A stretch of DNA of 64,000 bases from a virus (lineage: Duplodnaviria; Caudoviricetes): IMG/VR virus record IMGVR_UViG_3300020048_000128, positions 2,465-66,464 of that record; one strand, 5' to 3'. Below are positions 1-64,000 of the stretch, one piece after another (position 1 is the first letter of the stretch; every line of letters begins with the position of its first letter). A program made the position numbers and the translations under genes. Under the pieces are notes generated by a model that was not told where the DNA came from, ran no database searches, and worked only from the letters and a program-made list of their open reading frames with translations.

Positions 1-1
1 A

Positions 2-1090
2 AATAATTGGTGCCCTGAAGTTTATAGATCAGTGTTCATTGATAGGTACAACGATGATCAAATTCAAGTAGCTCCTTGTTGTCAAGCTCAGAAAGCAATC
101 GAGGCTGTAGAGAATTTTGATTTTAAAACCAGCCCACATTTACAGCAAATTCGGCATCAGTTTGATCAAGGACAACGAGCACCAGAATGCCATCGTTGTT
201 GGGAGGCTGAAGATCTTGGACAATACAGTAGAAGACAAGGTGCAATAAAATTCTTTAATCTGCCATCTAAGGACGCCACGGTAGTGCTCGAAGCTATTGA
301 CTACAGCGCTACCTGGGCATGTAATCTTGCTTGTGTGATGTGCAATCCTAGTTTTAGTAGTACCTGGGCAAAAGAGCTAGAATTGTCTGCTGCAGATTTA
401 AAATTGATTGGGCGTAAATTTCAAAAGACAAACAAAATTCAAAACGCACTTGACTTGAGTTTTATTAAAAAGTTGCACTTCAATGGCGGAGAACCGTTGC
501 TCAACAATGATCAATTTGATCTATTAGATCACATGGATTTATCAAACACAGTTATCAGTTACAACACCAATGGTACTATATGGCCCAGTGATCGACTGAT
601 TGATCTGTGGAAGCAGGCAAAGTTGATAAAATTGTTTTTTAGCATTGATGCGATAGGTGAACAATTTGAATACATTCGTTATCCTGCAAAGTGGGCAGAA
701 GTAAGCGAGAATTTGATAAAGATGAAGAACGAGCTTCCTGGGAATGTTATGTTTGCTTTCAATAGCACAGTTGGTAGTTACAATGCATTTGAAATCATAG
801 ATGTTTGGAAATGGTTTGATGAAAATTTATCAACAAATCGCGAGGGCGATCCATCAGACTTTTGTTGGCAATTAGCGTATAATTATGATATAGAAAGTTT
901 GACACTAGCAGCAAAACAAGACATCATAAATCAAGTATCCATGATTCCTGCTCTAAAAAGCCTTGCAAATTATATTAAATCAACATTGTCTGCCCCGGTA
1001 TCTAATAGTTGGCAGACCCGCTTGGGCAAATTAGATCAGCGTAGAGGCACTGATTGGAAATCTACCCTACAAATTGGAAAATATTATTAA
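2..1090 (+). CDS. Radical SAM protein with N-terminal Cys-rich SPASM/twitch-like domain (probably 5'-truncated by the window edge)
   Basis: CNLACVMC (CxxxCxxC) and HFNGGEP motifs; N-terminal PCC...CHRCW. The frame is open from base 2 (NNWCPEVYRSVFI), so the true start is probably upstream of the listed GTG at 32. Confidence 0.9.
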   Translation, partial: NNWCPEVYRSVFIDRYNDDQIQVAPCCQAQKAIEAVENFDFKTSPHLQQIRHQFDQGQRAPECHRCWEAEDLGQYSRRQGAIKFFNLPSKDATVVLEAIDYSATWACNLACVMCNPSFSSTWAKELELSAADLKLIGRKFQKTNKIQNALDLSFIKKLHFNGGEPLLNNDQFDLLDHMDLSNTVISYNTNGTIWPSDRLIDLWKQAKLIKLFFSIDAIGEQFEYIRYPAKWAEVSENLIKMKNELPGNVMFAFNSTVGSYNAFEIIDVWKWFDENLSTNREGDPSDFCWQLAYNYDIESLTLAAKQDIINQVSMIPALKSLANYIKSTLSAPVSNSWQTRLGKLDQRRGTDWKSTLQIGKYY

Positions 1091-2556
1091 TGTTAAAAGA
1101 CTATTCACCTGACGTACAACGACTATTTTTGGAGATGATGCTTCAAGACGCCACCAGTTATGTGCGTGTGCAGAACATTTACAATCCTGAGAACTTTGAT
1201 CGAAGTATTAGAGCTGCGGCAGAGTTTGTAAAACAACACAGTGCCGATCATGGTACCTTGCCCACGGCAACACAGATTGCAGCCACAACAGGTGTGAAAC
1301 TACAACACCTGGACGAGTTCAACGAAGGACATCAAGCTTGGTTCTTGGAGGAGTTTGAACAGTTTACCAAGCGCCAAGAACTAGAACGTGCTATTTTGAA
1401 AGCAGCAGACTTGCTGGAAAAGGGCGATTTTGATCCTGTAGAAAAACTAATCAAAGACGCTGTGCAGATCAGTCTAACCAAGGACATGGGCACTGACTAC
1501 TTTGCAGATCCTGCTGCTCGTATCAACAAGTACTTTAACTCGGGCGGACAAGTATCAACAGGATGGCCGCAGATGGATCGATTGTTGTATGGTGGATTCA
1601 GTCGCGGGGAACTAAACATCTTTGCAGGTGGATCAGGTTCAGGCAAAAGTCTTGTGATGATGAACATTGCGCTGAATTGGTTACAACAAGGACTAAGCGG
1701 AGTTTACATCAGTTTGGAATTGAGCGAAGAACTCACAAGTCTGAGAACAGATGCTATGTTGACCAGCATGAGCACCAAGGATATTCGCAAGGATATTGAA
1801 ACCACAACACTCAAGGTCAAGATGGTACAAAAGAAGTCAGGAGCATACCGTGTGAAAGGTTTACCTGCACAAAGCAACATCAACGACATTCGCAGTTACA
1901 TCAAGGAAGTGCAGATACAAACAGGCATCCGCGTGGACTTTATCATGGTGGACTACTTGGACTTGTTGATGCCGGTGAGTGCAAAAGTTAGTCCCAACGA
2001 CTTGTTTGTGAAAGACAAGTATGTTTCAGAAGAACTGCGTAACTTGGCCAAAGAGCTAGGCGTGCTCATGGTAACTGCATCGCAGTTGAATAGATCAGCT
2101 GTGGAAGAAATTGAATTTGATCACTCGCACATTAGTGGCGGTATCTCAAAGATCAACACAGCAGACAACGTGTTTGGTATTTTTACAAGTCGTGCCATGA
2201 AAGAGCGCGGCAAGTATCAAATCCAGTGTATGAAGAGTCGTAGTTCAACAGGTGTGGGACAAAAAATTGATCTTGAATACAACATTGACACAATGCGCAT
2301 TACGGATGAAGGTGGCGAGGACGGAGACTCAGGTGGCGGGTTTGCACGTAAACCCAACTCTAGCTTGATGGATTCTATCAAGGCCAAAGCCACAGTAAGT
2401 GGCGGCGAAGATACTAGTGCTCCGTGGGAAAGACCACAAGGCGGAACACACGTATGGGACAAGCCTGCTGCCCAAGCAGGTGATGCACCCCGAGTAACTG
2501 CTGATGTTCAAAGTGCAAAGCTCAAGCAGTTACTGGGCAAGATCAAAACAGGTTAA
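1090..2556 (+). CDS. dnaB: Replicative DNA helicase, DnaB/T4 gp41-like
   Basis: Walker A GGSGSGKS, ISLELSE, Walker B IMVDYLDL, TASQLNR; ATG at 1090 overlaps the upstream TAA. Confidence 0.93.
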   Translation: MLKDYSPDVQRLFLEMMLQDATSYVRVQNIYNPENFDRSIRAAAEFVKQHSADHGTLPTATQIAATTGVKLQHLDEFNEGHQAWFLEEFEQFTKRQELERAILKAADLLEKGDFDPVEKLIKDAVQISLTKDMGTDYFADPAARINKYFNSGGQVSTGWPQMDRLLYGGFSRGELNIFAGGSGSGKSLVMMNIALNWLQQGLSGVYISLELSEELTSLRTDAMLTSMSTKDIRKDIETTTLKVKMVQKKSGAYRVKGLPAQSNINDIRSYIKEVQIQTGIRVDFIMVDYLDLLMPVSAKVSPNDLFVKDKYVSEELRNLAKELGVLMVTASQLNRSAVEEIEFDHSHISGGISKINTADNVFGIFTSRAMKERGKYQIQCMKSRSSTGVGQKIDLEYNIDTMRITDEGGEDGDSGGGFARKPNSSLMDSIKAKATVSGGEDTSAPWERPQGGTHVWDKPAAQAGDAPRVTADVQSAKLKQLLGKIKTG

Positions 2557-3752
2557 GTAACGCTGCCGCGGATCACTGCATAACGCAACACAATGGCTTC
2601 ACTAAGCGAGCCGCCAGTTACGTTACGCACAGTGACCGTGGCACTACCTGTAGTACAATTGGCATCTAAGTTATATGTGCCCGGAGTAGCAACACCGCCT
2701 ACAATATTCAACAGTAACAGATCACGAGCACCGATAGTTGAGTTGGTCAGCGTAAAACTCACACTGGTGTCTCCTCCTAGTGCAGTGTTTTGCATTGTAA
2801 TTTCGCCACTGGGCTTGTTCAGTATAACTGTTCCACCTTTGTTGCCGGACTGTCCAATAGTGCCGCCTGCGCCGGCAGTGTATCCAACTGTGCCACTGCT
2901 GTTTAAAACAATATTCCCGCTGGAGACCACATTGCCACTAGCCGTAGCTGTTACAAAAGACACTGCGGTGGTAGAAATGTTGCCACTTGCTATGTTGCCT
3001 GTTACTGAAAGATTACCTGCAATGTTGCCGCTGAATGCAGTGACACCGCCCACGTTCAAATTGCCCCCGATACCAACTCCGCCTGTTACTACCACAGCAC
3101 CTGTGGTAGTACTGGTACTCACAGTGGTGTTGGTAAATTTTATTGGAGCAGGAATTATACCCGGAGCACGACTATCATCGAATATCCAGATGTCTGTGCC
3201 GCTATTAATAGTAACAAATTCAAAAGCATAATTGCCCACCGCATTGAATGTAATGATGTTTGATACGCCGGGTACCCCCGGCGATACTCCGCCAATGGTA
3301 CTAATACCTTGTGTTACTGTAGCTGGCACAGTTAGTGTTTGTGACACGTTTGTGACGTTGAACCCAACCCTAACTGTGCCAGCACTACCGGCCACAGGCC
3401 AATTGATAAAGTTTAGGCTAACAGGCCCGCTAGGATTGATTTGCTGAAATCCAGCTGCTGAGTAATCAATATCAATACTGCCAGCAGTGGCTACAATGGG
3501 CAAATAGGTGTAACTAACATCATTTAATTTGACGTCTGTAATAACGCCACCATTCATGTTGTTGTCAAGTGTAGTTCCTGTGAGTGCAGCTTTGAGTACT
3601 ACCTTGCTTTGCAGATCTGAAATTTCGTCAGCAGCAAATTGCAGATTGGTCTTGGTATTGGTAAAGTTATCGCGCATGCCCTGCGTGTTATTGGGTTGTC
3701 CGGCAACTGGATAGTTGCCGTCAATGTTGTTGGGGTTGATTTGACTGGTCAT
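2553..3752 (-). CDS. Virion structural / tail-fibre-like protein
   Basis: G/T/S/N-rich beta-type sequence; GAVVVTGGVGIGGNL repeat typical of phage fibres; TAAATA late promoter upstream. Confidence 0.6.
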   Translation of the reverse strand: MTSQINPNNIDGNYPVAGQPNNTQGMRDNFTNTKTNLQFAADEISDLQSKVVLKAALTGTTLDNNMNGGVITDVKLNDVSYTYLPIVATAGSIDIDYSAAGFQQINPSGPVSLNFINWPVAGSAGTVRVGFNVTNVSQTLTVPATVTQGISTIGGVSPGVPGVSNIITFNAVGNYAFEFVTINSGTDIWIFDDSRAPGIIPAPIKFTNTTVSTSTTTGAVVVTGGVGIGGNLNVGGVTAFSGNIAGNLSVTGNIASGNISTTAVSFVTATASGNVVSSGNIVLNSSGTVGYTAGAGGTIGQSGNKGGTVILNKPSGEITMQNTALGGDTSVSFTLTNSTIGARDLLLLNIVGGVATPGTYNLDANCTTGSATVTVRNVTGGSLSEAIVLRYAVIRGSVT

Positions 3753-3787
3753 CGGTTGTTCCTTGTGCGTCAGTGCGCTATAATAGA

Positions 3788-3817
3788 TATTTATTGTTGC
3801 CTTGAAATCACTAAATA
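3788..3817. promoter_or_regulatory. Divergent pair of T4-like late promoters (TAAATA)
   Basis: TATTTA at 3788-3793 (minus-strand TAAATA) and TAAATA at 3812-3817, between divergent genes. Confidence 0.65.
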
Positions 3818-3835
3818 ATACAAAGGCGCTAGACC

Positions 3836-4084
3836 ATGCAAAAAAAGACTCGCAGTCTATTAGAAGAACTTGACTCGCTGTATATTGAGCGTGATCGCCG
3901 TTTGTTGATTGAGAATCGTGCGGCCAATGTTATTACAACAGCTATACGCTTGATTGAACAAATTGAAGCAGAATACTCGGCCGAGCAAGCTGAAAATCTT
4001 ACTCGTAAATTGCTGAATGCAATACGTACCAAGGACTCGGGCAAATTTTCCAGATCAGTAAAGAGAACACATGCAGATACATGA
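3836..4084 (+). CDS. Hypothetical phage protein
   Basis: 82-aa ORF after a TAAATA, overlapping the next gene. Confidence 0.7.
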   Translation: MQKKTRSLLEELDSLYIERDRRLLIENRAANVITTAIRLIEQIEAEYSAEQAENLTRKLLNAIRTKDSGKFSRSVKRTHADT

Positions 4085-4817
4085 AATATTCAATCGCAAA
4101 CCAACAAACGAAGGTGTTCTAGGACAACTTGCAAGTACCGTTAGCCAAAAGGTTCTTGGCACAGATGTGTTTGACAAGACTGGCCAGGATCTGGCTGGCG
4201 GCCCAGAAGCTGAGCAACGTGCTCGTGCTGCATCCAAAAGCATGATTGCAACTCAAGCAGCAACCAATCAAAAGTTATGGAATCAAGGAATTGCTGCCAT
4301 GATGCAAAAGGCAGGGGCCGGATCTGCAGAACAACTTGATTCTGTAGCTCGGCAAAGCTTGGTTATAAACTTGACCAATCAACTGCACAAAAACTTCTTG
4401 CAGGACAAAATCAAAGATTACAAACAACTAGGTACTGTAACGGAGATTCCTAAACCCCCATCACAAACGCCGCCTGCTACCGAAGTGGTGCCAGAGATCC
4501 AAGCAGCAATGGATCAAATTGCTTCACTAAGAAACATAAACAATCCGCAAGCCAGCACAGCTGATTGGCTAAAACTTGCTACCGCAGCATACGATGCCAT
4601 GGCTTTGCTGCAATTTCATCCCAAAAGCGGCATTGCAGCACAAACTGGTAAAATAGTATCAGATCCAAGAACAGATGCTGCACTAAAAGCAATCGGAATG
4701 GATGCAGAAGCACTAGTTAAACTCAATGCTGTGATAAAGCAAAGTGGCGGAACAAAAGTCAATGCTACTGGTAATCCCACAATTGATGGAATATTGAAAG
4801 CAGCAAAACTATTATGA
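4071..4817 (+). CDS. Hypothetical protein, possible capsid-internal protein
   Basis: 248-aa ORF, N-terminal MQIHEI motif, translationally coupled. Confidence 0.7.
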   Translation: MQIHEIFNRKPTNEGVLGQLASTVSQKVLGTDVFDKTGQDLAGGPEAEQRARAASKSMIATQAATNQKLWNQGIAAMMQKAGAGSAEQLDSVARQSLVINLTNQLHKNFLQDKIKDYKQLGTVTEIPKPPSQTPPATEVVPEIQAAMDQIASLRNINNPQASTADWLKLATAAYDAMALLQFHPKSGIAAQTGKIVSDPRTDAALKAIGMDAEALVKLNAVIKQSGGTKVNATGNPTIDGILKAAKLL

Positions 4818-6748
4818 AATTACTCGAAGGCGGCAACGTATTCAAAGATGCGCAAGGACAACCGCTGACACAGCGTATCAACCAAGCTGATGTATCTGCC
4901 ACGATACAGTGGCTAGAATCAGTCTTGGGATTAGACTTAACAGGAGAAAAAGATCCTGCAACAGGTTATCCTATGCGTTGGTTGGGCAGCACTGGCAAAA
5001 AACCCACATCAGGTGACTTGGACATTGCTATTGATTTAAGCGAAGTCACCAAGGATGAAATAGCCAACAAACTATCACAGTTTGTGACCAGTCAAAAGTT
5101 AGACCCGCGTGAATGGGTGCGCAAGGGTGGCGAAGTGCATTTTAAAACACCCATTGCTGGTGATGCCAACAAGGGTTATGTACAAACGGACTTTATGTTT
5201 TTTCCTAATTTAGATTGGGGACAATTCTTTTATGGCGGTGGCACCGACTCTGAATACAAGGGTGTGAACCGCAACGTGCTTATGAGCAGCATTGCGAAGA
5301 AACTGGGCGTCAAAGTAGGTGCAAATGGCATGTTGAGTCGCGCTACCAATCAGTTATTGCCAAATGGTCAGGATCCTGACTACGTAGCACAAGTACTGCT
5401 AGGACCACAAGCCACTCGTGCTGGCCTTAAAAACGTAGAATCAATTTATGCTGCCTTGGCTCGAGATCCCGATCGTGATGCCAAGCTGATTGATTTCCGT
5501 GAATATCTCCAACGCGAGGGGCTCAGAGAACCTGCTGCACCTGTGGCTGAAAATGATGTGGGTTTCCTGGCAAGACTCCGTGACCGTATTGTTAATCAAG
5601 GCATGATGCCCTTGGTAGAAGCTCCAGCATCAGTACAAATGATAGGTGAAGCTGCTGCGGCAGGAGTTGGCGGCAGAGCCAAAGGTATCGAACACCTGGA
5701 GGATCTAGTGTTCCGTGCCGGCGCACCAGGTATCAAACAAGCATTAGAAATCGTTAAACAATCTGCTGAACAACCTAGTACAGTAACAGCCAAATGGGAC
5801 GGAAAGCCTGCTGTGATCTTCGGGCGCAAGCCTGCCACAGGTGAGTTTGTGCTTACAGATGGTTCAGGCTTTGAAGCCAAAGGCTACGATGGTCTTGCTA
5901 CCAGTCCTAGAATGATGGCAGATATTCAAAGCAAGAGATCAGGCGACAGAACTGAATTGATTCAGCTGTATGCAACTTTGTTCCCTATTCTGGAAGCAGC
6001 CCTGCCACCAAACTTTCGTGGTTATGTCAAAGGTGATTTGCTGTACATGCAACAACCTCCTGTGGTTGCTGGCAACTATGTGTTCAAGCCCAACACAATT
6101 GAATATCGCATTCCTGTAAAAAGCTCAATGGGACAACGCATTGCCAACAGCAATATTGGCATTGCCATCCACTCGATGTATGCTGATACAGGAGAGCCTC
6201 GCCAACCACTAAGTGGAGTGCGATTCAATGACGTGCCTGGACTGATGCTGGAACGGCCAGCTACTCCTAAAACACTAGAGCCTGACTCGGCTATTGTAAA
6301 GCAGCTGAATCAGATTGTACGAACTCAAGGTGCAAACATGCAGACCTTGTTCAACCCTGTGGAACTGCGAGCTCAGCAGGTCACAGACCTATTCAAGTTG
6401 GCAGTGGACTTTGTAAACACCAAGGTTGGTGCGCCATTGGAACCTGCCAATCAGTTAGTGGTGGAGTTTGGTGAATGGCTGCAGGGGCGAGTAACTCCTA
6501 GAAAGTTTGCCAACATTGTGGAATACTTGAACAGCCCAAGCAGCAATACTGAAGCACTAGGCGCTGCATTTCTAGCATTTGAGCTGCTGCATGCACTCAA
6601 GATGCAGTTGAAAGGACAAGCCGATGTGGCCAACCCTGGGGGCGAAGGCTGGGTAATGGCTACTCCTGCTGGCTACAGCAAGCTAGTTAGTAGATTCGAT
6701 CCGTCTGCATTTGCTGCACAAAACCGTGCTCAAAACAATCCCAAATAA
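4814..6748 (+). CDS. Fusion of pol-beta-type nucleotidyltransferase and ligase-like (KxDG) nucleotidyltransferase domain
   Basis: N-terminal LGSTGKKPTSGDLDIAID (GS...DxD) and VQTDF; C-terminal EHLED, KWDG, KGDLLY, EGWV...KLV resembling ligase motifs I/III/IV/V. Confidence 0.65.
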   Translation: MKLLEGGNVFKDAQGQPLTQRINQADVSATIQWLESVLGLDLTGEKDPATGYPMRWLGSTGKKPTSGDLDIAIDLSEVTKDEIANKLSQFVTSQKLDPREWVRKGGEVHFKTPIAGDANKGYVQTDFMFFPNLDWGQFFYGGGTDSEYKGVNRNVLMSSIAKKLGVKVGANGMLSRATNQLLPNGQDPDYVAQVLLGPQATRAGLKNVESIYAALARDPDRDAKLIDFREYLQREGLREPAAPVAENDVGFLARLRDRIVNQGMMPLVEAPASVQMIGEAAAAGVGGRAKGIEHLEDLVFRAGAPGIKQALEIVKQSAEQPSTVTAKWDGKPAVIFGRKPATGEFVLTDGSGFEAKGYDGLATSPRMMADIQSKRSGDRTELIQLYATLFPILEAALPPNFRGYVKGDLLYMQQPPVVAGNYVFKPNTIEYRIPVKSSMGQRIANSNIGIAIHSMYADTGEPRQPLSGVRFNDVPGLMLERPATPKTLEPDSAIVKQLNQIVRTQGANMQTLFNPVELRAQQVTDLFKLAVDFVNTKVGAPLEPANQLVVEFGEWLQGRVTPRKFANIVEYLNSPSSNTEALGAAFLAFELLHALKMQLKGQADVANPGGEGWVMATPAGYSKLVSRFDPSAFAAQNRAQNNPK

Positions 6749-6768
6749 GTGTTTTTTTGTTGACATGG

Positions 6769-6774
6769 TAAATA
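6769..6774 (+). promoter_or_regulatory. Late promoter TAAATA
   Basis: TAAATA followed by a leader hairpin (GGAAC/GTTCC) and an AAGGA RBS before the ORF at 6819. Confidence 0.6.
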
Positions 6775-6818
6775 AGTGCAGGAACAAAGAGTTCCACATA
6801 ACTTAAAGGAAATATATC

Positions 6819-7262
6819 ATGGCAATCTTTACAAAAGTAAACGGCACAACACAACCAGTATTCGCAATGGATGTGGCCAACGGTTCTATCGCTGGTACAG
6901 CAAACATCTCCGCTCAAGGTCCAGTTAATTTGGCTGGTCCTAAGCTGGAGTTCTACAGCTTGGTAGCTAACGCTGCTATCGGTACTGGTGGTAACGTTAA
7001 TGGTTTCATTAACAACACTATCCAAGCTCTGCAAAGTGGTGCTGGCATTGTTGGTGGCGGCGCAGGTGGCACTATTGCTATCTACCAAGCTAGCCCAGCT
7101 GCTAACATCCTGAACTTCGCTATCTATCCAGCTGGCGCTTATGCTAACGCTGCACAAGTTCTGGCTGCTGCACAAACAGCCAATGCTACTGGTGGTTTAA
7201 CAACTACTGGTTGGGCAACTTGCGCTGCTAACGCTGTGTTTACAACAAGCCCATTGGTCTAA
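6819..7262 (+). CDS. Small Ala/Gly/Asn-rich virion protein
   Basis: 147 aa; strongly biased codons (gct, ggt, aac) suggesting high expression; own late promoter and terminator. Confidence 0.65.
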   Translation: MAIFTKVNGTTQPVFAMDVANGSIAGTANISAQGPVNLAGPKLEFYSLVANAAIGTGGNVNGFINNTIQALQSGAGIVGGGAGGTIAIYQASPAANILNFAIYPAGAYANAAQVLAAAQTANATGGLTTTGWATCAANAVFTTSPLV

Positions 7263-7284
7263 TCAACTAACCGGCTCAGCACAG

Positions 7285-7316
7285 ACCCTGGAATTAAAAA
7301 CTCCAGGGTTTTTCTT
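7285..7316 (+). terminator. Rho-independent terminator
   Basis: ACCCTGGA...TCCAGGGT stem followed by a T-run. Confidence 0.8.
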
Positions 7317-7336
7317 TGGCCTTAAATACGCATAGA

Positions 7337-7768
7337 ATGAAAATACTGTGCAGAACCCTATTTGATTGCAGCCGAACTGGCATCACTGGAAATTTTCGCT
7401 CAGCTGAACTTCCTTTTAAAGATCGTGCCGATCAAGATATCCGTAGTCAACAAGACTGGAACCGGTCACGCAATCAACAACGCAATTATGAAACGTTAAC
7501 ACAGATATTTGGCCTGCGCACTCAGCCGCTAAACATCACTCTTCCTATTAAAATCAGTGGCTCTTGGCAATTTGAATTTGATAGTGAAAGTGAAGGTGTG
7601 TTTGATGTGTATGGAGATGTTGATCCTTTAGCTGGTTTAAAATTAGATTGTGACGGGGTACCAATGGTGTTAAATCTAAATGAGCAGTTGGGGGTTGAGC
7701 CAACAATACGTACCCAAGGGCCGCAGCAAAACATTTGGTTCGAAACCATAAATACTCTACTGGAATAA
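7337..7768 (+). CDS. Hypothetical phage protein
   Basis: ORF after TAAATA at 7323-7328. Confidence 0.7.
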   Translation: MKILCRTLFDCSRTGITGNFRSAELPFKDRADQDIRSQQDWNRSRNQQRNYETLTQIFGLRTQPLNITLPIKISGSWQFEFDSESEGVFDVYGDVDPLAGLKLDCDGVPMVLNLNEQLGVEPTIRTQGPQQNIWFETINTLLE

Positions 7769-7772
7769 TAAA

Positions 7773-8036
7773 ATGGACCCAACTGATATCGAAAAGAAAA
7801 GCCTCGAAGCCCACGTTGAACTGTGTGCGCAGCGCTATCAATTTCTGGAAACAAAGCTAGACATTCTCGAATCTACTTTGGTTGCTCAAGCCAAAATGAT
7901 TAGCGAAGTACACGATATAGTACATGCTATGTCAAGCAAACGCAATGATCAATTGATTGCGTGGGGCCTGGGGATTATTGGTACTATGGGTGCTGCAATT
8001 GCTTGGCTCACAGTACAGTATCTTGGCAAATTATGA
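7773..8036 (+). CDS. Coiled-coil protein with C-terminal transmembrane helix (holin-like/hemolysin XhlA-like)
   Basis: Heptad region, then LIAWGLGIIGTMGAAIAWLTV; TAAATA at 7749-7754. Confidence 0.55.
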   Translation: MDPTDIEKKSLEAHVELCAQRYQFLETKLDILESTLVAQAKMISEVHDIVHAMSSKRNDQLIAWGLGIIGTMGAAIAWLTVQYLGKL

Positions 8037-8494
8037 TTAACGAACGCAAAGTTGAACGTTGGGCGGAACATGAGCTGCAACGTAATATGGAAAAAATCAT
8101 TCTACCCGACGCTTGTGGCGGATATGTTGTATTTGGTCGATATCGAATTCATCCATTGGGCGCAGGATTTACAGTCAGCACTTGGTATCAAGATATACAC
8201 ACATTTGGCAGCAAACGTGCAGCAATGAGCTGGTGTGTTGCCGACAGCCAAAATCAATTCAAATTGGCCAATGAACTAATCAGTTTGGATCGCAAAGATC
8301 AACAACTCAGTGCCGATATATATTGCCGCCGCAATGTTGCTAATCGTGGACGTCACGAGAGCTTTTACGAAATAGTAAACATGAAGATCCAACCCAAGAT
8401 TGATGTTTATAACCAAGTACATTCTGAACTAGAAAAATGTATAAATCAGGCTAAATACCTGCAGATTAGAGGATTCTCAAATGAAACTGAATGA
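8033..8494 (+). CDS. Hypothetical phage protein
   Basis: Coupled ORF; ATG at 8033. Confidence 0.7.
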   Translation: MINERKVERWAEHELQRNMEKIILPDACGGYVVFGRYRIHPLGAGFTVSTWYQDIHTFGSKRAAMSWCVADSQNQFKLANELISLDRKDQQLSADIYCRRNVANRGRHESFYEIVNMKIQPKIDVYNQVHSELEKCINQAKYLQIRGFSNETE

Positions 8495-9410
8495 ACTCTC
8501 GGCTCCCAAGCCTAGTAAACAAATTGCCAAAGTATTCGAAAGTTATTTTGGTTCACGTGTTAGCTTTGACCAGCTAAATCGCCGCCAAACCGGATACATG
8601 CTCCAGCGTGTGCGTGGTATCCTTGGTGAGCATCGCAACAGCTCGGCTCGCCACTATAGCGAACAAAATCCTGACTATCTCAAGCTCATGATGATGGAAC
8701 AGGCCTTGGCCAGCCGCCTGAGTGAGATGATTCCGGTACCACCACCTGCTCCAGGCAACCAAGGTGGTAAGGCTCCGAGTGCTGGTGCCACAGGCGCTGC
8801 TGCTCCGGTTGATCCCAAGCTAACTGCTGCCCAAGACAAAATCAAGAAGGGTCAAACTCTTAATCCTGAAGAACAAAAGATGGTCAACGATAATGCTGCT
8901 GCTGTGACTGAAAACAGATTGCGCCGTGCATATCGCATGCTGAAGGAAAGCGAAGTTCAACAAGCTCAAGTTGTTCTTGCTGCTCAAGACATGGTTGACA
9001 AAATGCAAAGCATGTTGGAAGACGTGTCAAGCTTGCAATTCAAAGAACTGCCAGCTCTAGTTGACTCTATCAAGAACCAAGTAGGTATTGACCAAGCTAC
9101 ACAATTTAATACAGACGCTAGCGCTGCGTTAACTGGCCTGATGCAAAACTTGCAAGGCGCAAAGCAACAACTTGATGCTGCTCTTGGCGTTGTAACCGGT
9201 GCTACCCCTGCTGCTGTTCCGGGAGTAGATGCTGCTGCCGCTGGCGCAATGCCCGGAGCTGAAGCCGGAGCTGACTTAGGCGGCGAATTGGGCGCCGAAG
9301 CTGGTGCCGATTTAGGCGCTGAGTTGGGTGCAGAAACTGGTGCTGAGTTAGGTGCTGAACCAGCTGCTGCTCTTGGCTCCGCACAGTCCTTGGGCCGGGC
9401 ACGCAAGTAA
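8481..9410 (+). CDS. Hypothetical protein, scaffold/prohead-core-like, with acidic GAE repeats
   Basis: Coiled-coil middle; C-terminal 12-aa repeat GAEAGADLGxEL; several L/I-x-E sites. Confidence 0.55.
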   Translation: MKLNELSAPKPSKQIAKVFESYFGSRVSFDQLNRRQTGYMLQRVRGILGEHRNSSARHYSEQNPDYLKLMMMEQALASRLSEMIPVPPPAPGNQGGKAPSAGATGAAAPVDPKLTAAQDKIKKGQTLNPEEQKMVNDNAAAVTENRLRRAYRMLKESEVQQAQVVLAAQDMVDKMQSMLEDVSSLQFKELPALVDSIKNQVGIDQATQFNTDASAALTGLMQNLQGAKQQLDAALGVVTGATPAAVPGVDAAAAGAMPGAEAGADLGGELGAEAGADLGAELGAETGAELGAEPAAALGSAQSLGRARK

Positions 9411-9769
9411 TGCGAATCAACGAAGTAGATAATTCTGCAAACCCAAACCCTAGTGCTGATCAGCTCATGGGTTTGGTTTCGTTCTTGGACGGACGTTCGC
9501 AGGATACAAGTGCAAAAAAACAAATCAGTCAAGCTGCATTTATCAACATGGCCAACCAGTTGGGTATCCATATTACTTCACAGCAACTAGCTGATCTTAC
9601 TTTGTTACCGCCTCTCAGCAACGTGCTGGAACCACTCACACCTGGATCCACTGATCCTGTTGTTTACAAAGGTGGTGAACCAGAATCTGTTTCAATGCCT
9701 GTGAACAAAGCACAGGATATCGTGGCCAAAGCTGCCAAATCTGCTGCTCGAAAAGATCGCGGCATCTAA
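9410..9769 (+). CDS. Hypothetical phage protein
   Basis: 119-aa ORF starting MRINEV. Confidence 0.7.
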   Translation: MRINEVDNSANPNPSADQLMGLVSFLDGRSQDTSAKKQISQAAFINMANQLGIHITSQQLADLTLLPPLSNVLEPLTPGSTDPVVYKGGEPESVSMPVNKAQDIVAKAAKSAARKDRGI

Positions 9770-9824
9770 TCAAACTCATTGACTTTTTTGCGTAAATACC
9801 TTATTATACAGTAAGGACATTTAC

Positions 9825-10220
9825 ATGGCATATTCAGAAAAAGTTATCGATCACTACGAACATCCTAGAAACGTTGGCAGCTTTGCCAAAGACGATCCTG
9901 ATGTTGGCACAGGTATGGTTGGCGCACCCGCTTGTGGTGACGTAATGAAATTACAAATCAAAGTGGTTGATGGTATCATTACTGATGCACGTTTCAAGAC
10001 CTATGGCTGCGGAAGTGCAATTGCATCTAGCAGTCTAGTAACTGAAATGGTTAAGGGTATGACATTGGACCAAGCCAACTCCATTAAAAATAGTGAACTA
10101 GCCGATGAACTGGCGTTGCCGCCAGTTAAAATTCATTGCAGCATTCTAGCAGAGGATGCTATCAAGGCCGCGGTCGAAGACTATAAAAAACGTCATGAAA
10201 ATACAACACAGCCGAACTGA
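9825..10220 (+). CDS. iscU: Fe-S cluster scaffold IscU
   Basis: MAYSEKVIDHYEHPRNVG, GAPACGDVM, FKTYGCGSAIASSS, LPPVKIHCS. Confidence 0.97.
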   Translation: MAYSEKVIDHYEHPRNVGSFAKDDPDVGTGMVGAPACGDVMKLQIKVVDGIITDARFKTYGCGSAIASSSLVTEMVKGMTLDQANSIKNSELADELALPPVKIHCSILAEDAIKAAVEDYKKRHENTTQPN

Positions 10221-10770
10221 GCATCTTGCACAGTATGCACGGCATCTAAAAAGTCTAAGCGATGAGGATCGTTATACCAGGTTTGGTTACGCAGCCAGCC
10301 CCGCAGCCATCGACGCTATGATCTTGAACATGTTGTATGATCAAGATCAGCATCACTTGTTTACCTATTATCAAGACGAGCATATTGTGGGCTTTGGCCA
10401 TCTAGCTCGAGAAAATACTGATTGGGAATTGGCTGTAAGTGTGCAGCATGAATATCAAGGCCGCGGCATAGCCAATGAATTAATGGATCATATGATTGCA
10501 TGGGGCAAGGTACACGGCGTACATTCGGTGTTCATGCATTGTATTTCTGACAACCAAAAAATACAGCATCTTGCTCGCAAGCATGGATTAAAGACCATGG
10601 AAAGATCAGGACATGAAATTACTGCACAGGTCAAGTTGCCAGATCCCACAGTGTTAGATTATACCACCAGTTTTATCAATGAGCAAAGAGAACTGGCCCA
10701 GGGTATTGCAAAATTACAAGGAGCCTGGATCAAAAACTGGGTATCACCAAACCATGATCACAGTAACTGA
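10195..10770 (+). CDS. GNAT acetyltransferase
   Basis: ELAVSVQHEYQGRGIA acetyl-CoA motif A; DRYTRFG N-terminus. Confidence 0.85.
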   Translation: MKIQHSRTEHLAQYARHLKSLSDEDRYTRFGYAASPAAIDAMILNMLYDQDQHHLFTYYQDEHIVGFGHLARENTDWELAVSVQHEYQGRGIANELMDHMIAWGKVHGVHSVFMHCISDNQKIQHLARKHGLKTMERSGHEITAQVKLPDPTVLDYTTSFINEQRELAQGIAKLQGAWIKNWVSPNHDHSN

Positions 10771-11077
10771 GGCAGCGGCCTGCAAAATAAAAACTGCGAT
10801 ATCCAAGCGCGGTCGAGGTTTGGGCATACAGATTGGCGTCAAAACTACAGGTTGCTCAGGGCTTGCTTATGTGTTAGAATATGTAGACAATCCGCACTTG
10901 CATTGTGTTCAGCATTACGACTCAAACGGAGTTAGAGTATTTGTTGATCCCAAGAACTTGCCGTATCTTGATGGTATGCTAGTGGACTACAAACGACAAG
11001 GTCTCAATGAAGGCTTTGAATTTATCAACAAAAACGAACGCGATCGATGTGGTTGCGGGGAAAGTTTTAGAGTTTAA
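10754..11077 (+). CDS. iscA: Fe-S assembly A-type carrier IscA
   Basis: MITVTEAA, GCSGLAY, C-terminal CGCGESF. Confidence 0.95.
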   Translation: MITVTEAAACKIKTAISKRGRGLGIQIGVKTTGCSGLAYVLEYVDNPHLHCVQHYDSNGVRVFVDPKNLPYLDGMLVDYKRQGLNEGFEFINKNERDRCGCGESFRV

Positions 11078-11787
11078 TGATTACACAACGATACAATTAT
11101 ACGCCGCTTAGCCGTGAAACAATTGACGGCAAGCGGCATTACTGCTTGCCCGACGGCAGCAAAGTACCTTCAGTTACCACAATCCTGGACAAAACAAAAT
11201 CTCAAGAATCCCGAGATGCACTGGCCAATTGGAGAAAGGCAGTGGGCGAAAAACGTGCTCAAGAGATCACAACTGAAGCTGCTAACCGTGGCACACGCAT
11301 GCACACCTATCTAGAGCAGTATGTGCTGACCGCAGAACTAAAACCCTTGCCTGGAAATCCTTTTGCTCATCCATCATGGTTTATGGCTGCAGAAGTTATC
11401 CTTAACGGATTGCAGAATGTGGACGAATTCTGGGGCACAGAAGTTCCGCTGTATTACTCGGGACTGTATGCAGGTACTACTGACTTGATTGGTACCTGGA
11501 AGGGCAAACCTGCAATCTTGGACTTTAAACAAAGCAACAAGGTCAAAAAGCGAGAGTATATTGGTGACTACTTTTTGCAACTGGCAGCTTATGCCGCAGC
11601 ACACAACGAAATGCACAGCACCACCATTAATACTGGTGTTATTTTGATGGCTGTGCAGCCCAAGCTACAAGCAGACGGCACATACAGCACCCCTGAATAC
11701 TTGGAATTTGTTGTAGAAGGTGACGAGTTTGCGCACTGGGCAGATGAGTGGATGAAACGAGTTGAGCTGTACTATCTCTCACGCTAA
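11077..11787 (+). CDS. PD-(D/E)xK exonuclease (lambda-exonuclease-like)
   Basis: PSVTTIL, GTRMH, AGTTDLI, LDFKQS, LQLAAY. Confidence 0.85.
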   Translation: MITQRYNYTPLSRETIDGKRHYCLPDGSKVPSVTTILDKTKSQESRDALANWRKAVGEKRAQEITTEAANRGTRMHTYLEQYVLTAELKPLPGNPFAHPSWFMAAEVILNGLQNVDEFWGTEVPLYYSGLYAGTTDLIGTWKGKPAILDFKQSNKVKKREYIGDYFLQLAAYAAAHNEMHSTTINTGVILMAVQPKLQADGTYSTPEYLEFVVEGDEFAHWADEWMKRVELYYLSR

Positions 11788-11817
11788 ATATGTGATACCC
11801 TGTAAGGATCACATACC

Positions 11818-13593
11818 GTGGCAATTGTACAAATTTCAAGAATAACCCAACGACAAGGTCTATTAGAAGACCTTCCGCAACCCTTAGCCGGAGCCGAACT
11901 TGGCTGGGCAGTTGATGCGCGCCGATTGTTTATCGGCAACGGAGAACTAACCAACGGAGCCCCTGTAATAGGCAATACAGAAGTTCTAACTGAATTCTCG
12001 GACATATTGTCATTTGCTACCAGCTATACATATCAAGGGCAAGCTGGGGGATACACTGTTCAGACTGGTGCCACAGCCAGTTCTCCAGTTACTCAAAGTC
12101 TACAAAAAAGATTAGATAGTTATGCGATAATCAGTGACTTTGGTCCAACTGGTGATGGTATTACTGATGTCACCGACGACATCAATAGAGCACTGTTCCA
12201 AATATATTGTCGCAGTGAAAGTACAACAACTCGTCGTAGTTTGTATCTTCCTGCCGGAACATACATAATCACTGACACTCTGCATATTCCTCCATATGCT
12301 ACCTTGTACGGCGACGGCGCAGATAGTACTATCATTTATTTCAAGATAGATGAGTGGACTAGTACTCAAGCCTATGCACAAAATGTGTTGGTATATGACG
12401 TCGCTACCGACGATTACTATCGCTCAAACTTTCCGGCGCCAATAGGCACCGGGATCCTCGACAATAACCCAGACGGTGATCCTTACTGGACCGCAGAGTT
12501 ACTGCCTAGTTACATAATAAGAACTGCAGACAGTTTGCAGCAAACTGGTGCCAATATTGGCACAAATAGTGCGTTGCCGCCGGGTAGTGTTTCTATAACA
12601 GGTATCAAGTTTCTTACAAACCAACTCAACAGTGGAGTTCTAATAGAGAATGCAGTTTCTTGTGTATTTGAATCTGTTGCACTAACCGGTCCTCAAACAG
12701 GTCTGGATCTAAGTACTGTCACCAATGACACTGGAGCAGTTCGCTGGGCCAGTACTGACAGTTTGATTGCAAGCGATGTGACCTGGAACAACTGTAGCTT
12801 TGATGGGTTTACGTTTGCATCTGACACTAATCAACAAATCGAAGGCGTTACATTTTCTAACAGCAAGTTCAACAACTTACACCAAGGCATCGCCCTGGGA
12901 GGCGTTACGGTTGTTGCTGGCGGCGCCACTGGCGTTCGTATAGTACAAAACACCTTTGACAATGTATATGCAGAAGGTATTGTTTTTAATAATGTTGCCT
13001 TAAATTGTACAGCTTATAATGTATTCTATGATGTAGGAAACCACTTTAATGGTGTTGCTAGTCCTGCAGAACCTATTATCGATATCAACGCCAACAACAA
13101 CATCAGTGTTGGTGATCGTTTTGCAAGAAACAATACCCAAAGCTTGCTATACCCTCGTATTGCATTGAACGATACTAACACAATGGCCATGAGTGAAAAT
13201 GTCCGTGGTGTAGTGTTCTATCAGCAAGGTGTTGAAGATAATACTGTTGGTAACAGCCTAGACCTTGGTACATATCAGCGCATCTCTGGTGTTGCCGACG
13301 TTCTCAACGATAATATTACTGGTAACTTGTTTGTGACTGCTAATTCATTAGTAAGTTCATTCAAAATGGATTACACTATTCAACGCCTGACTCTTCGTAG
13401 AACTGGAACGCTCACTGTAGTATGCCCTAGTGTTTCGGGTGGGTTTAGTTACACTGACGATTTTTCTCAGAATGGAGACACTGGCATTACTTTAACTCCA
13501 ACTAACAACTCAACCGAAATCTTAGTTGCATACACCGCAACATCAACCGGCAACGGCGGCACAATCAAATACAGTATTACTAATCTAGGGTAA
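11818..13593 (+). CDS. Virion structural protein with pectate-lyase-like beta-helix
   Basis: GTG start after TAAATA (11785-11790); DFGPTGDGITD, LYLPAGTY, LYGDGADST beta-helix entry motifs. Confidence 0.75.
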   Translation: MAIVQISRITQRQGLLEDLPQPLAGAELGWAVDARRLFIGNGELTNGAPVIGNTEVLTEFSDILSFATSYTYQGQAGGYTVQTGATASSPVTQSLQKRLDSYAIISDFGPTGDGITDVTDDINRALFQIYCRSESTTTRRSLYLPAGTYIITDTLHIPPYATLYGDGADSTIIYFKIDEWTSTQAYAQNVLVYDVATDDYYRSNFPAPIGTGILDNNPDGDPYWTAELLPSYIIRTADSLQQTGANIGTNSALPPGSVSITGIKFLTNQLNSGVLIENAVSCVFESVALTGPQTGLDLSTVTNDTGAVRWASTDSLIASDVTWNNCSFDGFTFASDTNQQIEGVTFSNSKFNNLHQGIALGGVTVVAGGATGVRIVQNTFDNVYAEGIVFNNVALNCTAYNVFYDVGNHFNGVASPAEPIIDINANNNISVGDRFARNNTQSLLYPRIALNDTNTMAMSENVRGVVFYQQGVEDNTVGNSLDLGTYQRISGVADVLNDNITGNLFVTANSLVSSFKMDYTIQRLTLRRTGTLTVVCPSVSGGFSYTDDFSQNGDTGITLTPTNNSTEILVAYTATSTGNGGTIKYSITNLG

Positions 13594-14015
13594 TGTGGCA
13601 AAAAACTTTTTCTGACCGCTTGGCAGCGTGGGCTGCCTTGCGACAATCCTGCGCCACTGTGGATCAGGCAATCGCTCTTGATCAAATCAATTCATGGTGG
13701 CAACAAACTCCGTGGCGAGCATACCATTTGCACTGGGACGACCGGCCAACTTGGCCCGATCCATGGCAGCTATTGGATGACAACCTGTATTGTAGTCTTG
13801 CAAGAGCGCTGGGAATCATGTATACTATAGCTATGTTAGACCGTACGGACTGTCAAGATGTAGTCCTGGCCGAGGTCGACGGCGACAATTTAGTCCTGGT
13901 CGACAATGGGAAATATATATTGAATTGGAATGGTGGCAAACCAGTAAATATCAACCCAGGTACAAGATTTAGACACCAGATCAGTTTGCAAGAACTAAAA
14001 AAACAAATTCAATAA
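13593..14015 (+). CDS. Hypothetical protein, possible transglutaminase-like/papain fold
   Basis: WPDPWQLL...YCSLARALG. Confidence 0.55.
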   Translation: MWQKTFSDRLAAWAALRQSCATVDQAIALDQINSWWQQTPWRAYHLHWDDRPTWPDPWQLLDDNLYCSLARALGIMYTIAMLDRTDCQDVVLAEVDGDNLVLVDNGKYILNWNGGKPVNINPGTRFRHQISLQELKKQIQ

Positions 14016-14022
14016 GGATAAA

Positions 14023-16338
14023 ATGAAACCCATCACAGTTGTAAAACGCGACGGAAGCCGTGAGCCGTTGTCACTAGAAAAATGGCAGACGCAAATTGCC
14101 AAAGTCTGCTCAGGTATTGCAGATGTAAGTCAAAGCATGGTAGAGATCAAGGCTCAGTTGCACTTTTATGATGGTATTACCACTAAAGAAGTAGATGGTA
14201 TTACACTACGAGCCATTGTGGACTTGATTGATGTGGAATCTAATCCTGATGTGGGGCACACTAATTATCAGTACGTGGCCGGCAAGCAACGTCTAAGCAT
14301 GCTGCGAAAAGATGTTTATGGCGATTACAATCCGCCGCCGCTGTATGAAATTGTTAAGACCAATGTGGCCACAGGATTGTACACACCCGAGCTGTTGGAG
14401 TGGTATACCGAAGAAGACTGGAACCGCATGGACGACATGTTGGAGCATGACAAGGATGAGGGCTACAGCTATGCAGCCATCGAGCAACTAATTGAAAAGT
14501 ATCTGGTTAAAAATCGTAGTACAGGACAAACATATGAAACTCCGCAAGTGCGGTACATGGTGGCAGCAGCTACAGTGTTCCACAAAGAGGAACCCAACAG
14601 TGCTCGTATGCGGTATATCAAAGAGTATTATAACGCGGCCAGTGATGGTCTCTTTACTCTTGCCACTCCTGTCCTTGCTGGTCTTGGTACTCCTACCAAA
14701 CAATTTTCTAGCTGTGTGCTTATCCGCAGTGATGATGACCTTGACAGTATATTTGCTTCAGGCGAGATGATGGCCAAGTATGCCAGCAAACGTGCTGGCA
14801 TTGGTCTTGAGATTGGTCGTGTGCGATCGCTAGGCAGTCCTATTCGAGGCGGCGAAATCCAACACACAGGCATGATCCCATTCCTGAAGAAGTGGTTTGG
14901 TGACCTGCGTTCATGCTCACAAGGAGGCATTCGTAATGCTAGTGCAACTGTGTTTTATCCCATCTGGCATTATCAGTTCGATGATCTTATTGTGCTCAAG
15001 AACAATCAAGGAACCGAAGAAACCCGTGTCCGACACATGGACTATGGGGTGGTGCTTAGTGCTTTTTTCTGGCGTAGATTTAAACACAAAGAAAATATCA
15101 CGTTCTTTGACCCTAACGAAGTGCCGGATCTATACGAAGCCTTCTATCGAGATACTGCTCGCTTTGAAGAGCTATATGTCGCATACGAAAAACGTCGAGA
15201 TCTAAGAAAGAAAGTGATGTCTGCTGAGGAAGTGTTCAAAGGCGGCATCTTGAAAGAACGTACCGACACCGGCCGTATCTATCTTGTGTTCATCGATAAC
15301 GTAATGAATCAAGGTCCGTTTGATCCTGAGTATCATACCATTTATCAAAGCAACCTTTGCTGTGAAATCCTTTTACCTACTAAGTCTTTTAAACGTCTTG
15401 ATGATCCCGATGGTCGTATCGCTTTATGTACACTTGGTAGCATCAACTGGGGAGCTTTCCGCAACCCAGAAGACATGCGTAGGGCTTGCCGTATCCTTCA
15501 CCGCAGCCTTAACAATATTCTTGATTACCAAGATTTTCTTTCTATCCAGTCCAAGTTAAGCAATGATGAAATTCGCCCACTAGGCATTGGTATCACTAAC
15601 CTTGCTTACTGGCACGCCAAGCGCGGCCTCCGCTACGGTGAGAAAGACTCACTACGTGAAGTCAAGACCTGGATGGAGCATCAAGCATTCTATCTCACAG
15701 AGATGAGTGTCGAACTGGCCAAGGAACGCGGCGCTTGTCTAGGTAGTGATCAAACACGCTACGGCAAAGGTGTGTTCCCGTGGGAACTGCGAGCCAAAGG
15801 GGTGAATGAATTAACGGACTTTAAGCCAGAATTGAACTGGGACGGTCTTCGTGCGCAGATGCGAGCATACGGTGTTCGTAATGCAACCAGTATGGCCATT
15901 GCACCAGTTGAGTCCAGCTCAGTAGTGATCAACTCAACCAACGGTATCGAAATGCCCATGAGTTTGATCAGTGTAAAAGAAAGCAAGGCAGGTAGTTTAA
16001 CACAAGTAGTGCCCGAATATCACAAGTTGAAAAACAAGTATCAGCTGATGTGGGCACAAAAGGACTGCGATGGTTACTTGAAGACTGCTGCTGTGTTGGC
16101 AGCATATGTTGACCAATCAATTAGTACTAACACATTCTACAACCCTGCGCATTTTGCAGACCGCAAAGTGCCAACTACCTTGATTGCCAAGAACTTGATG
16201 CAGGCACACTACTGGGGCTTGAAGACTTTTTACTACAGCTTGATCAACAAACAAGGCAGTAAACAAGTGGAAGATGCCGCACCACTTGAAGCCATTGATT
16301 TTGATGATGAGGCCGACTGCGAAAGTTGTAAACTGTAA
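14023..16338 (+). CDS. nrdA: Ribonucleotide reductase class Ia alpha subunit
   Basis: N-terminal ATP cone (VVKRDG), FSSCVL, SNLCCEI, APVESSS, KTFYY, C-terminal CESC; uninterrupted. Confidence 0.97.
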   Translation: MKPITVVKRDGSREPLSLEKWQTQIAKVCSGIADVSQSMVEIKAQLHFYDGITTKEVDGITLRAIVDLIDVESNPDVGHTNYQYVAGKQRLSMLRKDVYGDYNPPPLYEIVKTNVATGLYTPELLEWYTEEDWNRMDDMLEHDKDEGYSYAAIEQLIEKYLVKNRSTGQTYETPQVRYMVAAATVFHKEEPNSARMRYIKEYYNAASDGLFTLATPVLAGLGTPTKQFSSCVLIRSDDDLDSIFASGEMMAKYASKRAGIGLEIGRVRSLGSPIRGGEIQHTGMIPFLKKWFGDLRSCSQGGIRNASATVFYPIWHYQFDDLIVLKNNQGTEETRVRHMDYGVVLSAFFWRRFKHKENITFFDPNEVPDLYEAFYRDTARFEELYVAYEKRRDLRKKVMSAEEVFKGGILKERTDTGRIYLVFIDNVMNQGPFDPEYHTIYQSNLCCEILLPTKSFKRLDDPDGRIALCTLGSINWGAFRNPEDMRRACRILHRSLNNILDYQDFLSIQSKLSNDEIRPLGIGITNLAYWHAKRGLRYGEKDSLREVKTWMEHQAFYLTEMSVELAKERGACLGSDQTRYGKGVFPWELRAKGVNELTDFKPELNWDGLRAQMRAYGVRNATSMAIAPVESSSVVINSTNGIEMPMSLISVKESKAGSLTQVVPEYHKLKNKYQLMWAQKDCDGYLKTAAVLAAYVDQSISTNTFYNPAHFADRKVPTTLIAKNLMQAHYWGLKTFYYSLINKQGSKQVEDAAPLEAIDFDDEADCESCKL

Positions 16339-16958
16339 TGCTAGAAACTATTTGCGATATTATGATAGACGCTTACAAGCGTAACTGGATTACAAGTCGT
16401 GATGGCAATGTAAGCATTCGTCATCACGACCGTGATCACTTTTATATTACACCAAGCGGTGTGCGTAAGCAGACTCTACAGCCTGATCAGTTTAAGAAGA
16501 TTAGCATTCACGGATTGTTGTGGCAAGAAGAGCACTACTCAGACATTAGTGCAAATCTAAAGCCCAGTGGAGAGATTCCATTACACTTTGGTTTACAAAG
16601 AGCAATGGGACAGCATGCAGGCGATGTCAGAGTAGTGGTGCATGTACATCCTACTTATTGTATTGCGGCCATGCATGCTGGTATTGATTTGAGTACGATT
16701 AGTGATGCGTTTCCAGAACTCAATAGATATACTAAAGTAGCACCCAATGTAGGAGATGTGCCTCCGATTAGCCAAGAGCTTGCAGATCAGTGTCATAAGA
16801 TGTTACAATTAGATGACTACGGAAATATTGCCTACGATATTGTAGGCATCAAAGGTCATGGCGTAGTAGCAATTGATACCAGTCCGTGGCGTGCATACGA
16901 GCATATTGAACGATTAGAACATATTTGCAAGATAGTACTTGCATCGGGAAATTATTAA
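16338..16958 (+). CDS. Class II aldolase/adducin family protein
   Basis: SRDGNVS, ITPSG, PSGEIPLH, HVHP, GHG metal-binding pattern. Confidence 0.88.
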   Translation: MLETICDIMIDAYKRNWITSRDGNVSIRHHDRDHFYITPSGVRKQTLQPDQFKKISIHGLLWQEEHYSDISANLKPSGEIPLHFGLQRAMGQHAGDVRVVVHVHPTYCIAAMHAGIDLSTISDAFPELNRYTKVAPNVGDVPPISQELADQCHKMLQLDDYGNIAYDIVGIKGHGVVAIDTSPWRAYEHIERLEHICKIVLASGNY

Positions 16959-16959
16959 A

Positions 16960-18060
16960 ATGTCAAAACAACAATACAACCTATCAACCAAAACTGACTA
17001 TTTGAATCGCAAGATGTTTTTAGACCCAGCCGGTCCAGTCACTATACAGAGATTTGAAGAAGTCAAGTACAACAAGCTGGCCAAGTTTGAACAAGAAGCT
17101 CGAGGCTTTTTCTGGGTGCCTGAAGAAATTAGTCTGACCAAAGACAGCCAAGACTTCAAAGATGCCAGCGACACCGTCAAACACATCTTTACATCAAACT
17201 TGTTGCGCCAAACAGCTCTTGACAGTTTACAAGGACGTGGCCCTAGCCAGATCTTTACGCCTGTGTGTTCGATCCCAGAACTAGAAGCCTTGATGTACAA
17301 CTGGAGTTTCTTTGAAACCAACATTCATAGTCGCAGCTACAGTCACATCATTCGCAACATCTACAACGTGCCCAAGGATGTGTTTAATACCATCCATGAC
17401 ACACAAGAGATTGTTGACATGGCCAGCTCAGTAGGCAACTACTATGACAAGTTGCATGTGATCAACTGCCGCAAGGAAGTTGGCGAAGTGGTCACCGAAG
17501 ATGAGCATATTGATGCAATTTGGTTAGCACTTAATGCCAGTTACGCATTAGAGGCATTCCGCTTCATGGTTAGTTTTGCCACAAGTTTGGCCATGGTAGA
17601 GAATCGTATCTTTATCGGCAATGGCAACATTATCCAACTAATCCTGCAAGACGAAATTGGCCACAAGGACTGGACTGCCTGGATCATCAATCAAGTGGTC
17701 AAAGAAGATCCGCGCTTTGCTACTGCTAAAGCTCGCTGCGAAGCCGAAGTGTATCGTATGTACTTGGAAGTTATTCGTGAAGAAAAGGATTGGGCTAAGT
17801 ATCTGTTCAAGCACGGCCCGGTGATTGGTTTGAATGCCAACATCTTGATTGACTTTGTAGATTATACTGCTGCTGGCTCTCTAAAAGAGATTGGGATCAA
17901 GTATCTTGAGCCTGTACCACGTAGTACACCAATTCCTTGGTTCAACAAGCATGTGGATACCAGCAAGAAACAGTCGGCCTTACAGGAAACAGAGTCAACG
18001 AATTATGTAATTGGGGTGATGAGCGATGCCCTGGACTACGACGAATTACCAAACTTATGA
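16960..18060 (+). CDS. nrdB: Ribonucleotide reductase class Ia beta subunit
   Basis: FFWVPEEI, ETNIHSRSY, EAFRF, DEIGH di-iron ligands. Confidence 0.96.
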   Translation: MSKQQYNLSTKTDYLNRKMFLDPAGPVTIQRFEEVKYNKLAKFEQEARGFFWVPEEISLTKDSQDFKDASDTVKHIFTSNLLRQTALDSLQGRGPSQIFTPVCSIPELEALMYNWSFFETNIHSRSYSHIIRNIYNVPKDVFNTIHDTQEIVDMASSVGNYYDKLHVINCRKEVGEVVTEDEHIDAIWLALNASYALEAFRFMVSFATSLAMVENRIFIGNGNIIQLILQDEIGHKDWTAWIINQVVKEDPRFATAKARCEAEVYRMYLEVIREEKDWAKYLFKHGPVIGLNANILIDFVDYTAAGSLKEIGIKYLEPVPRSTPIPWFNKHVDTSKKQSALQETESTNYVIGVMSDALDYDELPNL

Positions 18061-18467
18061 TCAATGATGAATGGTTTAACCAAGGTGGATTTTCCACCTT
18101 CAAACACCCCACACCAATCAGTTACGAGACTGCAACTGATAATGGTACTGTACAAACACTTGAAGGTCCTGTGGACTACACAGTGGGCCACAAGATTATT
18201 ACTGGCCCCAAAGGCGAGCGGTATCCTGTGAGTCCTATCAAGTTTGCTGCTTATTATGACGACAACGGTGATGGTACAGCTACACCTAAAAAGATCATGA
18301 AGACTGCAAAGCTTGCCGATCATGACGGTGTTGTTCGAGCTAGTTGGGGTAACTTAGAATACAGCAAAGGCAAAGACTATATTGTCAAACATGGGCCCGG
18401 AGACTATGGTGTTGTTAAAATTGATATCTTTGCCAAAACATACAACATACCACAGCAAGGAAAATAA
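18057..18467 (+). CDS. PGDYG-like protein
   Basis: TLEG, GPKGERYPV, GPGDYGVV. Confidence 0.6.
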   Translation: MINDEWFNQGGFSTFKHPTPISYETATDNGTVQTLEGPVDYTVGHKIITGPKGERYPVSPIKFAAYYDDNGDGTATPKKIMKTAKLADHDGVVRASWGNLEYSKGKDYIVKHGPGDYGVVKIDIFAKTYNIPQQGK

Positions 18468-18468
18468 T

Positions 18469-18690
18469 ATGAAAGCAATTATATGGTCGAAAGATCAATG
18501 TCCATTCTGTGTTCAAGCCAAAGCCGTGCTAGAAAGCCGTGGCATTGAATACGAAGAACGAAATGTGTCCAAGGACTGGACTCGAGAACAACTATTTGAA
18601 GCTGTACCAACGGCTCGCACATTACCACAAATCTTCTTGGATGGGGAATACGTGGGCGGATTTACAGAACTTAGAAAGAAACTAACATAA
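18469..18690 (+). CDS. grx: Glutaredoxin
   Basis: CPFC, TLPQIF, YVGGF. Confidence 0.93.
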   Translation: MKAIIWSKDQCPFCVQAKAVLESRGIEYEERNVSKDWTREQLFEAVPTARTLPQIFLDGEYVGGFTELRKKLT

Positions 18691-19001
18691 TGGATACTAT
18701 CATTGTCGAGACCGGTAAGGTCTACACATTCAAATTGAACTCGGGTGAGGAACTTATTGCCAAAGTCAAAACTGCACCAATGTATGGTCACATTGAAATT
18801 GACACACCTGTTAGTGTAGCACCTGGACCACAAGGTCTTGGTCTTGTGCCCAGCATGTTTACCGCAGATGCTGACGAAACAGTGCGACTAAATATCAACA
18901 GCATCTCAATATATGCATTGACTGATGACAGTGTCAAGATGAAGTACATCGAAGCCACTACTGGTATTCGAGTGCCTGATAAAAAATTAATCCTAGGATA
19001 A
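18690..19001 (+). CDS. Hypothetical Sm-like phage protein
   Basis: FKLNSGEELIAK motif; coupled ORF. Confidence 0.6.
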   Translation: MDTIIVETGKVYTFKLNSGEELIAKVKTAPMYGHIEIDTPVSVAPGPQGLGLVPSMFTADADETVRLNINSISIYALTDDSVKMKYIEATTGIRVPDKKLILG

Positions 19002-19002
19002 A

Positions 19003-19287
19003 ATGCCCAACGTACAGAGACAAGGTGACGCTAACGCAGCAGGTGGAATAGCCACGCAAGGTGTTACCTCTGTACGAGTAAATGGTCGTCCTATCATGGT
19101 AAACGCAAAGTCAGTGACCCCGCATCCCTGTTGCGGAAAACAAGGCTGCGAGAAACATTGTAATGCAAAAACAGCCGGCGGCACTAATATTGTTCGTATA
19201 CAAGGTATACCATTGGTATATACTGGTTGCAAAGACACATGTGGCCACGCAAGAGTGGGCGGTAGCCCCGATACCCGAGTACTATAA
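19003..19287 (+). CDS. PAAR-like spike tip protein
   Basis: RQGD, VRVNGRP, H/C metal ligands (HPCC...HC), CGH...GSPD. Confidence 0.85.
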   Translation: MPNVQRQGDANAAGGIATQGVTSVRVNGRPIMVNAKSVTPHPCCGKQGCEKHCNAKTAGGTNIVRIQGIPLVYTGCKDTCGHARVGGSPDTRVL

Positions 19288-20402
19288 TGGCTTCTGGAGA
19301 TCTATCCCCGTTACAACTCACTGCTGGCGCAGGTTTTGTACAAAATCAAGGCATAACACTCAATAGTGCGTTTAGTGCCAACGTAGCTGCATACGAAGCA
19401 GTTCCGTTGATTGCTAGTTTGTTAACTGCAATCAGCCTAGCGCCTGCAGCCAACATCAGCAGCGGTACTATTCAAAGTATGCGAAGCCTTGGTGCTTCTA
19501 ATTGTCCGTCACTGGGGGACAGTATACCTACTGCATTTTCCAATGTTTCACCATGGCCCACAACCGGTAATACTGCATTTTCAACTGGTCTGGTATCAAT
19601 TGGAACTACTCAGTTAGGTAGCGGCGACGTTGGAAAGTTTTCACAGGCGTTTGGTATTACCCAAGGTTATGCAGCTACTGCCAACTTGTATATTCGTAGT
19701 GCCGTGCAAGCCAATGACTATCTTGGCCCCACATTTACTACGCCAACTGCCTTGATCACCGCTGATGTATCCAAGATCAATTTAGCATTTCCACCGTTTG
19801 GTAGCGACTTGACTGATCTCGGCAACGCTATCAGCTTGGCAGAGATTGAACAGTTTGGCGAGCCAGCTGCACTACTGCGACAGTTGGTAAATGTGGGCAA
19901 GGGTGTACTACCATGCGTACAAAGCTACATGACCATGATGGGTCTAAGTACTACCGATGTCAACAACATGGTTGATAACAATAAGCAAAGTTTGTTCAAT
20001 CCCAACGGACTTACTGACACACAATTCAACAAACTTCAAGCGCGAGCATATGCTGCAATGACATATGTCGATGGGACCTGTTTAGATGAAGTGCTAGCAG
20101 TGCTGGACGTTACCACTCCAAACATTGATAACATGGCTGATTTGCTAGACCCCAAGAAGATTTTCCCAACATCATGGCCTAGTTTGGTCATGATGGATCA
20201 GTTAATTTACTTGGACAATGGTGCTGTAAATCCTGCGCTAGCGCTAGTACTCAATGCAACTACTCCTACTGGTTGTGATGAGCTAGGTAAAATAGTCCCA
20301 CCTCAACAGGCCGTGGCCAGCAAAGCTGTGCAATATCAGTTACAACAGATCAACGGCATCACCAACGTGTCGTTGCCAGAACTAGCAGCCATACTACGAT
20401 GA
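19287..20402 (+). CDS. Hypothetical virion/baseplate-associated protein
   Basis: 371-aa ORF coupled to the PAAR gene. Confidence 0.6.
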   Translation: MASGDLSPLQLTAGAGFVQNQGITLNSAFSANVAAYEAVPLIASLLTAISLAPAANISSGTIQSMRSLGASNCPSLGDSIPTAFSNVSPWPTTGNTAFSTGLVSIGTTQLGSGDVGKFSQAFGITQGYAATANLYIRSAVQANDYLGPTFTTPTALITADVSKINLAFPPFGSDLTDLGNAISLAEIEQFGEPAALLRQLVNVGKGVLPCVQSYMTMMGLSTTDVNNMVDNNKQSLFNPNGLTDTQFNKLQARAYAAMTYVDGTCLDEVLAVLDVTTPNIDNMADLLDPKKIFPTSWPSLVMMDQLIYLDNGAVNPALALVLNATTPTGCDELGKIVPPQQAVASKAVQYQLQQINGITNVSLPELAAILR

Positions 20403-21205
20403 CCTTACAAACATTAAAAAATCTGCCCTTGGTCGGTGATGCTACTCAGCCAATTTCTGATAGCGTCAAGAACTTTTATCTTAGTACATTTGCTGGCGGA
20501 AGTGGTCCCGACGGTACGTTTGTAATGACTGATTTCTTGGGTACCGCATCAGGCGCTAACGATCAATTCAGCACAGTGACCACTATCCTTGCGGCAAGAA
20601 CCGCAGACGGTACTTTGACTTATCTTGCGTCAATATACACCGTAATGAAAAACATTGTGAATGGTACGTACGGTGATCCAGTGGCAGGACCTGTAACTAT
20701 TCCTGGCGGCTCTCCTGGAGCAGGAGCATATGCCGATGGCGAAACTGCCATGTTAGTGTTATTATCTCTAGCGTCAACTGAGATTGGTAACGTAGTAGTT
20801 ACCATGGGATCAGACACTACCACAGTAAACAGTGCATTCACTGGCATGGCACAAAAAGCTGTTACTGAAAAAAGCAATCAAAGCAAAGCACAATTAAACT
20901 ACACAACACTTACTGCAAATGACACAATGTCTGCATTGAATCTTGCATCGACTCTGCCTAGCGCCGGCAATGACACTTCTGAAGGCGGTGCTGCCCAAGT
21001 ACTTGAAGGAGTAACTGACATGGCATCCGCCACCGGCCAAGCCCTGATCGGCGCCATGCGTGAAGGCCGTAATCAGACTCAACTGGATGCCACCCGAATC
21101 AATCGTTATGATGTGGTCCCCGACACACCCACAAGCGATCCGCAAGCCACCTTGCTGGACAGCAACTACACAGTGGCCGAAGCCAGAGCTGTGATACAAC
21201 CTTAA
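20399..21205 (+). CDS. Hypothetical virion-associated protein
   Basis: 268-aa ORF, ATGA overlap. Confidence 0.6.
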   Translation: MTLQTLKNLPLVGDATQPISDSVKNFYLSTFAGGSGPDGTFVMTDFLGTASGANDQFSTVTTILAARTADGTLTYLASIYTVMKNIVNGTYGDPVAGPVTIPGGSPGAGAYADGETAMLVLLSLASTEIGNVVVTMGSDTTTVNSAFTGMAQKAVTEKSNQSKAQLNYTTLTANDTMSALNLASTLPSAGNDTSEGGAAQVLEGVTDMASATGQALIGAMREGRNQTQLDATRINRYDVVPDTPTSDPQATLLDSNYTVAEARAVIQP

Positions 21206-21219
21206 AACACAAGTAGTAC

Positions 21220-21248
21220 TTGACCATTAATTTCTTTGATGCTATAAT
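21220..21248 (+). promoter_or_regulatory. sigma70-type early promoter
   Basis: TTGACC-17 bp-TATAAT. Confidence 0.8.
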
Positions 21249-21271
21249 AGTAGCATTATAAAGGAACACAC

Positions 21272-21550
21272 ATGGCCTTACCTAAAACTGTAACAATGAC
21301 CCGCACAGGCGGCAACTTTTGGCGTGCTCAAGCATTCAGTCTGAGCATGAGCTATTTGGTGCTTTTGATCCCGGTCTTGGTTGGCTTGATCCTAGCCGTG
21401 CTCAATCCGTTTTGGTTCCGTGACAGCTTTTTTACCTGGATTGAACGTCAAGTAAACACTGTGACACGCTGGCGCAACCGTGTGGCCTACCGCATCTATT
21501 TGGGCACAGACCCTGAAATCTGGCATGCACTCAAAGATCCACAAAAGTAA
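21272..21550 (+). CDS. Hypothetical membrane protein
   Basis: AAGGA RBS; hydrophobic segment YLVLLIPVLVGLILAVL. Confidence 0.75.
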   Translation: MALPKTVTMTRTGGNFWRAQAFSLSMSYLVLLIPVLVGLILAVLNPFWFRDSFFTWIERQVNTVTRWRNRVAYRIYLGTDPEIWHALKDPQK

Positions 21551-21630
21551 TACTCAAGTATTACAAAAATTCTGGTTGGCCTAAATTGCCCAAACTGCTA
21601 TAATATACACATAGCAAAGCAAAACAGGAG
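21547..21630 (+). repeat. Repeated early promoter/RBS cassette copy 1, with palindrome
   Basis: GTAATACTCAAGTATTAC palindrome; TTGGCC-17-TATAAT; CATAGCAAAGCAAAACAGGAG. Confidence 0.85.
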
Positions 21631-21635
21631 TCAAA

Positions 21636-21923
21636 ATGAACAAGCCAGATCACACAGTTTACATCTACAAAACAGATCGTCGCACCAAATCAGGTGAACG
21701 TCTAGTCAGCACCACAGTTTGGCGCAACCGTGATGCAGCCGAAATGAAGCGCGAAGTTCGTGAACTGCAATACGAACTGTGGCCCGTGAGCAAAGGTTTC
21801 CGCATTGAGTTTCACCCCACAATGAAGACTGTCAAGAACTTGATGACTGGTGCGGATGTGCAAATTGATCGGGATACTCCTTGGTCGTGCAACCCTGCCA
21901 GCGAAACTTACTGGTCCATGTAA
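21636..21923 (+). CDS. Hypothetical early protein
   Basis: Follows the cassette RBS. Confidence 0.8.
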   Translation: MNKPDHTVYIYKTDRRTKSGERLVSTTVWRNRDAAEMKREVRELQYELWPVSKGFRIEFHPTMKTVKNLMTGADVQIDRDTPWSCNPASETYWSM

Positions 21924-22002
21924 TACACAAGTACTACAAAATTCTGCTTGGCCTAAATTCACCAAAATGCTATAATATACGCATAGCAAAGCAAAACAGG
22001 AG
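21920..22002 (+). repeat. Repeated early promoter/RBS cassette copy 2
   Basis: GTAATACACAAGTACTAC; TTGGCC-17-TATAAT; CATAGCAAAGCAAAACAGGAG. Confidence 0.85.
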
Positions 22003-22008
22003 CAAGAA

Positions 22009-22284
22009 ATGGTATCGATCAAAGACGTCAATAGTGCAATCATTGCAGGCAACTTTACAAACGAACAGCTCTCCAGCATTATTGATGCTGTGAAGTTTGC
22101 ACGGAGCCAGTTAACTCAACAAAACAAACGAGCCATGCGCCTGGGCTGTACGGTACGATTTACATCTAGCAAGACTGGTCAGACCCTGTCGGGCACAGTG
22201 GACAAGATTGCTATCAAGTACATCACAGTTCGGACACAAAGTGGTCTGTGGCGTGTTCCAGCTAACATGTTGGAGGTTGCATAA
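22009..22284 (+). CDS. Hypothetical early protein (SH3-like C-terminus)
   Basis: Follows the cassette RBS. Confidence 0.75.
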   Translation: MVSIKDVNSAIIAGNFTNEQLSSIIDAVKFARSQLTQQNKRAMRLGCTVRFTSSKTGQTLSGTVDKIAIKYITVRTQSGLWRVPANMLEVA

Positions 22285-22688
22285 TGGGATTAGACATGTA
22301 CGCATATGTTGGCATCAAAGGCCAGCGTGATGATTACCATGACAAAGGTGATTGGGACGAAACGTCCAAGAACTTTGTTAGTCCCGTTGCCAAGCCCCGC
22401 GAAATCGCTTATTGGCGCAAGCATCCTAATCTACATGGATGGATGCAGAGACTGTGGGAAAGCCAAGGCAACTCGGGTGACTTCAACGGTGACGAACTTG
22501 AGTTAACATGGGCAGATATTGATGCTCTTGAGCAAGCAGTCACACACGGACAACTACCCAAAACGGGTGGATTCTTTTTTGGCAATGACTCTGATGAACA
22601 TTATCAATCACGGGATCTTGCTTTTATCAAAGAAGCTCGTGCAGAGTTGTTCTTGGGTTTAAAAGTATTTTATAATTCCTCATGGTAA
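22284..22688 (+). CDS. Conserved hypothetical phage protein (MGLDMY family)
   Basis: MGLDMY...YWRKHPNLHGW...FYNSSW. Confidence 0.75.
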   Translation: MGLDMYAYVGIKGQRDDYHDKGDWDETSKNFVSPVAKPREIAYWRKHPNLHGWMQRLWESQGNSGDFNGDELELTWADIDALEQAVTHGQLPKTGGFFFGNDSDEHYQSRDLAFIKEARAELFLGLKVFYNSSW

Positions 22689-22698
22689 ACCATTAAAT

Positions 22699-24075
22699 AT
22701 GATTAATGAAATTGACTTCAGTAACGACAAGTTTGGTAATATAATGGCAGCAGGATGGATCAAAGACCTTGCTAGTTCCGACAGCCGACTACACAAAGAA
22801 AAAGTAATTGAAAAAGCCTTGATGGCTGCAAAGTTGGGCAGTAGTGATGCACAGTGTTTCTTGTTCAACTGCTACCAAGCCTACAATCCTTTCTACACAT
22901 TCAATGTCAAGCAAGTGTCAGAAACTTCGGGCTTGACCAATATGCCCAATCCTTGGCCGCGCTTTTGGGCCTTGTTAGAAGACCTTCGCACCCGTGGTAT
23001 CTCCGGGCACCGTGCTAGAGATGCTATCCAAGAATGCGCCGAACAGTTTGACAGTGACGAATGGAACTTGTTGGCTCGCTGTGTGCTGATCAAGGACCTG
23101 CGCTGCGGCATCTCGGAAAAGACCATCAACAAAGTTGTGGGCAAAACAGAGTGGAAAATCCCTGTGTTCACTTGCCAGCTGGCACAAGACAGTTCGGACC
23201 AACAGCAAAAACTCAAGGGCACCAAGCGTCTTGAAGTCAAGCTGGACGGTGTGCGTGTGTTAGCAGTGGTTAACGGACATGCCGTGGCATTGTTCAGTCG
23301 CAACGGCAAAGAGTTTGCTAACTTTCCGCAAGTGGCAGAAGCAGTTGCAGCCAATGTACGAGCATTCCAATATGGTCGAGGCACAGGCGGCCGTTTTGTG
23401 TTAGACGGTGAGATTGTAGGCGAAAGCTTTCAAAAGCTCATGAAGCAAGCACACCGCAAAAGCGATGCCAAGACTGATGGCATGGTGTATCACATTTTTG
23501 ACATCATTCCCCTGGATGCTTTCCAGGATGGCGAGTGGAAAGTCGCACAAGACAAGCGCTTGGAATGGGTAGAACAAGCTCGTACCGCCCTGGATGCAAC
23601 CGATTGTTTGCGTGTGATGCCGGGCATGAATGTGGACTTAGACACTGCAGAAGGACATGATATCATGCGCCGATTTGCCGAAGCGTCAGTCGAGCAAGGC
23701 TACGAAGGCATCATGATCAAGGATTTAGATGCGCCGTATCGTTGCAAGCGCACAGACGCCTGGATGAAATGGAAACCCACTATCACAGTAGACTTGACTA
23801 TTGTGGGGTTTGAAGAAGGAACAGGTCGCAATGCAGGGCGACTTGGTGCTATAATTTACGAAGGAGTTGACAATGATCGAAACATTCGAGTTAATGTTGG
23901 TACTGGCTATAGTGATAGCGATCGCAATGAGTTTTGGGACGCACGGGATCGGTTACTTGGTGTCATCGGTGAAGTCCAAGCTGACGCAGTTACGCAAAAC
24001 CAAGACGGATCATACTCGCTGAGATTCCCCCGTCACAAACGATTCCGTGGATTCGAAGCAGGAGAAAAATTATGA
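22699..24075 (+). CDS. lig: ATP-dependent DNA ligase
   Basis: EVKLDGVR (motif I), LDGE, EGIMIK, WMKWK, OB-fold SLRFP. Confidence 0.95.
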   Translation: MINEIDFSNDKFGNIMAAGWIKDLASSDSRLHKEKVIEKALMAAKLGSSDAQCFLFNCYQAYNPFYTFNVKQVSETSGLTNMPNPWPRFWALLEDLRTRGISGHRARDAIQECAEQFDSDEWNLLARCVLIKDLRCGISEKTINKVVGKTEWKIPVFTCQLAQDSSDQQQKLKGTKRLEVKLDGVRVLAVVNGHAVALFSRNGKEFANFPQVAEAVAANVRAFQYGRGTGGRFVLDGEIVGESFQKLMKQAHRKSDAKTDGMVYHIFDIIPLDAFQDGEWKVAQDKRLEWVEQARTALDATDCLRVMPGMNVDLDTAEGHDIMRRFAEASVEQGYEGIMIKDLDAPYRCKRTDAWMKWKPTITVDLTIVGFEEGTGRNAGRLGAIIYEGVDNDRNIRVNVGTGYSDSDRNEFWDARDRLLGVIGEVQADAVTQNQDGSYSLRFPRHKRFRGFEAGEKL

Positions 24076-24275
24076 GCAAAAGAATTGGACCTATTACCTT
24101 GGACGGCGAAGCCGCTGATCGTATTACTGTGATCACGCTGAAAGAACAGCGCAAGTATCTCAAGAAAGAACTGGCTGAATTTAAAAAAGGTGGATACTTG
24201 CATCCCGAAGATGTTGTAAGCAACACCCGCATGGTGCAGACCCTGGATGAGGTTATTAAATATTTTGGAGGTTAA
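24072..24275 (+). CDS. Hypothetical protein
   Basis: Coupled ORF. Confidence 0.65.
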   Translation: MSKRIGPITLDGEAADRITVITLKEQRKYLKKELAEFKKGGYLHPEDVVSNTRMVQTLDEVIKYFGG

Positions 24276-24704
24276 ATGAAAATTGGACTTAGCTATAGCC
24301 GATGCATTCTTGACATTGTGGAAGGCCGTGTAGATATTGAAGATGTCTTGATTGTAATTGCTCGAACAGATTTTGATCCGCGGGATGATGAACAATGGGC
24401 AGGTATCTGGCAGGGTTACTGCCACGGAGGAGGTATGAGTCGTGCTGAGTGGGGTCATTATGATTTCAACAACAAGGAAGATGAAGACAAGTTCCGCAGT
24501 GTCAGCATAATGTTGTGGGAAGATGGTAAACTTCATCAACCTCGCAAGTTTGGCGCACATCCTAGTCGTCGGCCAGAGTTCTGGCTGGAAACTGTGCTAG
24601 TGGACGAAGATCTCGAAACTCGCCCTGCGGTGAAAGCTGCTTGGGAACAATTTCAAATGGTTGCTGGATTAACTAATATTAAACTAGATCGAGAGTATCG
24701 ATGA
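24276..24704 (+). CDS. Hypothetical protein
   Basis: GGAGG RBS; 142 aa. Confidence 0.75.
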   Translation: MKIGLSYSRCILDIVEGRVDIEDVLIVIARTDFDPRDDEQWAGIWQGYCHGGGMSRAEWGHYDFNNKEDEDKFRSVSIMLWEDGKLHQPRKFGAHPSRRPEFWLETVLVDEDLETRPAVKAAWEQFQMVAGLTNIKLDREYR

Positions 24705-25165
24705 AGAAAATCTACTACGAAAAGGTTGGCCGCAGGTATGTGCCGGTGGCAGAGTACGATAACGACTTCATGGACAGTTTCTCCAAAGGCAATCATCTTG
24801 TGATGAGCTATCCTGGTGGAACTAGTCGTAGGTTCAATATCGATCCCAACTATGCGGCCATGATTGCGGCAGGCCGAGTGGCTGAAGATGCTGTATGCAA
24901 GGCTATAAACAAGGCCAGTGAAATGCGTCCGGCACGTACTCCTATCACTCCTGCACAACAAAGAGCTTGGAAAAAATTGGCCAAGGAGTTTGGTGATGAA
25001 TTGTGTACTTTGCATGGTGCTAGCACTCGAGATATTGCTGAGGCCGCAGTAACGGCCATGCAGGCAGAAGCACTCAAACTCATGCAACATGATGCTGTTC
25101 GTCAAGCCTATGAACAGTTTCAATTGGTATGCGAATTAACAAAAGGAAATGAAAATGTCAAGTAA
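24701..25165 (+). CDS. Hypothetical protein
   Basis: ATGA-coupled; 154 aa. Confidence 0.75.
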   Translation: MKKIYYEKVGRRYVPVAEYDNDFMDSFSKGNHLVMSYPGGTSRRFNIDPNYAAMIAAGRVAEDAVCKAINKASEMRPARTPITPAQQRAWKKLAKEFGDELCTLHGASTRDIAEAAVTAMQAEALKLMQHDAVRQAYEQFQLVCELTKGNENVK

Positions 25166-25367
25166 AAATACAGTGTCTAAACTCAGCGACAAACTGGTCA
25201 AAGTCAACGAAAGCTACACAGTCAACATGTACGACAACGGTTTCATGTTTGAAATTTCTGGTCGTGCCAAGAACGAAGAATACAAGAGTGCCAAAATCAT
25301 GTGCAGTTCCGTTGACCAATTGGTTGCTTTGGTAAAAGAAGCTGCTGAGATGGACCGCGATGACTGA
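25155..25367 (+). CDS. Hypothetical protein
   Basis: AAGGA RBS. Confidence 0.7.
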   Translation: MSSKNTVSKLSDKLVKVNESYTVNMYDNGFMFEISGRAKNEEYKSAKIMCSSVDQLVALVKEAAEMDRDD

Positions 25368-25728
25368 TCTTGAACAGGCACAAGCAGATGGTATTGCACC
25401 TTGGGATCAATACGAACAAGACCTTTGCAACGATCATGTGGCGGTGTTTCGTGATCGATATCCGGTAACATCAGGGCACTTATTGTTTGTGCCCAGGGTC
25501 AACAACGACCAAGGTATTGTAACTGCCATGGGTTTTGCTCTAATGCAAGGGCAATACTTGGTGTTGACCAAACGATGGGACGGGTTCAACGTTGGCCTCA
25601 ACATGGGCACAGCAGCAGGCCAAACTGTGATGTACCCGCATGTGCATTTGATTCCTCGCCGTACAGGAGACATGGAGGACCCACGTGGTGGCGTTCGGCA
25701 TGTGATTCCTGAAAAAGGCAAATACTGA
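25360..25728 (+). CDS. HIT family nucleotide hydrolase
   Basis: YPVTSGHLLFVP, GFNVGLN, AGQTVMYPHVHLIPR (first His of the triad replaced by Tyr). Confidence 0.9.
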   Translation: MTDLEQAQADGIAPWDQYEQDLCNDHVAVFRDRYPVTSGHLLFVPRVNNDQGIVTAMGFALMQGQYLVLTKRWDGFNVGLNMGTAAGQTVMYPHVHLIPRRTGDMEDPRGGVRHVIPEKGKY

Positions 25729-25730
25729 TC

Positions 25731-25760
25731 TTGACTTCTAGGCTCTCAACGTGCTACACT
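25731..25760 (+). promoter_or_regulatory. sigma70-like promoter overlapped by an inverted repeat
   Basis: TTGACT-18-TACACT with TG extension; CTCTCAAC/GTTGAGAG inverted repeat spans it. Confidence 0.55.
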
Positions 25761-25766
25761 AGCATG

Positions 25767-25920
25767 GCATGTTGAGAGTATATCGTGGTTGCGGTGGGTT
25801 AACACCCGTGGCTGTCCGCGTAATAGCCACAAGATGTGACACTGCCCCTGACGCAAGTCAAAACCGACTGGTACCCGGGAGTAAGCCCAGAGGAACTCAG
25901 CAGTGAAAGTACCTATTTTG
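25767..25920 (+). ncRNA. Candidate structured RNA, twister-like topology
   Basis: ORF-free gap with several complementary segments (see findings). Confidence 0.45.
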
Positions 25921-25949
25921 GTATGTTAAAATTTTGATCTCTAACTATT

Positions 25950-26237
25950 ATGTCAAATTCCCTTATCTCACTTAAAGAAACGGCTCCCAACATGCACCTA
26001 CATCGTGTAATAGTTGAATTGGCTACCACAGACGAATGGTACAAGATCATTCGCGAAGCTAATGCATTGTATGGCGCACACAATTGGCGCGGACAACCTA
26101 GGGCAAAACGCCGCCTGGACCTAAATCGCTGGACTCAAAAGCCCACTGCAATCTGGTTTGATGTTCCGGACCCTGCATTTGCTACATGGATATCCGTTAA
26201 GCATAGTGTGATAGCCCGAGTCTTGGTCACTAAATAA
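25950..26237 (+). CDS. Hypothetical protein
   Basis: 95-aa ORF. Confidence 0.7.
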   Translation: MSNSLISLKETAPNMHLHRVIVELATTDEWYKIIREANALYGAHNWRGQPRAKRRLDLNRWTQKPTAIWFDVPDPAFATWISVKHSVIARVLVTK

Positions 26238-26240
26238 TCT

Positions 26241-27650
26241 ATGTTTCTTAGTTATATTACTCTGGCAGTTGCACTGAGCCTGTCAGTTATTGCCGCCTAC
26301 TACTCAATTGCAGGTCTTACTGCTATCTTTGCCGCGGCAGTGATTCCTATTATTGTAATGGGGTCTATTCTAGAACTGGGCAAAGTCGTAGTCACGCTAT
26401 GGCTGCACGAATATTGGCGGCAGTGCCGTTTGCTGATGAAAATGTATCTAGTGCCTGCTGTGGCGGCGCTGATGCTGATTACCAGCATGGGTATCTTTGG
26501 TTTCTTGTCAAAAGCGCACTCAGATCAAAGTTTGATAGGCGGCGATGTGCAAGCTCGGATTGCAGTGTATGATGAAAAAATTAAAACAAGCAAGGACAAT
26601 ATAGATGCGAACCGGAAAGTACTTAAACAGATGGATGAGGCTGTGGATCAAGTCATGGGGCGAAGTACTTCGGAAACGGGCGCCGATAAAGCAGTGTCTA
26701 TTAGACGGAGCCAAAGTAAAGAACGGGCACGTCTTGTTTCAGAAATCGCCACCGAGCAGAAAACAATTGGTAAACTATCTGAAGAACGGGCACCAATCGC
26801 GGCCGAAGTCCGTAAGGTGGAAGCGGAAGTTGGCCCAATAAAATACATAGCTGCCCTGGTATACGGTGAGAATACCGATACCAATGCGCTTGAGGCTGCG
26901 GTACGTTGGGTAATTATATTATTGGTGATTGTTTTTGATCCACTGGCAATCATGATGCTGTTGGCTGCTACTGAAAGTCTAAAGTGGGAAAAACAACGAT
27001 TGTTTGATCTACTAAAGATACCCGAGCCTGTGATAGAACCTAAACCGGTCGTAGTGCTCAAGGCAGCACAATCGTTGCCAGAAAAAAGCATAATGGAACA
27101 ACACCCATATCTGAACCACGGCTTTGCTCACTTCAAGAATCTTGTACCACGTGTATATAAATCTGAACCTCAAGTTGAAGCTATTGTTGAGGTTCCGCAA
27201 GAACACTGCACCGAAGATGAAGAAATGGATGACGAACATCCCAGTGTCAAAGCGGCCACGATACAGTGGAAGCTGGAGAATCCAAGCGAAACGCTAAAGA
27301 ATCAACGAGCTAAACTGTCCCGAGGAGAAATAACCGAACTACCGTGGATGCGTTTGATTCGAGCCGAGTTGCCTCCTGAAACCAATACAGGCTTTGGCAA
27401 CGACTTTCCTGCTTCGCCTGCCAAGGGCGATAGCTTTGTGAGAATAGACAGTTTGCCCAACCGGGTGTTTAAATACAATGGCAGCAAGTGGATTTCTGTT
27501 GACAAAACTCAAACAGATAACTATACTTACAATGAAGCTTACCTAGATCACTTGATTGCCAAGATTGATTCGGGTGAATACGATGTTGACTTGTTGAGCA
27601 GCAACGAGCAAGAACAAATTACACAACGCCTACAAAAGAAAGCAACATGA
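26241..27650 (+). CDS. Membrane protein with coiled coil (DUF4407-like) and C-terminal virion-type domain
   Basis: Three N-terminal TM helices, coiled coil, IVFDPLA TM; C-terminal FPASPAKGDSFVRID..PNRVFKYNG; TAAATA at 26231-26236. Confidence 0.7.
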   Translation: MFLSYITLAVALSLSVIAAYYSIAGLTAIFAAAVIPIIVMGSILELGKVVVTLWLHEYWRQCRLLMKMYLVPAVAALMLITSMGIFGFLSKAHSDQSLIGGDVQARIAVYDEKIKTSKDNIDANRKVLKQMDEAVDQVMGRSTSETGADKAVSIRRSQSKERARLVSEIATEQKTIGKLSEERAPIAAEVRKVEAEVGPIKYIAALVYGENTDTNALEAAVRWVIILLVIVFDPLAIMMLLAATESLKWEKQRLFDLLKIPEPVIEPKPVVVLKAAQSLPEKSIMEQHPYLNHGFAHFKNLVPRVYKSEPQVEAIVEVPQEHCTEDEEMDDEHPSVKAATIQWKLENPSETLKNQRAKLSRGEITELPWMRLIRAELPPETNTGFGNDFPASPAKGDSFVRIDSLPNRVFKYNGSKWISVDKTQTDNYTYNEAYLDHLIAKIDSGEYDVDLLSSNEQEQITQRLQKKAT

Positions 27651-28855
27651 AACATAATGACACCATTGATACTTGCAGTTTTTGTGGCAAACACAAAGAC
27701 TCTGTGGCCAAACTGATTGTGGGCCTCGAAGTTGCTATATGCAATGAATGTGTTGACTTGTGCGGCGGGTTACTCAAAGAAGACCTCCCTATTGTACCTG
27801 CTGTTACTACAGCAACACTAGATCCTGTAATGATTAAAGCACACCTGGACCAGTATGTTATTGGACAAGATTCTGCCAAAAAAGTACTGGCAGTGGCTAT
27901 TGCTAATCACTACAAGCGTATCAACAATCCTGATCCCACAACTGAAATTGAAAAAGTCAACATTCTCATGCTTGGGCCCACAGGCTCGGGCAAGACCTTG
28001 CTAGCACGAAGTGTTGCACGTTACTTGGATGTACCGTTTGTGATTGCAGATGCCACTAGCTTAACTGAAGCAGGCTATGTGGGCGATGACGTGGAAAGCT
28101 TGGTCTCAAGGCTGTATGCTGCTGCTGATTATGATGTAGCTAAAACCCAGCGGGGCATTATCTTCTTGGATGAGGTTGACAAGATCAGTCGTCGAGGCGA
28201 AAGTGCAAGCATTACACGCGATGTGTCTGGTGAAGGTGTGCAACAGGCCTTGCTCAAGCTAGTAGAAGGCACCAAGTGTCGTATTGTTCCACAAGGTGGA
28301 CGCAAACATCCAGGTGGCGAGACTGTGGAGGTTGATACCACCAACATCTTGTTTATTGCAGGCGGTGCGTTTGTGGGCTTGGACAGCTTGGTCAAGAGTC
28401 GTGTTAAGGGCACCCAGATTGGATTTAGTGGTACAGTACGTGGTGTAGACGAAAAACCCAGTTTGGACTTGGTCAATCCTGAAGATATCATCAAGTTTGG
28501 TATGATCCCTGAGTTTGTGGGCCGATTCCCCAGCTGGGTTGCACTGGAAGAATTGTCGCGTGAAGACTTGATTGAGATCTTGATCAACATTAAACACAGC
28601 TACATCAATCAGTATCAGTGGCTGTTCCGTCAGGACAATATCGAACTGGAGTTTACTCGTGCCGCACTAGAAGTTATTGCTGACAACACCATGAAGAACA
28701 AAACAGGTGCTCGTGGCTTGCACAGCGAACTTGAACGTGTGTTGCTGCCACATATGTACCGCGTGGCAGAATATGCACGTAACGGCATTACTCGAGTGGA
28801 GATCGACGAAAGTATGGTGCAAACCCCGGCTGAGTTAAAACAAGTCAACGAGTAA
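27647..28855 (+). CDS. clpX: ATP-dependent Clp protease ATPase ClpX
   Basis: CSFC zinc finger, GPTGSGKT, DEVDK, GRKHP, IGF loop, GARGL. Confidence 0.97.
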   Translation: MKHNDTIDTCSFCGKHKDSVAKLIVGLEVAICNECVDLCGGLLKEDLPIVPAVTTATLDPVMIKAHLDQYVIGQDSAKKVLAVAIANHYKRINNPDPTTEIEKVNILMLGPTGSGKTLLARSVARYLDVPFVIADATSLTEAGYVGDDVESLVSRLYAAADYDVAKTQRGIIFLDEVDKISRRGESASITRDVSGEGVQQALLKLVEGTKCRIVPQGGRKHPGGETVEVDTTNILFIAGGAFVGLDSLVKSRVKGTQIGFSGTVRGVDEKPSLDLVNPEDIIKFGMIPEFVGRFPSWVALEELSREDLIEILINIKHSYINQYQWLFRQDNIELEFTRAALEVIADNTMKNKTGARGLHSELERVLLPHMYRVAEYARNGITRVEIDESMVQTPAELKQVNE

Positions 28856-29124
28856 TGTATATTGAGTTCAGCTTGCCTGGTGGGGCCGGCGGTCATTCTG
28901 CAGCGCATGCAGCGCATGCAAATCACATAATCAATCAGGCTCTGCATGACTGGAGCAACCGTTATCAAATTCCTTATAATACCAAGCTGGTAAAACACAA
29001 AAAACGTATCACGTTTGATTCTGACGAATCCTACAGCTTGTTTGCGTTGACTTGGATTCCTCATTCAAAATATCCAAGTTGGACAAATTTTAAGTTAGTG
29101 GTTGACCTAAATAACAAAATATAA
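28855..29124 (+). CDS. Hypothetical small protein (F-x-L-x-W-like C-terminal region)
   Basis: TFDSDESYSLFALTW. Confidence 0.65.
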   Translation: MYIEFSLPGGAGGHSAAHAAHANHIINQALHDWSNRYQIPYNTKLVKHKKRITFDSDESYSLFALTWIPHSKYPSWTNFKLVVDLNNKI

Positions 29125-29150
29125 TTCAAACTTCGTGTATAATAAATAAC

Positions 29151-29203
29151 AATGTAGCGCCGATGGTCGGGCTACATTAAACGTCATACTTGCTTAATAG
29201 GAG
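29151..29203 (+). promoter_or_regulatory. ROSE-like RNA thermometer leader
   Basis: 5' hairpin, then CUUGCUU-AAU-AGGAG (UYGCU paired to the SD), upstream of hsp20; TAAATA at 29143-29148. Confidence 0.65.
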
Positions 29204-29209
29204 AATAAC

Positions 29210-29671
29210 ATGACAAAAACTTTAACCCTTCGTTCCCTCGACATTCCCGCACTCACTAGATTTGGTATCGGTTTCGATAACATGTTTGATGAACTCATGC
29301 GTGTGAATGCTCAACAATCCAGTACAAATTACCCACCCTACAACATTGTACAAATCAATGAAGATGAGTACATAATCAGTGTGGCCGTGGCTGGGTTTGC
29401 TCTGGAAAACTTGGTAGTTACCAAGGACAAAAACTTCTTGGTTATTGAAGGAACCAACAGTGTAGGAAAGTTAGCAGACGAAGAATTTTCAAGTCATACC
29501 TATCTACACAAAGGTATCAGTGAAAGAACTTTCCGTAGAGAGTTCCAACTTGCAGACCATGTGGAAATCAGTAATGCCTATCTCGAACTTGGTATTCTAA
29601 GCGTGTACCTAAAGCGCGAAGTTCCTGAAAGTGCTAAACCAAAGACTATTGCTATCACTCACAAGTTGTAA
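29210..29671 (+). CDS. ibpA: Small heat shock protein Hsp20 (IbpA-like)
   Basis: GIGFD, NYPPYNI, AVAGF, YLHKGIS.R.F.R.F.LADH, GILSV. Confidence 0.95.
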   Translation: MTKTLTLRSLDIPALTRFGIGFDNMFDELMRVNAQQSSTNYPPYNIVQINEDEYIISVAVAGFALENLVVTKDKNFLVIEGTNSVGKLADEEFSSHTYLHKGISERTFRREFQLADHVEISNAYLELGILSVYLKREVPESAKPKTIAITHKL

Positions 29672-29728
29672 TATAATAGTGTAAATACAGTGGCAGCAAA
29701 ATCGCTGCCACTAATATCAAGGAAAACC

Positions 29729-30040
29729 ATGTCCAACGCTGAAGTTAAACATCGAACTCGTACTCTCGAGAGTCTCAAGGAACCTTCGTTGTTCAAAGTA
29801 ATATATCTCAACGACAATCAAACCACAATGGAGTTTGTGGTTGAAAGTCTAATGGAATTCTTTGATTACAATGCAGACACTGCACATCAAATCACGGTTG
29901 ATATTCACGAAGAAGGATCAGCAGTGGTTGCTGTGTTGCCTTATGAGCTTGCTGAACAAAAGGGTATTGAAGTTACACACATGGCCCGTGCTCAAAGTTA
30001 TCCTTTGCAGATCAAGCTAGAAGCTGATCACAATCTTTAA
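29729..30040 (+). CDS. clpS: Clp adaptor ClpS
   Basis: PSLFKVIYLNDNQTTMEFVV, VDIHEEGSAVV, YPLQIKLE; AAGGA RBS. Confidence 0.93.
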   Translation: MSNAEVKHRTRTLESLKEPSLFKVIYLNDNQTTMEFVVESLMEFFDYNADTAHQITVDIHEEGSAVVAVLPYELAEQKGIEVTHMARAQSYPLQIKLEADHNL

Positions 30041-30825
30041 AAATCAACCAAGATACGACGCGGATAATACACTTGTTGTCCGTAAGGCGTATCTCCTCTT
30101 CCGCGGCAGTTGTTTACAAATCGTATACCTGACCTGAGTTGATCTACTGCACCGTGATAATGACCAAAGCACCAGGTATGAATTTTGTTCTCAGTGTCTG
30201 CTGCCATAGCTTGCATCATGTAACGATTGCCCATGGTGTTAAATTGCAGTCTACCTTCTAGGCTAATATCATGTTGAATTAACAAAGGATCAGGAACAGT
30301 ATGAGTTACGACCACAATTTTTTTGACGTCTTGATGTGTTTGCAGTCTGCGAATACTGCTGGTCAAATATGTAGAATCAGTTATTGCCATGCGTTTAATT
30401 GCATCAAGCCTAGCATCATCTAAATTGTGTTTTTCCTTGTACCACTCACGAGCACCATCAGAATCAAGCCCATAATCAAAATCAAACCCCCACCAACCGT
30501 TTGTGCCCACTACTGCTACACCATCAATAACTACCACATTATCTTGGAGATACACTACGTTAGGAATACGTTGAATTTGGGCCGCTAACAGTTGATAGCT
30601 ATTGGTTAAGCTGCCCGCATAGCCGGCATGCTCGTCGTTTCCATCTATATAAAATACAGCTTGGTAGCATTGTCCGAGGTGGCGCAACGTATCTATTAGA
30701 GTGCGACGGTCTTGAGTAATGTCTCCAGCAATAATGCATACCGGACTTGTAGCTTGGCCTTCCCAGTTAAACTGGTCCCAAGTTTCAATGTGAAGGTCAG
30801 AAATTAAATCAAAAGCAAACTGCAT
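30037..30825 (-). CDS. Calcineurin-like metallophosphoesterase
   Basis: SDLH, AGD, GNDEH, VTHTVP, FGHYH. Confidence 0.9.
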   Translation of the reverse strand: MQFAFDLISDLHIETWDQFNWEGQATSPVCIIAGDITQDRRTLIDTLRHLGQCYQAVFYIDGNDEHAGYAGSLTNSYQLLAAQIQRIPNVVYLQDNVVVIDGVAVVGTNGWWGFDFDYGLDSDGAREWYKEKHNLDDARLDAIKRMAITDSTYLTSSIRRLQTHQDVKKIVVVTHTVPDPLLIQHDISLEGRLQFNTMGNRYMMQAMAADTENKIHTWCFGHYHGAVDQLRSGIRFVNNCRGRGDTPYGQQVYYPRRILVDF

Positions 30826-30849
30826 GATACATATTTAAAAGGAAAACAT

Positions 30850-31206
30850 ATGAACGTAATATTTGGCGAAGCCCGAAACGAAATTCCTAACGGACACACT
30901 GTACTAGAACTTGATACTTTTCAAGTGCCTGATTCGGGCCAAACTATCACAGCATACTGTTTGGTTGAAAAAATCCCACTTGGAGAATTTGCTACATTAG
31001 AAAATTATCGAAAGATTCACGAAGATCTAGTGAGATTTTATAAACAACAACACTGGGACTACTGCGAGCATGCAATTGAATCTCTTATGGGTAGATGGAA
31101 TCGTGAACTTGATTCTTTTTATAGCGATTTGCTGCAACGAGTAATAGAATACAAAATAAACCCACCCTCTGAATCTTGGGATGGATCAGTAATCAAACAT
31201 CAATAA
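30850..31206 (+). CDS. Hypothetical protein
   Basis: AAGGA RBS; C-terminal WDG motif. Confidence 0.7.
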   Translation: MNVIFGEARNEIPNGHTVLELDTFQVPDSGQTITAYCLVEKIPLGEFATLENYRKIHEDLVRFYKQQHWDYCEHAIESLMGRWNRELDSFYSDLLQRVIEYKINPPSESWDGSVIKHQ

Positions 31207-31222
31207 GTTGTCACACATATGG

Positions 31223-31251
31223 TTGCTTTTTACTGCATAAAATAGTATAAT
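31223..31251 (+). promoter_or_regulatory. sigma70-like promoter
   Basis: TTGCTT-17-TATAAT immediately before the dehydrogenase gene. Confidence 0.6.
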
Positions 31252-31256
31252 TAGAT

Positions 31257-32495
31257 ATGAAAAAAATTGGATTCATTGGTATTGGCAAGCTAGGACTAGA
31301 CTGCGCCGAAGTAATGGCAGAACAGCACGAAGTGCGTGGCTACGACATTTATCCTCGAACCAGCAAATCAGTAAACGTGTGTACGATTGATGAACTGGTC
31401 AGTCAAAGCGAGTGGATATTTATTGCGGTTCCAACTCCGCATGTTGAAGGATATGATGGGTCGGTTCCTAGCAGCCACATGGAACCACGAGATTTTGGGC
31501 ATGATGCAGTCATTGATGCAATCAACAACATCAATCGTTATGCAATTGAGCCCAAAAAAGTTGTGTTAATCAGCACAGTATTGCCCGGCACAACTCGAAA
31601 CAAGTTTGTGCCTTTGCTAAACAAACAACATCAGTTCTTGTATAATCCTTATTTGATTGCCATGGGCTCAGTTAAGTGGGACATGGTGAATCCTGAGATG
31701 ATCATGATCGGTACTCAAGATGGCGCTATGTCGGGAGTAGCTGGAGAACTAATTGATCTATATCGAACTATGATGGTAAACAATCCACGTTATGAGATTG
31801 GCACCTGGGACGAGTGCGAAGCTATCAAGATTTTTTATAACACGTACATTTCAGCCAAGATTGGTATTGTGAACATGATTCAAGACTTTGCCATGAAAAT
31901 TGGTAATATCAACGTTGATGTTGTTACCAATGCCTTGGCCCGCAGCACAATGCGACTGCAAGGTCCCAAGTACATGACTGCTGGCATGGGCGATGCAGGT
32001 GCTTGTCATCCACGTGACAATATTGCACTGCGATGGCTGGCACAAGAATATGACATTGGTTACGACATGTTTGATACTATCATGCATGCTCGAGAGATAC
32101 AGGCTCAGAATTTGGCGTTGTTCTTGGTTGACCAGGCCAAACAACACAACATGAAAATTGTAATCCACGGCAAAGCCTACAAACCCGATGTTGAGTATTG
32201 TATTGGCAGTTACAGCGTCTTGGTAGGCTACTATATTGAACAAGCCGGGCATGATATATATTATGTTGATCCTTTAGCTGACAATCCCGAGCATGTGATT
32301 GGTCAAGTACATGAACCTGTAGTTTTTCTCTGGGCACACAATCGCAAAATCACATATGAGTATACCGGCCAGCAAGCTGATACTGAAGCATATTGTGCTA
32401 TTCCGCCCGGCAGTGTTATTGTTGATCCATGGCGCAAGTTAATTTCAACTCCAAATATCAAGGTAATTCATTATGGCAATACCAGGACCGTTTAA
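31257..32495 (+). CDS. ugd: UDP-glucose/GDP-mannose dehydrogenase family
   Basis: GIGKLG Rossmann, IAVPTP, ISTVLPGT, EAIKIFYN, GACHPRD (catalytic Cys), GKAYKPDV. Confidence 0.88.
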   Translation: MKKIGFIGIGKLGLDCAEVMAEQHEVRGYDIYPRTSKSVNVCTIDELVSQSEWIFIAVPTPHVEGYDGSVPSSHMEPRDFGHDAVIDAINNINRYAIEPKKVVLISTVLPGTTRNKFVPLLNKQHQFLYNPYLIAMGSVKWDMVNPEMIMIGTQDGAMSGVAGELIDLYRTMMVNNPRYEIGTWDECEAIKIFYNTYISAKIGIVNMIQDFAMKIGNINVDVVTNALARSTMRLQGPKYMTAGMGDAGACHPRDNIALRWLAQEYDIGYDMFDTIMHAREIQAQNLALFLVDQAKQHNMKIVIHGKAYKPDVEYCIGSYSVLVGYYIEQAGHDIYYVDPLADNPEHVIGQVHEPVVFLWAHNRKITYEYTGQQADTEAYCAIPPGSVIVDPWRKLISTPNIKVIHYGNTRTV

Positions 32496-32991
32496 GTATC
32501 ATATTCCTAAATTCTGGGACGACGAGTTCAAGAGCTTGAACTATATTTCTGAACCCTTTAATGATCCCGAGACCGTGTCCGTTTGGATAGCGCAAGGATA
32601 TCAAAACAAGATTATCGGTGATCTCTGCGACATGCGTCACGACCTGCCAGACTGGTCCAAGCAAATAATTCAAATCTACACCGAGTTGGGCTGGAAAAAT
32701 ATTGGCCTTGCTTTTTATCGTATGAGAACCGGTACAGTGATGCCTGTGCATAGTGATCTTTACAAGCGTTACATTGAATTGTTTAGTCTCAAGGGTCGAG
32801 AACACACTATTAAACGTGCTCTGTTATTACTCGAAGATTGGAAGTCAGGCCATTACCTTGAAGTAGCCGGGATTCCTTATGTGAATTGGTCAGCCGGCGA
32901 TGTAATAGAATGGACATACGATATACCACATATGGCAGCAAATCTTGGACTTGAAGATCGTTATACCTTGCAAATCACAGGCCATCAATGA
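32473..32991 (+). CDS. Fe(II)/2OG-type oxygenase (cupin fold)
   Basis: MPVHSD...PHMAAN H-x-D...H triad; RYTLQITG. Confidence 0.75.
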   Translation: MAIPGPFKYHIPKFWDDEFKSLNYISEPFNDPETVSVWIAQGYQNKIIGDLCDMRHDLPDWSKQIIQIYTELGWKNIGLAFYRMRTGTVMPVHSDLYKRYIELFSLKGREHTIKRALLLLEDWKSGHYLEVAGIPYVNWSAGDVIEWTYDIPHMAANLGLEDRYTLQITGHQ

Positions 32992-33905
32992 TATCTAGCT
33001 ATAACGAATACAGTACGTTGAAGAAAATTGTCGTAGGTGATGCCACTTATGCTAACTGGCCTGTGTATGATCCTGTATTCAGAGCTGAAGCTGACCACAC
33101 ACTTTGGAAAGAGACTCCGCTACCAAGTGGGCCTGTTCCGCAGTACATTATTGATGAAGCCAATGAGGATTTGCAGGGCTTGTGTAATATTCTAACACAA
33201 CACGGTGTTGAAGTTGTGCGACCAGCTACGTTCAACTTTCAAACTCACGATGGCATGTACAACTACTGTCCTCGTGATAGATTTATTGTGCATGGCGGTA
33301 CGATCATTGATCCTGCCATGATGTATCCTTGCAGAGACATGGAGTATCAGTGCTACGTTGATATACTGGAGCAAGCAGATTGTATTATTCGCATGCCACG
33401 CAATGCAGGCATGGTGTTGGATGCTGCCAATGTGTTGCGAGTAGCGCGAAACAAATGGTTATTCTTGGAATCTGCTAGTGGTAATCGTGCGGCCTACGAA
33501 TGGTTGTGCGAGCAGTTACCCAAAGTAGAGATTGAATTGTGTAATTTTTATGCTGGCGTGCATATTGACAGTACCATTGTGGCCTTGAACGAAAACACTT
33601 TTGTAGTCAACGGCGCTAGAGTCAACAACACCACTTTGCCCAAAATGTTACAAGATAAAACAATACTGTATGTGAATCAAGTGGTACCGCAAGGGTTTTA
33701 CGAATATCCCTATGCATCAAAATGGATTGCTCTAAACATGTTAAGCATTGATCCCAAAACAGTAATTGTTGACGCCAAACAAACCGAATTGATCCAGACT
33801 CTCAGAAACCAACTTGGCATGACAGTTATTCCACACGAGCTAAGGCATTCTCGTACGCTAGGTGGTGGATTTCACTGTGTTACATTAGATCTTGAGCGCA
33901 ATTGA
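32988..33905 (+). CDS. Amidinotransferase (glycine/inosamine-phosphate amidinotransferase family)
   Basis: SYNEYSTLKKIVVG, CPRD, LDAAN, HIDST, GGGFHCVT (catalytic Asp/His/Cys). Confidence 0.88.
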   Translation: MISSYNEYSTLKKIVVGDATYANWPVYDPVFRAEADHTLWKETPLPSGPVPQYIIDEANEDLQGLCNILTQHGVEVVRPATFNFQTHDGMYNYCPRDRFIVHGGTIIDPAMMYPCRDMEYQCYVDILEQADCIIRMPRNAGMVLDAANVLRVARNKWLFLESASGNRAAYEWLCEQLPKVEIELCNFYAGVHIDSTIVALNENTFVVNGARVNNTTLPKMLQDKTILYVNQVVPQGFYEYPYASKWIALNMLSIDPKTVIVDAKQTELIQTLRNQLGMTVIPHELRHSRTLGGGFHCVTLDLERN

Positions 33906-33930
33906 CCATTATTTGCATTTGCTGTATAAT
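33902..33930 (+). promoter_or_regulatory. sigma70-type promoter
   Basis: TTGACC-17-TATAAT. Confidence 0.8.
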
Positions 33931-33936
33931 ACAAGT

Positions 33937-34959
33937 ATGAATACACCTAAAATTGGCTTTTGTTGCAAGTGGCTTAATGATCCGTCTGAATGCGGCGGCA
34001 TGAAAGTCAATGCAAAAGATCGAGACCTTAACGGGCGTTCAACTACCATGCGCTGGCTCCGTGAGCACAAGAGCGAAGCTGAACAGCGACAATGGGATAT
34101 CATGAATCACAATGCTCGTGCAGCAGTACTCATGATTGAGCGTGTGTCTACCTTGCCCGAAGGTCGACGCATGGTGCGACTGGGCAGCGAAATGCTGCAA
34201 GGCTACACACACGAAGACTGGATTCCGTTCTGGCAGCAGGCTGATGTGCAAGATCACTGTGCAAAAATCTTTGCTCCGGTGGGCGAAACTGCCCGCAGGC
34301 TTGGTGTGCGTCTTAGCTTTCATCCTGGACAATTTTGTGTGCTGGCCAGCGAAAGCGATGAAATTGTTGAACGTAGTATTTTAGAATTTGAGTATCATGC
34401 AGACATGGCTCGTTGGATGGGCTATGGTAAAAATTGGCATGATCACGGATTCAAGATAAATGTACATTTAAGTGGCAAAGGTGGTGTCACAAAATTCCTG
34501 CGAACTCTGGGTCGCCTCACTCCCGAGGCCAGGAACTTAATTACCATCGAAAATGACGAGATGACAAATGGGATCGATTCTACTTTACTTGTGGCTGAGC
34601 ATGTGGCTCTCGTACTGGATGTACACCATCATTGGATCAACTCGGGGGAATATATCAAGCCTGATGATGCTCGCGTTGCAAGGGTTGTTGACTCTTGGCG
34701 TGGCGTTCGTCCTGCTCTTCACTATTCAGTTAGCCGTGAAGATATTCTGGTTGGGCATGATGGAGGAGTTCGTCCAGACCTTGCTGCCCTTCTTGATGCA
34801 GGTTTTAAAAAGCAAAAGCTCCGGGCTCACAGCGATATGATGTGGAACACTGCCTGCAACGACTGGGTCTTGGGATTTTCTCCACAGTTTGACATCCAAT
34901 GCGAAGCCAAAGGCAAGAATATTGCCAGCGAGCAACTTTACACTCAACTCAATGCATGA
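33937..34959 (+). CDS. uvsE: UV damage endonuclease UvsE
   Basis: IGFCC, RLSFHPGQF, NVHLSG, IENDE, LDVHHH, HYSVSR, RAHSD, CEAKGK. Confidence 0.93.
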   Translation: MNTPKIGFCCKWLNDPSECGGMKVNAKDRDLNGRSTTMRWLREHKSEAEQRQWDIMNHNARAAVLMIERVSTLPEGRRMVRLGSEMLQGYTHEDWIPFWQQADVQDHCAKIFAPVGETARRLGVRLSFHPGQFCVLASESDEIVERSILEFEYHADMARWMGYGKNWHDHGFKINVHLSGKGGVTKFLRTLGRLTPEARNLITIENDEMTNGIDSTLLVAEHVALVLDVHHHWINSGEYIKPDDARVARVVDSWRGVRPALHYSVSREDILVGHDGGVRPDLAALLDAGFKKQKLRAHSDMMWNTACNDWVLGFSPQFDIQCEAKGKNIASEQLYTQLNA

Positions 34960-35242
34960 CATTTTTATAAACACACTAGTCTGGATCAAAGATGATTTTC
35001 GTAGCAATCGTGTGCGCTTTGTTATCGAGCTACTTGCTTGGGCTATCAGTATTGGTTGTAGCGTCACAATGGCCCTTACCGTTCCTACGCCGCCTCTCAT
35101 ATACCTTTATCCTGTTTGGATCCTCGGTTGCAGTCTCTATGCTTGGGCTGCATATACTCGTAAAAGCTTTGGCATGATTGCCAACTATATTCTACTAGTA
35201 ACAATTGACTCAGTGGGTCTTGTACGAATGATTGTAGCATAA
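34952..35242 (+). CDS. Small membrane protein
   Basis: Three hydrophobic segments. Confidence 0.7.
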   Translation: MHDIFINTLVWIKDDFRSNRVRFVIELLAWAISIGCSVTMALTVPTPPLIYLYPVWILGCSLYAWAAYTRKSFGMIANYILLVTIDSVGLVRMIVA

Positions 35243-35249
35243 AACAAAA

Positions 35250-35613
35250 ATCAGCGTGACACAAGGTTGGCAGGCCGGTTGATATTCTGCTGGGTAAGCA
35301 TCTGAACGGTGTGCCGATGCCCAATTCTCTTTTCCGCAAGAGACCTCTAACTCACTACCCGCCTCAGTGCGGATGCCTTAAAATGTTGCCCCATGGGTCT
35401 TACGTTTGAGTTGTTGTATACAGGTTGAGTGCAGCGCAAGCTGACTTAGATGCAATATGTCCATGCCAACAACTGACACCGAGGTTGGCTTAAAAATCGT
35501 AGTAGGTAGGGTAAGGTACAGAGCCCAGAGACATGCAATCCCAAACACCTGCGGTCAAGGAGCGAAAGCAACTCAGATGAAAATCTCAATGGCATCTATA
35601 GTGGGTGTCATTG
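35250..35613 (+). ncRNA. Candidate large structured non-coding RNA
   Basis: ORF-free ~460-nt gap with about 10 helices, G.U pairs that favour the plus strand, and GNRA loops (see findings). Confidence 0.55.
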
Positions 35614-35638
35614 TCGCTCTACAATCTAGATGAATTAA

Positions 35639-35703
35639 CTTCGTTCAACGATTCAATAATGCTTCGAACGAAGTGACGAAGCAGATGTAGCGACAGCTAC
35701 ATC
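35639..35703. terminator. Inverted repeats at a convergent boundary (possible terminator)
   Basis: CTTCGTTC/GAACGAAG and GATGTAGC-GACA-GCTACATC. Confidence 0.5.
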
Positions 35704-36406
35704 ACTCCTTGATGGCTACTAGCTTGAGTGGCTCAAGTAGTTTTACGTACATCCATCCAATATCAAATTCCCATAGCTCTCGACTGAGTTTGGGACTTGC
35801 TGGATTTAGGTGATGATTGTTGTGTAATTCTTCACCGCCAATAATGATGCCCCATGGGCTGATATTTCGGCTGTGGTCCTTGGTGTCACCGTTGCGATAT
35901 CCCCACCAGTGTCCTAGCCCGTTGACAACACCTGCTGCCCAGAACGGAATCCAAGCCATCTGTACCAACCAGATCACCATGCCTGTCCATCCAAATACTG
36001 CTAGGTTGAACAAAAAGAGAATGCCAATGCCAAGTCTACTGTGACGAGTGTATACATGTTGCTCCATCCAATCAGCAGGAGTACCAACACCGTATGAATC
36101 AACCATGACTTTGTCTTTTGATGCTGCATGATATAATGCTGCTCCTTTAAATAACACACGCCAAAAACCGTACACATGTGGGCTGTGCGGATCACCTGCA
36201 ACATCTGTGCTACGATGGTGCTTGCGATGTATTGCTACCCACTGTTTTGTTACCATGCCTGTTGTGAGCCAAAGCCAAGCTCGCATAAAGTGTTCTACTG
36301 CAGGATGAAACACTAGAGATCGGTGTGCTTGGGCACGGTGTAAAAACAAAGTCACGCACACTATAGTAATGTGCGTGACTATCAGTGTGTAAATCAAATA
36401 GGTCAT
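35702..36406 (-). CDS. Acyl-CoA/acyl-lipid delta-9-type fatty acid desaturase
   Basis: His boxes HRAQAH, HRKHH, HNNHH; ATG at 36406 overlaps the upstream TAA. Confidence 0.92.
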   Translation of the reverse strand: MTYLIYTLIVTHITIVCVTLFLHRAQAHRSLVFHPAVEHFMRAWLWLTTGMVTKQWVAIHRKHHRSTDVAGDPHSPHVYGFWRVLFKGAALYHAASKDKVMVDSYGVGTPADWMEQHVYTRHSRLGIGILFLFNLAVFGWTGMVIWLVQMAWIPFWAAGVVNGLGHWWGYRNGDTKDHSRNISPWGIIIGGEELHNNHHLNPASPKLSRELWEFDIGWMYVKLLEPLKLVAIKE

Positions 36407-36954
36407 TACATACTTAGCGGTGCCCAGAGCCACACACCTTGACTTATGAGCACCAGACCTAGGCCACCAACAGCCAGTGAACCCCAATACATACGCATGT
36501 TTACTGCAATAATACTAGCACTCAGTAACACAATGGCTAACTGAAACAACATGCCCGAGAACGTAAGCCATGGGCTGTGTGCTCTAGCTTGTTCACGTGC
36601 TTCCTCTTGTGCCCGAGCTTTGGCTAACAGTTCCTTTTTTCCCTCGCCTGTTTCTGGTTCTGACTCGTAACGAGCAATCTTGGCTTCTAGTGTAGCAATG
36701 CGTTCTTTGTCTGACCCCCGTTTGGCTTCTTCCAGTTGCCCTTCTGCTAAAGTTTGCTTGATACTCTTGCTTTGATAAAAGCCATAAGTGTTGGAAGCTT
36801 TTAGCAAGTTGGTTTGTGCTATGCTGCTAAAGTTATTAGCAACATAGGTATTAGCCGCAAGGAACAAGGCCATTATAACAATAACAAGTCCTGCCTTGTC
36901 TTTGATTTGTGCTTCACGCTCTGAGCGTGTGAGTGGTTTCTTTTCTTCTGTCAT
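36406..36954 (-). CDS. DUF4337-like membrane protein
   Basis: TM, then YGFYQSKSIK, coiled coil, LFQLAIVLLSAS TM. Confidence 0.7.
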   Translation of the reverse strand: MTEEKKPLTRSEREAQIKDKAGLVIVIMALFLAANTYVANNFSSIAQTNLLKASNTYGFYQSKSIKQTLAEGQLEEAKRGSDKERIATLEAKIARYESEPETGEGKKELLAKARAQEEAREQARAHSPWLTFSGMLFQLAIVLLSASIIAVNMRMYWGSLAVGGLGLVLISQGVWLWAPLSM

Positions 36955-36963
36955 GGTATTTCC

Positions 36964-37551
36964 TTATTTTCCAGCTAGTGGGTTGTCAATTGCCTTCTGA
37001 ATCTTGCTATCAACCTCACGTTTGAGTACGTCTACTTCACGTGAAATTTCTCTGCGAGCTTCGGCCATCTCTTTACGTATAGCATTAACTTCGGCTCGTG
37101 CTTTGTCTAGATCTTCACGCACGTCCTTGCGAGCTTGACGCATTTCAGATTCAGTTTCACGCTGTGCAGTTTTAACACTGCGCTCTACTTGTTCAGTTAC
37201 CGACTCGTTGCGTCGAATATCGTTTTTTAGATCAGTCTTGATGTCACGAGTATAGTCTGCACCCTTTTGACTGTTTTCTTCAATCACAGCCAAGCGCTTG
37301 TCAAACCCGCTTAGGTCAGGTGCAGAATAATCGGCAATCTTTTTCTTCATGCCTTGGTAGTCTTTGTAAACTTCAAACGCACCATACAAGCTGCCTAAAG
37401 CGCTACTTACAATGGTAAATGCAATCATGAGTTTAGCAGGCGTAAATTCATAACCGCCAATGCTGATCACTGTGTCTTTGCTGGCGTACTTTTTGGCCGC
37501 AACCTCAAGTTCATCCACTTTGTCATTTATATTTTTAATTTCTTGTGTCAT
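36964..37551 (-). CDS. Membrane-anchored coiled-coil protein
   Basis: Single TM, long heptad region, ends DNPLAGK. Confidence 0.7.
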   Translation of the reverse strand: MTQEIKNINDKVDELEVAAKKYASKDTVISIGGYEFTPAKLMIAFTIVSSALGSLYGAFEVYKDYQGMKKKIADYSAPDLSGFDKRLAVIEENSQKGADYTRDIKTDLKNDIRRNESVTEQVERSVKTAQRETESEMRQARKDVREDLDKARAEVNAIRKEMAEARREISREVDVLKREVDSKIQKAIDNPLAGK

Positions 37552-37560
37552 TTCTTCTCC

Positions 37561-38055
37561 TTATTTTCCACAATGGGAGTACTTACAATAATGTACAATT
37601 TCATAGGTTCCCCATACCACCCCAACCACAACAACAACAAGAAATATACTAGCAAAAGCTATCTCTAACATTTGCTGATTTTTCTTTTGTTGCTTTGTTG
37701 CGGATTCTTTGCTGCGTCTAGCCTGATGTGCAGACTCTATATCCATAGCGCTAGCGCGAGCTTTGATCTTGTTCCAGACATCTATTTTGCCAGTTTGCAT
37801 AAACAACATTTGAAGTTGTCTTTCAAACTGCTCAGTCTGATGCAATGCCATTTCAATTTCAATTGCAGTGGCCATGGCAGATTTTTTGCCACTGTTTTTA
37901 GCTTCAACCAACGCCTTGCTTGCAGTGCTTTTGGCATCAAAATATTTGCCTAATACTGGTCCCAATGATGCTACATCGTCTACAGTCTTTGATACTTTTT
38001 TAATCAATGCAACAGCAGATTGTATTCCTGCTAGTGCGGTTAGTGGGTCAATCAT
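37561..38055 (-). CDS. Hypothetical protein with C-terminal TM
   Basis: MIDPLTALA N-terminus. Confidence 0.7.
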   Translation of the reverse strand: MIDPLTALAGIQSAVALIKKVSKTVDDVASLGPVLGKYFDAKSTASKALVEAKNSGKKSAMATAIEIEMALHQTEQFERQLQMLFMQTGKIDVWNKIKARASAMDIESAHQARRSKESATKQQKKNQQMLEIAFASIFLVVVVVGVVWGTYEIVHYCKYSHCGK

Positions 38056-38279
38056 TGGCTATTTCCTCTACATAATTCTTTGTGAAGTCGTTTTGAACAA
38101 TCTTCTTTTCGTCGTTCTAAACATATTGCGTGTCTGTTGAACATATCAGTGCTGCTCCAAGTCCACCTGCTGCAGGTCCATACAGTATCTCGGGGGTCTG
38201 GTTTTTGTGGTTGAGCATCAGCACTCAATACAAAACAAAGTGTTGTAACTATCACAAGTTTAACAATGTATAGTTCCAT
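38052..38279 (-). CDS. Small secreted Cys-containing protein
   Basis: Signal-like N-terminus; CSRW...C...C. Confidence 0.6.
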   Translation of the reverse strand: MELYIVKLVIVTTLCFVLSADAQPQKPDPRDTVWTCSRWTWSSTDMFNRHAICLERRKEDCSKRLHKELCRGNSQ

Positions 38280-38280
38280 A

Positions 38281-40266
38281 TCAATCCTTTGCCTGATATT
38301 GGCTGTTGACTATTTGCTGCCACTTGTATTCATTGGCGCCTGACAGTCGTCTTTGTGCAGAACGATTATCAATCACTGGTTTGTGATATTGTTTGGCAAC
38401 TGCGCTGCCTAATGCATCAGGCACAATTGAATTCTGATATGCACTAAAGCCCGGTACATAACCAATCAAACCTACAACAAGTCCTTGTTGTGCAGTTTGT
38501 TGTTCCATGGTAGTTGCTTTAGCAATGTTGTTGGCAATCTCTTTGGCTTTTGCTCCTGCTTCAGCTCTAGCAGCTTTAGGATCTCCACTAGCTTTCTTTT
38601 CTACTCCAGCAACTGCGGTATCAGTTTTCTTAGCGTCAGCTTTTTGCTCAGCCTGTTTCTCAGCAGCAGCTGGACTGGTCACAGATGGTGCCACAGGTGT
38701 TGCGACTGATATTACAGAACTAACAGAAGAACTTGGCGCAATACTGTTAGCCACAGGACTAATTATTGATGTAGTAGATGTTACACTAGGAGGTGCAATT
38801 GCTGCATCTATTGTGGTGTCACCAGTTGTGCTTATTATTGCAACAGGATCTGATTGTTTTACTTCAGCTATAACAGTGATCACAGCAGGTTCTGATTTGA
38901 CCAGATACTTGATAGTATAAGCAGCTTTGTATCCTTCACATTGTGGATTATACAAACTGTCCTTCAAACATTGACTATCAAAGTAGGCCACTGCGTATCC
39001 TGGACAATCTGTAGCATACAGTGCTGAAATGGTGCATTGCTGTGTTTTGTAGGCTACATTATACCCTGCACAATCCGCAGCGTACAAAGGGTTAGCAGTG
39101 CATTGCTGTATTTTGTAAGCAGCACTGTAACCAGTACAGTCGGCGGCATACAGAGCATTCAAAGAACACTGTTGATTTTTATAAGCAACTTGATATCCTG
39201 GACATTGGGAATTAAACAACGAATTCAGCAAGCACTGTTGACTTTGATATGCTTCAGCATATCCTGGACAGTCAGTATCGTACAAAGCATTTAAAGAACA
39301 CTGTTGTGCCTTGTACGCCGCAGCGTAGTCTGGGCACTGAGTGCTGTACAATTGAGTGATACTGCATTGTTGATTCAAGTAAGCAGCAGCATAACCAGGG
39401 CAGGTGGCAGCGTACAATGGATTTGCAGTGCATTGTTGAGTGTAATACGCTGCCTGATAACCGGGGCATGTGGCAGCATACAAGGGATTTGCAGAACACT
39501 GTTGTGTAAAATATGCAGTTTGGTATCCTGAGCAGGTGGTTGCATACAAAGGGTTTGCAGTGCATTGTGCTTCTTGATAACCTGGACAATTAGGACTAGA
39601 CAACGGATTTGAATAACAAGCATTTCCGGTAGACGTGTACTCTATCAAGGCAGGTACTGTTGTTGTTGAAAATTTATTACCATGAAAATGAACGTTGTAT
39701 TCTCCTAACGCAGCATTTCCAACGATAGCACTGGTGGTCTGCTGGTCAATATTGACCTTGTCGTAGTTGATACCAACGTAACCGCTAGGTCTTATTTCTA
39801 CTCCAAAGGTATTGAGATTGGCACCGTTTGAGATTTCACCTATGTTTTCCCAAACGTACTTTTGATAAGTGGTGCTGCCTTCACTCCAAAATCTGCTAGA
39901 AGGTTGCGGATACAGGTCAGTGTTTAGTGGTATAATGGTATAGTTAAATCTTGTGCTAGAGTTATTGATTGGTTCACCAGAACAACAAAAACTATCCCAG
40001 GGCTGTTGTCCTACACTCATAAACCCCACAACACCGTTGGAAAACATAAACGAGTTAGTGAACACTTGCCCGTAAAAAGGAAATGGAAACTTGAGTGGTA
40101 CATTAACCCAGGTATCATCTCCGAACTGGTGGTACGTTTTATACCCAGCACACGCAGGCGAACTCTGCGGATTAGCAGCACAAGGATCAGTGTTGGTGCC
40201 GACAATTTGCCCTTGCCCAGCAAAAGTAATCATTGCCAGCATTACCGCGGCAAGAAATCGTTTCAT
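38281..40266 (-). CDS. Secreted protein with nidogen-like N-terminal domain and 11 Cys-rich 22-aa repeats
   Basis: Signal peptide; VPLKFPFPFYGQVF; repeats of C-x9-C-x-GY-xxAYxxQQ. Confidence 0.8.
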   Translation of the reverse strand: MKRFLAAVMLAMITFAGQGQIVGTNTDPCAANPQSSPACAGYKTYHQFGDDTWVNVPLKFPFPFYGQVFTNSFMFSNGVVGFMSVGQQPWDSFCCSGEPINNSSTRFNYTIIPLNTDLYPQPSSRFWSEGSTTYQKYVWENIGEISNGANLNTFGVEIRPSGYVGINYDKVNIDQQTTSAIVGNAALGEYNVHFHGNKFSTTTVPALIEYTSTGNACYSNPLSSPNCPGYQEAQCTANPLYATTCSGYQTAYFTQQCSANPLYAATCPGYQAAYYTQQCTANPLYAATCPGYAAAYLNQQCSITQLYSTQCPDYAAAYKAQQCSLNALYDTDCPGYAEAYQSQQCLLNSLFNSQCPGYQVAYKNQQCSLNALYAADCTGYSAAYKIQQCTANPLYAADCAGYNVAYKTQQCTISALYATDCPGYAVAYFDSQCLKDSLYNPQCEGYKAAYTIKYLVKSEPAVITVIAEVKQSDPVAIISTTGDTTIDAAIAPPSVTSTTSIISPVANSIAPSSSVSSVISVATPVAPSVTSPAAAEKQAEQKADAKKTDTAVAGVEKKASGDPKAARAEAGAKAKEIANNIAKATTMEQQTAQQGLVVGLIGYVPGFSAYQNSIVPDALGSAVAKQYHKPVIDNRSAQRRLSGANEYKWQQIVNSQYQAKD

Positions 40267-40268
40267 GA

Positions 40269-40745
40269 TTAATCCTTGACAGGTCGAGGAATACGATCTT
40301 GGTGCTCATCCCAGGCAGTTTTGGCTTCTGCTCCAATCTTGCCATCAATGGGGCAAGGTGTACCGGCAGCGTTCATGGCATCCCAAACTCTACGGTCCTG
40401 ACACATTGCAGCCACGGCAGCAACCTTCATACCCATGTCATATAAACTACGACTTAACTTAAGGCGTTCACAGTTCATGTCACGAACCGTGCCACCAAAA
40501 CTTATACCTAGAATTTGTGTTTGTGCTGCACCAGAAAAAGCAGTAATGCAAACATCACTGTTGATGGCAGTTATTGATGGAGAAATAGCACTTGGTGGGG
40601 GACTTTTTACAGTAGCTTCGCTAATACTAGTAGAAGTATTTGTACTGGAATTAGTACTTTGGGTAATGATAGGATCCATCTGCGAATACGCTAATGTCGC
40701 AGAACAACCCAGCAGCAGAGCTGCAATTATTTTTGTTTTTTTCAT
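40269..40745 (-). CDS. Secreted Cys-containing phage protein
   Basis: Signal peptide; SPPPSAISP, DMNCERLKL, GTPCP; minus-strand TAAATA at 40793-40798. Confidence 0.75.
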   Translation of the reverse strand: MKKTKIIAALLLGCSATLAYSQMDPIITQSTNSSTNTSTSISEATVKSPPPSAISPSITAINSDVCITAFSGAAQTQILGISFGGTVRDMNCERLKLSRSLYDMGMKVAAVAAMCQDRRVWDAMNAAGTPCPIDGKIGAEAKTAWDEHQDRIPRPVKD

Positions 40746-40830
40746 GGCTCCGGCCCTTTGTTAGTAACAGCCGCTCTTTGGCAGCTTGCTAATATTTATA
40801 GGGCCGGAACTGGTTTATAGTCTAGTACTA

Positions 40831-41076
40831 TTAAACTGGTTTTTTAGGCACTGGCTTTTTAGCTGGAGCTTTGGCAACTGGCTTTTTAGCTGGAGCTTTG
40901 GCAACTGGATTTGGCTTCTGCACCGATGCCGGCTTTGCAAATGCCACAACCGGTGCAAGAGTGGGAGCAACCTCAACAGGTGTTTCTACTTTGTATGGTA
41001 CAGCTTCTGGCTGCACAGCTGGCGCGAACGCCTTGGGGTCTGGTTGTTTGAACCAATCAAAAATTGCTTTAAGCAT
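40831..41076 (-). CDS. Small Pro/Ala/Lys-rich protein (histone H1-like tail)
   Basis: KAPAKKPVA repeats (27-bp direct repeat); GGAG RBS; TAAATA at 41094-41099. Confidence 0.75.
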   Translation of the reverse strand: MLKAIFDWFKQPDPKAFAPAVQPEAVPYKVETPVEVAPTLAPVVAFAKPASVQKPNPVAKAPAKKPVAKAPAKKPVPKKPV

Positions 41077-41153
41077 AGATATCTCCTATCAAGTATTTAC
41101 TACTATTTGCAAATTTAAAAATAAAAAATTAGTGAGTGGTCACTAAAGTGCTG

Positions 41154-41189
41154 AAAAAATGCTGCGACCGCACATTTTTTCTATAAATA
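41154..41189 (+). promoter_or_regulatory. TGC-N4-GCA inverted repeat (PhaR-like operator) adjacent to TATAAATA
   Basis: AAAAAATG-C-TGCGACCGCA-CATTTTTT, then TATAAATA at 41182-41189. Confidence 0.5.
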
Positions 41190-41206
41190 TATGTTACAAT
41201 AGCACA

Positions 41207-41256
41207 TGGGACGCTGGATAGGCCGGGTCCCGTAGCTAACTCGCTTAAATTAGGAG
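41207..41256 (+). promoter_or_regulatory. ROSE-like leader upstream of phasin
   Basis: Hairpin with a single G bulge, then CUCGCUU-AAAUU-AGGAG. Confidence 0.55.
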
Positions 41257-41262
41257 AAACAC

Positions 41263-41535
41263 ATGTTTACAGCAGACGCAATCATCGACACCGTGCAAAA
41301 CGGTAAAAAGCAATTTGTCAAGACCTTTGTACAAAACGAAGCCGCAGCCACTGCAATGAATTCGTTCATTGAAGCTCAAGCTGAGTACACCAAAAAGGCC
41401 GCCAAAGTAGGCATGGACACATTCACTGCACTCAGCACCGAAGCAGTCAAAGCTGGCCAAAACGCTATGAAATTTGATTACAGCAAATTTGGTGAAGGTA
41501 TCATGAAGGCTTACACAGCTACTGGCAAAAAGTAA
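41263..41535 (+). CDS. phaP: Phasin-like (PHA granule-associated) protein
   Basis: 90-aa Ala/Lys-rich amphipathic helices (IDTVQNGKKQFVKTF...FIEAQAEYTK); family call by resemblance only. Confidence 0.55.
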   Translation: MFTADAIIDTVQNGKKQFVKTFVQNEAAATAMNSFIEAQAEYTKKAAKVGMDTFTALSTEAVKAGQNAMKFDYSKFGEGIMKAYTATGKK

Positions 41536-41554
41536 TACTCAAGTAGTACTGAAC

Positions 41555-41579
41555 AAGCCCCGCAAGGGGCTTTTCTTTT
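41555..41579 (+). terminator. Rho-independent terminator
   Basis: AAGCCCC-GCAA-GGGGCTT plus T-run. Confidence 0.85.
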
Positions 41580-41582
41580 GAC

Positions 41583-41637
41583 TTGACCAAAAATGCTCAA
41601 TTTGCTATAATACACACATAGCAAAGCAAAACAGGAG
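41583..41637 (+). repeat. Repeated early promoter/RBS cassette copy 3
   Basis: TTGACC-17-TATAAT; CATAGCAAAGCAAAACAGGAG; palindrome-like site at 41532-41549. Confidence 0.85.
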
Positions 41638-41643
41638 TTGAAC

Positions 41644-41757
41644 ATGCTGGTCACTTGCAGAAAAACTGGACGTCAATACGACCCTGATCTGGAGTTCCAA
41701 CGCATCCTGCGTGAGGCTTGGTTCCAGGCTGTGATGAAGAGACTCAAGGAGCGTTGA
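41644..41757 (+). CDS. 37-aa early peptide (not in ORF track)
   Basis: MLVTCRKTGRQYDPDLEFQRILREAWFQAVMKRLKER directly after the cassette RBS. Confidence 0.7.
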   Translation: MLVTCRKTGRQYDPDLEFQRILREAWFQAVMKRLKER

Positions 41758-41758
41758 C

Positions 41759-41908
41759 ATGAAACTTATATCGTTTAAAATTGCAGCGCCAAAAGGGCGC
41801 ATGCACCGTGCCTTGTTCAATCAAGATCTACCATTCCGCGGCCGTGTGGAACAGCCTAAGACTGTTTACCAGCGCCAGCCCAAGCACCGGAAGCAGGAGC
41901 AATCATGA
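41759..41908 (+). CDS. 49-aa basic peptide (not in ORF track)
   Basis: AAGGAG RBS; MKLISFKIAAPKGRMHRALFNQDLPFR... Confidence 0.65.
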   Translation: MKLISFKIAAPKGRMHRALFNQDLPFRGRVEQPKTVYQRQPKHRKQEQS

Positions 41909-42240
41909 AGTGGATCTTGCTGTTGGCAGCAGCGCTAACTGGTTGCAGCACTACCAGTGCCGATGTTAAACTAACAGGCTACAAACTGGTGGAGAATCAA
42001 AACTTTTACCAAGCCGAAGGCCAGAACACTGTGATAGTGCGCTGGATTAGATTGTCTGATCAACGTCTACAAACTGTGTGTGGCAATGCTACTGGCAAGT
42101 CTCGATCCGGAGCCGTGTTTCTTGGTTGTGCCAGTACAGATCCTTCAAAAGTTTGCACAATCTACACCAGCGCTAATACCACACATCAAATCTTTGGGCA
42201 CGAGCTGCGCCATTGCTTTCAAGGAAAATTTCATGACTGA
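41905..42240 (+). CDS. Putative lipoprotein
   Basis: Lipobox LTGC; C-terminal GHELRHC (HExxH-like). Confidence 0.75.
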   Translation: MKWILLLAAALTGCSTTSADVKLTGYKLVENQNFYQAEGQNTVIVRWIRLSDQRLQTVCGNATGKSRSGAVFLGCASTDPSKVCTIYTSANTTHQIFGHELRHCFQGKFHD

Positions 42241-42403
42241 ATCTAACTTAGACGGTAGAACCACTGTGGAGATTAATCTGGATCATGAAGAATGGTACCA
42301 GCTCATGATCATGGCTCATGAGCGTGACATCACACTGAATCAAATGGTAGAACAAATTCTACGTCGAGTGATTCAAGAACATGTTGAAAAGAATCCGTTA
42401 TGA
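42233..42403 (+). CDS. Small protein, ribbon-helix-helix-like
   Basis: AHERDITLNQMVEQIL. Confidence 0.6.
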   Translation: MTESNLDGRTTVEINLDHEEWYQLMIMAHERDITLNQMVEQILRRVIQEHVEKNPL

Positions 42404-42642
42404 AAATACTGCTAGTGTGTCTGGCCCTACTAACAGGTTGCAGCACCTATGATCGACATGTGCCAGCATCTGTTGCAGTCATGCCAACTGACTGTGGCAA
42501 CAGAGTTGCTATCATCAACTGGTATGAAAGCCAATTGGCAATTCCCCGTCAAGCCTTGCAAAGTGAAAGAGATTATGCAAATTATCAAGCACAGGTTCGC
42601 TATCGTATTTGGCATCTGCGTTATATGTGTCAGCCAGCTTAG
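42400..42642 (+). CDS. Putative lipoprotein
   Basis: Lipobox LTGC. Confidence 0.75.
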   Translation: MKILLVCLALLTGCSTYDRHVPASVAVMPTDCGNRVAIINWYESQLAIPRQALQSERDYANYQAQVRYRIWHLRYMCQPA

Positions 42643-42919
42643 TGGCTGTGCCACACAGCCCATGCCTAACAGAATCCCAATGGCCACACAAGATCTAAAT
42701 CACTTTAGAATTGATTGCAGTCGCAAACAAGAACAGATTACGTTTTTACAAAACATGAGGGTCTCTAGAGATGAACAGTTTGCTTCACGCATGAGAGTCA
42801 TGCTCAAACCCTACGAAATAATAACTGATCCTGGCGCATACTATACCAATCATGATATTGCATATAGAAACACCAACAAGTATATCAACTTTTTGTTAAA
42901 GGAATTGAGCACATGCTAA
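42575..42919 (+). CDS. Putative lipoprotein (start uncertain)
   Basis: LSGC lipobox; overlaps the upstream gene by ~68 nt. Confidence 0.6.
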   Translation: MQIIKHRFAIVFGICVICVSQLSGCATQPMPNRIPMATQDLNHFRIDCSRKQEQITFLQNMRVSRDEQFASRMRVMLKPYEIITDPGAYYTNHDIAYRNTNKYINFLLKELSTC

Positions 42920-43482
42920 AATCAAGTTTGTTGTTCTTGGCTCTGCTGCCTGCGGTGTTGCATGCTGAATGTGTGCTGACTGATCGAACCAGTACGGCTA
43001 GCAGCGCACTCATACAAGAGCGTTCTGCAGCCCGTGCAGACATTGTTCCGGCACCAGGCTTGGCAGGATATAAGCGCTGTCAAGTGAGCTTTCGTGGACG
43101 GGTAGGCGGAGCATGGTATACTGGACATGGCTACTATGATTGGCCAGGCGATCGTCCCCCAGCAGAAGCTTGCTCAATTGCACAACAACGAGCAGATGAC
43201 TCAGTCCGATTGCAAGCAGGTCCCAGTCGTGTGCAAACTGAGAAAGTCATGGTGTGTTCGGACCGCGAAAACATGAACTCCTTGCGCAACATCTCAGTTG
43301 GGGTGCAAGCAGATATTCACCAATTTAGGCCACATCCTGATTTCCCACGTGAGTTTTGGTACAATGGTACCAGGTGCCGTTGGTTTACTGAACCCAGTTT
43401 CAAGAATCAAGACATCTACAACTATCAAGGTGTCATATGCCAGTTAAACCGTACTAATTGGGTAGTGGTTGACAAATTTTGA
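42913..43482 (+). CDS. Secreted Cys-rich protein
   Basis: Signal peptide (LHA/EC); six Cys. Confidence 0.7.
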   Translation: MLKSSLLFLALLPAVLHAECVLTDRTSTASSALIQERSAARADIVPAPGLAGYKRCQVSFRGRVGGAWYTGHGYYDWPGDRPPAEACSIAQQRADDSVRLQAGPSRVQTEKVMVCSDRENMNSLRNISVGVQADIHQFRPHPDFPREFWYNGTRCRWFTEPSFKNQDIYNYQGVICQLNRTNWVVVDKF

Positions 43483-43525
43483 TCTTTCTGTTACACTTGA
43501 CTTATCTTTAACCTAAGGAACACTC

Positions 43526-44320
43526 ATGAAACTTATATTAACCTTGGCAGCAGTTTTGGTGTTGTCTGCGTGTGCTAGCAATCCAGCCAAAACTGCAGAA
43601 GTAATTCCAGCCCCTGCTCCGACTATAGTGTACCAACCAATTTCGCAACCGTATGCACTACCGCAGGCACCAGCACGAACTGTGACCCCAGCTCCTACTT
43701 GGTTTGTTAACCTGCCTGAGGATACAACTGACATGATGTTTGCAGCAGGTACTGCGACCAGCACAGATGAGCAAATGGCCTACGACAAAGCACGTATGTC
43801 AGCAGAGCGCAAGCTAGTAGAGAACATGTACAGTCGTGTGCAAACACAAACCAAAAGCTATCGTGCAGATCGCGGCGATGCAATGATTGAAAACTTTCAA
43901 CAAGTTACTCGCAAAAATGCACGTGGTGAGCTAAGTGGTGCGCAACGGGTGGACAGTCGTGCCACATTTGATGGCAGAATTTACAAGGTGTATGTGCTAG
44001 TTCGACTGCCGCTAGGAACAAACAATGTGATACAAAATCGTCGTGATCAAGCACGGGCACAGCGTGAAGCAGATATTAGCAGCCGAGCCGCAGAACAAGA
44101 CATGGACCGTAACGAGTCTGCAGAACGTGGTATTCAACGTGAAAATGACGATGATCTTACGCGACGTCTAGCACCTCAGAGCAAAGTGGTTCCTGTTACT
44201 AAATCAGTAGATACTGGCACTATTCAATTGCTGGATGTGGACAATGCAGAATACAAACGTCGGCGTGATGAAGCGTTATCCAAACCTAACGCTGTAATTG
44301 GTCAAACTGTACTGCGATAA
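43526..44320 (+). CDS. LPP20-like lipoprotein
   Basis: Lipobox LSAC; FAAGTATS...AYDKARMSAERKL. Confidence 0.7.
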   Translation: MKLILTLAAVLVLSACASNPAKTAEVIPAPAPTIVYQPISQPYALPQAPARTVTPAPTWFVNLPEDTTDMMFAAGTATSTDEQMAYDKARMSAERKLVENMYSRVQTQTKSYRADRGDAMIENFQQVTRKNARGELSGAQRVDSRATFDGRIYKVYVLVRLPLGTNNVIQNRRDQARAQREADISSRAAEQDMDRNESAERGIQRENDDDLTRRLAPQSKVVPVTKSVDTGTIQLLDVDNAEYKRRRDEALSKPNAVIGQTVLR

Positions 44321-44344
44321 TGCATTTTTGTGGGGCTAAATATC

Positions 44345-44935
44345 ATGCAGGAACCAAAAATGACCACAGAAACAGAAGCTAGTACATCGCACGGACAAGA
44401 ACTTGCAGACAACGGTCTCATGGTTCTCATGGGTGAGATCGATAACGATTCTATCAAACCTGTGATCGAGTGGATCCTGTATGAAAATCATGTCAGCAAA
44501 AAGAAGCGACAAGAACTGTTGTTAATGGTCTGTAGTGAAGGCGGTGATTTAAGTACCGCCTTTGCCTTGATTGACGTGATGCGTAGCAGCCGCTTGCCTA
44601 TCAAAACAGTAGGCCTGGGGCAGATCGGGTCTGCAGGCTTGTTGATCTTTCTTGCCGGCACGCCTGGTCGTCGTGTGCTCACTCCCAACACCAGTATTCT
44701 AAGTCATCAGTTCAGTTGGGGCAGTGACGGCAAAGTGCATGAACTGTTTGCCACCATGAAAGAGTTCGAGCTTACGCAAAAGCGCATGGTACAGCACTAC
44801 AAAGATTGTACTGGACTAGGTGAAGAAGAAATTCGCACAGCACTGTTACCGCCACATGATGTGTGGCTAACAGCACAAGAAGCTCTTGCTCTCAATGTGT
44901 GCGATGTGATCAGTCCAGCAGTGCGGCAAGCTTAA
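44345..44935 (+). CDS. clpP: ClpP-family serine protease (divergent copy)
   Basis: LMGEID, SEGGD, GQIGSAG (Ser), SHQ (His), HDVWLTAQEA (Asp); TAAATA at 44337-44342. Confidence 0.9.
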   Translation: MQEPKMTTETEASTSHGQELADNGLMVLMGEIDNDSIKPVIEWILYENHVSKKKRQELLLMVCSEGGDLSTAFALIDVMRSSRLPIKTVGLGQIGSAGLLIFLAGTPGRRVLTPNTSILSHQFSWGSDGKVHELFATMKEFELTQKRMVQHYKDCTGLGEEEIRTALLPPHDVWLTAQEALALNVCDVISPAVRQA

Positions 44936-46203
44936 CGCTTTGCTCGTCCCAGAGTACCAGCATCGGTCTTGGGCGCAGCATCACTTCTTGCAGCTTTTAC
45001 ACCTGGGCCCTTAAGGCGTGGTGTTTGCGTGACAGCATCAAGATCGGTAGTGCTTAGTTTAGCCGGGATTGTTGCCGCTGCGGACTTAGCAGATTGTGCT
45101 GCTCCACCTCCACCTCCAGCAGTGTCTACAATTTCTATTTGTGGGTAAGGTAACCGAACATCTGCTGTACTGGTGATATAAGTTGTACCAGCATGCAATC
45201 GCAAACCACTGGCAGCTAGCTCATCTGCATTTTTAAAAAATACTGTCATGATAGGATCTTTGACAAGGCTAATGTACAATACACCTTCGTCTTTTTTCTT
45301 GCTCATGTAATAGTTAAAGTTTGTTTTGGCATACTCTTGCTTGACAGCGTTTATGTCAGCTTTTTGTATAGCAGAAATGATGTTCGAAACATCCTCGCCT
45401 TCAAAAATTTGTTGAATTACTTCGCGTATCATGGAAAGTAATTCTGCTGCCTCTTTTTTGAGCTCTGGATTGGTTGCAAGCACTTCGTAAAAGTTTACAA
45501 GTCCATCCAAATTGGCGCCACTCTTGGCGAGGTCGGGTTGATACTGTTTAATAAACGCATTAAGTTTACGTGCCGCTTGATCAAATCCTGGTCCGGGACG
45601 AACTTCTTGGTCAGTAAACCGACCTGCCCCACCGTCTGTGGTTTTGACCTCAATAGCCCGGCCACTTATATTCAAGTCGCCTTTGCCTTCTTGCTTGTTA
45701 ATGCTCTTGCTCATTACGCTAAGACCGAATTCGCCTTTTCCTTGTCCCAAAGCTGAAATACGCATGAGCTCATTTGACAGTTCACGGATAGCAGGATTCT
45801 TGTCGTAGTCGGTGATAATTTGACTAAAATTCTTTTTGCCAGATCCTAGTAGTGCGTTAATCTTGACCAACTTGTTGGTACGCCATAAGTTGAATAGTTG
45901 GTCTCGATCAGCTGGGGTCATGTCAATACTGAGTATGTATCGAGCTAGCTCTTTTTGCGCTGCACTAACTGTAGGGTCATCGACACTGGCTAGTTCACCG
46001 TTGATGATGCCCATTTTACCACCGGCATGTACGTGTTTAAGCAAATCTTCAATTTCTCGTAGGGCTTTTGCAGTTGCGTCATCATCGGGCAGTTGTTTGA
46101 TTTTGCCTGCAATGACTTTTTTAAATGCTTCTATTTCATCAATGTTAGGCAGTTGATTAGACGGCGCTTCGTAAAGTTTGATTAAATTGAGTAGGTCTCT
46201 CAT
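44932..46203 (-). CDS. Hypothetical protein with PD-(D/E)xK nuclease-like motif
   Basis: GKGEF...[15 protein letters not shown]; N-terminal [13 protein letters not shown]. Confidence 0.55.
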
Positions 46204-46257
46204 TGTGTGTTCCAGAAAAATATGTTATACTTACTTATCATTAACACAAGGAACTCT

Positions 46258-46881
46258 ATGCCAAATTTGGTACCAATCGTAGTCGAGCAAACTGGTAAAG
46301 GTGAGCGCAGTTATGACATCTACAGCCGCCTGCTCAAAGACCGTGTGATCATGCTGGACACTGACGTAAACGAGCACACAGCTAGTTTGTTGGTTGCTCA
46401 GTTGTTGTTTCTTGAAAGCGAAAACCCAGACAAGGATATTAGCTTGTATATCAATAGCCCAGGCGGTGTTGTGACTGCAGGTTTGGCTATATACGATACT
46501 ATGCAATTTATCAAGTGCGATGTTCAAACCATTGTGATGGGCCAAGCAGCCAGCATGGGGTCATTGCTGGCCCAAGCAGGTGCACCGGGCAAGCGTTTTG
46601 TATTGCCTGAAAGCCGCACCATGATCCATCGTGTTAGTTCAGGTACTCCGGGCACTCGTGGTAGCGTACATGTGCAAGATTTGCAATTTGAAGACAGCAA
46701 ACGCAGCTTTGAAGAATCAATTCGTGTGAACAAGCGCTTGACCGAACTGTATGTTAAGCACAACACAGCAGGCAAAACTTATGACGAACTGTATGAGACC
46801 ATGAAGTTTGATACTTTCCTGAGCGCACAGCAAGCAGTTGATTTTGGTTTAGCTGACAAGATTGTGGAGAACCGTGCCTAA
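46258..46881 (+). CDS. clpP: ATP-dependent Clp protease proteolytic subunit ClpP
   Basis: [37 protein letters not shown]. Confidence 0.96.
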
Positions 46882-48163
46882 CCCAGCAGTATTCTGCAAT
46901 ACGCCCTGGTACGAGCTGCACATCTATTGGGATGGCAGCTTGGGTATCTGCTGTCAAGAAGATCATAAACTCTATTCAGGCAACGAATACAATATTGCTA
47001 CCATGACTATTGCAGACTGGTTTCAATCTGAGCCAGTGCGCGATTTTAGAAAACGCATTCTTAAGAATTCACACCTTAGCGAATGCCGGCGTTGTTACGC
47101 AGAAGAGGCTGCAGGCGCAACTAGTCGCCGTTTACGAAGTAATCAAAAAAGTGTAATATTCAAACAGGCGTTTCACGAAAGCTTTGAACAAAGCCCCGGC
47201 CGTCAACATTTTGATGACTCGGGCAATACTGATACAATGCCAATTGATTTGCACATTGATCTTGGGAACTTCTGTAATCTAGCTTGCAAAATGTGCAACG
47301 CACAAGCATCTAGTCGTATTGCAGTGCAAGAAGTCAAATGGGGTATTGAGTCTAGCCGGCCATTTGTAGGTAGTAACTGGACTAAAGATCAAACAGTATG
47401 GGACAGTTTCAAGCAGCAGTTGTTGGCTATACCTAGATTGAACAACATTCATTTCATGGGCGGAGAAACCCTGCTAACTGATCGCTTTGAAGATCTGGTG
47501 GATACTTTGATTGCGCACAAGCGATTTGACATATGTCTAAGCTTTGTTACCAACGGTACAGTTTTCAAACCAATGCTGTTGGCCAAGCTGGCGAACTTCA
47601 AGCGAGTGGGCATTGAAGTCAGCATGGAAACAGTAAGTGAGCATAATTCATATGTTCGCCAAGGTACCGACACCGCTCTGGTACTGAGCAACATTGATCG
47701 TTACCAAGCACAGTGCAACGGGTCCAGCATTACTGTGACCATTCGACCAGCAGTGAGCGCATTGACTATTGGTCACTTTGGTGGTTTGTTGGAATATGCA
47801 TTGCGCAAGAAACTTGCAATCAAATCATTGCTGGTAACCACTCCTGGCTTTTTGGATGCACGGATGTTGCCCGCTGAAGTTAAAATTCAATACCTATCCC
47901 AGTACCAGGATATATTGCAGCAGTTAAATGATCTTGAAATACCCAACGGTTTTAACACCAGCGACCCCAACAACTACCGTTTGGTTGTGAAGGAACAGGC
48001 ACAAATGTGCATCAACTTGTTGAACAGTACACTGCCCGATCAGTATCAACAACTGCAACAACAATTGGTAGAGCATTGTAAAAAGTGGGACAAGGTCTAC
48101 CAATACAATGCTAGAACATTGTACCCTGAACTGCAGGTACTATGGGATCAATATGGCTATTGA
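46874..48163 (+). CDS. Radical SAM protein with N-terminal SPASM/twitch-like domain
   Basis: FCNTPW...ICC...CRRC; CNLACKMC; HFMGGET; probable GTG start. Confidence 0.9.
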
Positions 48164-48593
48164 ACACTTGGTCAAGATGGCAGTTACTCTGACTCCGAAA
48201 TACAACAAGACTGTGCCACAGGTATTGATTGCAGTACCTGGAAAAGTTTTCCATCATACGCTATCAAAACAACAGCGTATTGAATTAGAATTTACTGCAT
48301 CATCTGGTTGGCTTGAAGTGATATTTTTCAACAAGCCTGAGCTTGATCATGATATGGCAGTGATAGTAGACAGTGTTGAGTTCTTTGGAATTTCTGATCC
48401 AAAGTTTTTATGGCAAGGGGTGTATTGCCCTAATTATCCCGAACCTTGGTACAGCCAGCAGTTGATAAAACCTGAGCCTGTATTGTCAGGAAACAACTAC
48501 GTGGGCTGGAACGGCACTTGGAGACTGGACTTTACTGTTCCTATTTTTACTTGGATGCATCAGATCCAAGGATTAGGTTGGATTTATCAATAA
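48153..48593 (+). CDS. Hypothetical protein
   Basis: Coupled to the radical SAM gene. Confidence 0.7.
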   Translation: MAIEHLVKMAVTLTPKYNKTVPQVLIAVPGKVFHHTLSKQQRIELEFTASSGWLEVIFFNKPELDHDMAVIVDSVEFFGISDPKFLWQGVYCPNYPEPWYSQQLIKPEPVLSGNNYVGWNGTWRLDFTVPIFTWMHQIQGLGWIYQ

Positions 48594-48682
48594 TCCCAGC
48601 TGCGGTGACTGAGTCGTTGCGCTGCACGGGCACGACCAATTTCTTCTAATACTCCATAAACAACAGTAAAAAAGCGTTTCAT
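48587..48682 (-). CDS. 31-aa peptide, DUF1127-like (not in ORF track)
   Basis: MKRFFTVVYGVLEEIGRARAAQRLSHRSWDY; GGAGG RBS; ATGA-coupled. Confidence 0.55.
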   Translation of the reverse strand: MKRFFTVVYGVLEEIGRARAAQRLSHRSWDY

Positions 48683-48837
48683 AGCAAACCTCCACGATTC
48701 ATTTTGGAGTATTGGCGCTCTAGATATTCTACTTCTGCAGCAGAAGTAGGTGAATGAGCAGTGATAAAGCAGTCCAATTGAGACTGATAATTTTTTTCAG
48801 ATAGCCTTGCAAGCCATTTAATAATAGTGGTGAACAT
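48679..48837 (-). CDS. 52-aa peptide, DUF3563-like (not in ORF track)
   Basis: MFTTIIKWLARLSEKNYQSQLDCFITAHSPTSAAEVEYLERQY...; AAGGA RBS; TAAATA at 48857-48862. Confidence 0.6.
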   Translation of the reverse strand: MFTTIIKWLARLSEKNYQSQLDCFITAHSPTSAAEVEYLERQYSKMNRGGLL

Positions 48838-48892
48838 TTTGTGTTTTCCTTCTCAGTATTTACCATTAGTACTAATGGTTTCTACTGATATA

Positions 48893-48975
48893 GTCGTACT
48901 TGAATGTTACAAATTTTTTGGTTGACCAAAAATGCCCAATTTGCTATAATAACAGCATACAAAGCAAAACAGGAG
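48893..48975 (+). repeat. Repeated early promoter/RBS cassette copy 4 (variant)
   Basis: Reverse-orientation palindrome-like site at 48893-48910; TTGACC-17-TATAAT; CAAAGCAAAACAGGAG. Confidence 0.8.
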
Positions 48976-48981
48976 TAGAAC

Positions 48982-49206
48982 ATGATTGCAGAACAGACAC
49001 TGTATAGCACACGACACGGTGGACCATATGATCGTGGTTCAGCCGACAGCTATTACGGTCGTGAATACGATCCTCACTATTTTGTAGGTGATTCATATTC
49101 TAGTACACGCCTTGAACTGGTCGACATGAGTGCAACAGAGATCACAGCCTACACCGCAGGATATCGCGACAACGAAGACAGTGGCAGTCGTAAAAATTGG
49201 GATTAA
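48982..49206 (+). CDS. Conserved hypothetical phage protein
   Basis: HGGPYDRGSADSYYGR. Confidence 0.75.
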   Translation: MIAEQTLYSTRHGGPYDRGSADSYYGREYDPHYFVGDSYSSTRLELVDMSATEITAYTAGYRDNEDSGSRKNWD

Positions 49207-49210
49207 TAGT

Positions 49211-49606
49211 ATGGAACTCACCAAATTCAGTCGCAACAGAATGATGGAATCAGCTACTCACTGGACTGTTCCACGTGAGTACTTTGATCCCTTGTACAAC
49301 TACTTGGTGCATGGTTTTGAGCCGGGAAGCTTCTGGTCAGCAGTGCTTGCCAATGACTTTATGGGTGCTGTTCAGCACTCACATCCTGCCAACAGCCTCC
49401 AAGCTCTGAAGAACACAGTAGGTTGGATCAGGGACAGTTGGCCAGCTGCCACCTACGGTGACTACGAGACTCTCCAAACGTGGATTGCCTTTTTAGGACA
49501 CGACCGCAGACTCTACCTGGAACAAGCTCACTTGATCTATACAGAGCAACAAGAAGTTATGATGGCCTTAAAAAACGTTCGCAGCCACGAGCCTGTCATG
49601 TACTAA
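49211..49606 (+). CDS. Hypothetical protein
   Basis: PGSFWSAVLANDF motif. Confidence 0.7.
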   Translation: MELTKFSRNRMMESATHWTVPREYFDPLYNYLVHGFEPGSFWSAVLANDFMGAVQHSHPANSLQALKNTVGWIRDSWPAATYGDYETLQTWIAFLGHDRRLYLEQAHLIYTEQQEVMMALKNVRSHEPVMY

Positions 49607-49639
49607 AAAGTACTACTTTTGCAGTACCAAACATTTTGG

Positions 49640-49694
49640 TTGACCATAAATGCTCAATTTGCTATAATATACACATAGCAAAGCAAAACAGGAG
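49640..49694 (+). repeat. Repeated early promoter/RBS cassette copy 5
   Basis: TTGACC-17-TATAAT; CATAGCAAAGCAAAACAGGAG. Confidence 0.85.
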
Positions 49695-49700
49695 TTGAAG

Positions 49701-49934
49701 ATGACCCGAGAACTAAAATACTACTTTTACGTCAAACCTGATCGTTCAAATTGGTGGCCAACGGTTGAGAAATGCCAACGCCAACTGTTAAGAGAACTGC
49801 TCAAAGGCGTATCACTAAAACAAGCAAAAGAGTCCATGTTTCAGAGATTTCAAAATGTCAGCAACACACATTGGGATGAATTCTGGCAAGACGTTGTTGG
49901 TGTCCCAATTGAACATGCATGTGTAAGGGGTTGA
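49701..49934 (+). CDS. Hypothetical early protein
   Basis: After the cassette RBS. Confidence 0.7.
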   Translation: MTRELKYYFYVKPDRSNWWPTVEKCQRQLLRELLKGVSLKQAKESMFQRFQNVSNTHWDEFWQDVVGVPIEHACVRG

Positions 49935-49935
49935 A

Positions 49936-50037
49936 ATGAAATTATACTCTGTATCTTGGAGCCAGGCTTACACAGCTTGGCCTGTGGAAAACTTGTCAGC
50001 AGCTCGCGAAGCGATTGCAAGGATTATGAAATTATGA
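49936..50037 (+). CDS. 33-aa peptide (not in ORF track)
   Basis: Fills the gap and is ATGA-coupled to the next gene. Confidence 0.45.
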   Translation: MKLYSVSWSQAYTAWPVENLSAAREAIARIMKL

Positions 50038-50243
50038 AAATCAAAGCATTACCAATCCGAGCAGGAGAAATTGTTTCTTTCCCTGTTTACCGTAAACGCA
50101 CACTTGTGCCTATGGGTCGTGTAGTGGGCGAAGTACTCAAGGTAAATCGTGTTAATATGTACATTCGCGAAGACACCGGCATTAACTATCGATTCTACAC
50201 TGTGTTTAAAAACAATGTTCGACGATGCAAGGAAGCAGTATGA
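50034..50243 (+). CDS. Hypothetical protein (SH3-like)
   Basis: Coupled ORF. Confidence 0.6.
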   Translation: MKIKALPIRAGEIVSFPVYRKRTLVPMGRVVGEVLKVNRVNMYIREDTGINYRFYTVFKNNVRRCKEAV

Positions 50244-50596
50244 AATGGTTTGCTGAAACAACTGACTACAAGGACAAGGTGCCCAACGGCATTTACTTGC
50301 TGGATGACAGCAAGACCAAGATGTATGCGTTCAAGCCCCGCGGCGCAGACGACATCAAAACGTTCAAAAACTTTATCCGCATTGATACCCGTGGCCGCAA
50401 GTTTGTGGTCAATCCTGTGCAGTTTGCAACTGGCTTGAAAGAACCTGAACCCGAAGGTCGTTTCTGGATTGTGAAAGGCAGCAAAGGCGATGAGTATAAA
50501 GTCACAGAACTCAATGGTAATTACTCTTGCACTTGCTCAGGATTCAAATTTCGGGGCAAGTGCAAGCACGAAGAAACTATATCAGTGGCAGTATAA
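50240..50596 (+). CDS. SWIM zinc-finger protein
   Basis: CTCSGFKFRGKCKH (CxC...CxH). Confidence 0.85.
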   Translation: MKWFAETTDYKDKVPNGIYLLDDSKTKMYAFKPRGADDIKTFKNFIRIDTRGRKFVVNPVQFATGLKEPEPEGRFWIVKGSKGDEYKVTELNGNYSCTCSGFKFRGKCKHEETISVAV

Positions 50597-50750
50597 CGGA
50601 GTAGCATCCTGGTCAGATATCACTGAATGGTGTTATCATAATCTCTACCATGGTGGCAACTACGAGCCCAATTGGTATACCAACAACCAGGATACTTTTT
50701 ATTTCAAAGATCCAAAAGAATATACCATGTTCTTGTTGAAGTGGTCATGA
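50490..50750 (+). CDS. Small LRW-family protein (start uncertain)
   Basis: Ends FYFKDPKEYTMFLLKWS. Confidence 0.5.
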   Translation: MSIKSQNSMVITLALAQDSNFGASASTKKLYQWQYNGVASWSDITEWCYHNLYHGGNYEPNWYTNNQDTFYFKDPKEYTMFLLKWS

Positions 50751-50923
50751 TGGAAACTGAATTGATTGAAATAATTGTAGGTGCGGTGCCCAAAAAGCGT
50801 GAAGAAATGATTGCATGGGCAGTTGAAACATTTGGCAACAAAGTTGAACCGCACGAAAGTTTGCCCATACTGTACTTTCATGATCTTGGGGATGCAGAAT
50901 GGTTTGTGATGAGGTGGACATGA
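50747..50923 (+). CDS. Small LRW-family protein
   Basis: Ends LYFHDLGDAEWFVMRWT. Confidence 0.7.
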   Translation: MMETELIEIIVGAVPKKREEMIAWAVETFGNKVEPHESLPILYFHDLGDAEWFVMRWT

Positions 50924-51102
50924 CTGTGACAATTCCTTATGATAGTACCTGGCCAGCTTTAAACTGGGCTAAACAGAATTGTCCCAGCTATATCACCAAT
51001 GATGTTCACATGAACGGGTACAACACATATGATGATACCAAGATTGATTATCATTTTGCTGACGAGAAAGATGCTGTGATGTTCACTTTGAGGTGGACAT
51101 GA
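50920..51102 (+). CDS. Small LRW-family protein
   Basis: Ends YHFADEKDAVMFTLRWT. Confidence 0.75.
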   Translation: MTVTIPYDSTWPALNWAKQNCPSYITNDVHMNGYNTYDDTKIDYHFADEKDAVMFTLRWT

Positions 51103-51329
51103 ATCAAGATGTTTTTGCTGAGTGGAAAAAGCAAAGGTTCATTAGTGTAGATCCTGACCTTGTTGATTCCACTGCAATATTGGTGATACTAACGGATATA
51201 GAATTCTGGACACAAAATTCAGACCAACTGTATGAGTGGTGCAATACACACGGTGCAGTTATTATTGGAATGGGTGTGGAGTTCAAAACCAAACAAGACC
51301 TGATCTTGTTTACATTGAGGTGGTCATGA
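51099..51329 (+). CDS. Small LRW-family protein
   Basis: Ends VEFKTKQDLILFTLRWS. Confidence 0.75.
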   Translation: MNQDVFAEWKKQRFISVDPDLVDSTAILVILTDIEFWTQNSDQLYEWCNTHGAVIIGMGVEFKTKQDLILFTLRWS

Positions 51330-51592
51330 CAGTATCTCGTAACGGTGTTCCCCGAATAACGGCCAAGTCCAAAGACCCTTCGCCTATTCCTACATATAAA
51401 ATACTAGACAAAGCTCTAGTAGATAACGAGCAGTGGTATACTGTTCGTGTTTATTGTGTGCCAATCATGACATGGGCTAGAGCTAGTAATCGAGACTGGT
51501 GGTACGAACATCCGAACAACGGCCGAGATGGGATTATATTTGACATGCATGAAAAATTGTTTACTATGCTTTCTTTGAGGTGGGGTCAATGA
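51326..51592 (+). CDS. Small LRW-family protein
   Basis: Ends FDMHEKLFTMLSLRWGQ. Confidence 0.7.
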   Translation: MTVSRNGVPRITAKSKDPSPIPTYKILDKALVDNEQWYTVRVYCVPIMTWARASNRDWWYEHPNNGRDGIIFDMHEKLFTMLSLRWGQ

Positions 51593-51807
51593 ATTCAAAG
51601 CAACGACGAGCAGATCGCAAACGCTGGAAGTACACTGTGTCAATCAACGAACGCAGATCCTTCTTGGATTATGATAACATGTATGATTGGTGTGTGACCA
51701 ATTTTAAGAACACCGGCGACTGGCGCGAAAAACACGGCCATTTTGGCACTTGTTGGCAGTTTGTTGATTCTGACAAGGCCACTGCATTTGCTTTAAGGTG
51801 GGTATAA
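51589..51807 (+). CDS. Small LRW-family protein
   Basis: Ends WQFVDSDKATAFALRWV. Confidence 0.75.
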   Translation: MNSKQRRADRKRWKYTVSINERRSFLDYDNMYDWCVTNFKNTGDWREKHGHFGTCWQFVDSDKATAFALRWV

Positions 51808-51808
51808 C

Positions 51809-51828
51809 AAAGCCCCTTTCGGGGCTTT
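51809..51828. terminator. Bidirectional terminator
   Basis: AAAGCCCC-TTTC-GGGGCTTT between convergent genes. Confidence 0.8.
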
Positions 51829-51832
51829 GATT

Positions 51833-52060
51833 TTAGTTATCGCTTACAAACTTGTTGAGTTCTTCGGCCTTGCTGATAATATCCGCACTGGACGGAAAAT
51901 CTGGCATGGTTGGATAAGGCAGCGTGCCGCGATTGGCATCGTTCAGTTTGGAATGGTATTCGTCACTGAGTGATTCGCGAGTTTGATAGATTGGCGCTTG
52001 AAGGATTTCTTTGGCCAGAGTGAGAAGTTCGAGACGGATCTCGTAAGGTGTTTTGCTCAT
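51833..52060 (-). CDS. Conserved hypothetical phage protein
   Basis: MSKTPYEIRLELL...; AGGAG RBS; leader hairpin. Confidence 0.8.
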   Translation of the reverse strand: MSKTPYEIRLELLTLAKEILQAPIYQTRESLSDEYHSKLNDANRGTLPYPTMPDFPSSADIISKAEELNKFVSDN

Positions 52061-52178
52061 GTTTTTCTCCTGTGTAATGTGTGTGTAATGTTGCCCTGCC
52101 CTTTGCAGGACAAGATTGCTACACGAGCAAGTTTACTTAGTGTTCGGCAAATGTGCTCAAATATTTTTGTTCAATATC

Positions 52179-52209
52179 TGTTGCAATGTATTGCAACACC
52201 TAGTACAAT
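52179..52209 (+). promoter_or_regulatory. Promoter overlapped by a perfect 9-bp inverted repeat
   Basis: TGTTGCAAT-GT-ATTGCAACA; TTGCAA-17-TACAAT. Confidence 0.65.
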
Positions 52210-52266
52210 AGTCACATGCTGTACAGAACAGCATCTTTTTAACTTAACCAATCTTAGGAGATTACT

Positions 52267-52533
52267 ATGCGTTTCAATGAAGACACCAAAACTTTCAAAC
52301 TGTTCACAGCCTTGCGCACTGGCGAAGCTATCACTCCCGCTGCCGCTGCCAAGCGTTTCGGTATCAAGAACATCAGTGCTGAAGTCAGCCGCGTTCGTCA
52401 AGGTGGTTTTGCAGTATATGCAAACACCCGTATGGCTGGCAACGGCGTCAAGGTTACTGAATACCAAATGGGCAAGCCAAGTCGCAAGATCGTGGCAGCT
52501 GGCTACAAGGCCATGGCACTTGGCATCGTTTAA
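52267..52533 (+). CDS. Small winged-HTH DNA-binding protein
   Basis: LRTGEAITPAAAAKRFGIKNISAEVSRVRQGG; AGGAG RBS. Confidence 0.7.
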   Translation: MRFNEDTKTFKLFTALRTGEAITPAAAAKRFGIKNISAEVSRVRQGGFAVYANTRMAGNGVKVTEYQMGKPSRKIVAAGYKAMALGIV

Positions 52534-52550
52534 TTAGGTTTGACCTAATC

Positions 52551-52579
52551 AAAAGCCCGCCAGACTGGCGGGCTTTTTC
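52551..52579 (+). terminator. Rho-independent terminator
   Basis: AAAAGCCCGCC-AGACT-GGCGGGCTTTT. Confidence 0.88.
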
Positions 52580-52608
52580 TTGACCAATTATCCTGCATCG
52601 TGTATAAT
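52580..52608 (+). promoter_or_regulatory. sigma70-type promoter
   Basis: TTGACC-17-TATAAT. Confidence 0.8.
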
Positions 52609-52628
52609 ACACATGTAAAGGAGATAGT

Positions 52629-53081
52629 ATGTTTCTAAAACTACTGGAAAAATTGGGTCGCAAACGTATCGTTTACGATCGCGTGGACAACGAGCCCTAT
52701 CTGGAACGCTACTACCTGTTTCTCAAAGAGCGAGAGCGTTTCCCCTTCAATGTGTTCTTGCATAAGTTTTTAAAATCAGATCCTGACGATGTGCATGATC
52801 ATCCCTGGCCCTTTGCTACACTGATCCTGCGAGGTGGCTACTGGGAGTGGCGTCCACAGTTCAACAGCAAGGGTGAAAAGGTTGGCGAAATCGCCAAGTG
52901 GTGCGGCCCTGGCAGCTTTAGAACTGCCGGTGCGAAAACATATCACCGCATTGAACTAGACCCCTCAGTAACTTGCTGGACCTTGTTTGTGCCCGGACCC
53001 AAGCAACGAGACTGGGGCTTTTTGGTCAAGAATGTGTGGGTGCAGTGGGAACAATATTTGAAACAAAGGAAAGCAGCATGA
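52629..53081 (+). CDS. Cupin-fold phage protein
   Basis: LHKFLKSD..DVHDHPW...GGYWE...HRIEL. Confidence 0.75.
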   Translation: MFLKLLEKLGRKRIVYDRVDNEPYLERYYLFLKERERFPFNVFLHKFLKSDPDDVHDHPWPFATLILRGGYWEWRPQFNSKGEKVGEIAKWCGPGSFRTAGAKTYHRIELDPSVTCWTLFVPGPKQRDWGFLVKNVWVQWEQYLKQRKAA

Positions 53082-53371
53082 ACTGGCTCAAACGACGACT
53101 TCGCAACTGGCTGAACGAACATGAAGAAGATGCTCCGGAAACAGTCTACGCAACCAGATCAAAGAATCAACTGGTTGCTCGCAGTGACATAGACAGTGAA
53201 GATGGACTTAGTATCACTGTGCGCAACGCAATTGGTGGCCGCATTGTAACGTTCCGACACTATGATCGCAAAACAGACCGAAGCAATCATAAATTATATA
53301 TTGTGCCCGAAGATCAAGACTTTGAACGCGAACTGGGCAAGATGATCACACTGGAAAGCATGCGAGGTTGA
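53078..53371 (+). CDS. Hypothetical protein
   Basis: ATGA-coupled. Confidence 0.7.
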   Translation: MNWLKRRLRNWLNEHEEDAPETVYATRSKNQLVARSDIDSEDGLSITVRNAIGGRIVTFRHYDRKTDRSNHKLYIVPEDQDFERELGKMITLESMRG

Positions 53372-53372
53372 T

Positions 53373-53705
53373 ATGGACTATGTTGTTGTTTTTATTCTGG
53401 GCATGGCGGCAACTATGCTGATCCTGAAATGGACCGTGCGACGGGCCATTGATCGTATCACAGCTCAAATGGTCCGAGAAGATGGGCCAAATGAAGGAAC
53501 TAACATCGAGCTCAAACTAGAGTTTGATCAGAATACTTATTTCACGTATAATACAGTAAACAATCAGTTTGTTTGCCAGGGCTCTTCAGTGCAACAGTTA
53601 CGTGAGCGCTTGAGTGAAATGTTTCCGGGGCAAACAGCTACTATTGTAGAAGGTGATCCAGTGATACTGGCCGCTATGAAACAAGAACTTGAACGAACAA
53701 AATGA
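53373..53705 (+). CDS. Hypothetical protein with N-terminal TM
   Basis: GAGG RBS. Confidence 0.7.
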   Translation: MDYVVVFILGMAATMLILKWTVRRAIDRITAQMVREDGPNEGTNIELKLEFDQNTYFTYNTVNNQFVCQGSSVQQLRERLSEMFPGQTATIVEGDPVILAAMKQELERTK

Positions 53706-54625
53706 AAATAGCAGTAGCATCAGACCTACACCTTGAGTTTGGGGACTTGGATTTTGACAACAGCGACGGTGCTGATGTTCTAATCCTCAGCGGCGACATC
53801 ATGGTGGCTGCAGACTTGGCTCAACATGATCCGTACAATCTCATGGGCGAGCACTATCGCAGCAATCGATTCCAAAACTTCTTTGAACGGTGCTGCGCTC
53901 AATTCCCCCATGTGATTTATATCATGGGCAACCATGAACACTATAATGGCGACTTTGCCAAGACACTTGAGCACGTTAAAAGCATGCTCGGTAGACTCCG
54001 AAACTTGCACATTCTTGAGCGCGAGATGGTGGTGATCAACGATGTATATTTTGTGGGCGGCACACTGTGGACTGACATGAATCGCGAAGATCCTCTTACA
54101 TTGTATCACATGACCAAGATGATGAACGACTTCCGCTGTGTAAAAAACAGCGCTCGTGAAGTACATTTCAAGGCACGTGTGCCTGTGGACAAGCCAGTGG
54201 GCATGACTGACCAGGAGTGGATTGATTCCGACATCAACGGTCGCACTCGTGAAGTGTTTAAAACACGCGAAGCAACGTTCTGCCCTGAAGATGCTGTAGC
54301 TGAGTTCAAACTCACCGTGTCCTACCTAAAGCTGATGTTGGAAACACATCGTGACAAGAAGTTTGTGATGTGTGGACATCATGCTCCAAGTGGACAAAGC
54401 ACTCATGAGCAGTACAAACATGACACCATCATGAACGGCGGATACTCAAGTAACTTGGAAGATTTTATTCTTGACCAAGAGAATCTGGTGCTGTGGACAC
54501 ACGGACATACACATCACCCGTTTGATTATCAAGTTGGGCAGTGCCGAATTGTGTGCAACCCTCGCGGTTATCACGGACACGAAGAACAAAGCCGTAACTG
54601 GCAACTGCAAACAGTGGAGATTTGA
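53702..54625 (+). CDS. Calcineurin-like metallophosphoesterase (second copy)
   Basis: SDLH, SGD, GNHEHY, HHAPS, HGHTH, NPRGY. Confidence 0.92.
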   Translation: MKIAVASDLHLEFGDLDFDNSDGADVLILSGDIMVAADLAQHDPYNLMGEHYRSNRFQNFFERCCAQFPHVIYIMGNHEHYNGDFAKTLEHVKSMLGRLRNLHILEREMVVINDVYFVGGTLWTDMNREDPLTLYHMTKMMNDFRCVKNSAREVHFKARVPVDKPVGMTDQEWIDSDINGRTREVFKTREATFCPEDAVAEFKLTVSYLKLMLETHRDKKFVMCGHHAPSGQSTHEQYKHDTIMNGGYSSNLEDFILDQENLVLWTHGHTHHPFDYQVGQCRIVCNPRGYHGHEEQSRNWQLQTVEI

Positions 54626-54879
54626 TGAGCAACCAAGAAACCCCGGCAAAAGGACAACGTGGTATCCTGATATCAGGATTCGGCGGCAGAGTGTACTTTA
54701 GGCAGTACAGTGCAGATCATGAGTTTGTGGACTACGAAGTCACCCACTATGATGTGGAAATCGAAATCTTGGACCCAAGTGCTGCCCTGTTCCGAACAGA
54801 GCGTGGCGATTTCTTGGACTATACATCGGAGAGCATGAATGTCGTACCGAAAAGTGACGCTGAGCCGACATCAGATTGA
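54625..54879 (+). CDS. Hypothetical protein
   Basis: Coupled ORF. Confidence 0.65.
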   Translation: MSNQETPAKGQRGILISGFGGRVYFRQYSADHEFVDYEVTHYDVEIEILDPSAALFRTERGDFLDYTSESMNVVPKSDAEPTSD

Positions 54880-55030
54880 GCGGCTTGCAGTGTTTCTGGC
54901 CTTGCAACAAAATGTAAAAAGTGTTACAATAGAAGAAACAAACGAATCAGGCATTGGCTTGAGCCACGCTGCGATTTATCATGGACATGATGATCTTGTA
55001 GATGACATAACAGACGTAGGAAATTGGTAA
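54839..55030 (+). CDS. Hypothetical protein
   Basis: 63-aa ORF. Confidence 0.55.
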   Translation: MSYRKVTLSRHQIERLAVFLALQQNVKSVTIEETNESGIGLSHAAIYHGHDDLVDDITDVGNW

Positions 55031-55770
55031 TGAAAATATATCTAGGCAAACCCCGAGATCATTGGATCTCACCGTACACCATGTTGGACTACATGTTCTT
55101 TTGGGCTGACTGGTCAAAATGCAGTCGAGACAAGAGCCTGCAACGCACTCTTGACGACCTTGAAGCAGTCAAAGACGGTGGCAAAAGTTCCTATGTAGAG
55201 CGCCCCGAGTGGGTAGAAAAAGCCAGCGACTATCTTGTGCCCGTTAGCCAAGCAATCGCCTGGGTATTGGATCGAGTGCATCCTGAAATCAAGATTGTCA
55301 AGATTGACTACTGGGATACATGGAGCATGGACCATACTCTGAGCCCCATTATCCTGCCCATGCTCAAGCAACTCAAAGAAAAGAAACACGGTAGCCCGTT
55401 TGTGGACGACGAAGACGTGCCCGAACACCTGCGTAGCACAGCCGCAGAACCCAAAGAAAACGATTGGGATACTGATTCCAACCACTTCTTGCGTTGGGAT
55501 TGGGCCATGAGTGAAATGATCTTTGCATTTGAGTGCAAGGTAGACGATAGTTGGGAAGATGCTTTTCGTTCAGGCGAACATGATATTGTGTGGAAACCTG
55601 TAGACGCAGATGGCAATCCAGTGCCCAAAGGCGAGCACAAGTACTACCAAATGGACAAAGGTCCCAAAGACACTTACCAATGTGATTATGATGCCATGCA
55701 GGTGGTGGAAGCTCGAATCCAAAACGGCTTCCGCTTGTTTGGTAAGTACTACCAGGCTCTTTGGGATTGA
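55030..55770 (+). CDS. Conserved hypothetical phage protein
   Basis: DTWSMDHTL...RWDWAMSEMIFAF...GFRLFGKYYQALWD. Confidence 0.8.
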   Translation: MKIYLGKPRDHWISPYTMLDYMFFWADWSKCSRDKSLQRTLDDLEAVKDGGKSSYVERPEWVEKASDYLVPVSQAIAWVLDRVHPEIKIVKIDYWDTWSMDHTLSPIILPMLKQLKEKKHGSPFVDDEDVPEHLRSTAAEPKENDWDTDSNHFLRWDWAMSEMIFAFECKVDDSWEDAFRSGEHDIVWKPVDADGNPVPKGEHKYYQMDKGPKDTYQCDYDAMQVVEARIQNGFRLFGKYYQALWD

Positions 55771-55795
55771 CCATTAATTCAACTAGTGTTACAAT
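55767..55795 (+). promoter_or_regulatory. sigma70-type promoter
   Basis: TTGACC-17-TACAAT. Confidence 0.7.
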
Positions 55796-55800
55796 AGTAT

Positions 55801-56496
55801 ATGATTATTCAAACTACAAATGTGACTTTTGATGATGAGCCATCGGTGCTTGCACCTTGGGAAACTGCCCCAGCTGAGCCGGACATGATATTCACAGATG
55901 ATCCTGTGGCCATGGCTTGCGGATCATATCGTACTTTTTTGCAGACCAACATACGCTGGACTGATCTAGTAGACGTCACAGTAACAGAAGCTGACCGTGA
56001 GCAAGCTGAGCTGATTCGCAAGTACTACTCAGATCGTATCTTGATGAGTGCAGTTGCTGCCAAAGGTAAAATGAGCGACTTTAGACAAAAGCTGTATGGT
56101 CTGCTGATCGGCCATACAGGGATCAAAAAGCGTGACATTGGCTTGCTATATCGCTTGCCGTATTTCTACGCAGAGGACACTGCCATGGACCAAGTTATGG
56201 CGCAAACTGAAACAGTTACTGGCCCTGGCTCACGAGAGGTATCGGGGCACTTTCAAGTTATCAAGCGTATTAGTGTTAGTCGTCGCAGTGGCGAAACTGT
56301 GCAGTTGTGGTTGCAAAATGACTCCAACAAAGTGCCGTTCATGATTGCCTCTAAACTGGACAATCCGTTTTTGAGCTTGACTGAAAGTATTTTGCGTCAG
56401 CCTATTAAGTTATCGGCTACTGCATACAAGAAACAACATCGTGGCCACTATCGAAACAGACTGTATTACCAGTTAGGAAACTTAGAGATTATTTAA
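55801..56496 (+). CDS. Hypothetical protein
   Basis: 231-aa ORF. Confidence 0.7.
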   Translation: MIIQTTNVTFDDEPSVLAPWETAPAEPDMIFTDDPVAMACGSYRTFLQTNIRWTDLVDVTVTEADREQAELIRKYYSDRILMSAVAAKGKMSDFRQKLYGLLIGHTGIKKRDIGLLYRLPYFYAEDTAMDQVMAQTETVTGPGSREVSGHFQVIKRISVSRRSGETVQLWLQNDSNKVPFMIASKLDNPFLSLTESILRQPIKLSATAYKKQHRGHYRNRLYYQLGNLEII

Positions 56497-56529
56497 CTCT
56501 GGGTATGGATTTATTTTAATAAGGAAACT

Positions 56530-57630
56530 ATGAGCTATCTATTTACAAGTGAAAGTGTGTCAGAAGGACACCCTGATAAAATTGCTGATGCAATTTCAGA
56601 CGCAGTGCTTGATTTGGTCATGGCCAAGCAAGACCCTGCATTACGATGTGCATGTGAAACGCTAGTCACTACCAATCGTGTAATCATTGCCGGGGAATAC
56701 AAAGGTATCTTGCATGAAGCAGAAGTTGAAAGTGCTGTGCGTAGAGTTATAAAGAATGTGGGCTATGAGCAAGCAGGCTTTGACTGGCGCACAGTTGAGA
56801 TCACCAACTTGTTGCACGGGCAAAGTGCCGACATTGCACTAGGTACTGATAACTTTGGAGCAGGTGACCAAGGCTTGATGTTCGGTTATGCCTGCAACGA
56901 AACAGACAACTACATGCCCTCAGCAATTTACTGGAGTCATCGTATTGTTGAACGACTAGCACAAGCTCGAAAAGATGGTGTGTTAACATTTCTGGGCCCC
57001 GACGCCAAGAGTCAAGTCACCTTTGAATACAACGATGACGGTACACCAAACCGTATTGCCAAAGTGGTTTGTAGCACACAACACTCAGAAGAAGCCGGTA
57101 TTGAAACTGTGCGTAACGTAGTTGGTGCGTTTATCAAAAGCGTTTTACCCGGAGAATATCTTGATAGCAATACTGACTTCTTTATCAATCCTACTGGTCG
57201 ATTTGTTATTGGCGGTCCCGATGGTGATACTGGGCTTACTGGGCGCAAAATTATTGTTGATACCTATGGTGGCTATAGCCCTCATGGTGGGGGAGCCTTC
57301 AGTGGTAAAGATCCTACTAAGGTTGATCGAAGTGCTGCCTACATGATGCGCTACATTGCCAAGAACATTGTGGCAAGTGGCCAGGCACCTTGGGCCACTT
57401 GCCAAATCAGCTATGCAATTGGCATGGCCCAGCCCATGAGTTTCTATGTGGAGTGCAGCAACAAACAACTAGCACGTGAGTTAACTGAATTGATCCCTAC
57501 TATAGTAGATTTAACCCCCGCAGGTATTATCAAACGTTTTGACTTATTCCGTCCTATCTATAGTAGTACTACAAACTATGGACATTTTGGTAAAGCAGAC
57601 TTACCTTGGGAACGTCTGGACTTGTTCTGA
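56530..57630 (+). CDS. metK: S-adenosylmethionine synthetase
   Basis: FTSESVSEGHPDK, GAGDQG, GLTGRKIIVDTYGG, GGGAFSGKD. Confidence 0.97.
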   Translation: MSYLFTSESVSEGHPDKIADAISDAVLDLVMAKQDPALRCACETLVTTNRVIIAGEYKGILHEAEVESAVRRVIKNVGYEQAGFDWRTVEITNLLHGQSADIALGTDNFGAGDQGLMFGYACNETDNYMPSAIYWSHRIVERLAQARKDGVLTFLGPDAKSQVTFEYNDDGTPNRIAKVVCSTQHSEEAGIETVRNVVGAFIKSVLPGEYLDSNTDFFINPTGRFVIGGPDGDTGLTGRKIIVDTYGGYSPHGGGAFSGKDPTKVDRSAAYMMRYIAKNIVASGQAPWATCQISYAIGMAQPMSFYVECSNKQLARELTELIPTIVDLTPAGIIKRFDLFRPIYSSTTNYGHFGKADLPWERLDLF

Positions 57631-57872
57631 TGCACACTAGATTCACTGCTATGGTCAAAGAGATTAGTCGCCCGGATACTAACTTTAAAATAAAACCAGT
57701 GTGTCAACTAGATTATCTGGCCTGGCAACATGGGTTTGTGTTTGAGGCATTGCAAGGCTTGCGTTACGGCCAAAGTTTTTGCAATCACTTTGATGTAACT
57801 GATAATATCTTGTTTTATGAACAAGATCCAGAATGGGCTGACACATATATTCGATCTTATTACGTAGCATGA
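57630..57872 (+). CDS. Hypothetical small protein
   Basis: TGATG-coupled to metK. Confidence 0.6.
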   Translation: MHTRFTAMVKEISRPDTNFKIKPVCQLDYLAWQHGFVFEALQGLRYGQSFCNHFDVTDNILFYEQDPEWADTYIRSYYVA

Positions 57873-58090
57873 TTGTAGTAACAATCAATCATGTTACAAT
57901 TGACCAGGCGCTGAAGTTCAAGCAACAGCTAAAGGATGCCGGCCTTGTGATGGATCATGATTATGAGTGGGCGTTTTATCGAGCTGAATATGACAATTTT
58001 TCTTATAACGCAGTAAGTCCACGGCGGGTAGAGTTTAGGTTTCAGGATGCCAAACTAGCAACGTTTTATCAACTGATGTGGGCGCAATGA
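57869..58090 (+). CDS. Small LRW-like family protein
   Basis: Ends FRFQDAKLATFYQLMWAQ. Confidence 0.7.
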   Translation: MIVVTINHVTIDQALKFKQQLKDAGLVMDHDYEWAFYRAEYDNFSYNAVSPRRVEFRFQDAKLATFYQLMWAQ

Positions 58091-58344
58091 TTACGTACAC
58101 TCATCCTTGGCCCGACGTACCTCAACTCCGCGTTCCGGTGCTGCACAAGGTTGTGTATGCGCAGACTGAGGGCGGTGTGCCAGCTTCTTACCAACGCAGT
58201 TATAAAGATCACTTGGTGGATACCTGGCTTAATTCCACCTGTCAAGCACCTTATTATCACAGTCCGGGCTATCTTACGGAAAAGTCTATACATTTTGAGT
58301 GCGACGAAGAAGCTGTGTTGTTTGCACTGAGGTGGGGCACATGA
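58087..58344 (+). CDS. Small LRW-family protein
   Basis: Ends IHFECDEEAVLFALRWGT. Confidence 0.7.
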   Translation: MITYTHPWPDVPQLRVPVLHKVVYAQTEGGVPASYQRSYKDHLVDTWLNSTCQAPYYHSPGYLTEKSIHFECDEEAVLFALRWGT

Positions 58345-58385
58345 CTAAAAGTGGCCTGGCCCGAAGAATCAACTAACTAAGAATA

Positions 58386-58625
58386 ATGGGCATGCAGCTT
58401 GATAGACCTTACCAAATACGTGATAAAGAAAGCTTCGGCCACGCACGTGAAATTACCAAACCTTTTGGCAAAATTGACTGCATAATCGCTTGGTGCAAAG
58501 CTGAGCTGACAGGTGATTGGCGTTGGCAACTGATAGAAGGCAGCTCGGACATCAGGCCTGGTCGGTACATTTTCTATTTTGATTCGGACAAAGATCTGTG
58601 TGCATTTGCACTCAAGTGGTGTTGA
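58386..58625 (+). CDS. Small LRW-family protein
   Basis: Ends FYFDSDKDLCAFALKWC. Confidence 0.7.
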   Translation: MGMQLDRPYQIRDKESFGHAREITKPFGKIDCIIAWCKAELTGDWRWQLIEGSSDIRPGRYIFYFDSDKDLCAFALKWC

Positions 58626-58650
58626 CCACTAAACCTGTGTGTGCTACAAT
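58622..58650 (+). promoter_or_regulatory. sigma70-type promoter
   Basis: TTGACC-17-TACAAT. Confidence 0.7.
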
Positions 58651-58672
58651 GTAGTATACTTCAGGAGTCAGC

Positions 58673-58912
58673 ATGAACGATCGCGATCTCGACAATCTTC
58701 AATTTTTGTTAACAATTACAACTAGCCAGCTCGAGGACTGGTACGATGATATTGTTGCCCAAGGCGACCAAGATGATATAGACTATGCTGTGGAATTGAT
58801 CTACACTGCTCGCAACGAGCTCGAATTGCAGTTGTTAGAAATCCATGATGCGGAAGCTGAAGAAGACTATTCCCAAGCTGCTGATTATCTTGCACGGTTT
58901 CGTCTACAATGA
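58673..58912 (+). CDS. Acidic hypothetical protein
   Basis: AGGAG RBS; D/E-rich. Confidence 0.75.
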   Translation: MNDRDLDNLQFLLTITTSQLEDWYDDIVAQGDQDDIDYAVELIYTARNELELQLLEIHDAEAEEDYSQAADYLARFRLQ

Positions 58913-59223
58913 TCGAACAAGATCCACGCCCTGGGCAGTTTGCTATCATGTGGGACTGCCGCGGACTAGAAGCTGTGGAACGTGTTCATGATGGTGCCGA
59001 CACTACCTTTGCATTGCTCAAAGGGGTAGCTCCTCCCAAGTTGCCCAATCTGTTGCACTGGGAATTGAGAGCACGGTACAACAATCAGCGTCACTACGAA
59101 ATCTACATCATTACCGCCACTCCCGGTATTGAGAAAGAGGACATTGTAGAAATGTTTACTAACGATCCGCAGACAGCTGCCGATACAATTCGGCGCATTG
59201 GTCACAAATTCTACAGTGACTGA
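58909..59223 (+). CDS. Hypothetical protein
   Basis: ATGA-coupled. Confidence 0.7.
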   Translation: MIEQDPRPGQFAIMWDCRGLEAVERVHDGADTTFALLKGVAPPKLPNLLHWELRARYNNQRHYEIYIITATPGIEKEDIVEMFTNDPQTAADTIRRIGHKFYSD

Positions 59224-59246
59224 GAAACAAAAGAAAGAGCAATTAC

Positions 59247-59981
59247 ATGAACCTACATAGACTATTGGACCGCTTGGAAGAATGGTGGCGGTACCCACAA
59301 CCCACACGTGACCAAAAACAGTTGCTGGGCTTGCACACTGACGTAATTGACACTGAGTTTACCGCGGTGCGCCTGGCAAGTGAAGAGTCAGCCAGGTATG
59401 TACTTGAGCACATGCGAGCCGTGCCCAACTTTGACACTGACTATGACTTGCATGAGTGGGTATGCAAAACTCAACTCAGCAAGCAGCTAGAGCTGCGTGG
59501 TATGGTGCTTGAATTTGGTGTTGCTACCGGTCGTACCTTGAATCAATTTGCCTATTGGCTGCAACACAAGACGGTACACGGGTTTGACGGATTTGAAGGC
59601 TTGCCCGAAGACTGGACCAGCAGAATGCGCAAGGGGTTTTTTGCAAGAAGCAAACTGCCTCGAGTGCGAACCAATTGTAGATTGCATGTGGGCTGGTTTG
59701 ATCAAACACTGCCGAGCTTTGCTCAAGAACAAGGAATTCGTCCTATACAGTTGTTGCATGTGGATTGTGATTTGTACTCCAGCACAGTTACAATTCTCAA
59801 CAATTTGAAAGACAATATTGTGTCAGGTACTGTAATTGTGTTTGATGAGTACATGAATTATCCGGGTTGGCAGCTGGATGAATTTCGAGCCTGGCAAGAA
59901 CACTGCACCAAGCACAAGATTCGATACGAATACATTGGTCGAGTAAGCCGACACCAAAAAGTAGCTGTAAGAGTGTTGTAA
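59247..59981 (+). CDS. Class I SAM-dependent methyltransferase (TylF/MycF-like)
   Basis: LEFGVATG, GFDGFEGLP, GWFDQTL, HVDCDLYSST, FDEY. Confidence 0.88.
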   Translation: MNLHRLLDRLEEWWRYPQPTRDQKQLLGLHTDVIDTEFTAVRLASEESARYVLEHMRAVPNFDTDYDLHEWVCKTQLSKQLELRGMVLEFGVATGRTLNQFAYWLQHKTVHGFDGFEGLPEDWTSRMRKGFFARSKLPRVRTNCRLHVGWFDQTLPSFAQEQGIRPIQLLHVDCDLYSSTVTILNNLKDNIVSGTVIVFDEYMNYPGWQLDEFRAWQEHCTKHKIRYEYIGRVSRHQKVAVRVL

Positions 59982-60000
59982 AAATACAACAAAAAGACAA

Positions 60001-60040
60001 AAAGCCCCGGTTGACAACAATCGGGGCTTTGTCGTATAAT
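60001..60040 (+). promoter_or_regulatory. Terminator-like hairpin enclosing a -35 box
   Basis: AAAGCCCCG-gTTGACAacaat-CGGGGCTTT; TATAAT at 60035-60040. Confidence 0.65.
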
Positions 60041-60124
60041 ACAAGCATGTCTAGCAATAGTGCAAGGCATGCAGTCTGTAGTGAATATAAAATCGCTACA
60101 ACTTACAATTTAAAAGGAAACTTT

Positions 60125-61345
60125 ATGGCAATCCCAACAACTCCCACAAACCGCACTCATGCAAGAGCGGTTAACTCCAAGTACCAAAATGGTGCAAGTA
60201 TCTATCTGAGTCTCAAGGACCGATGGAACGAAGTATTGGCCGCAATGCCACTTGATCAGAAAAACTCTGTCAATACTAGACTCAAACTGGCTATCAAGGC
60301 ATTTGAGCAAAGATATCCTAATGTCAAAAGTTTTGACGACCCTAACTTTAGATTGTGTCGCTCAATCCGACGCAAGCTCGGCCATATCTTGGTAGACACT
60401 ACGATTCAACGCCAACTCAAAGTAAACTGGGTATTGGATATTATTGAAAAATTTGTGGCTTATCAAGCCATGCCAGTTCAAGTTTACCATGTACCAAAAA
60501 CTCAAGTGCCTGACACTTACGGCCCCGACGATGAATTTTTTGCCAGCTGGGACGGCCAGCACACTGCTATTGCATTTTGGATCATTGCTACAATGATTTT
60601 TGGTCAAGATCCCAACACTGTGGAAATCCCTGTGGTGGAATACGACATGCAGAATCGACTAGAATGCCGTATGACATTTATCAGGAACAACGGCAAAGAA
60701 GGCAAAAGTTTGTTGACTCCTATTGACAACATCACTCAACAGATCTATGCTGTGCGCCTGGATGGTGTGACTGATGATGACTGGGTTGCAGTTGAGCAAA
60801 AGCAACAATATCTAGAAGCTGCTGATTTGTTTCTGACAGATAGCAAGTTCTTTGACGATAACGAGCCCGGTGCTATTGCACGGCCTGGCGATATTGCTAA
60901 AGATGAAGTGCCAGTTGAGGTTATCCGGCAGTTTTCGGTATATGCTAATACAGTTTTGTCGGTGTACCCAAGACCCATCAACACTAAAGAACTCCCGATT
61001 ATTCTGGGCTTCTTAAAGATGTCTAGTAACATGGAGTATACTGACAGTGAAATTGAAAGTTTAGCCGACCTGTGTGTTTCGTTGTTTGGTGCAGAGTTTA
61101 AAGAAGACGGTGTATTCTGGGATCGGGTAGGGTCAGCATATACTAAGTGGCACACTCGCTATCATGCAGACATGGATGAAAGCCTTCGCCCTGGGGTCAA
61201 GCTCAACAAGGACTGGCCACAAGGTGGTACCTTTTTCTGGCATCAATTAGTCAAGTCTTGGAAAGACGTCAATGGTCAGCCCATGCGTTTGCCAAGACTG
61301 AATATTTCAACTTCGTTCAACCCTGCCAAGAAGGACTTGTTCTAA
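60125..61345 (+). CDS. ParB/DGQHR-superfamily protein
   Basis: VDTTIQRQL and ASWDGQHT motifs. Confidence 0.65.
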   Translation: MAIPTTPTNRTHARAVNSKYQNGASIYLSLKDRWNEVLAAMPLDQKNSVNTRLKLAIKAFEQRYPNVKSFDDPNFRLCRSIRRKLGHILVDTTIQRQLKVNWVLDIIEKFVAYQAMPVQVYHVPKTQVPDTYGPDDEFFASWDGQHTAIAFWIIATMIFGQDPNTVEIPVVEYDMQNRLECRMTFIRNNGKEGKSLLTPIDNITQQIYAVRLDGVTDDDWVAVEQKQQYLEAADLFLTDSKFFDDNEPGAIARPGDIAKDEVPVEVIRQFSVYANTVLSVYPRPINTKELPIILGFLKMSSNMEYTDSEIESLADLCVSLFGAEFKEDGVFWDRVGSAYTKWHTRYHADMDESLRPGVKLNKDWPQGGTFFWHQLVKSWKDVNGQPMRLPRLNISTSFNPAKKDLF

Positions 61346-61893
61346 TGTTAATACGCGAACAAATTGAGGCATTCAAGGATATCGAACCTAACCGTGTGGT
61401 GCGCAACGGCCAGGCGTATACTGAAACTTCCGAGTTTCTTACGTCTGAGTTAACACGACATGTAGCAGCGTATCGCAAGCTGACCAAGACTACACAACTT
61501 GGTCGCTTAACACGTGACAAAATTGATGAGTCAATTCGACGATATCATGATTATGTAATCGCTGGCAAATACAAAGCGCACTATCGTCAGGTAGGTGTTC
61601 TTGTCAAGAAGAACAATGTGTTTGAACATGTGATCCCTTTACGCACAGTAAGAAACATGCTGATTGCAGGGGTGATTACTATTGAGCAAGCGCTAAACTC
61701 GCCCACATGTTTGGTCACACCAGAAAAAAATAAGATGTTGGGAGAACTCAAGCTCACAAAGTCTACTCCTAATGCATGGTGGTTCTGGCAACGTTACCAA
61801 GCGTTGGATTTGCAAGTTGAAACATGGGATAGTGAAGCAGTGGATCAATCCACATGGAACTTGGAAAGTCACTACAATTACTTTGAGGTCTAA
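61345..61893 (+). CDS. HNH/DUF1524-like nuclease candidate
   Basis: VFEHVIPL...NSPTCLVTPEKN; TAATG-coupled to the upstream gene. Confidence 0.5.
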   Translation: MLIREQIEAFKDIEPNRVVRNGQAYTETSEFLTSELTRHVAAYRKLTKTTQLGRLTRDKIDESIRRYHDYVIAGKYKAHYRQVGVLVKKNNVFEHVIPLRTVRNMLIAGVITIEQALNSPTCLVTPEKNKMLGELKLTKSTPNAWWFWQRYQALDLQVETWDSEAVDQSTWNLESHYNYFEV

Positions 61894-61894
61894 C

Positions 61895-62116
61895 ATGAGC
61901 CAACTTGAACTGCACGGTCGTCCTTGGACGGTGTTTGAACCACACAACCAACAACACCGCTCCTGGTACTACAACTTTGTAAAAAGCGGAACCTGGGGAC
62001 GATGCCCTGTGCGCTTTGTAGTGCCAGAAGATCACGGAAACTTGATCACCATGATTCAACGCAACTTGGTTGAATACTATGTGACACAAGAATTCAAACG
62101 AACAAGGAAACGCTAA
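61895..62116 (+). CDS. Conserved hypothetical phage protein
   Basis: GAGG RBS; FEPHNQQHRSWY...WGRCPVRF. Confidence 0.75.
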   Translation: MSQLELHGRPWTVFEPHNQQHRSWYYNFVKSGTWGRCPVRFVVPEDHGNLITMIQRNLVEYYVTQEFKRTRKR

Positions 62117-62538
62117 TGTTGTATTTTGCATATGGTATGAATACCAATCTCAAAGAGATGACTCGACGCTGCCCAGCTGCCAAGTCCCTGGGCCATGCTC
62201 GACTGATCAATCACTCTTTCCGCTTTGCGCAACATGCAGATGTGGAACCACAGTCGGGCAGTTTTGTAGAAGGGGTGTTGTGGGAGATCACTGAAGATTG
62301 TCTTAGTGCTCTGGATCAACTGGAAGGTTACCCTGTTTATTACAACCGTGTGGTGAGTTCTGTGGTGCATGAATCTAGAACCTATCATGCTCTAGTGTAT
62401 CGCATGCAACCCGGCCAGCCAGACAGCTTGCCTACTCGTGACTACTATTGCCTGGTCACTGAAGGCTATCGAGCACACAATGTGCCCACTGACCAGCTGG
62501 AAAATAGTGTAGCATTTAGTACTACAAATTTTGGTTGA
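62116..62538 (+). CDS. Gamma-glutamylcyclotransferase (AIG2-like)
   Basis: YFAYGMN, VEGVLWEI, LDQLEGYP. Confidence 0.88.
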   Translation: MLYFAYGMNTNLKEMTRRCPAAKSLGHARLINHSFRFAQHADVEPQSGSFVEGVLWEITEDCLSALDQLEGYPVYYNRVVSSVVHESRTYHALVYRMQPGQPDSLPTRDYYCLVTEGYRAHNVPTDQLENSVAFSTTNFG

Positions 62539-62563
62539 CCAAAAATTGCTCTTTTGCTATAAT
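62535..62563 (+). promoter_or_regulatory. sigma70-type early promoter (divergent cassette)
   Basis: TTGACC-17-TATAAT. Confidence 0.8.
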
Positions 62564-62594
62564 ATATACATATTGAAACACAAAGGAAATCAAA

Positions 62595-62819
62595 ATGTCT
62601 CCCAAACAAACTGCTCTGATCCAAGTCGCTAAACTGATCGCCCTTGCTGTCGTAGTCAGCATCTCGGTGAATTTGGTATTTGCCTACTTCACTGTTGCAC
62701 AAATTGGCATTGGCTTTTGCATTGTCATGCTGGCATGCTTGGTCAAGATGGTGTATGATCTAGAAGTGGCCAAAGCAGAACATATTCAAGGCCTAGAAAA
62801 GTTGAAAGATATCAAGTAA
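62595..62819 (+). CDS. Small two-TM membrane protein
   Basis: AAGGA RBS; two hydrophobic helices. Confidence 0.75.
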   Translation: MSPKQTALIQVAKLIALAVVVSISVNLVFAYFTVAQIGIGFCIVMLACLVKMVYDLEVAKAEHIQGLEKLKDIK

Positions 62820-62827
62820 CTTTTTGG

Positions 62828-62856
62828 TTGACTCAAAATAGCCAATTTGCTATAAT
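62828..62856 (+). promoter_or_regulatory. sigma70-type early promoter
   Basis: TTGACT-17-TATAAT. Confidence 0.8.
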
Positions 62857-62886
62857 ATAGGTATAGTAAGAAACAAGGAGTCAACA

Positions 62887-63084
62887 ATGAAAAGTTATGC
62901 ACAACAACTGCCCCAAGGCCTGTCCACAGAAGATCAAATTCTTGATCAGGCGTATGAGCTGATCAAGACCCAACAAGGCGTCAAGGCAGCTAGGTACTAC
63001 ATTAGCTATCACGAAGACTTTCCTGCAGACTTGATCTCTGAATACCGCTTTCTACAAAAGGAACATGAAACATGCAAGCTCTAA
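62887..63084 (+). CDS. Hypothetical early protein
   Basis: AAGGAG RBS. Confidence 0.7.
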   Translation: MKSYAQQLPQGLSTEDQILDQAYELIKTQQGVKAARYYISYHEDFPADLISEYRFLQKEHETCKL

Positions 63085-63154
63085 TCAATCTAGCAATCGT
63101 GCTCAGCCCTGTGCTGGTGATGTTTTTAGCCATGATCCTCAAAGGAGAATTTTA

Positions 63155-63604
63155 ATGAGTACTCGTAGCCGCGTTGGTGTCATGCATGGTAGCAAGTGCA
63201 AATCAATCTACATTCATTGGGATGGCTACCTTGACGGTGTGGGCCGAACTCTGTTTGAACACTACAACAGCGCCAAGGCCAACCATCTTGTAGCCCTGGG
63301 CGATGTTTCCAGCTTGGACCAGAATGTTGAAATTCCTGAAGGTGTTGAACACAGCTTTGATCGGCCACTGGATGGGGTAACTACTTTCTACGGTCGTGAC
63401 CGTAGCGAGACCGGTGTTGAGTTCCAAGTGGATCACACCTTTGAAGAGTTCTTGCACCGTGTGGATGAGTGTGGGGCTGAGTTTTACTACATCATACAGG
63501 ACGGTGTGTGGTATGCAGGTGGCATTCACGATGAACCTGGTTTGTCCAAGTGTGGGTTGGTTCCACTGAGTGAAGCGCTGGCCTGGGAGGCAATTGCTCG
63601 ATGA
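63155..63604 (+). CDS. Conserved hypothetical phage protein
   Basis: AAGGAG RBS; MSTRSRVG...SIYIHWDGYL. Confidence 0.8.
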   Translation: MSTRSRVGVMHGSKCKSIYIHWDGYLDGVGRTLFEHYNSAKANHLVALGDVSSLDQNVEIPEGVEHSFDRPLDGVTTFYGRDRSETGVEFQVDHTFEEFLHRVDECGAEFYYIIQDGVWYAGGIHDEPGLSKCGLVPLSEALAWEAIAR

Positions 63605-63993
63605 GCGGATATCAAACAATCTTGCGTATTCGACGCATCGAAGAAGCTGTAACCAAACTTGGGTTCATGCTGTCCAATTCCAAGCATGGATGGGACAACA
63701 GCAACCCTGACATGATTGCTCTCAAGCCCCGTGACGATGATGCAGTGCCAATCTATAGTCGGGATGCCGAAATATTTCGCGGTACCCTAGAAGAGCTGGA
63801 GGTTTGGTTGCGAGGTGTGGAGTGGGCACGAGAGTACGATGATCATCTACGAATCAGCGACGCCAAAAAGCGAGTCCAAGGTGAAGATCGAGAGCGTCAG
63901 AGAATTGCAGAAATGCGCAAGCAGGAACAACAGAAAATGATCTTGGGTGTACTAAAGTCCTCGGACCGTGAAAACAGCCGGGTAAAAAAGTAA
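63601..63993 (+). CDS. Hypothetical protein
   Basis: ATGA-coupled. Confidence 0.7.
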   Translation: MSGYQTILRIRRIEEAVTKLGFMLSNSKHGWDNSNPDMIALKPRDDDAVPIYSRDAEIFRGTLEELEVWLRGVEWAREYDDHLRISDAKKRVQGEDRERQRIAEMRKQEQQKMILGVLKSSDRENSRVKK

Positions 63994-64000
63994 TACTTTA

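What the first reader, a model, noticed from the sequence alone, without database searches (positions are those of the whole stretch)
35243..35703. Large ORF-free interval folds into a multi-domain RNA (candidate novel phage ncRNA)
Seen: the largest non-coding gap in an otherwise tightly packed window. It contains many complementary pairs: AUCAGC 35250-55/GUUGAU 35278-83; GCAUC 35298-302/GAUGC 35316-20; UCUCUU 35326-31/AAGAGA 35338-43, whose loop UCCGC can pair with GCGGA 35369-73 (pseudoknot). A long-range 10-bp helix 35406-15/35567-76 encloses CAGC-GCAA-GCUG (35432-43), GCCAAC/GUUGGC (35465-70/35484-89), GUAGGU/ACCUGC (35502-07/35547-52) and GGGU/GCCC. A 12-bp hairpin spans 35587-35613. G.U pairs and GNRA loops favour plus-strand RNA over DNA cruciforms. 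Knowledge: it lacks the hallmark motifs of tRNA, tmRNA, RNase P (GAGGAAAGUCC) and group I/II introns. Inference: an undescribed large phage ncRNA, in the spirit of ROOL/GOLLD-type RNAs.
Basis: partly seen in the sequence, partly recalled or inferred. Interest (0 to 1): 0.8.

Follow-up and report, generated by a model that had tools for sequence, protein, structure and literature searches.

The report
Twin-box structured RNA gene, giant phage
The gene-free gap holds a real gene for a large, doubly knotted non-coding RNA of an uncultured giant lake phage; it is a divergent extra copy of a poorly catalogued phage RNA that carries the same 7-letter word twice, and its job is still unknown.

Summary
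The 460-nt gap (35243-35703) between two convergent genes of a jumbo-phage fragment is a + strand RNA gene. Folding energy alone is marginal (z -1.92), but about 88 homologous loci in IMG/VR, metagenomes and two MAG contigs show strong covariation: 517 double-change cells against 179 ± 13 in shuffles, 0 of 500 reaching it. Its 10-bp long-range helix, its pseudoknot and its first hairpin do not. The supported fold has a three-hairpin head, two pseudoknots, an almost invariant core, and a 3' module. In that module two unpaired copies of AGAUGAA (35575-81, 35628-34) flank a hairpin.

The two words change in step across the family and have no internal complement. The 3' module is exchanged as a cassette between lineages.

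No Rfam family matches this locus. The head is nevertheless a remote relative of Polynucleobacter-1 (RF01718). True RF01718 hits carry the same twin-box tail, and two related genomes hold both an RF01718-type copy (in G001 behind a GIY-YIG gene) and this type.

This scan has found the twin-box family many times on other DNA.

Function is unknown. My best guess is a scaffold showing one word twice to a two-sited reader.

The parts
35205..35232 (+). Candidate sigma-70-type promoter TTGACT-16 nt-AATGAT inside the end of the upstream ORF. The predicted start is near 35239.
   Evidence: Consensus scan only. Relatives with other upstream contexts carry TTGTGA-N17-TATACT or TATAAT 12-25 nt before the conserved start. 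Not shown experimentally.
35258..35425 (+). Head domain. P1 5' strand AGGUUG 35264-69. Hairpins: Pa 35270-73/35287-90; Pb 35292-93/35321-22 with 35298-302/35316-20; Pc 35326-31/35338-43. Long-range helix Pd 35348-54/35407-13 encloses Pe 35359-62/35369-72 and Pg 35382-85/35403-06 with 35388-91/35395-98. Pseudoknot Pf 35375-78/35422-25.
   Evidence: Covariation counts: Pa 100% paired with 3 pairs double-changed; Pd 98% paired with 6 of 7 double-changed; Pf 99% paired with one pair U-A to C-G in 9 sequences. Same architecture as RF01718.
35426..35448 (+). Optional GNRA-capped hairpin Ph (35426-30/35444-48 and 35432-35/35440-43, loop GCAA).
   Evidence: 96% paired with 5 pairs double-changed. The loop stays GNRA. 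The hairpin is missing in 9 of 47 sequences.
35449..35555 (+). Nearly invariant core. Pi 35449-53 and 35457-61 with 35530-40. Pj 35465-70/35484-89 with invariant loop UGACACCGA. Invariant junction UUAAAAAUCGUAG. Pk 35509-12/35523-26 with invariant loop AAGGUACAGA. Pseudoknot Pn 35499-507/35547-55.
   Evidence: Pi inner and Pj are 98% paired with every or nearly every pair double-changed. Pn is 97% paired with G-C to A-U in 9 sequences and U-A to C-G in 12. The search pattern drawn from this core retrieved all homologues.
35556..35640 (+). Swappable 3' twin-box module. Pm 35559-65/35614-20 encloses box 1 and hairpin Pl 35590-97/35603-10. CAAUCU 35622-27 is the possible P1 3' strand. Box 2 follows.
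   Evidence: Pm has a clade-specific sequence (GGAGCGA/UCGCUCU against GUGUGGC/GCCNCAC). Pl is 98.7% paired. Cassette exchange: L200, L194 and L211 are 92-97% identical to one clade up to about 35555 and 88-95% identical to another clade after it, with flanks unchanged.
35575..35581 (+). Box 1: the word AGAUGAA, preceded by CAACUC and unpaired in the consensus fold.
35628..35634 (+). Box 2: the same word AGAUGAA, preceded by CAAUCU, 53 nt after box 1.
   Evidence: Same-index positions of the two boxes have normalised mutual information 1.0 (35575/35628, 35576/35629, 35578/35631, 35579/35632). No other column matches this.
35639..35703 (+). Variable tail. Hairpin 35639-46/35666-73. Tandem ACGAAG-UG-ACGAAG at 35668-81. 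Terminal hairpin GAUGUAGC-GACA-GCUACAUC at 35684-703, which overlaps the desaturase stop codon by 2 nt.
   Evidence: A tandem (A/G)GCGA(A/G) pair and a terminal hairpin recur in both paralogue types.
35722..35745 (+). Candidate intrinsic terminator for the RNA (7-bp hairpin then AGUUUUAC), lying inside the last codons of the opposite-strand desaturase gene.
   Evidence: Consensus scan only.

Best explanation
What it is (about 95% sure). It is a stand-alone, + strand gene for a roughly 450-500-nt trans-acting structured RNA of a freshwater jumbo phage estimated at about 350 kb. It is a divergent paralogue of the 'twin-box' RNA, whose canonical form has the Polynucleobacter-1 (RF01718) motif as its head.

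How it is built (shown). A constant body spans 35258-35555. It has a three-hairpin head, two pseudoknots and an almost invariant core. A separate 3' module spans 35556-35640. That module places two single-stranded copies of a lineage-specific 7-nt word (here AGAUGAA), each behind CAA-YYY, on either side of a helix and hairpin.

How it most likely works (inferred, about 35%). The body is a rigid scaffold or effector. The 3' module is a specificity cassette that shows the same word twice to one two-sited reader, most simply a dimeric sequence-specific RNA-binding protein. Together they would form an RNP that the phage uses during infection. The word must stay identical in both sites because one reader reads both, and exchanging the cassette would re-target the RNA.

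The partner and the cellular process are not known.
For: - Real RNA, + strand. About 88 loci are homologous over 400-470 nt.
- Covariation on 47 sequences at mean 69% identity: 87.4% of cells are paired against 77.5% in shuffles; 517 double-change cells against 179 ± 13; covariation score 0.329 against 0.151; 0 of 500 shuffles reach these values; slid controls are <= 0.11.
- GNRA loops and G-U pairs fit only the + strand.
- Stand-alone gene: the upstream and downstream genes differ among loci, and promoter-like sites lie just upstream.
- Paralogy: G001 and G032 each hold an RF01718 hit above cut-off (112 and 79 bits) at another place, in addition to the window-type copy. In G001 the RF01718-type copy follows a SegE-like GIY-YIG gene (the gene before G032's copy was not checked). 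The RF01718-type copies have CUC-word and UCU-word boxes 48 nt apart.
- One reader for both words: five or more independent parallel changes (AG to GG, AG to AA, final A to G, AUG to CGA or CAA). Same-index normalised MI is 1.0. There is no complementary partner inside the RNA or within the fetched flanks (up to about 10 kb, usually less).
- Cassette behaviour.
- The vocabulary is restricted, R-S-(AUA/AUG/CGA/CAA)-A-N in about 140 loci. That fits a protein site better than a free guide.
Against: - No partner protein was found. No neighbouring gene is conserved.
- Two paralogues in one genome carry different words (G032: GGAUGAAG and AGCGAAU). A protein reader would then need two specificities.
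- Part of the in-step change is cassette exchange rather than independent co-change.
- Transcription of this exact locus is not shown. RNA-library contigs cover only relatives at 85-95% identity, and they also cover the flanking genes.
- The closing helix P1 has no covariation.
Confidence: 0.4

Rival explanations
1. The words are short guides that base-pair with a nucleic acid present twice, or with two molecules. One example is a pair of tRNA anticodon loops, read like a T-box specifier: a variable triplet followed by an invariant A that would face U33.
For: - The variable centre of the word behaves like a triplet followed by a constant A: AUG, AUA, CGA and CAA, each followed by A.
- In several relatives the RNA gene sits beside permuted tmRNA genes and tRNA arrays.
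- G032 encodes tRNAs that could read its two words: Met-CAU, Arg-ACG and Arg-UCG.
- Two paralogues with different words in one genome are easy to explain for a guide.
Against: - Only four triplets were seen in about 140 loci.
- Positions outside the triplet also change in step.
- G032 has at least 24 tRNAs, so cognate tRNAs are expected by chance.
- Neither the words nor their complements are enriched in the 349-kb genome of G032: 16 observed against 26 expected, and 38 against 41. They are not enriched in the window either.
- No T-box or other tRNA-binding family matches.
Confidence: 0.2
2. The locus is a replication element. Either the RNA is a structured pre-primer (ColE1 RNA II-like or T4 R-loop-like), or the two words act as iteron-like DNA sites spaced 53 bp apart, about five helical turns.
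For: - Identical, lineage-specific direct repeats at a helical-phase spacing resemble iterons (spacing 48-57 bp).
- Earlier agents of this scan guessed a replication role. That is a lead, not evidence.
Against: - Helices between and around the boxes keep pairing through compensatory changes, so selection acts on the RNA.
- The locus sits at a convergent gene junction, and cumulative GC skew shows no turn there.
- One genome has two copies at distant places.
- No AT-rich unwinding element or initiator gene is adjacent.
Confidence: 0.1
3. It is a self-assembling 'ornate' RNA like ROOL, GOLLD or OLE. The two identical words would form two-fold symmetric non-canonical contacts (tandem sheared G-A type), either within one molecule or between copies.
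For: - Size, pseudoknots, invariant loops and phage origin resemble RNAs shown to form RNA-only assemblies (bioRxiv 10.1101/2024.12.08.627333, abstract only).
- Two identical strands can pair antiparallel in a symmetric purine-rich loop: for AGAUGAA this gives G-A, A-G, U-U, G-A, A-G.
Against: - Antiparallel contact predicts covariation between position i and position 8-i, not the strict same-index identity that is observed.
- Words such as AGCAAAC lack G-A steps.
- There is no sequence or model similarity to those families.
Confidence: 0.1
4. It is not an RNA gene. It would be a decayed protein gene, or only the shared terminator region of two convergent genes.
For: It lies between convergent genes, and hairpins at 35684-703 and 35722-38 could end both transcripts.
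Against: - The same 400-470-nt element occurs in many unrelated gene contexts.
- Changes are compensatory in helices rather than codon-periodic, and 1-2-nt indels are frequent.
- No ORF longer than 58 aa lies inside it.
Confidence: 0.02

Closest known systems
Polynucleobacter-1 RNA motif (Rfam RF01718; Weinberg et al. 2010, PMC2864571)
   Same: The head has the same architecture: a hairpin with a GGCC-type loop, a second hairpin, a third hairpin after AAUUC and before GACU, then a long-range helix enclosing CACUAYCC...GGAYG. True RF01718 loci continue into a roughly 450-nt RNA. That RNA has CUC-word and UCU-word twin boxes, a tandem GAGCGA/AGCGAA tail motif and a terminal hairpin. The habitat also matches: fresh water and phage contigs.
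   Different: The window's RNA does not match the model at all (no hit at E <= 10). Its central core differs (UGACACCGA, AAGGUACAGAG against GAGGUACCGGA..ACCGCCUCUG). It is a second, stand-alone copy with no GIY-YIG gene before it. The Rfam model covers only 141 nt, and the paper lists the motif in a table as a possible cis-regulator with no function.
Large 'ornate' RNAs of phages and bacteria (ROOL RF03087, GOLLD RF01998, OLE, raiA)
   Same: A large, multi-pseudoknotted RNA with strong covariation, phage-borne, sometimes next to tRNA genes, and of unknown biochemical role.
   Different: No similarity in sequence or model. It is smaller (about 450 nt). As far as I know (own knowledge, not tested here), twin identical words and an exchangeable 3' cassette are not features of those families.
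T-box leader RNAs (RF00230)
   Same: Only an analogy: a variable triplet followed by an invariant A in an unpaired stretch, displayed by a structured RNA.
   Different: No model match. It is not a leader of any gene, it has two identical 'specifiers', and it has no discriminator or terminator-antiterminator switch.

Membership tests
Polynucleobacter-1 (RF01718) | Covariance-model score at or above the gathering threshold (37 bits) | tested here: not met
   No hit in the window at gathering, nor at E <= 10 in 35100-35850. None in the whole 66-kb record. Family member L212 reaches 24.2 bits, E = 0.0034.
Polynucleobacter-1 (RF01718) | Head architecture: three hairpins, then a long-range helix enclosing CACUAYCC ... 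GGAYG | tested here: met
   Window helices Pa, Pb, Pc, Pd and Pe with CACUACCC (35353-60) and GGAUG (35371-75). Covariation. Model-to-sequence alignment of relative L212.
Twin-box phage RNA (informal family of this scan; full-length form of RF01718 loci) | Two unpaired identical 7-nt words behind CUC and UCU, 48-57 nt apart, flanking a hairpin in the 3' domain | tested here: met
   AGAUGAA at 35575-81 and 35628-34. The same layout follows true RF01718 hits in L252, L253, L256 and L257 and in about 70 of 114 further loci.
ROOL / GOLLD / OLE / raiA | Match to the family covariance model | tested here: not met
   no match even at E <= 10.
RNase P RNA, tmRNA, group I / II introns | Family covariance model or ARAGORN call; for RNase P also the P4 motif GAGGAAAGUCC (own knowledge of that family); for introns also flanking exons | tested here: not met
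   The same tools do find tmRNA and tRNAs next to relatives, so they work on this material. No split gene flanks the element.
Replication origin | Skew turn, unwinding element, initiator sites, initiation mapped | tested here: inconclusive
   No GC-skew turn, and the locus is at a convergent junction. Initiation itself cannot be tested with these tools.

The most novel reading that the evidence does not exclude
The 3' twin-box cassette is a programmable, two-sited recognition device on a constant pseudoknotted effector body. That would be a new class of phage RNA, a guide or ribozyme-like RNP, which reads a 7-nt target twice and is re-targeted in nature by cassette exchange. Jumbo phages would carry two such RNAs with different words.
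Probability: 0.2. Interest if true: 0.85.

Novelty: new variant of a known kind. Interest (0 to 1): 0.62.

Why it matters
Few large, multi-pseudoknotted RNAs with strong covariation are known, and those that have been explained turned out to be ribozymes, RNP cores or self-assembling cages.

This one is common in uncultured aquatic jumbo phage contigs (earlier notes of this scan also report it in T4-like phages), yet it is invisible to Rfam at this locus. Its only catalogued piece is a 141-nt motif of unknown role from 2010.

Two findings give a concrete handle for experiments. First, the two identical words mutate in step. Second, the whole 3' module is exchanged between lineages while the body stays constant.

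It also shows that RF01718 describes only the head of a much larger RNA, and that jumbo phages can keep two diverged copies.

Tried and rejected
- Rfam at gathering and at E <= 10 on the locus: nothing useful. ARAGORN found nothing.
- blastn of the locus against 50,697 GenBank phage records: no match.
- RF01718 on Escherichia phage 121Q and phage NCTB: no match.
- BLAST of the RNA against 50 related records: only 2 hold this type.
- Conserved neighbour gene: none. Upstream ORFs fall into many unrelated clusters.
- A partner complementary to the word, inside the RNA or within the fetched flanks of each locus: none.
- Enrichment of the word or its complement in the window or in the 349-kb genome G032: none. 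Extra CTCAGCGAA hits in G032 lie in coding sequence.
- tRNA test: G032 has at least 24 tRNAs, so the test is uninformative.
- GC skew: no turn.
- Public RNA libraries: only small shares. Contigs from two freshwater metatranscriptome studies, at 85-95% identity, lie on 35213-35755 and 35309-35530. Flanking genes are covered too, and contigs cannot show ends or exclude DNA. This is not evidence of expression of this locus.
- Resemblances to RNase P (UAGAUGAAU, UAAGGUAC) and to the group I R element (CAGAGAC), recalled from memory, were dropped. These stretches either vary or pair locally in the family, and the models do not match.
- No covariance model of my own was built. The full RNA exceeds the size that can be calibrated, so nhmmer profiles were used instead.

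Full report
**Setting.** The window is most of a 66-kb IMG/VR virus record that CheckV rates 19% complete, which implies a genome of about 350 kb. Its genes fit a jumbo phage: a DnaB-like helicase, both ribonucleotide reductase subunits, ClpX, an ATP-dependent ligase, MetK and a radical-SAM enzyme. The finding lies between convergent genes. A UvdE gene (33892-34959) and a 117-aa membrane ORF ending at 35242 lie on the + strand. A fatty-acid desaturase gene (35702-36487) followed by DUF4337 lies on the - strand.

**Is it more than chance?** On its own the sequence is only suggestive. The + strand folds at z = -1.92 and the - strand at z = +1.01. Rfam gives nothing at gathering, and only noise at E <= 10. 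ARAGORN finds nothing.

The decisive evidence comes from relatives. Loci fetched through the flanking proteins gave two copies at about 80% identity. These already showed compensatory changes (GCCAAC/GUUGGC to GAGAAC/GUUCUC) and a GNRA loop kept as GCAA, GCGA or GUGA. A gapped pattern from the invariant core (UGACACCGA ... GUAAGGUACAGAG) then retrieved 30 IMG/VR loci, 56 metagenome loci and 2 MAG contigs. nhmmer aligns 400-470 nt in almost all of them.

On 47 non-redundant sequences (mean identity 69%, minimum 51%) I tested a structure of 99 pairs in 20 helices. It has 87.4% of cells paired against 77.5% in shuffles. It has 517 double-change cells against 179 ± 13. Its covariation score is 0.329 against 0.151. 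None of 500 shuffles reaches these values, and all slid controls score <= 0.11. Four helices score low there (Pb inner, Pc, Pe, Pm; 45-62% paired). In those helices the clades use different sequences and MAFFT misregisters them. Read by eye, each clade forms them.

**Anatomy (window coordinates).**
- Head, 35258-35425: hairpins Pa, Pb and Pc, then the long-range helix Pd (35348-54/35407-13), which encloses Pe and Pg. Pseudoknot Pf (35375-78/35422-25) crosses Pd.
- An optional GNRA hairpin Ph, 35426-48.
- Core, 35449-35555. Helix Pi encloses Pj (invariant loop UGACACCGA), an invariant junction and the invariant hairpin Pk (loop AAGGUACAGA). Pseudoknot Pn (35499-507/35547-55) crosses Pi and has two compensatory pairs.
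- 3' module, 35556-35640. Helix Pm encloses box 1 and hairpin Pl, followed by CAAUCU and box 2.
- Tail, 35639-35703: a local hairpin, a tandem ACGAAG-UG-ACGAAG, and a terminal hairpin.
- AGGUUG at 35264-69 can pair with CAAUCU at 35622-27 to close the molecule. These bases barely vary, so this helix is unproven.
Its long-range 10-bp helix, its pseudoknot and its first hairpin are not.

**The twin boxes.** AGAUGAA occurs at 35575-81 and again at 35628-34. Each copy is unpaired and sits behind CAA-YYY. Across the family the word is AGAUGAA, GGAUGAA, AGAUGAG, AGCGAA(U/A), AACGAA, AGCGAG, AGCAAA(C/A) or AACAAA, and both boxes carry the same form. There are rare one-letter exceptions: L206, L217, and the UAAG form of box 1 in one clade. 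Same-index positions have normalised mutual information 1.0, and no other column of the RNA does. No complement lies nearby. So the two boxes are read in the same sense by the same kind of reader, or are kept alike by some other constraint. They do not pair with a third segment of the RNA.

**A swappable module.** L200, L194 and L211 are 92-97% identical to the L201/L165 clade from the 5' end to about 35555. In the 3' module they are only 52-61% identical to that clade, but 88-95% identical there to the L251/L185/L167 clade. For L200 and L194 the fetched flanks resemble the first clade and never the second; L200's downstream flank matches it only from about 880 nt on, and L194's downstream flank matched neither (L211's flanks were not compared). 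The module, with both boxes and Pm, therefore moves as a cassette. This means that some in-step changes are single exchange events. The single-letter parallel changes (AG to GG, AG to AA, A to G) are not.

**Relation to what is known.** A look-up of this scan's earlier notes showed that the same 'twin-box' family has been reported many times on other DNA, with RF01718 named as closest. I tested this myself.
- Family member L212 matches RF01718 over the full 141 positions at 24.2 bits, E = 0.0034 for the 600-nt stretch. The alignment maps Pa, Pb, Pc, Pd and Pe one to one.
- True RF01718 hits (79-112 bits) in a Polynucleobacter MAG and in two related jumbo-phage records continue into RNAs with CUC-word and UCU-word boxes, the tail motif and a terminal hairpin.
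- G001 (300 kb) and G032 (349 kb, 97% complete) each hold both an RF01718-type copy and a window-type copy about 210-220 kb away. In G001 the RF01718-type copy sits behind a Rad50-like gene and a SegE-like GIY-YIG gene.
- The words differ between the two copies: G032 has GGAUGAAG and AGCGAAU, and G001 has GGAUGAA and AGAUGAA.
- RF01718-type copies occur in 6 of 30 related records and in 3 of 6 that are at least 90% complete. Window-type copies occur in 2 of 50. Both are accessory.
- A scan for the canonical core found more than 120 loci. Their words are GGAUAAU, GCAUAAU, AGAUAAU, AGAUGAA, GGAUGAU and GGAUGAA.
- The literature I could search mentions Polynucleobacter-1 only once, in a table of the 2010 paper. 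A 2023 catalogue of more than 10,000 candidate viral RNAs (PMC10690425) may contain pieces of this RNA, but its text does not describe it.

**Function.** Nothing here fixes it. The restricted vocabulary, R-S-(AUA/AUG/CGA/CAA)-A-N, together with strict identity and cassette exchange, leads me to favour a scaffold that presents one word twice to a two-sited reader, most simply a dimeric protein (about 35%).

A nucleic-acid target is the main rival (about 20%). A codon-like triplet plus A facing tRNA U33 is the most concrete version. It fits the nearness to tRNA arrays and permuted tmRNA genes in several relatives. It could not be discriminated, because G032 has at least 24 tRNAs and the words are not enriched in its genome.

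A replication role, guessed by earlier agents, gets no support at this locus: it is a convergent junction with no skew turn. Symmetric self-assembly predicts a different covariation pattern from the one seen.

**Expression.** Contigs from two freshwater metatranscriptome studies, 85-95% identical, lie on the RNA. They also lie on the neighbouring genes, and they are contigs rather than reads. I do not count this as evidence.

**Verdict.** This is a real, large, doubly pseudoknotted phage RNA gene. It is a divergent, stand-alone paralogue of the twin-box / Polynucleobacter-1 RNA. Its function is unknown, and it offers an unusually testable feature.

Noticed in passing
L171:2864-3310, L245:1592-1942, L212:2837-3166; tRNA arrays in L197, L207, L238, L191: In several relatives the RNA gene lies 0.7-5 kb from a permuted (two-piece) tmRNA gene and from long tRNA arrays, so these phages have an 'RNA gene island'.
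   Followed up: partly
L394:12941-15940 and L395:1148-9337 (G032, last 25 kb of the record): The 349-kb relative G032 encodes at least 24 tRNAs and a permuted tmRNA with tag ANDSQFALAA, packed at one end of the record.
   Followed up: partly
Upstream leaders of L207, L184, L245, L247, L171, L190, L197, L238 (75 nt before the conserved start): Between a TATAAT-like hexamer and the RNA's conserved start there are three copies of (U)AGGC(A/U) spaced about 10 nt apart. These are absent from the window's copy, and their role is unknown.
   Followed up: no
window 35668-35681; L256 about 1890-1905; L253 and the 'CGA' clade tails: A tandem pair of (A/G)(A/G)CGA(A/G) motifs (ACGAAG-UG-ACGAAG here; GAGCGAUAGCGAA in canonical copies) is kept in the tail of both paralogue types, whatever the box word.
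   Followed up: partly
L194 (MAG 'uncultured Bacteroidetes', contig CAINBK010000358.1) and L195 (MAG Polynucleobacter sp., JBBAKF010000115.1); G051:C80 and C51: Short contigs carrying this phage RNA are binned into bacterial MAGs. The Polynucleobacter MAG also holds two RF01718-type copies. These may be mis-binned phage contigs or a host hint (Polynucleobacter).
   Followed up: partly
window 35702-36487, 33892-34959, 56530-57630, 46862-48163: The phage fragment carries a fatty-acid desaturase, a UvdE UV endonuclease, a SAM synthetase and a radical-SAM/SPASM enzyme. These are auxiliary metabolic and repair genes.
   Followed up: no
window 35722-35745: A + strand terminator-like hairpin with a U-run lies inside the last codons of the - strand desaturase gene, so the RNA's transcript probably overlaps the end of the opposite gene.
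   Followed up: no
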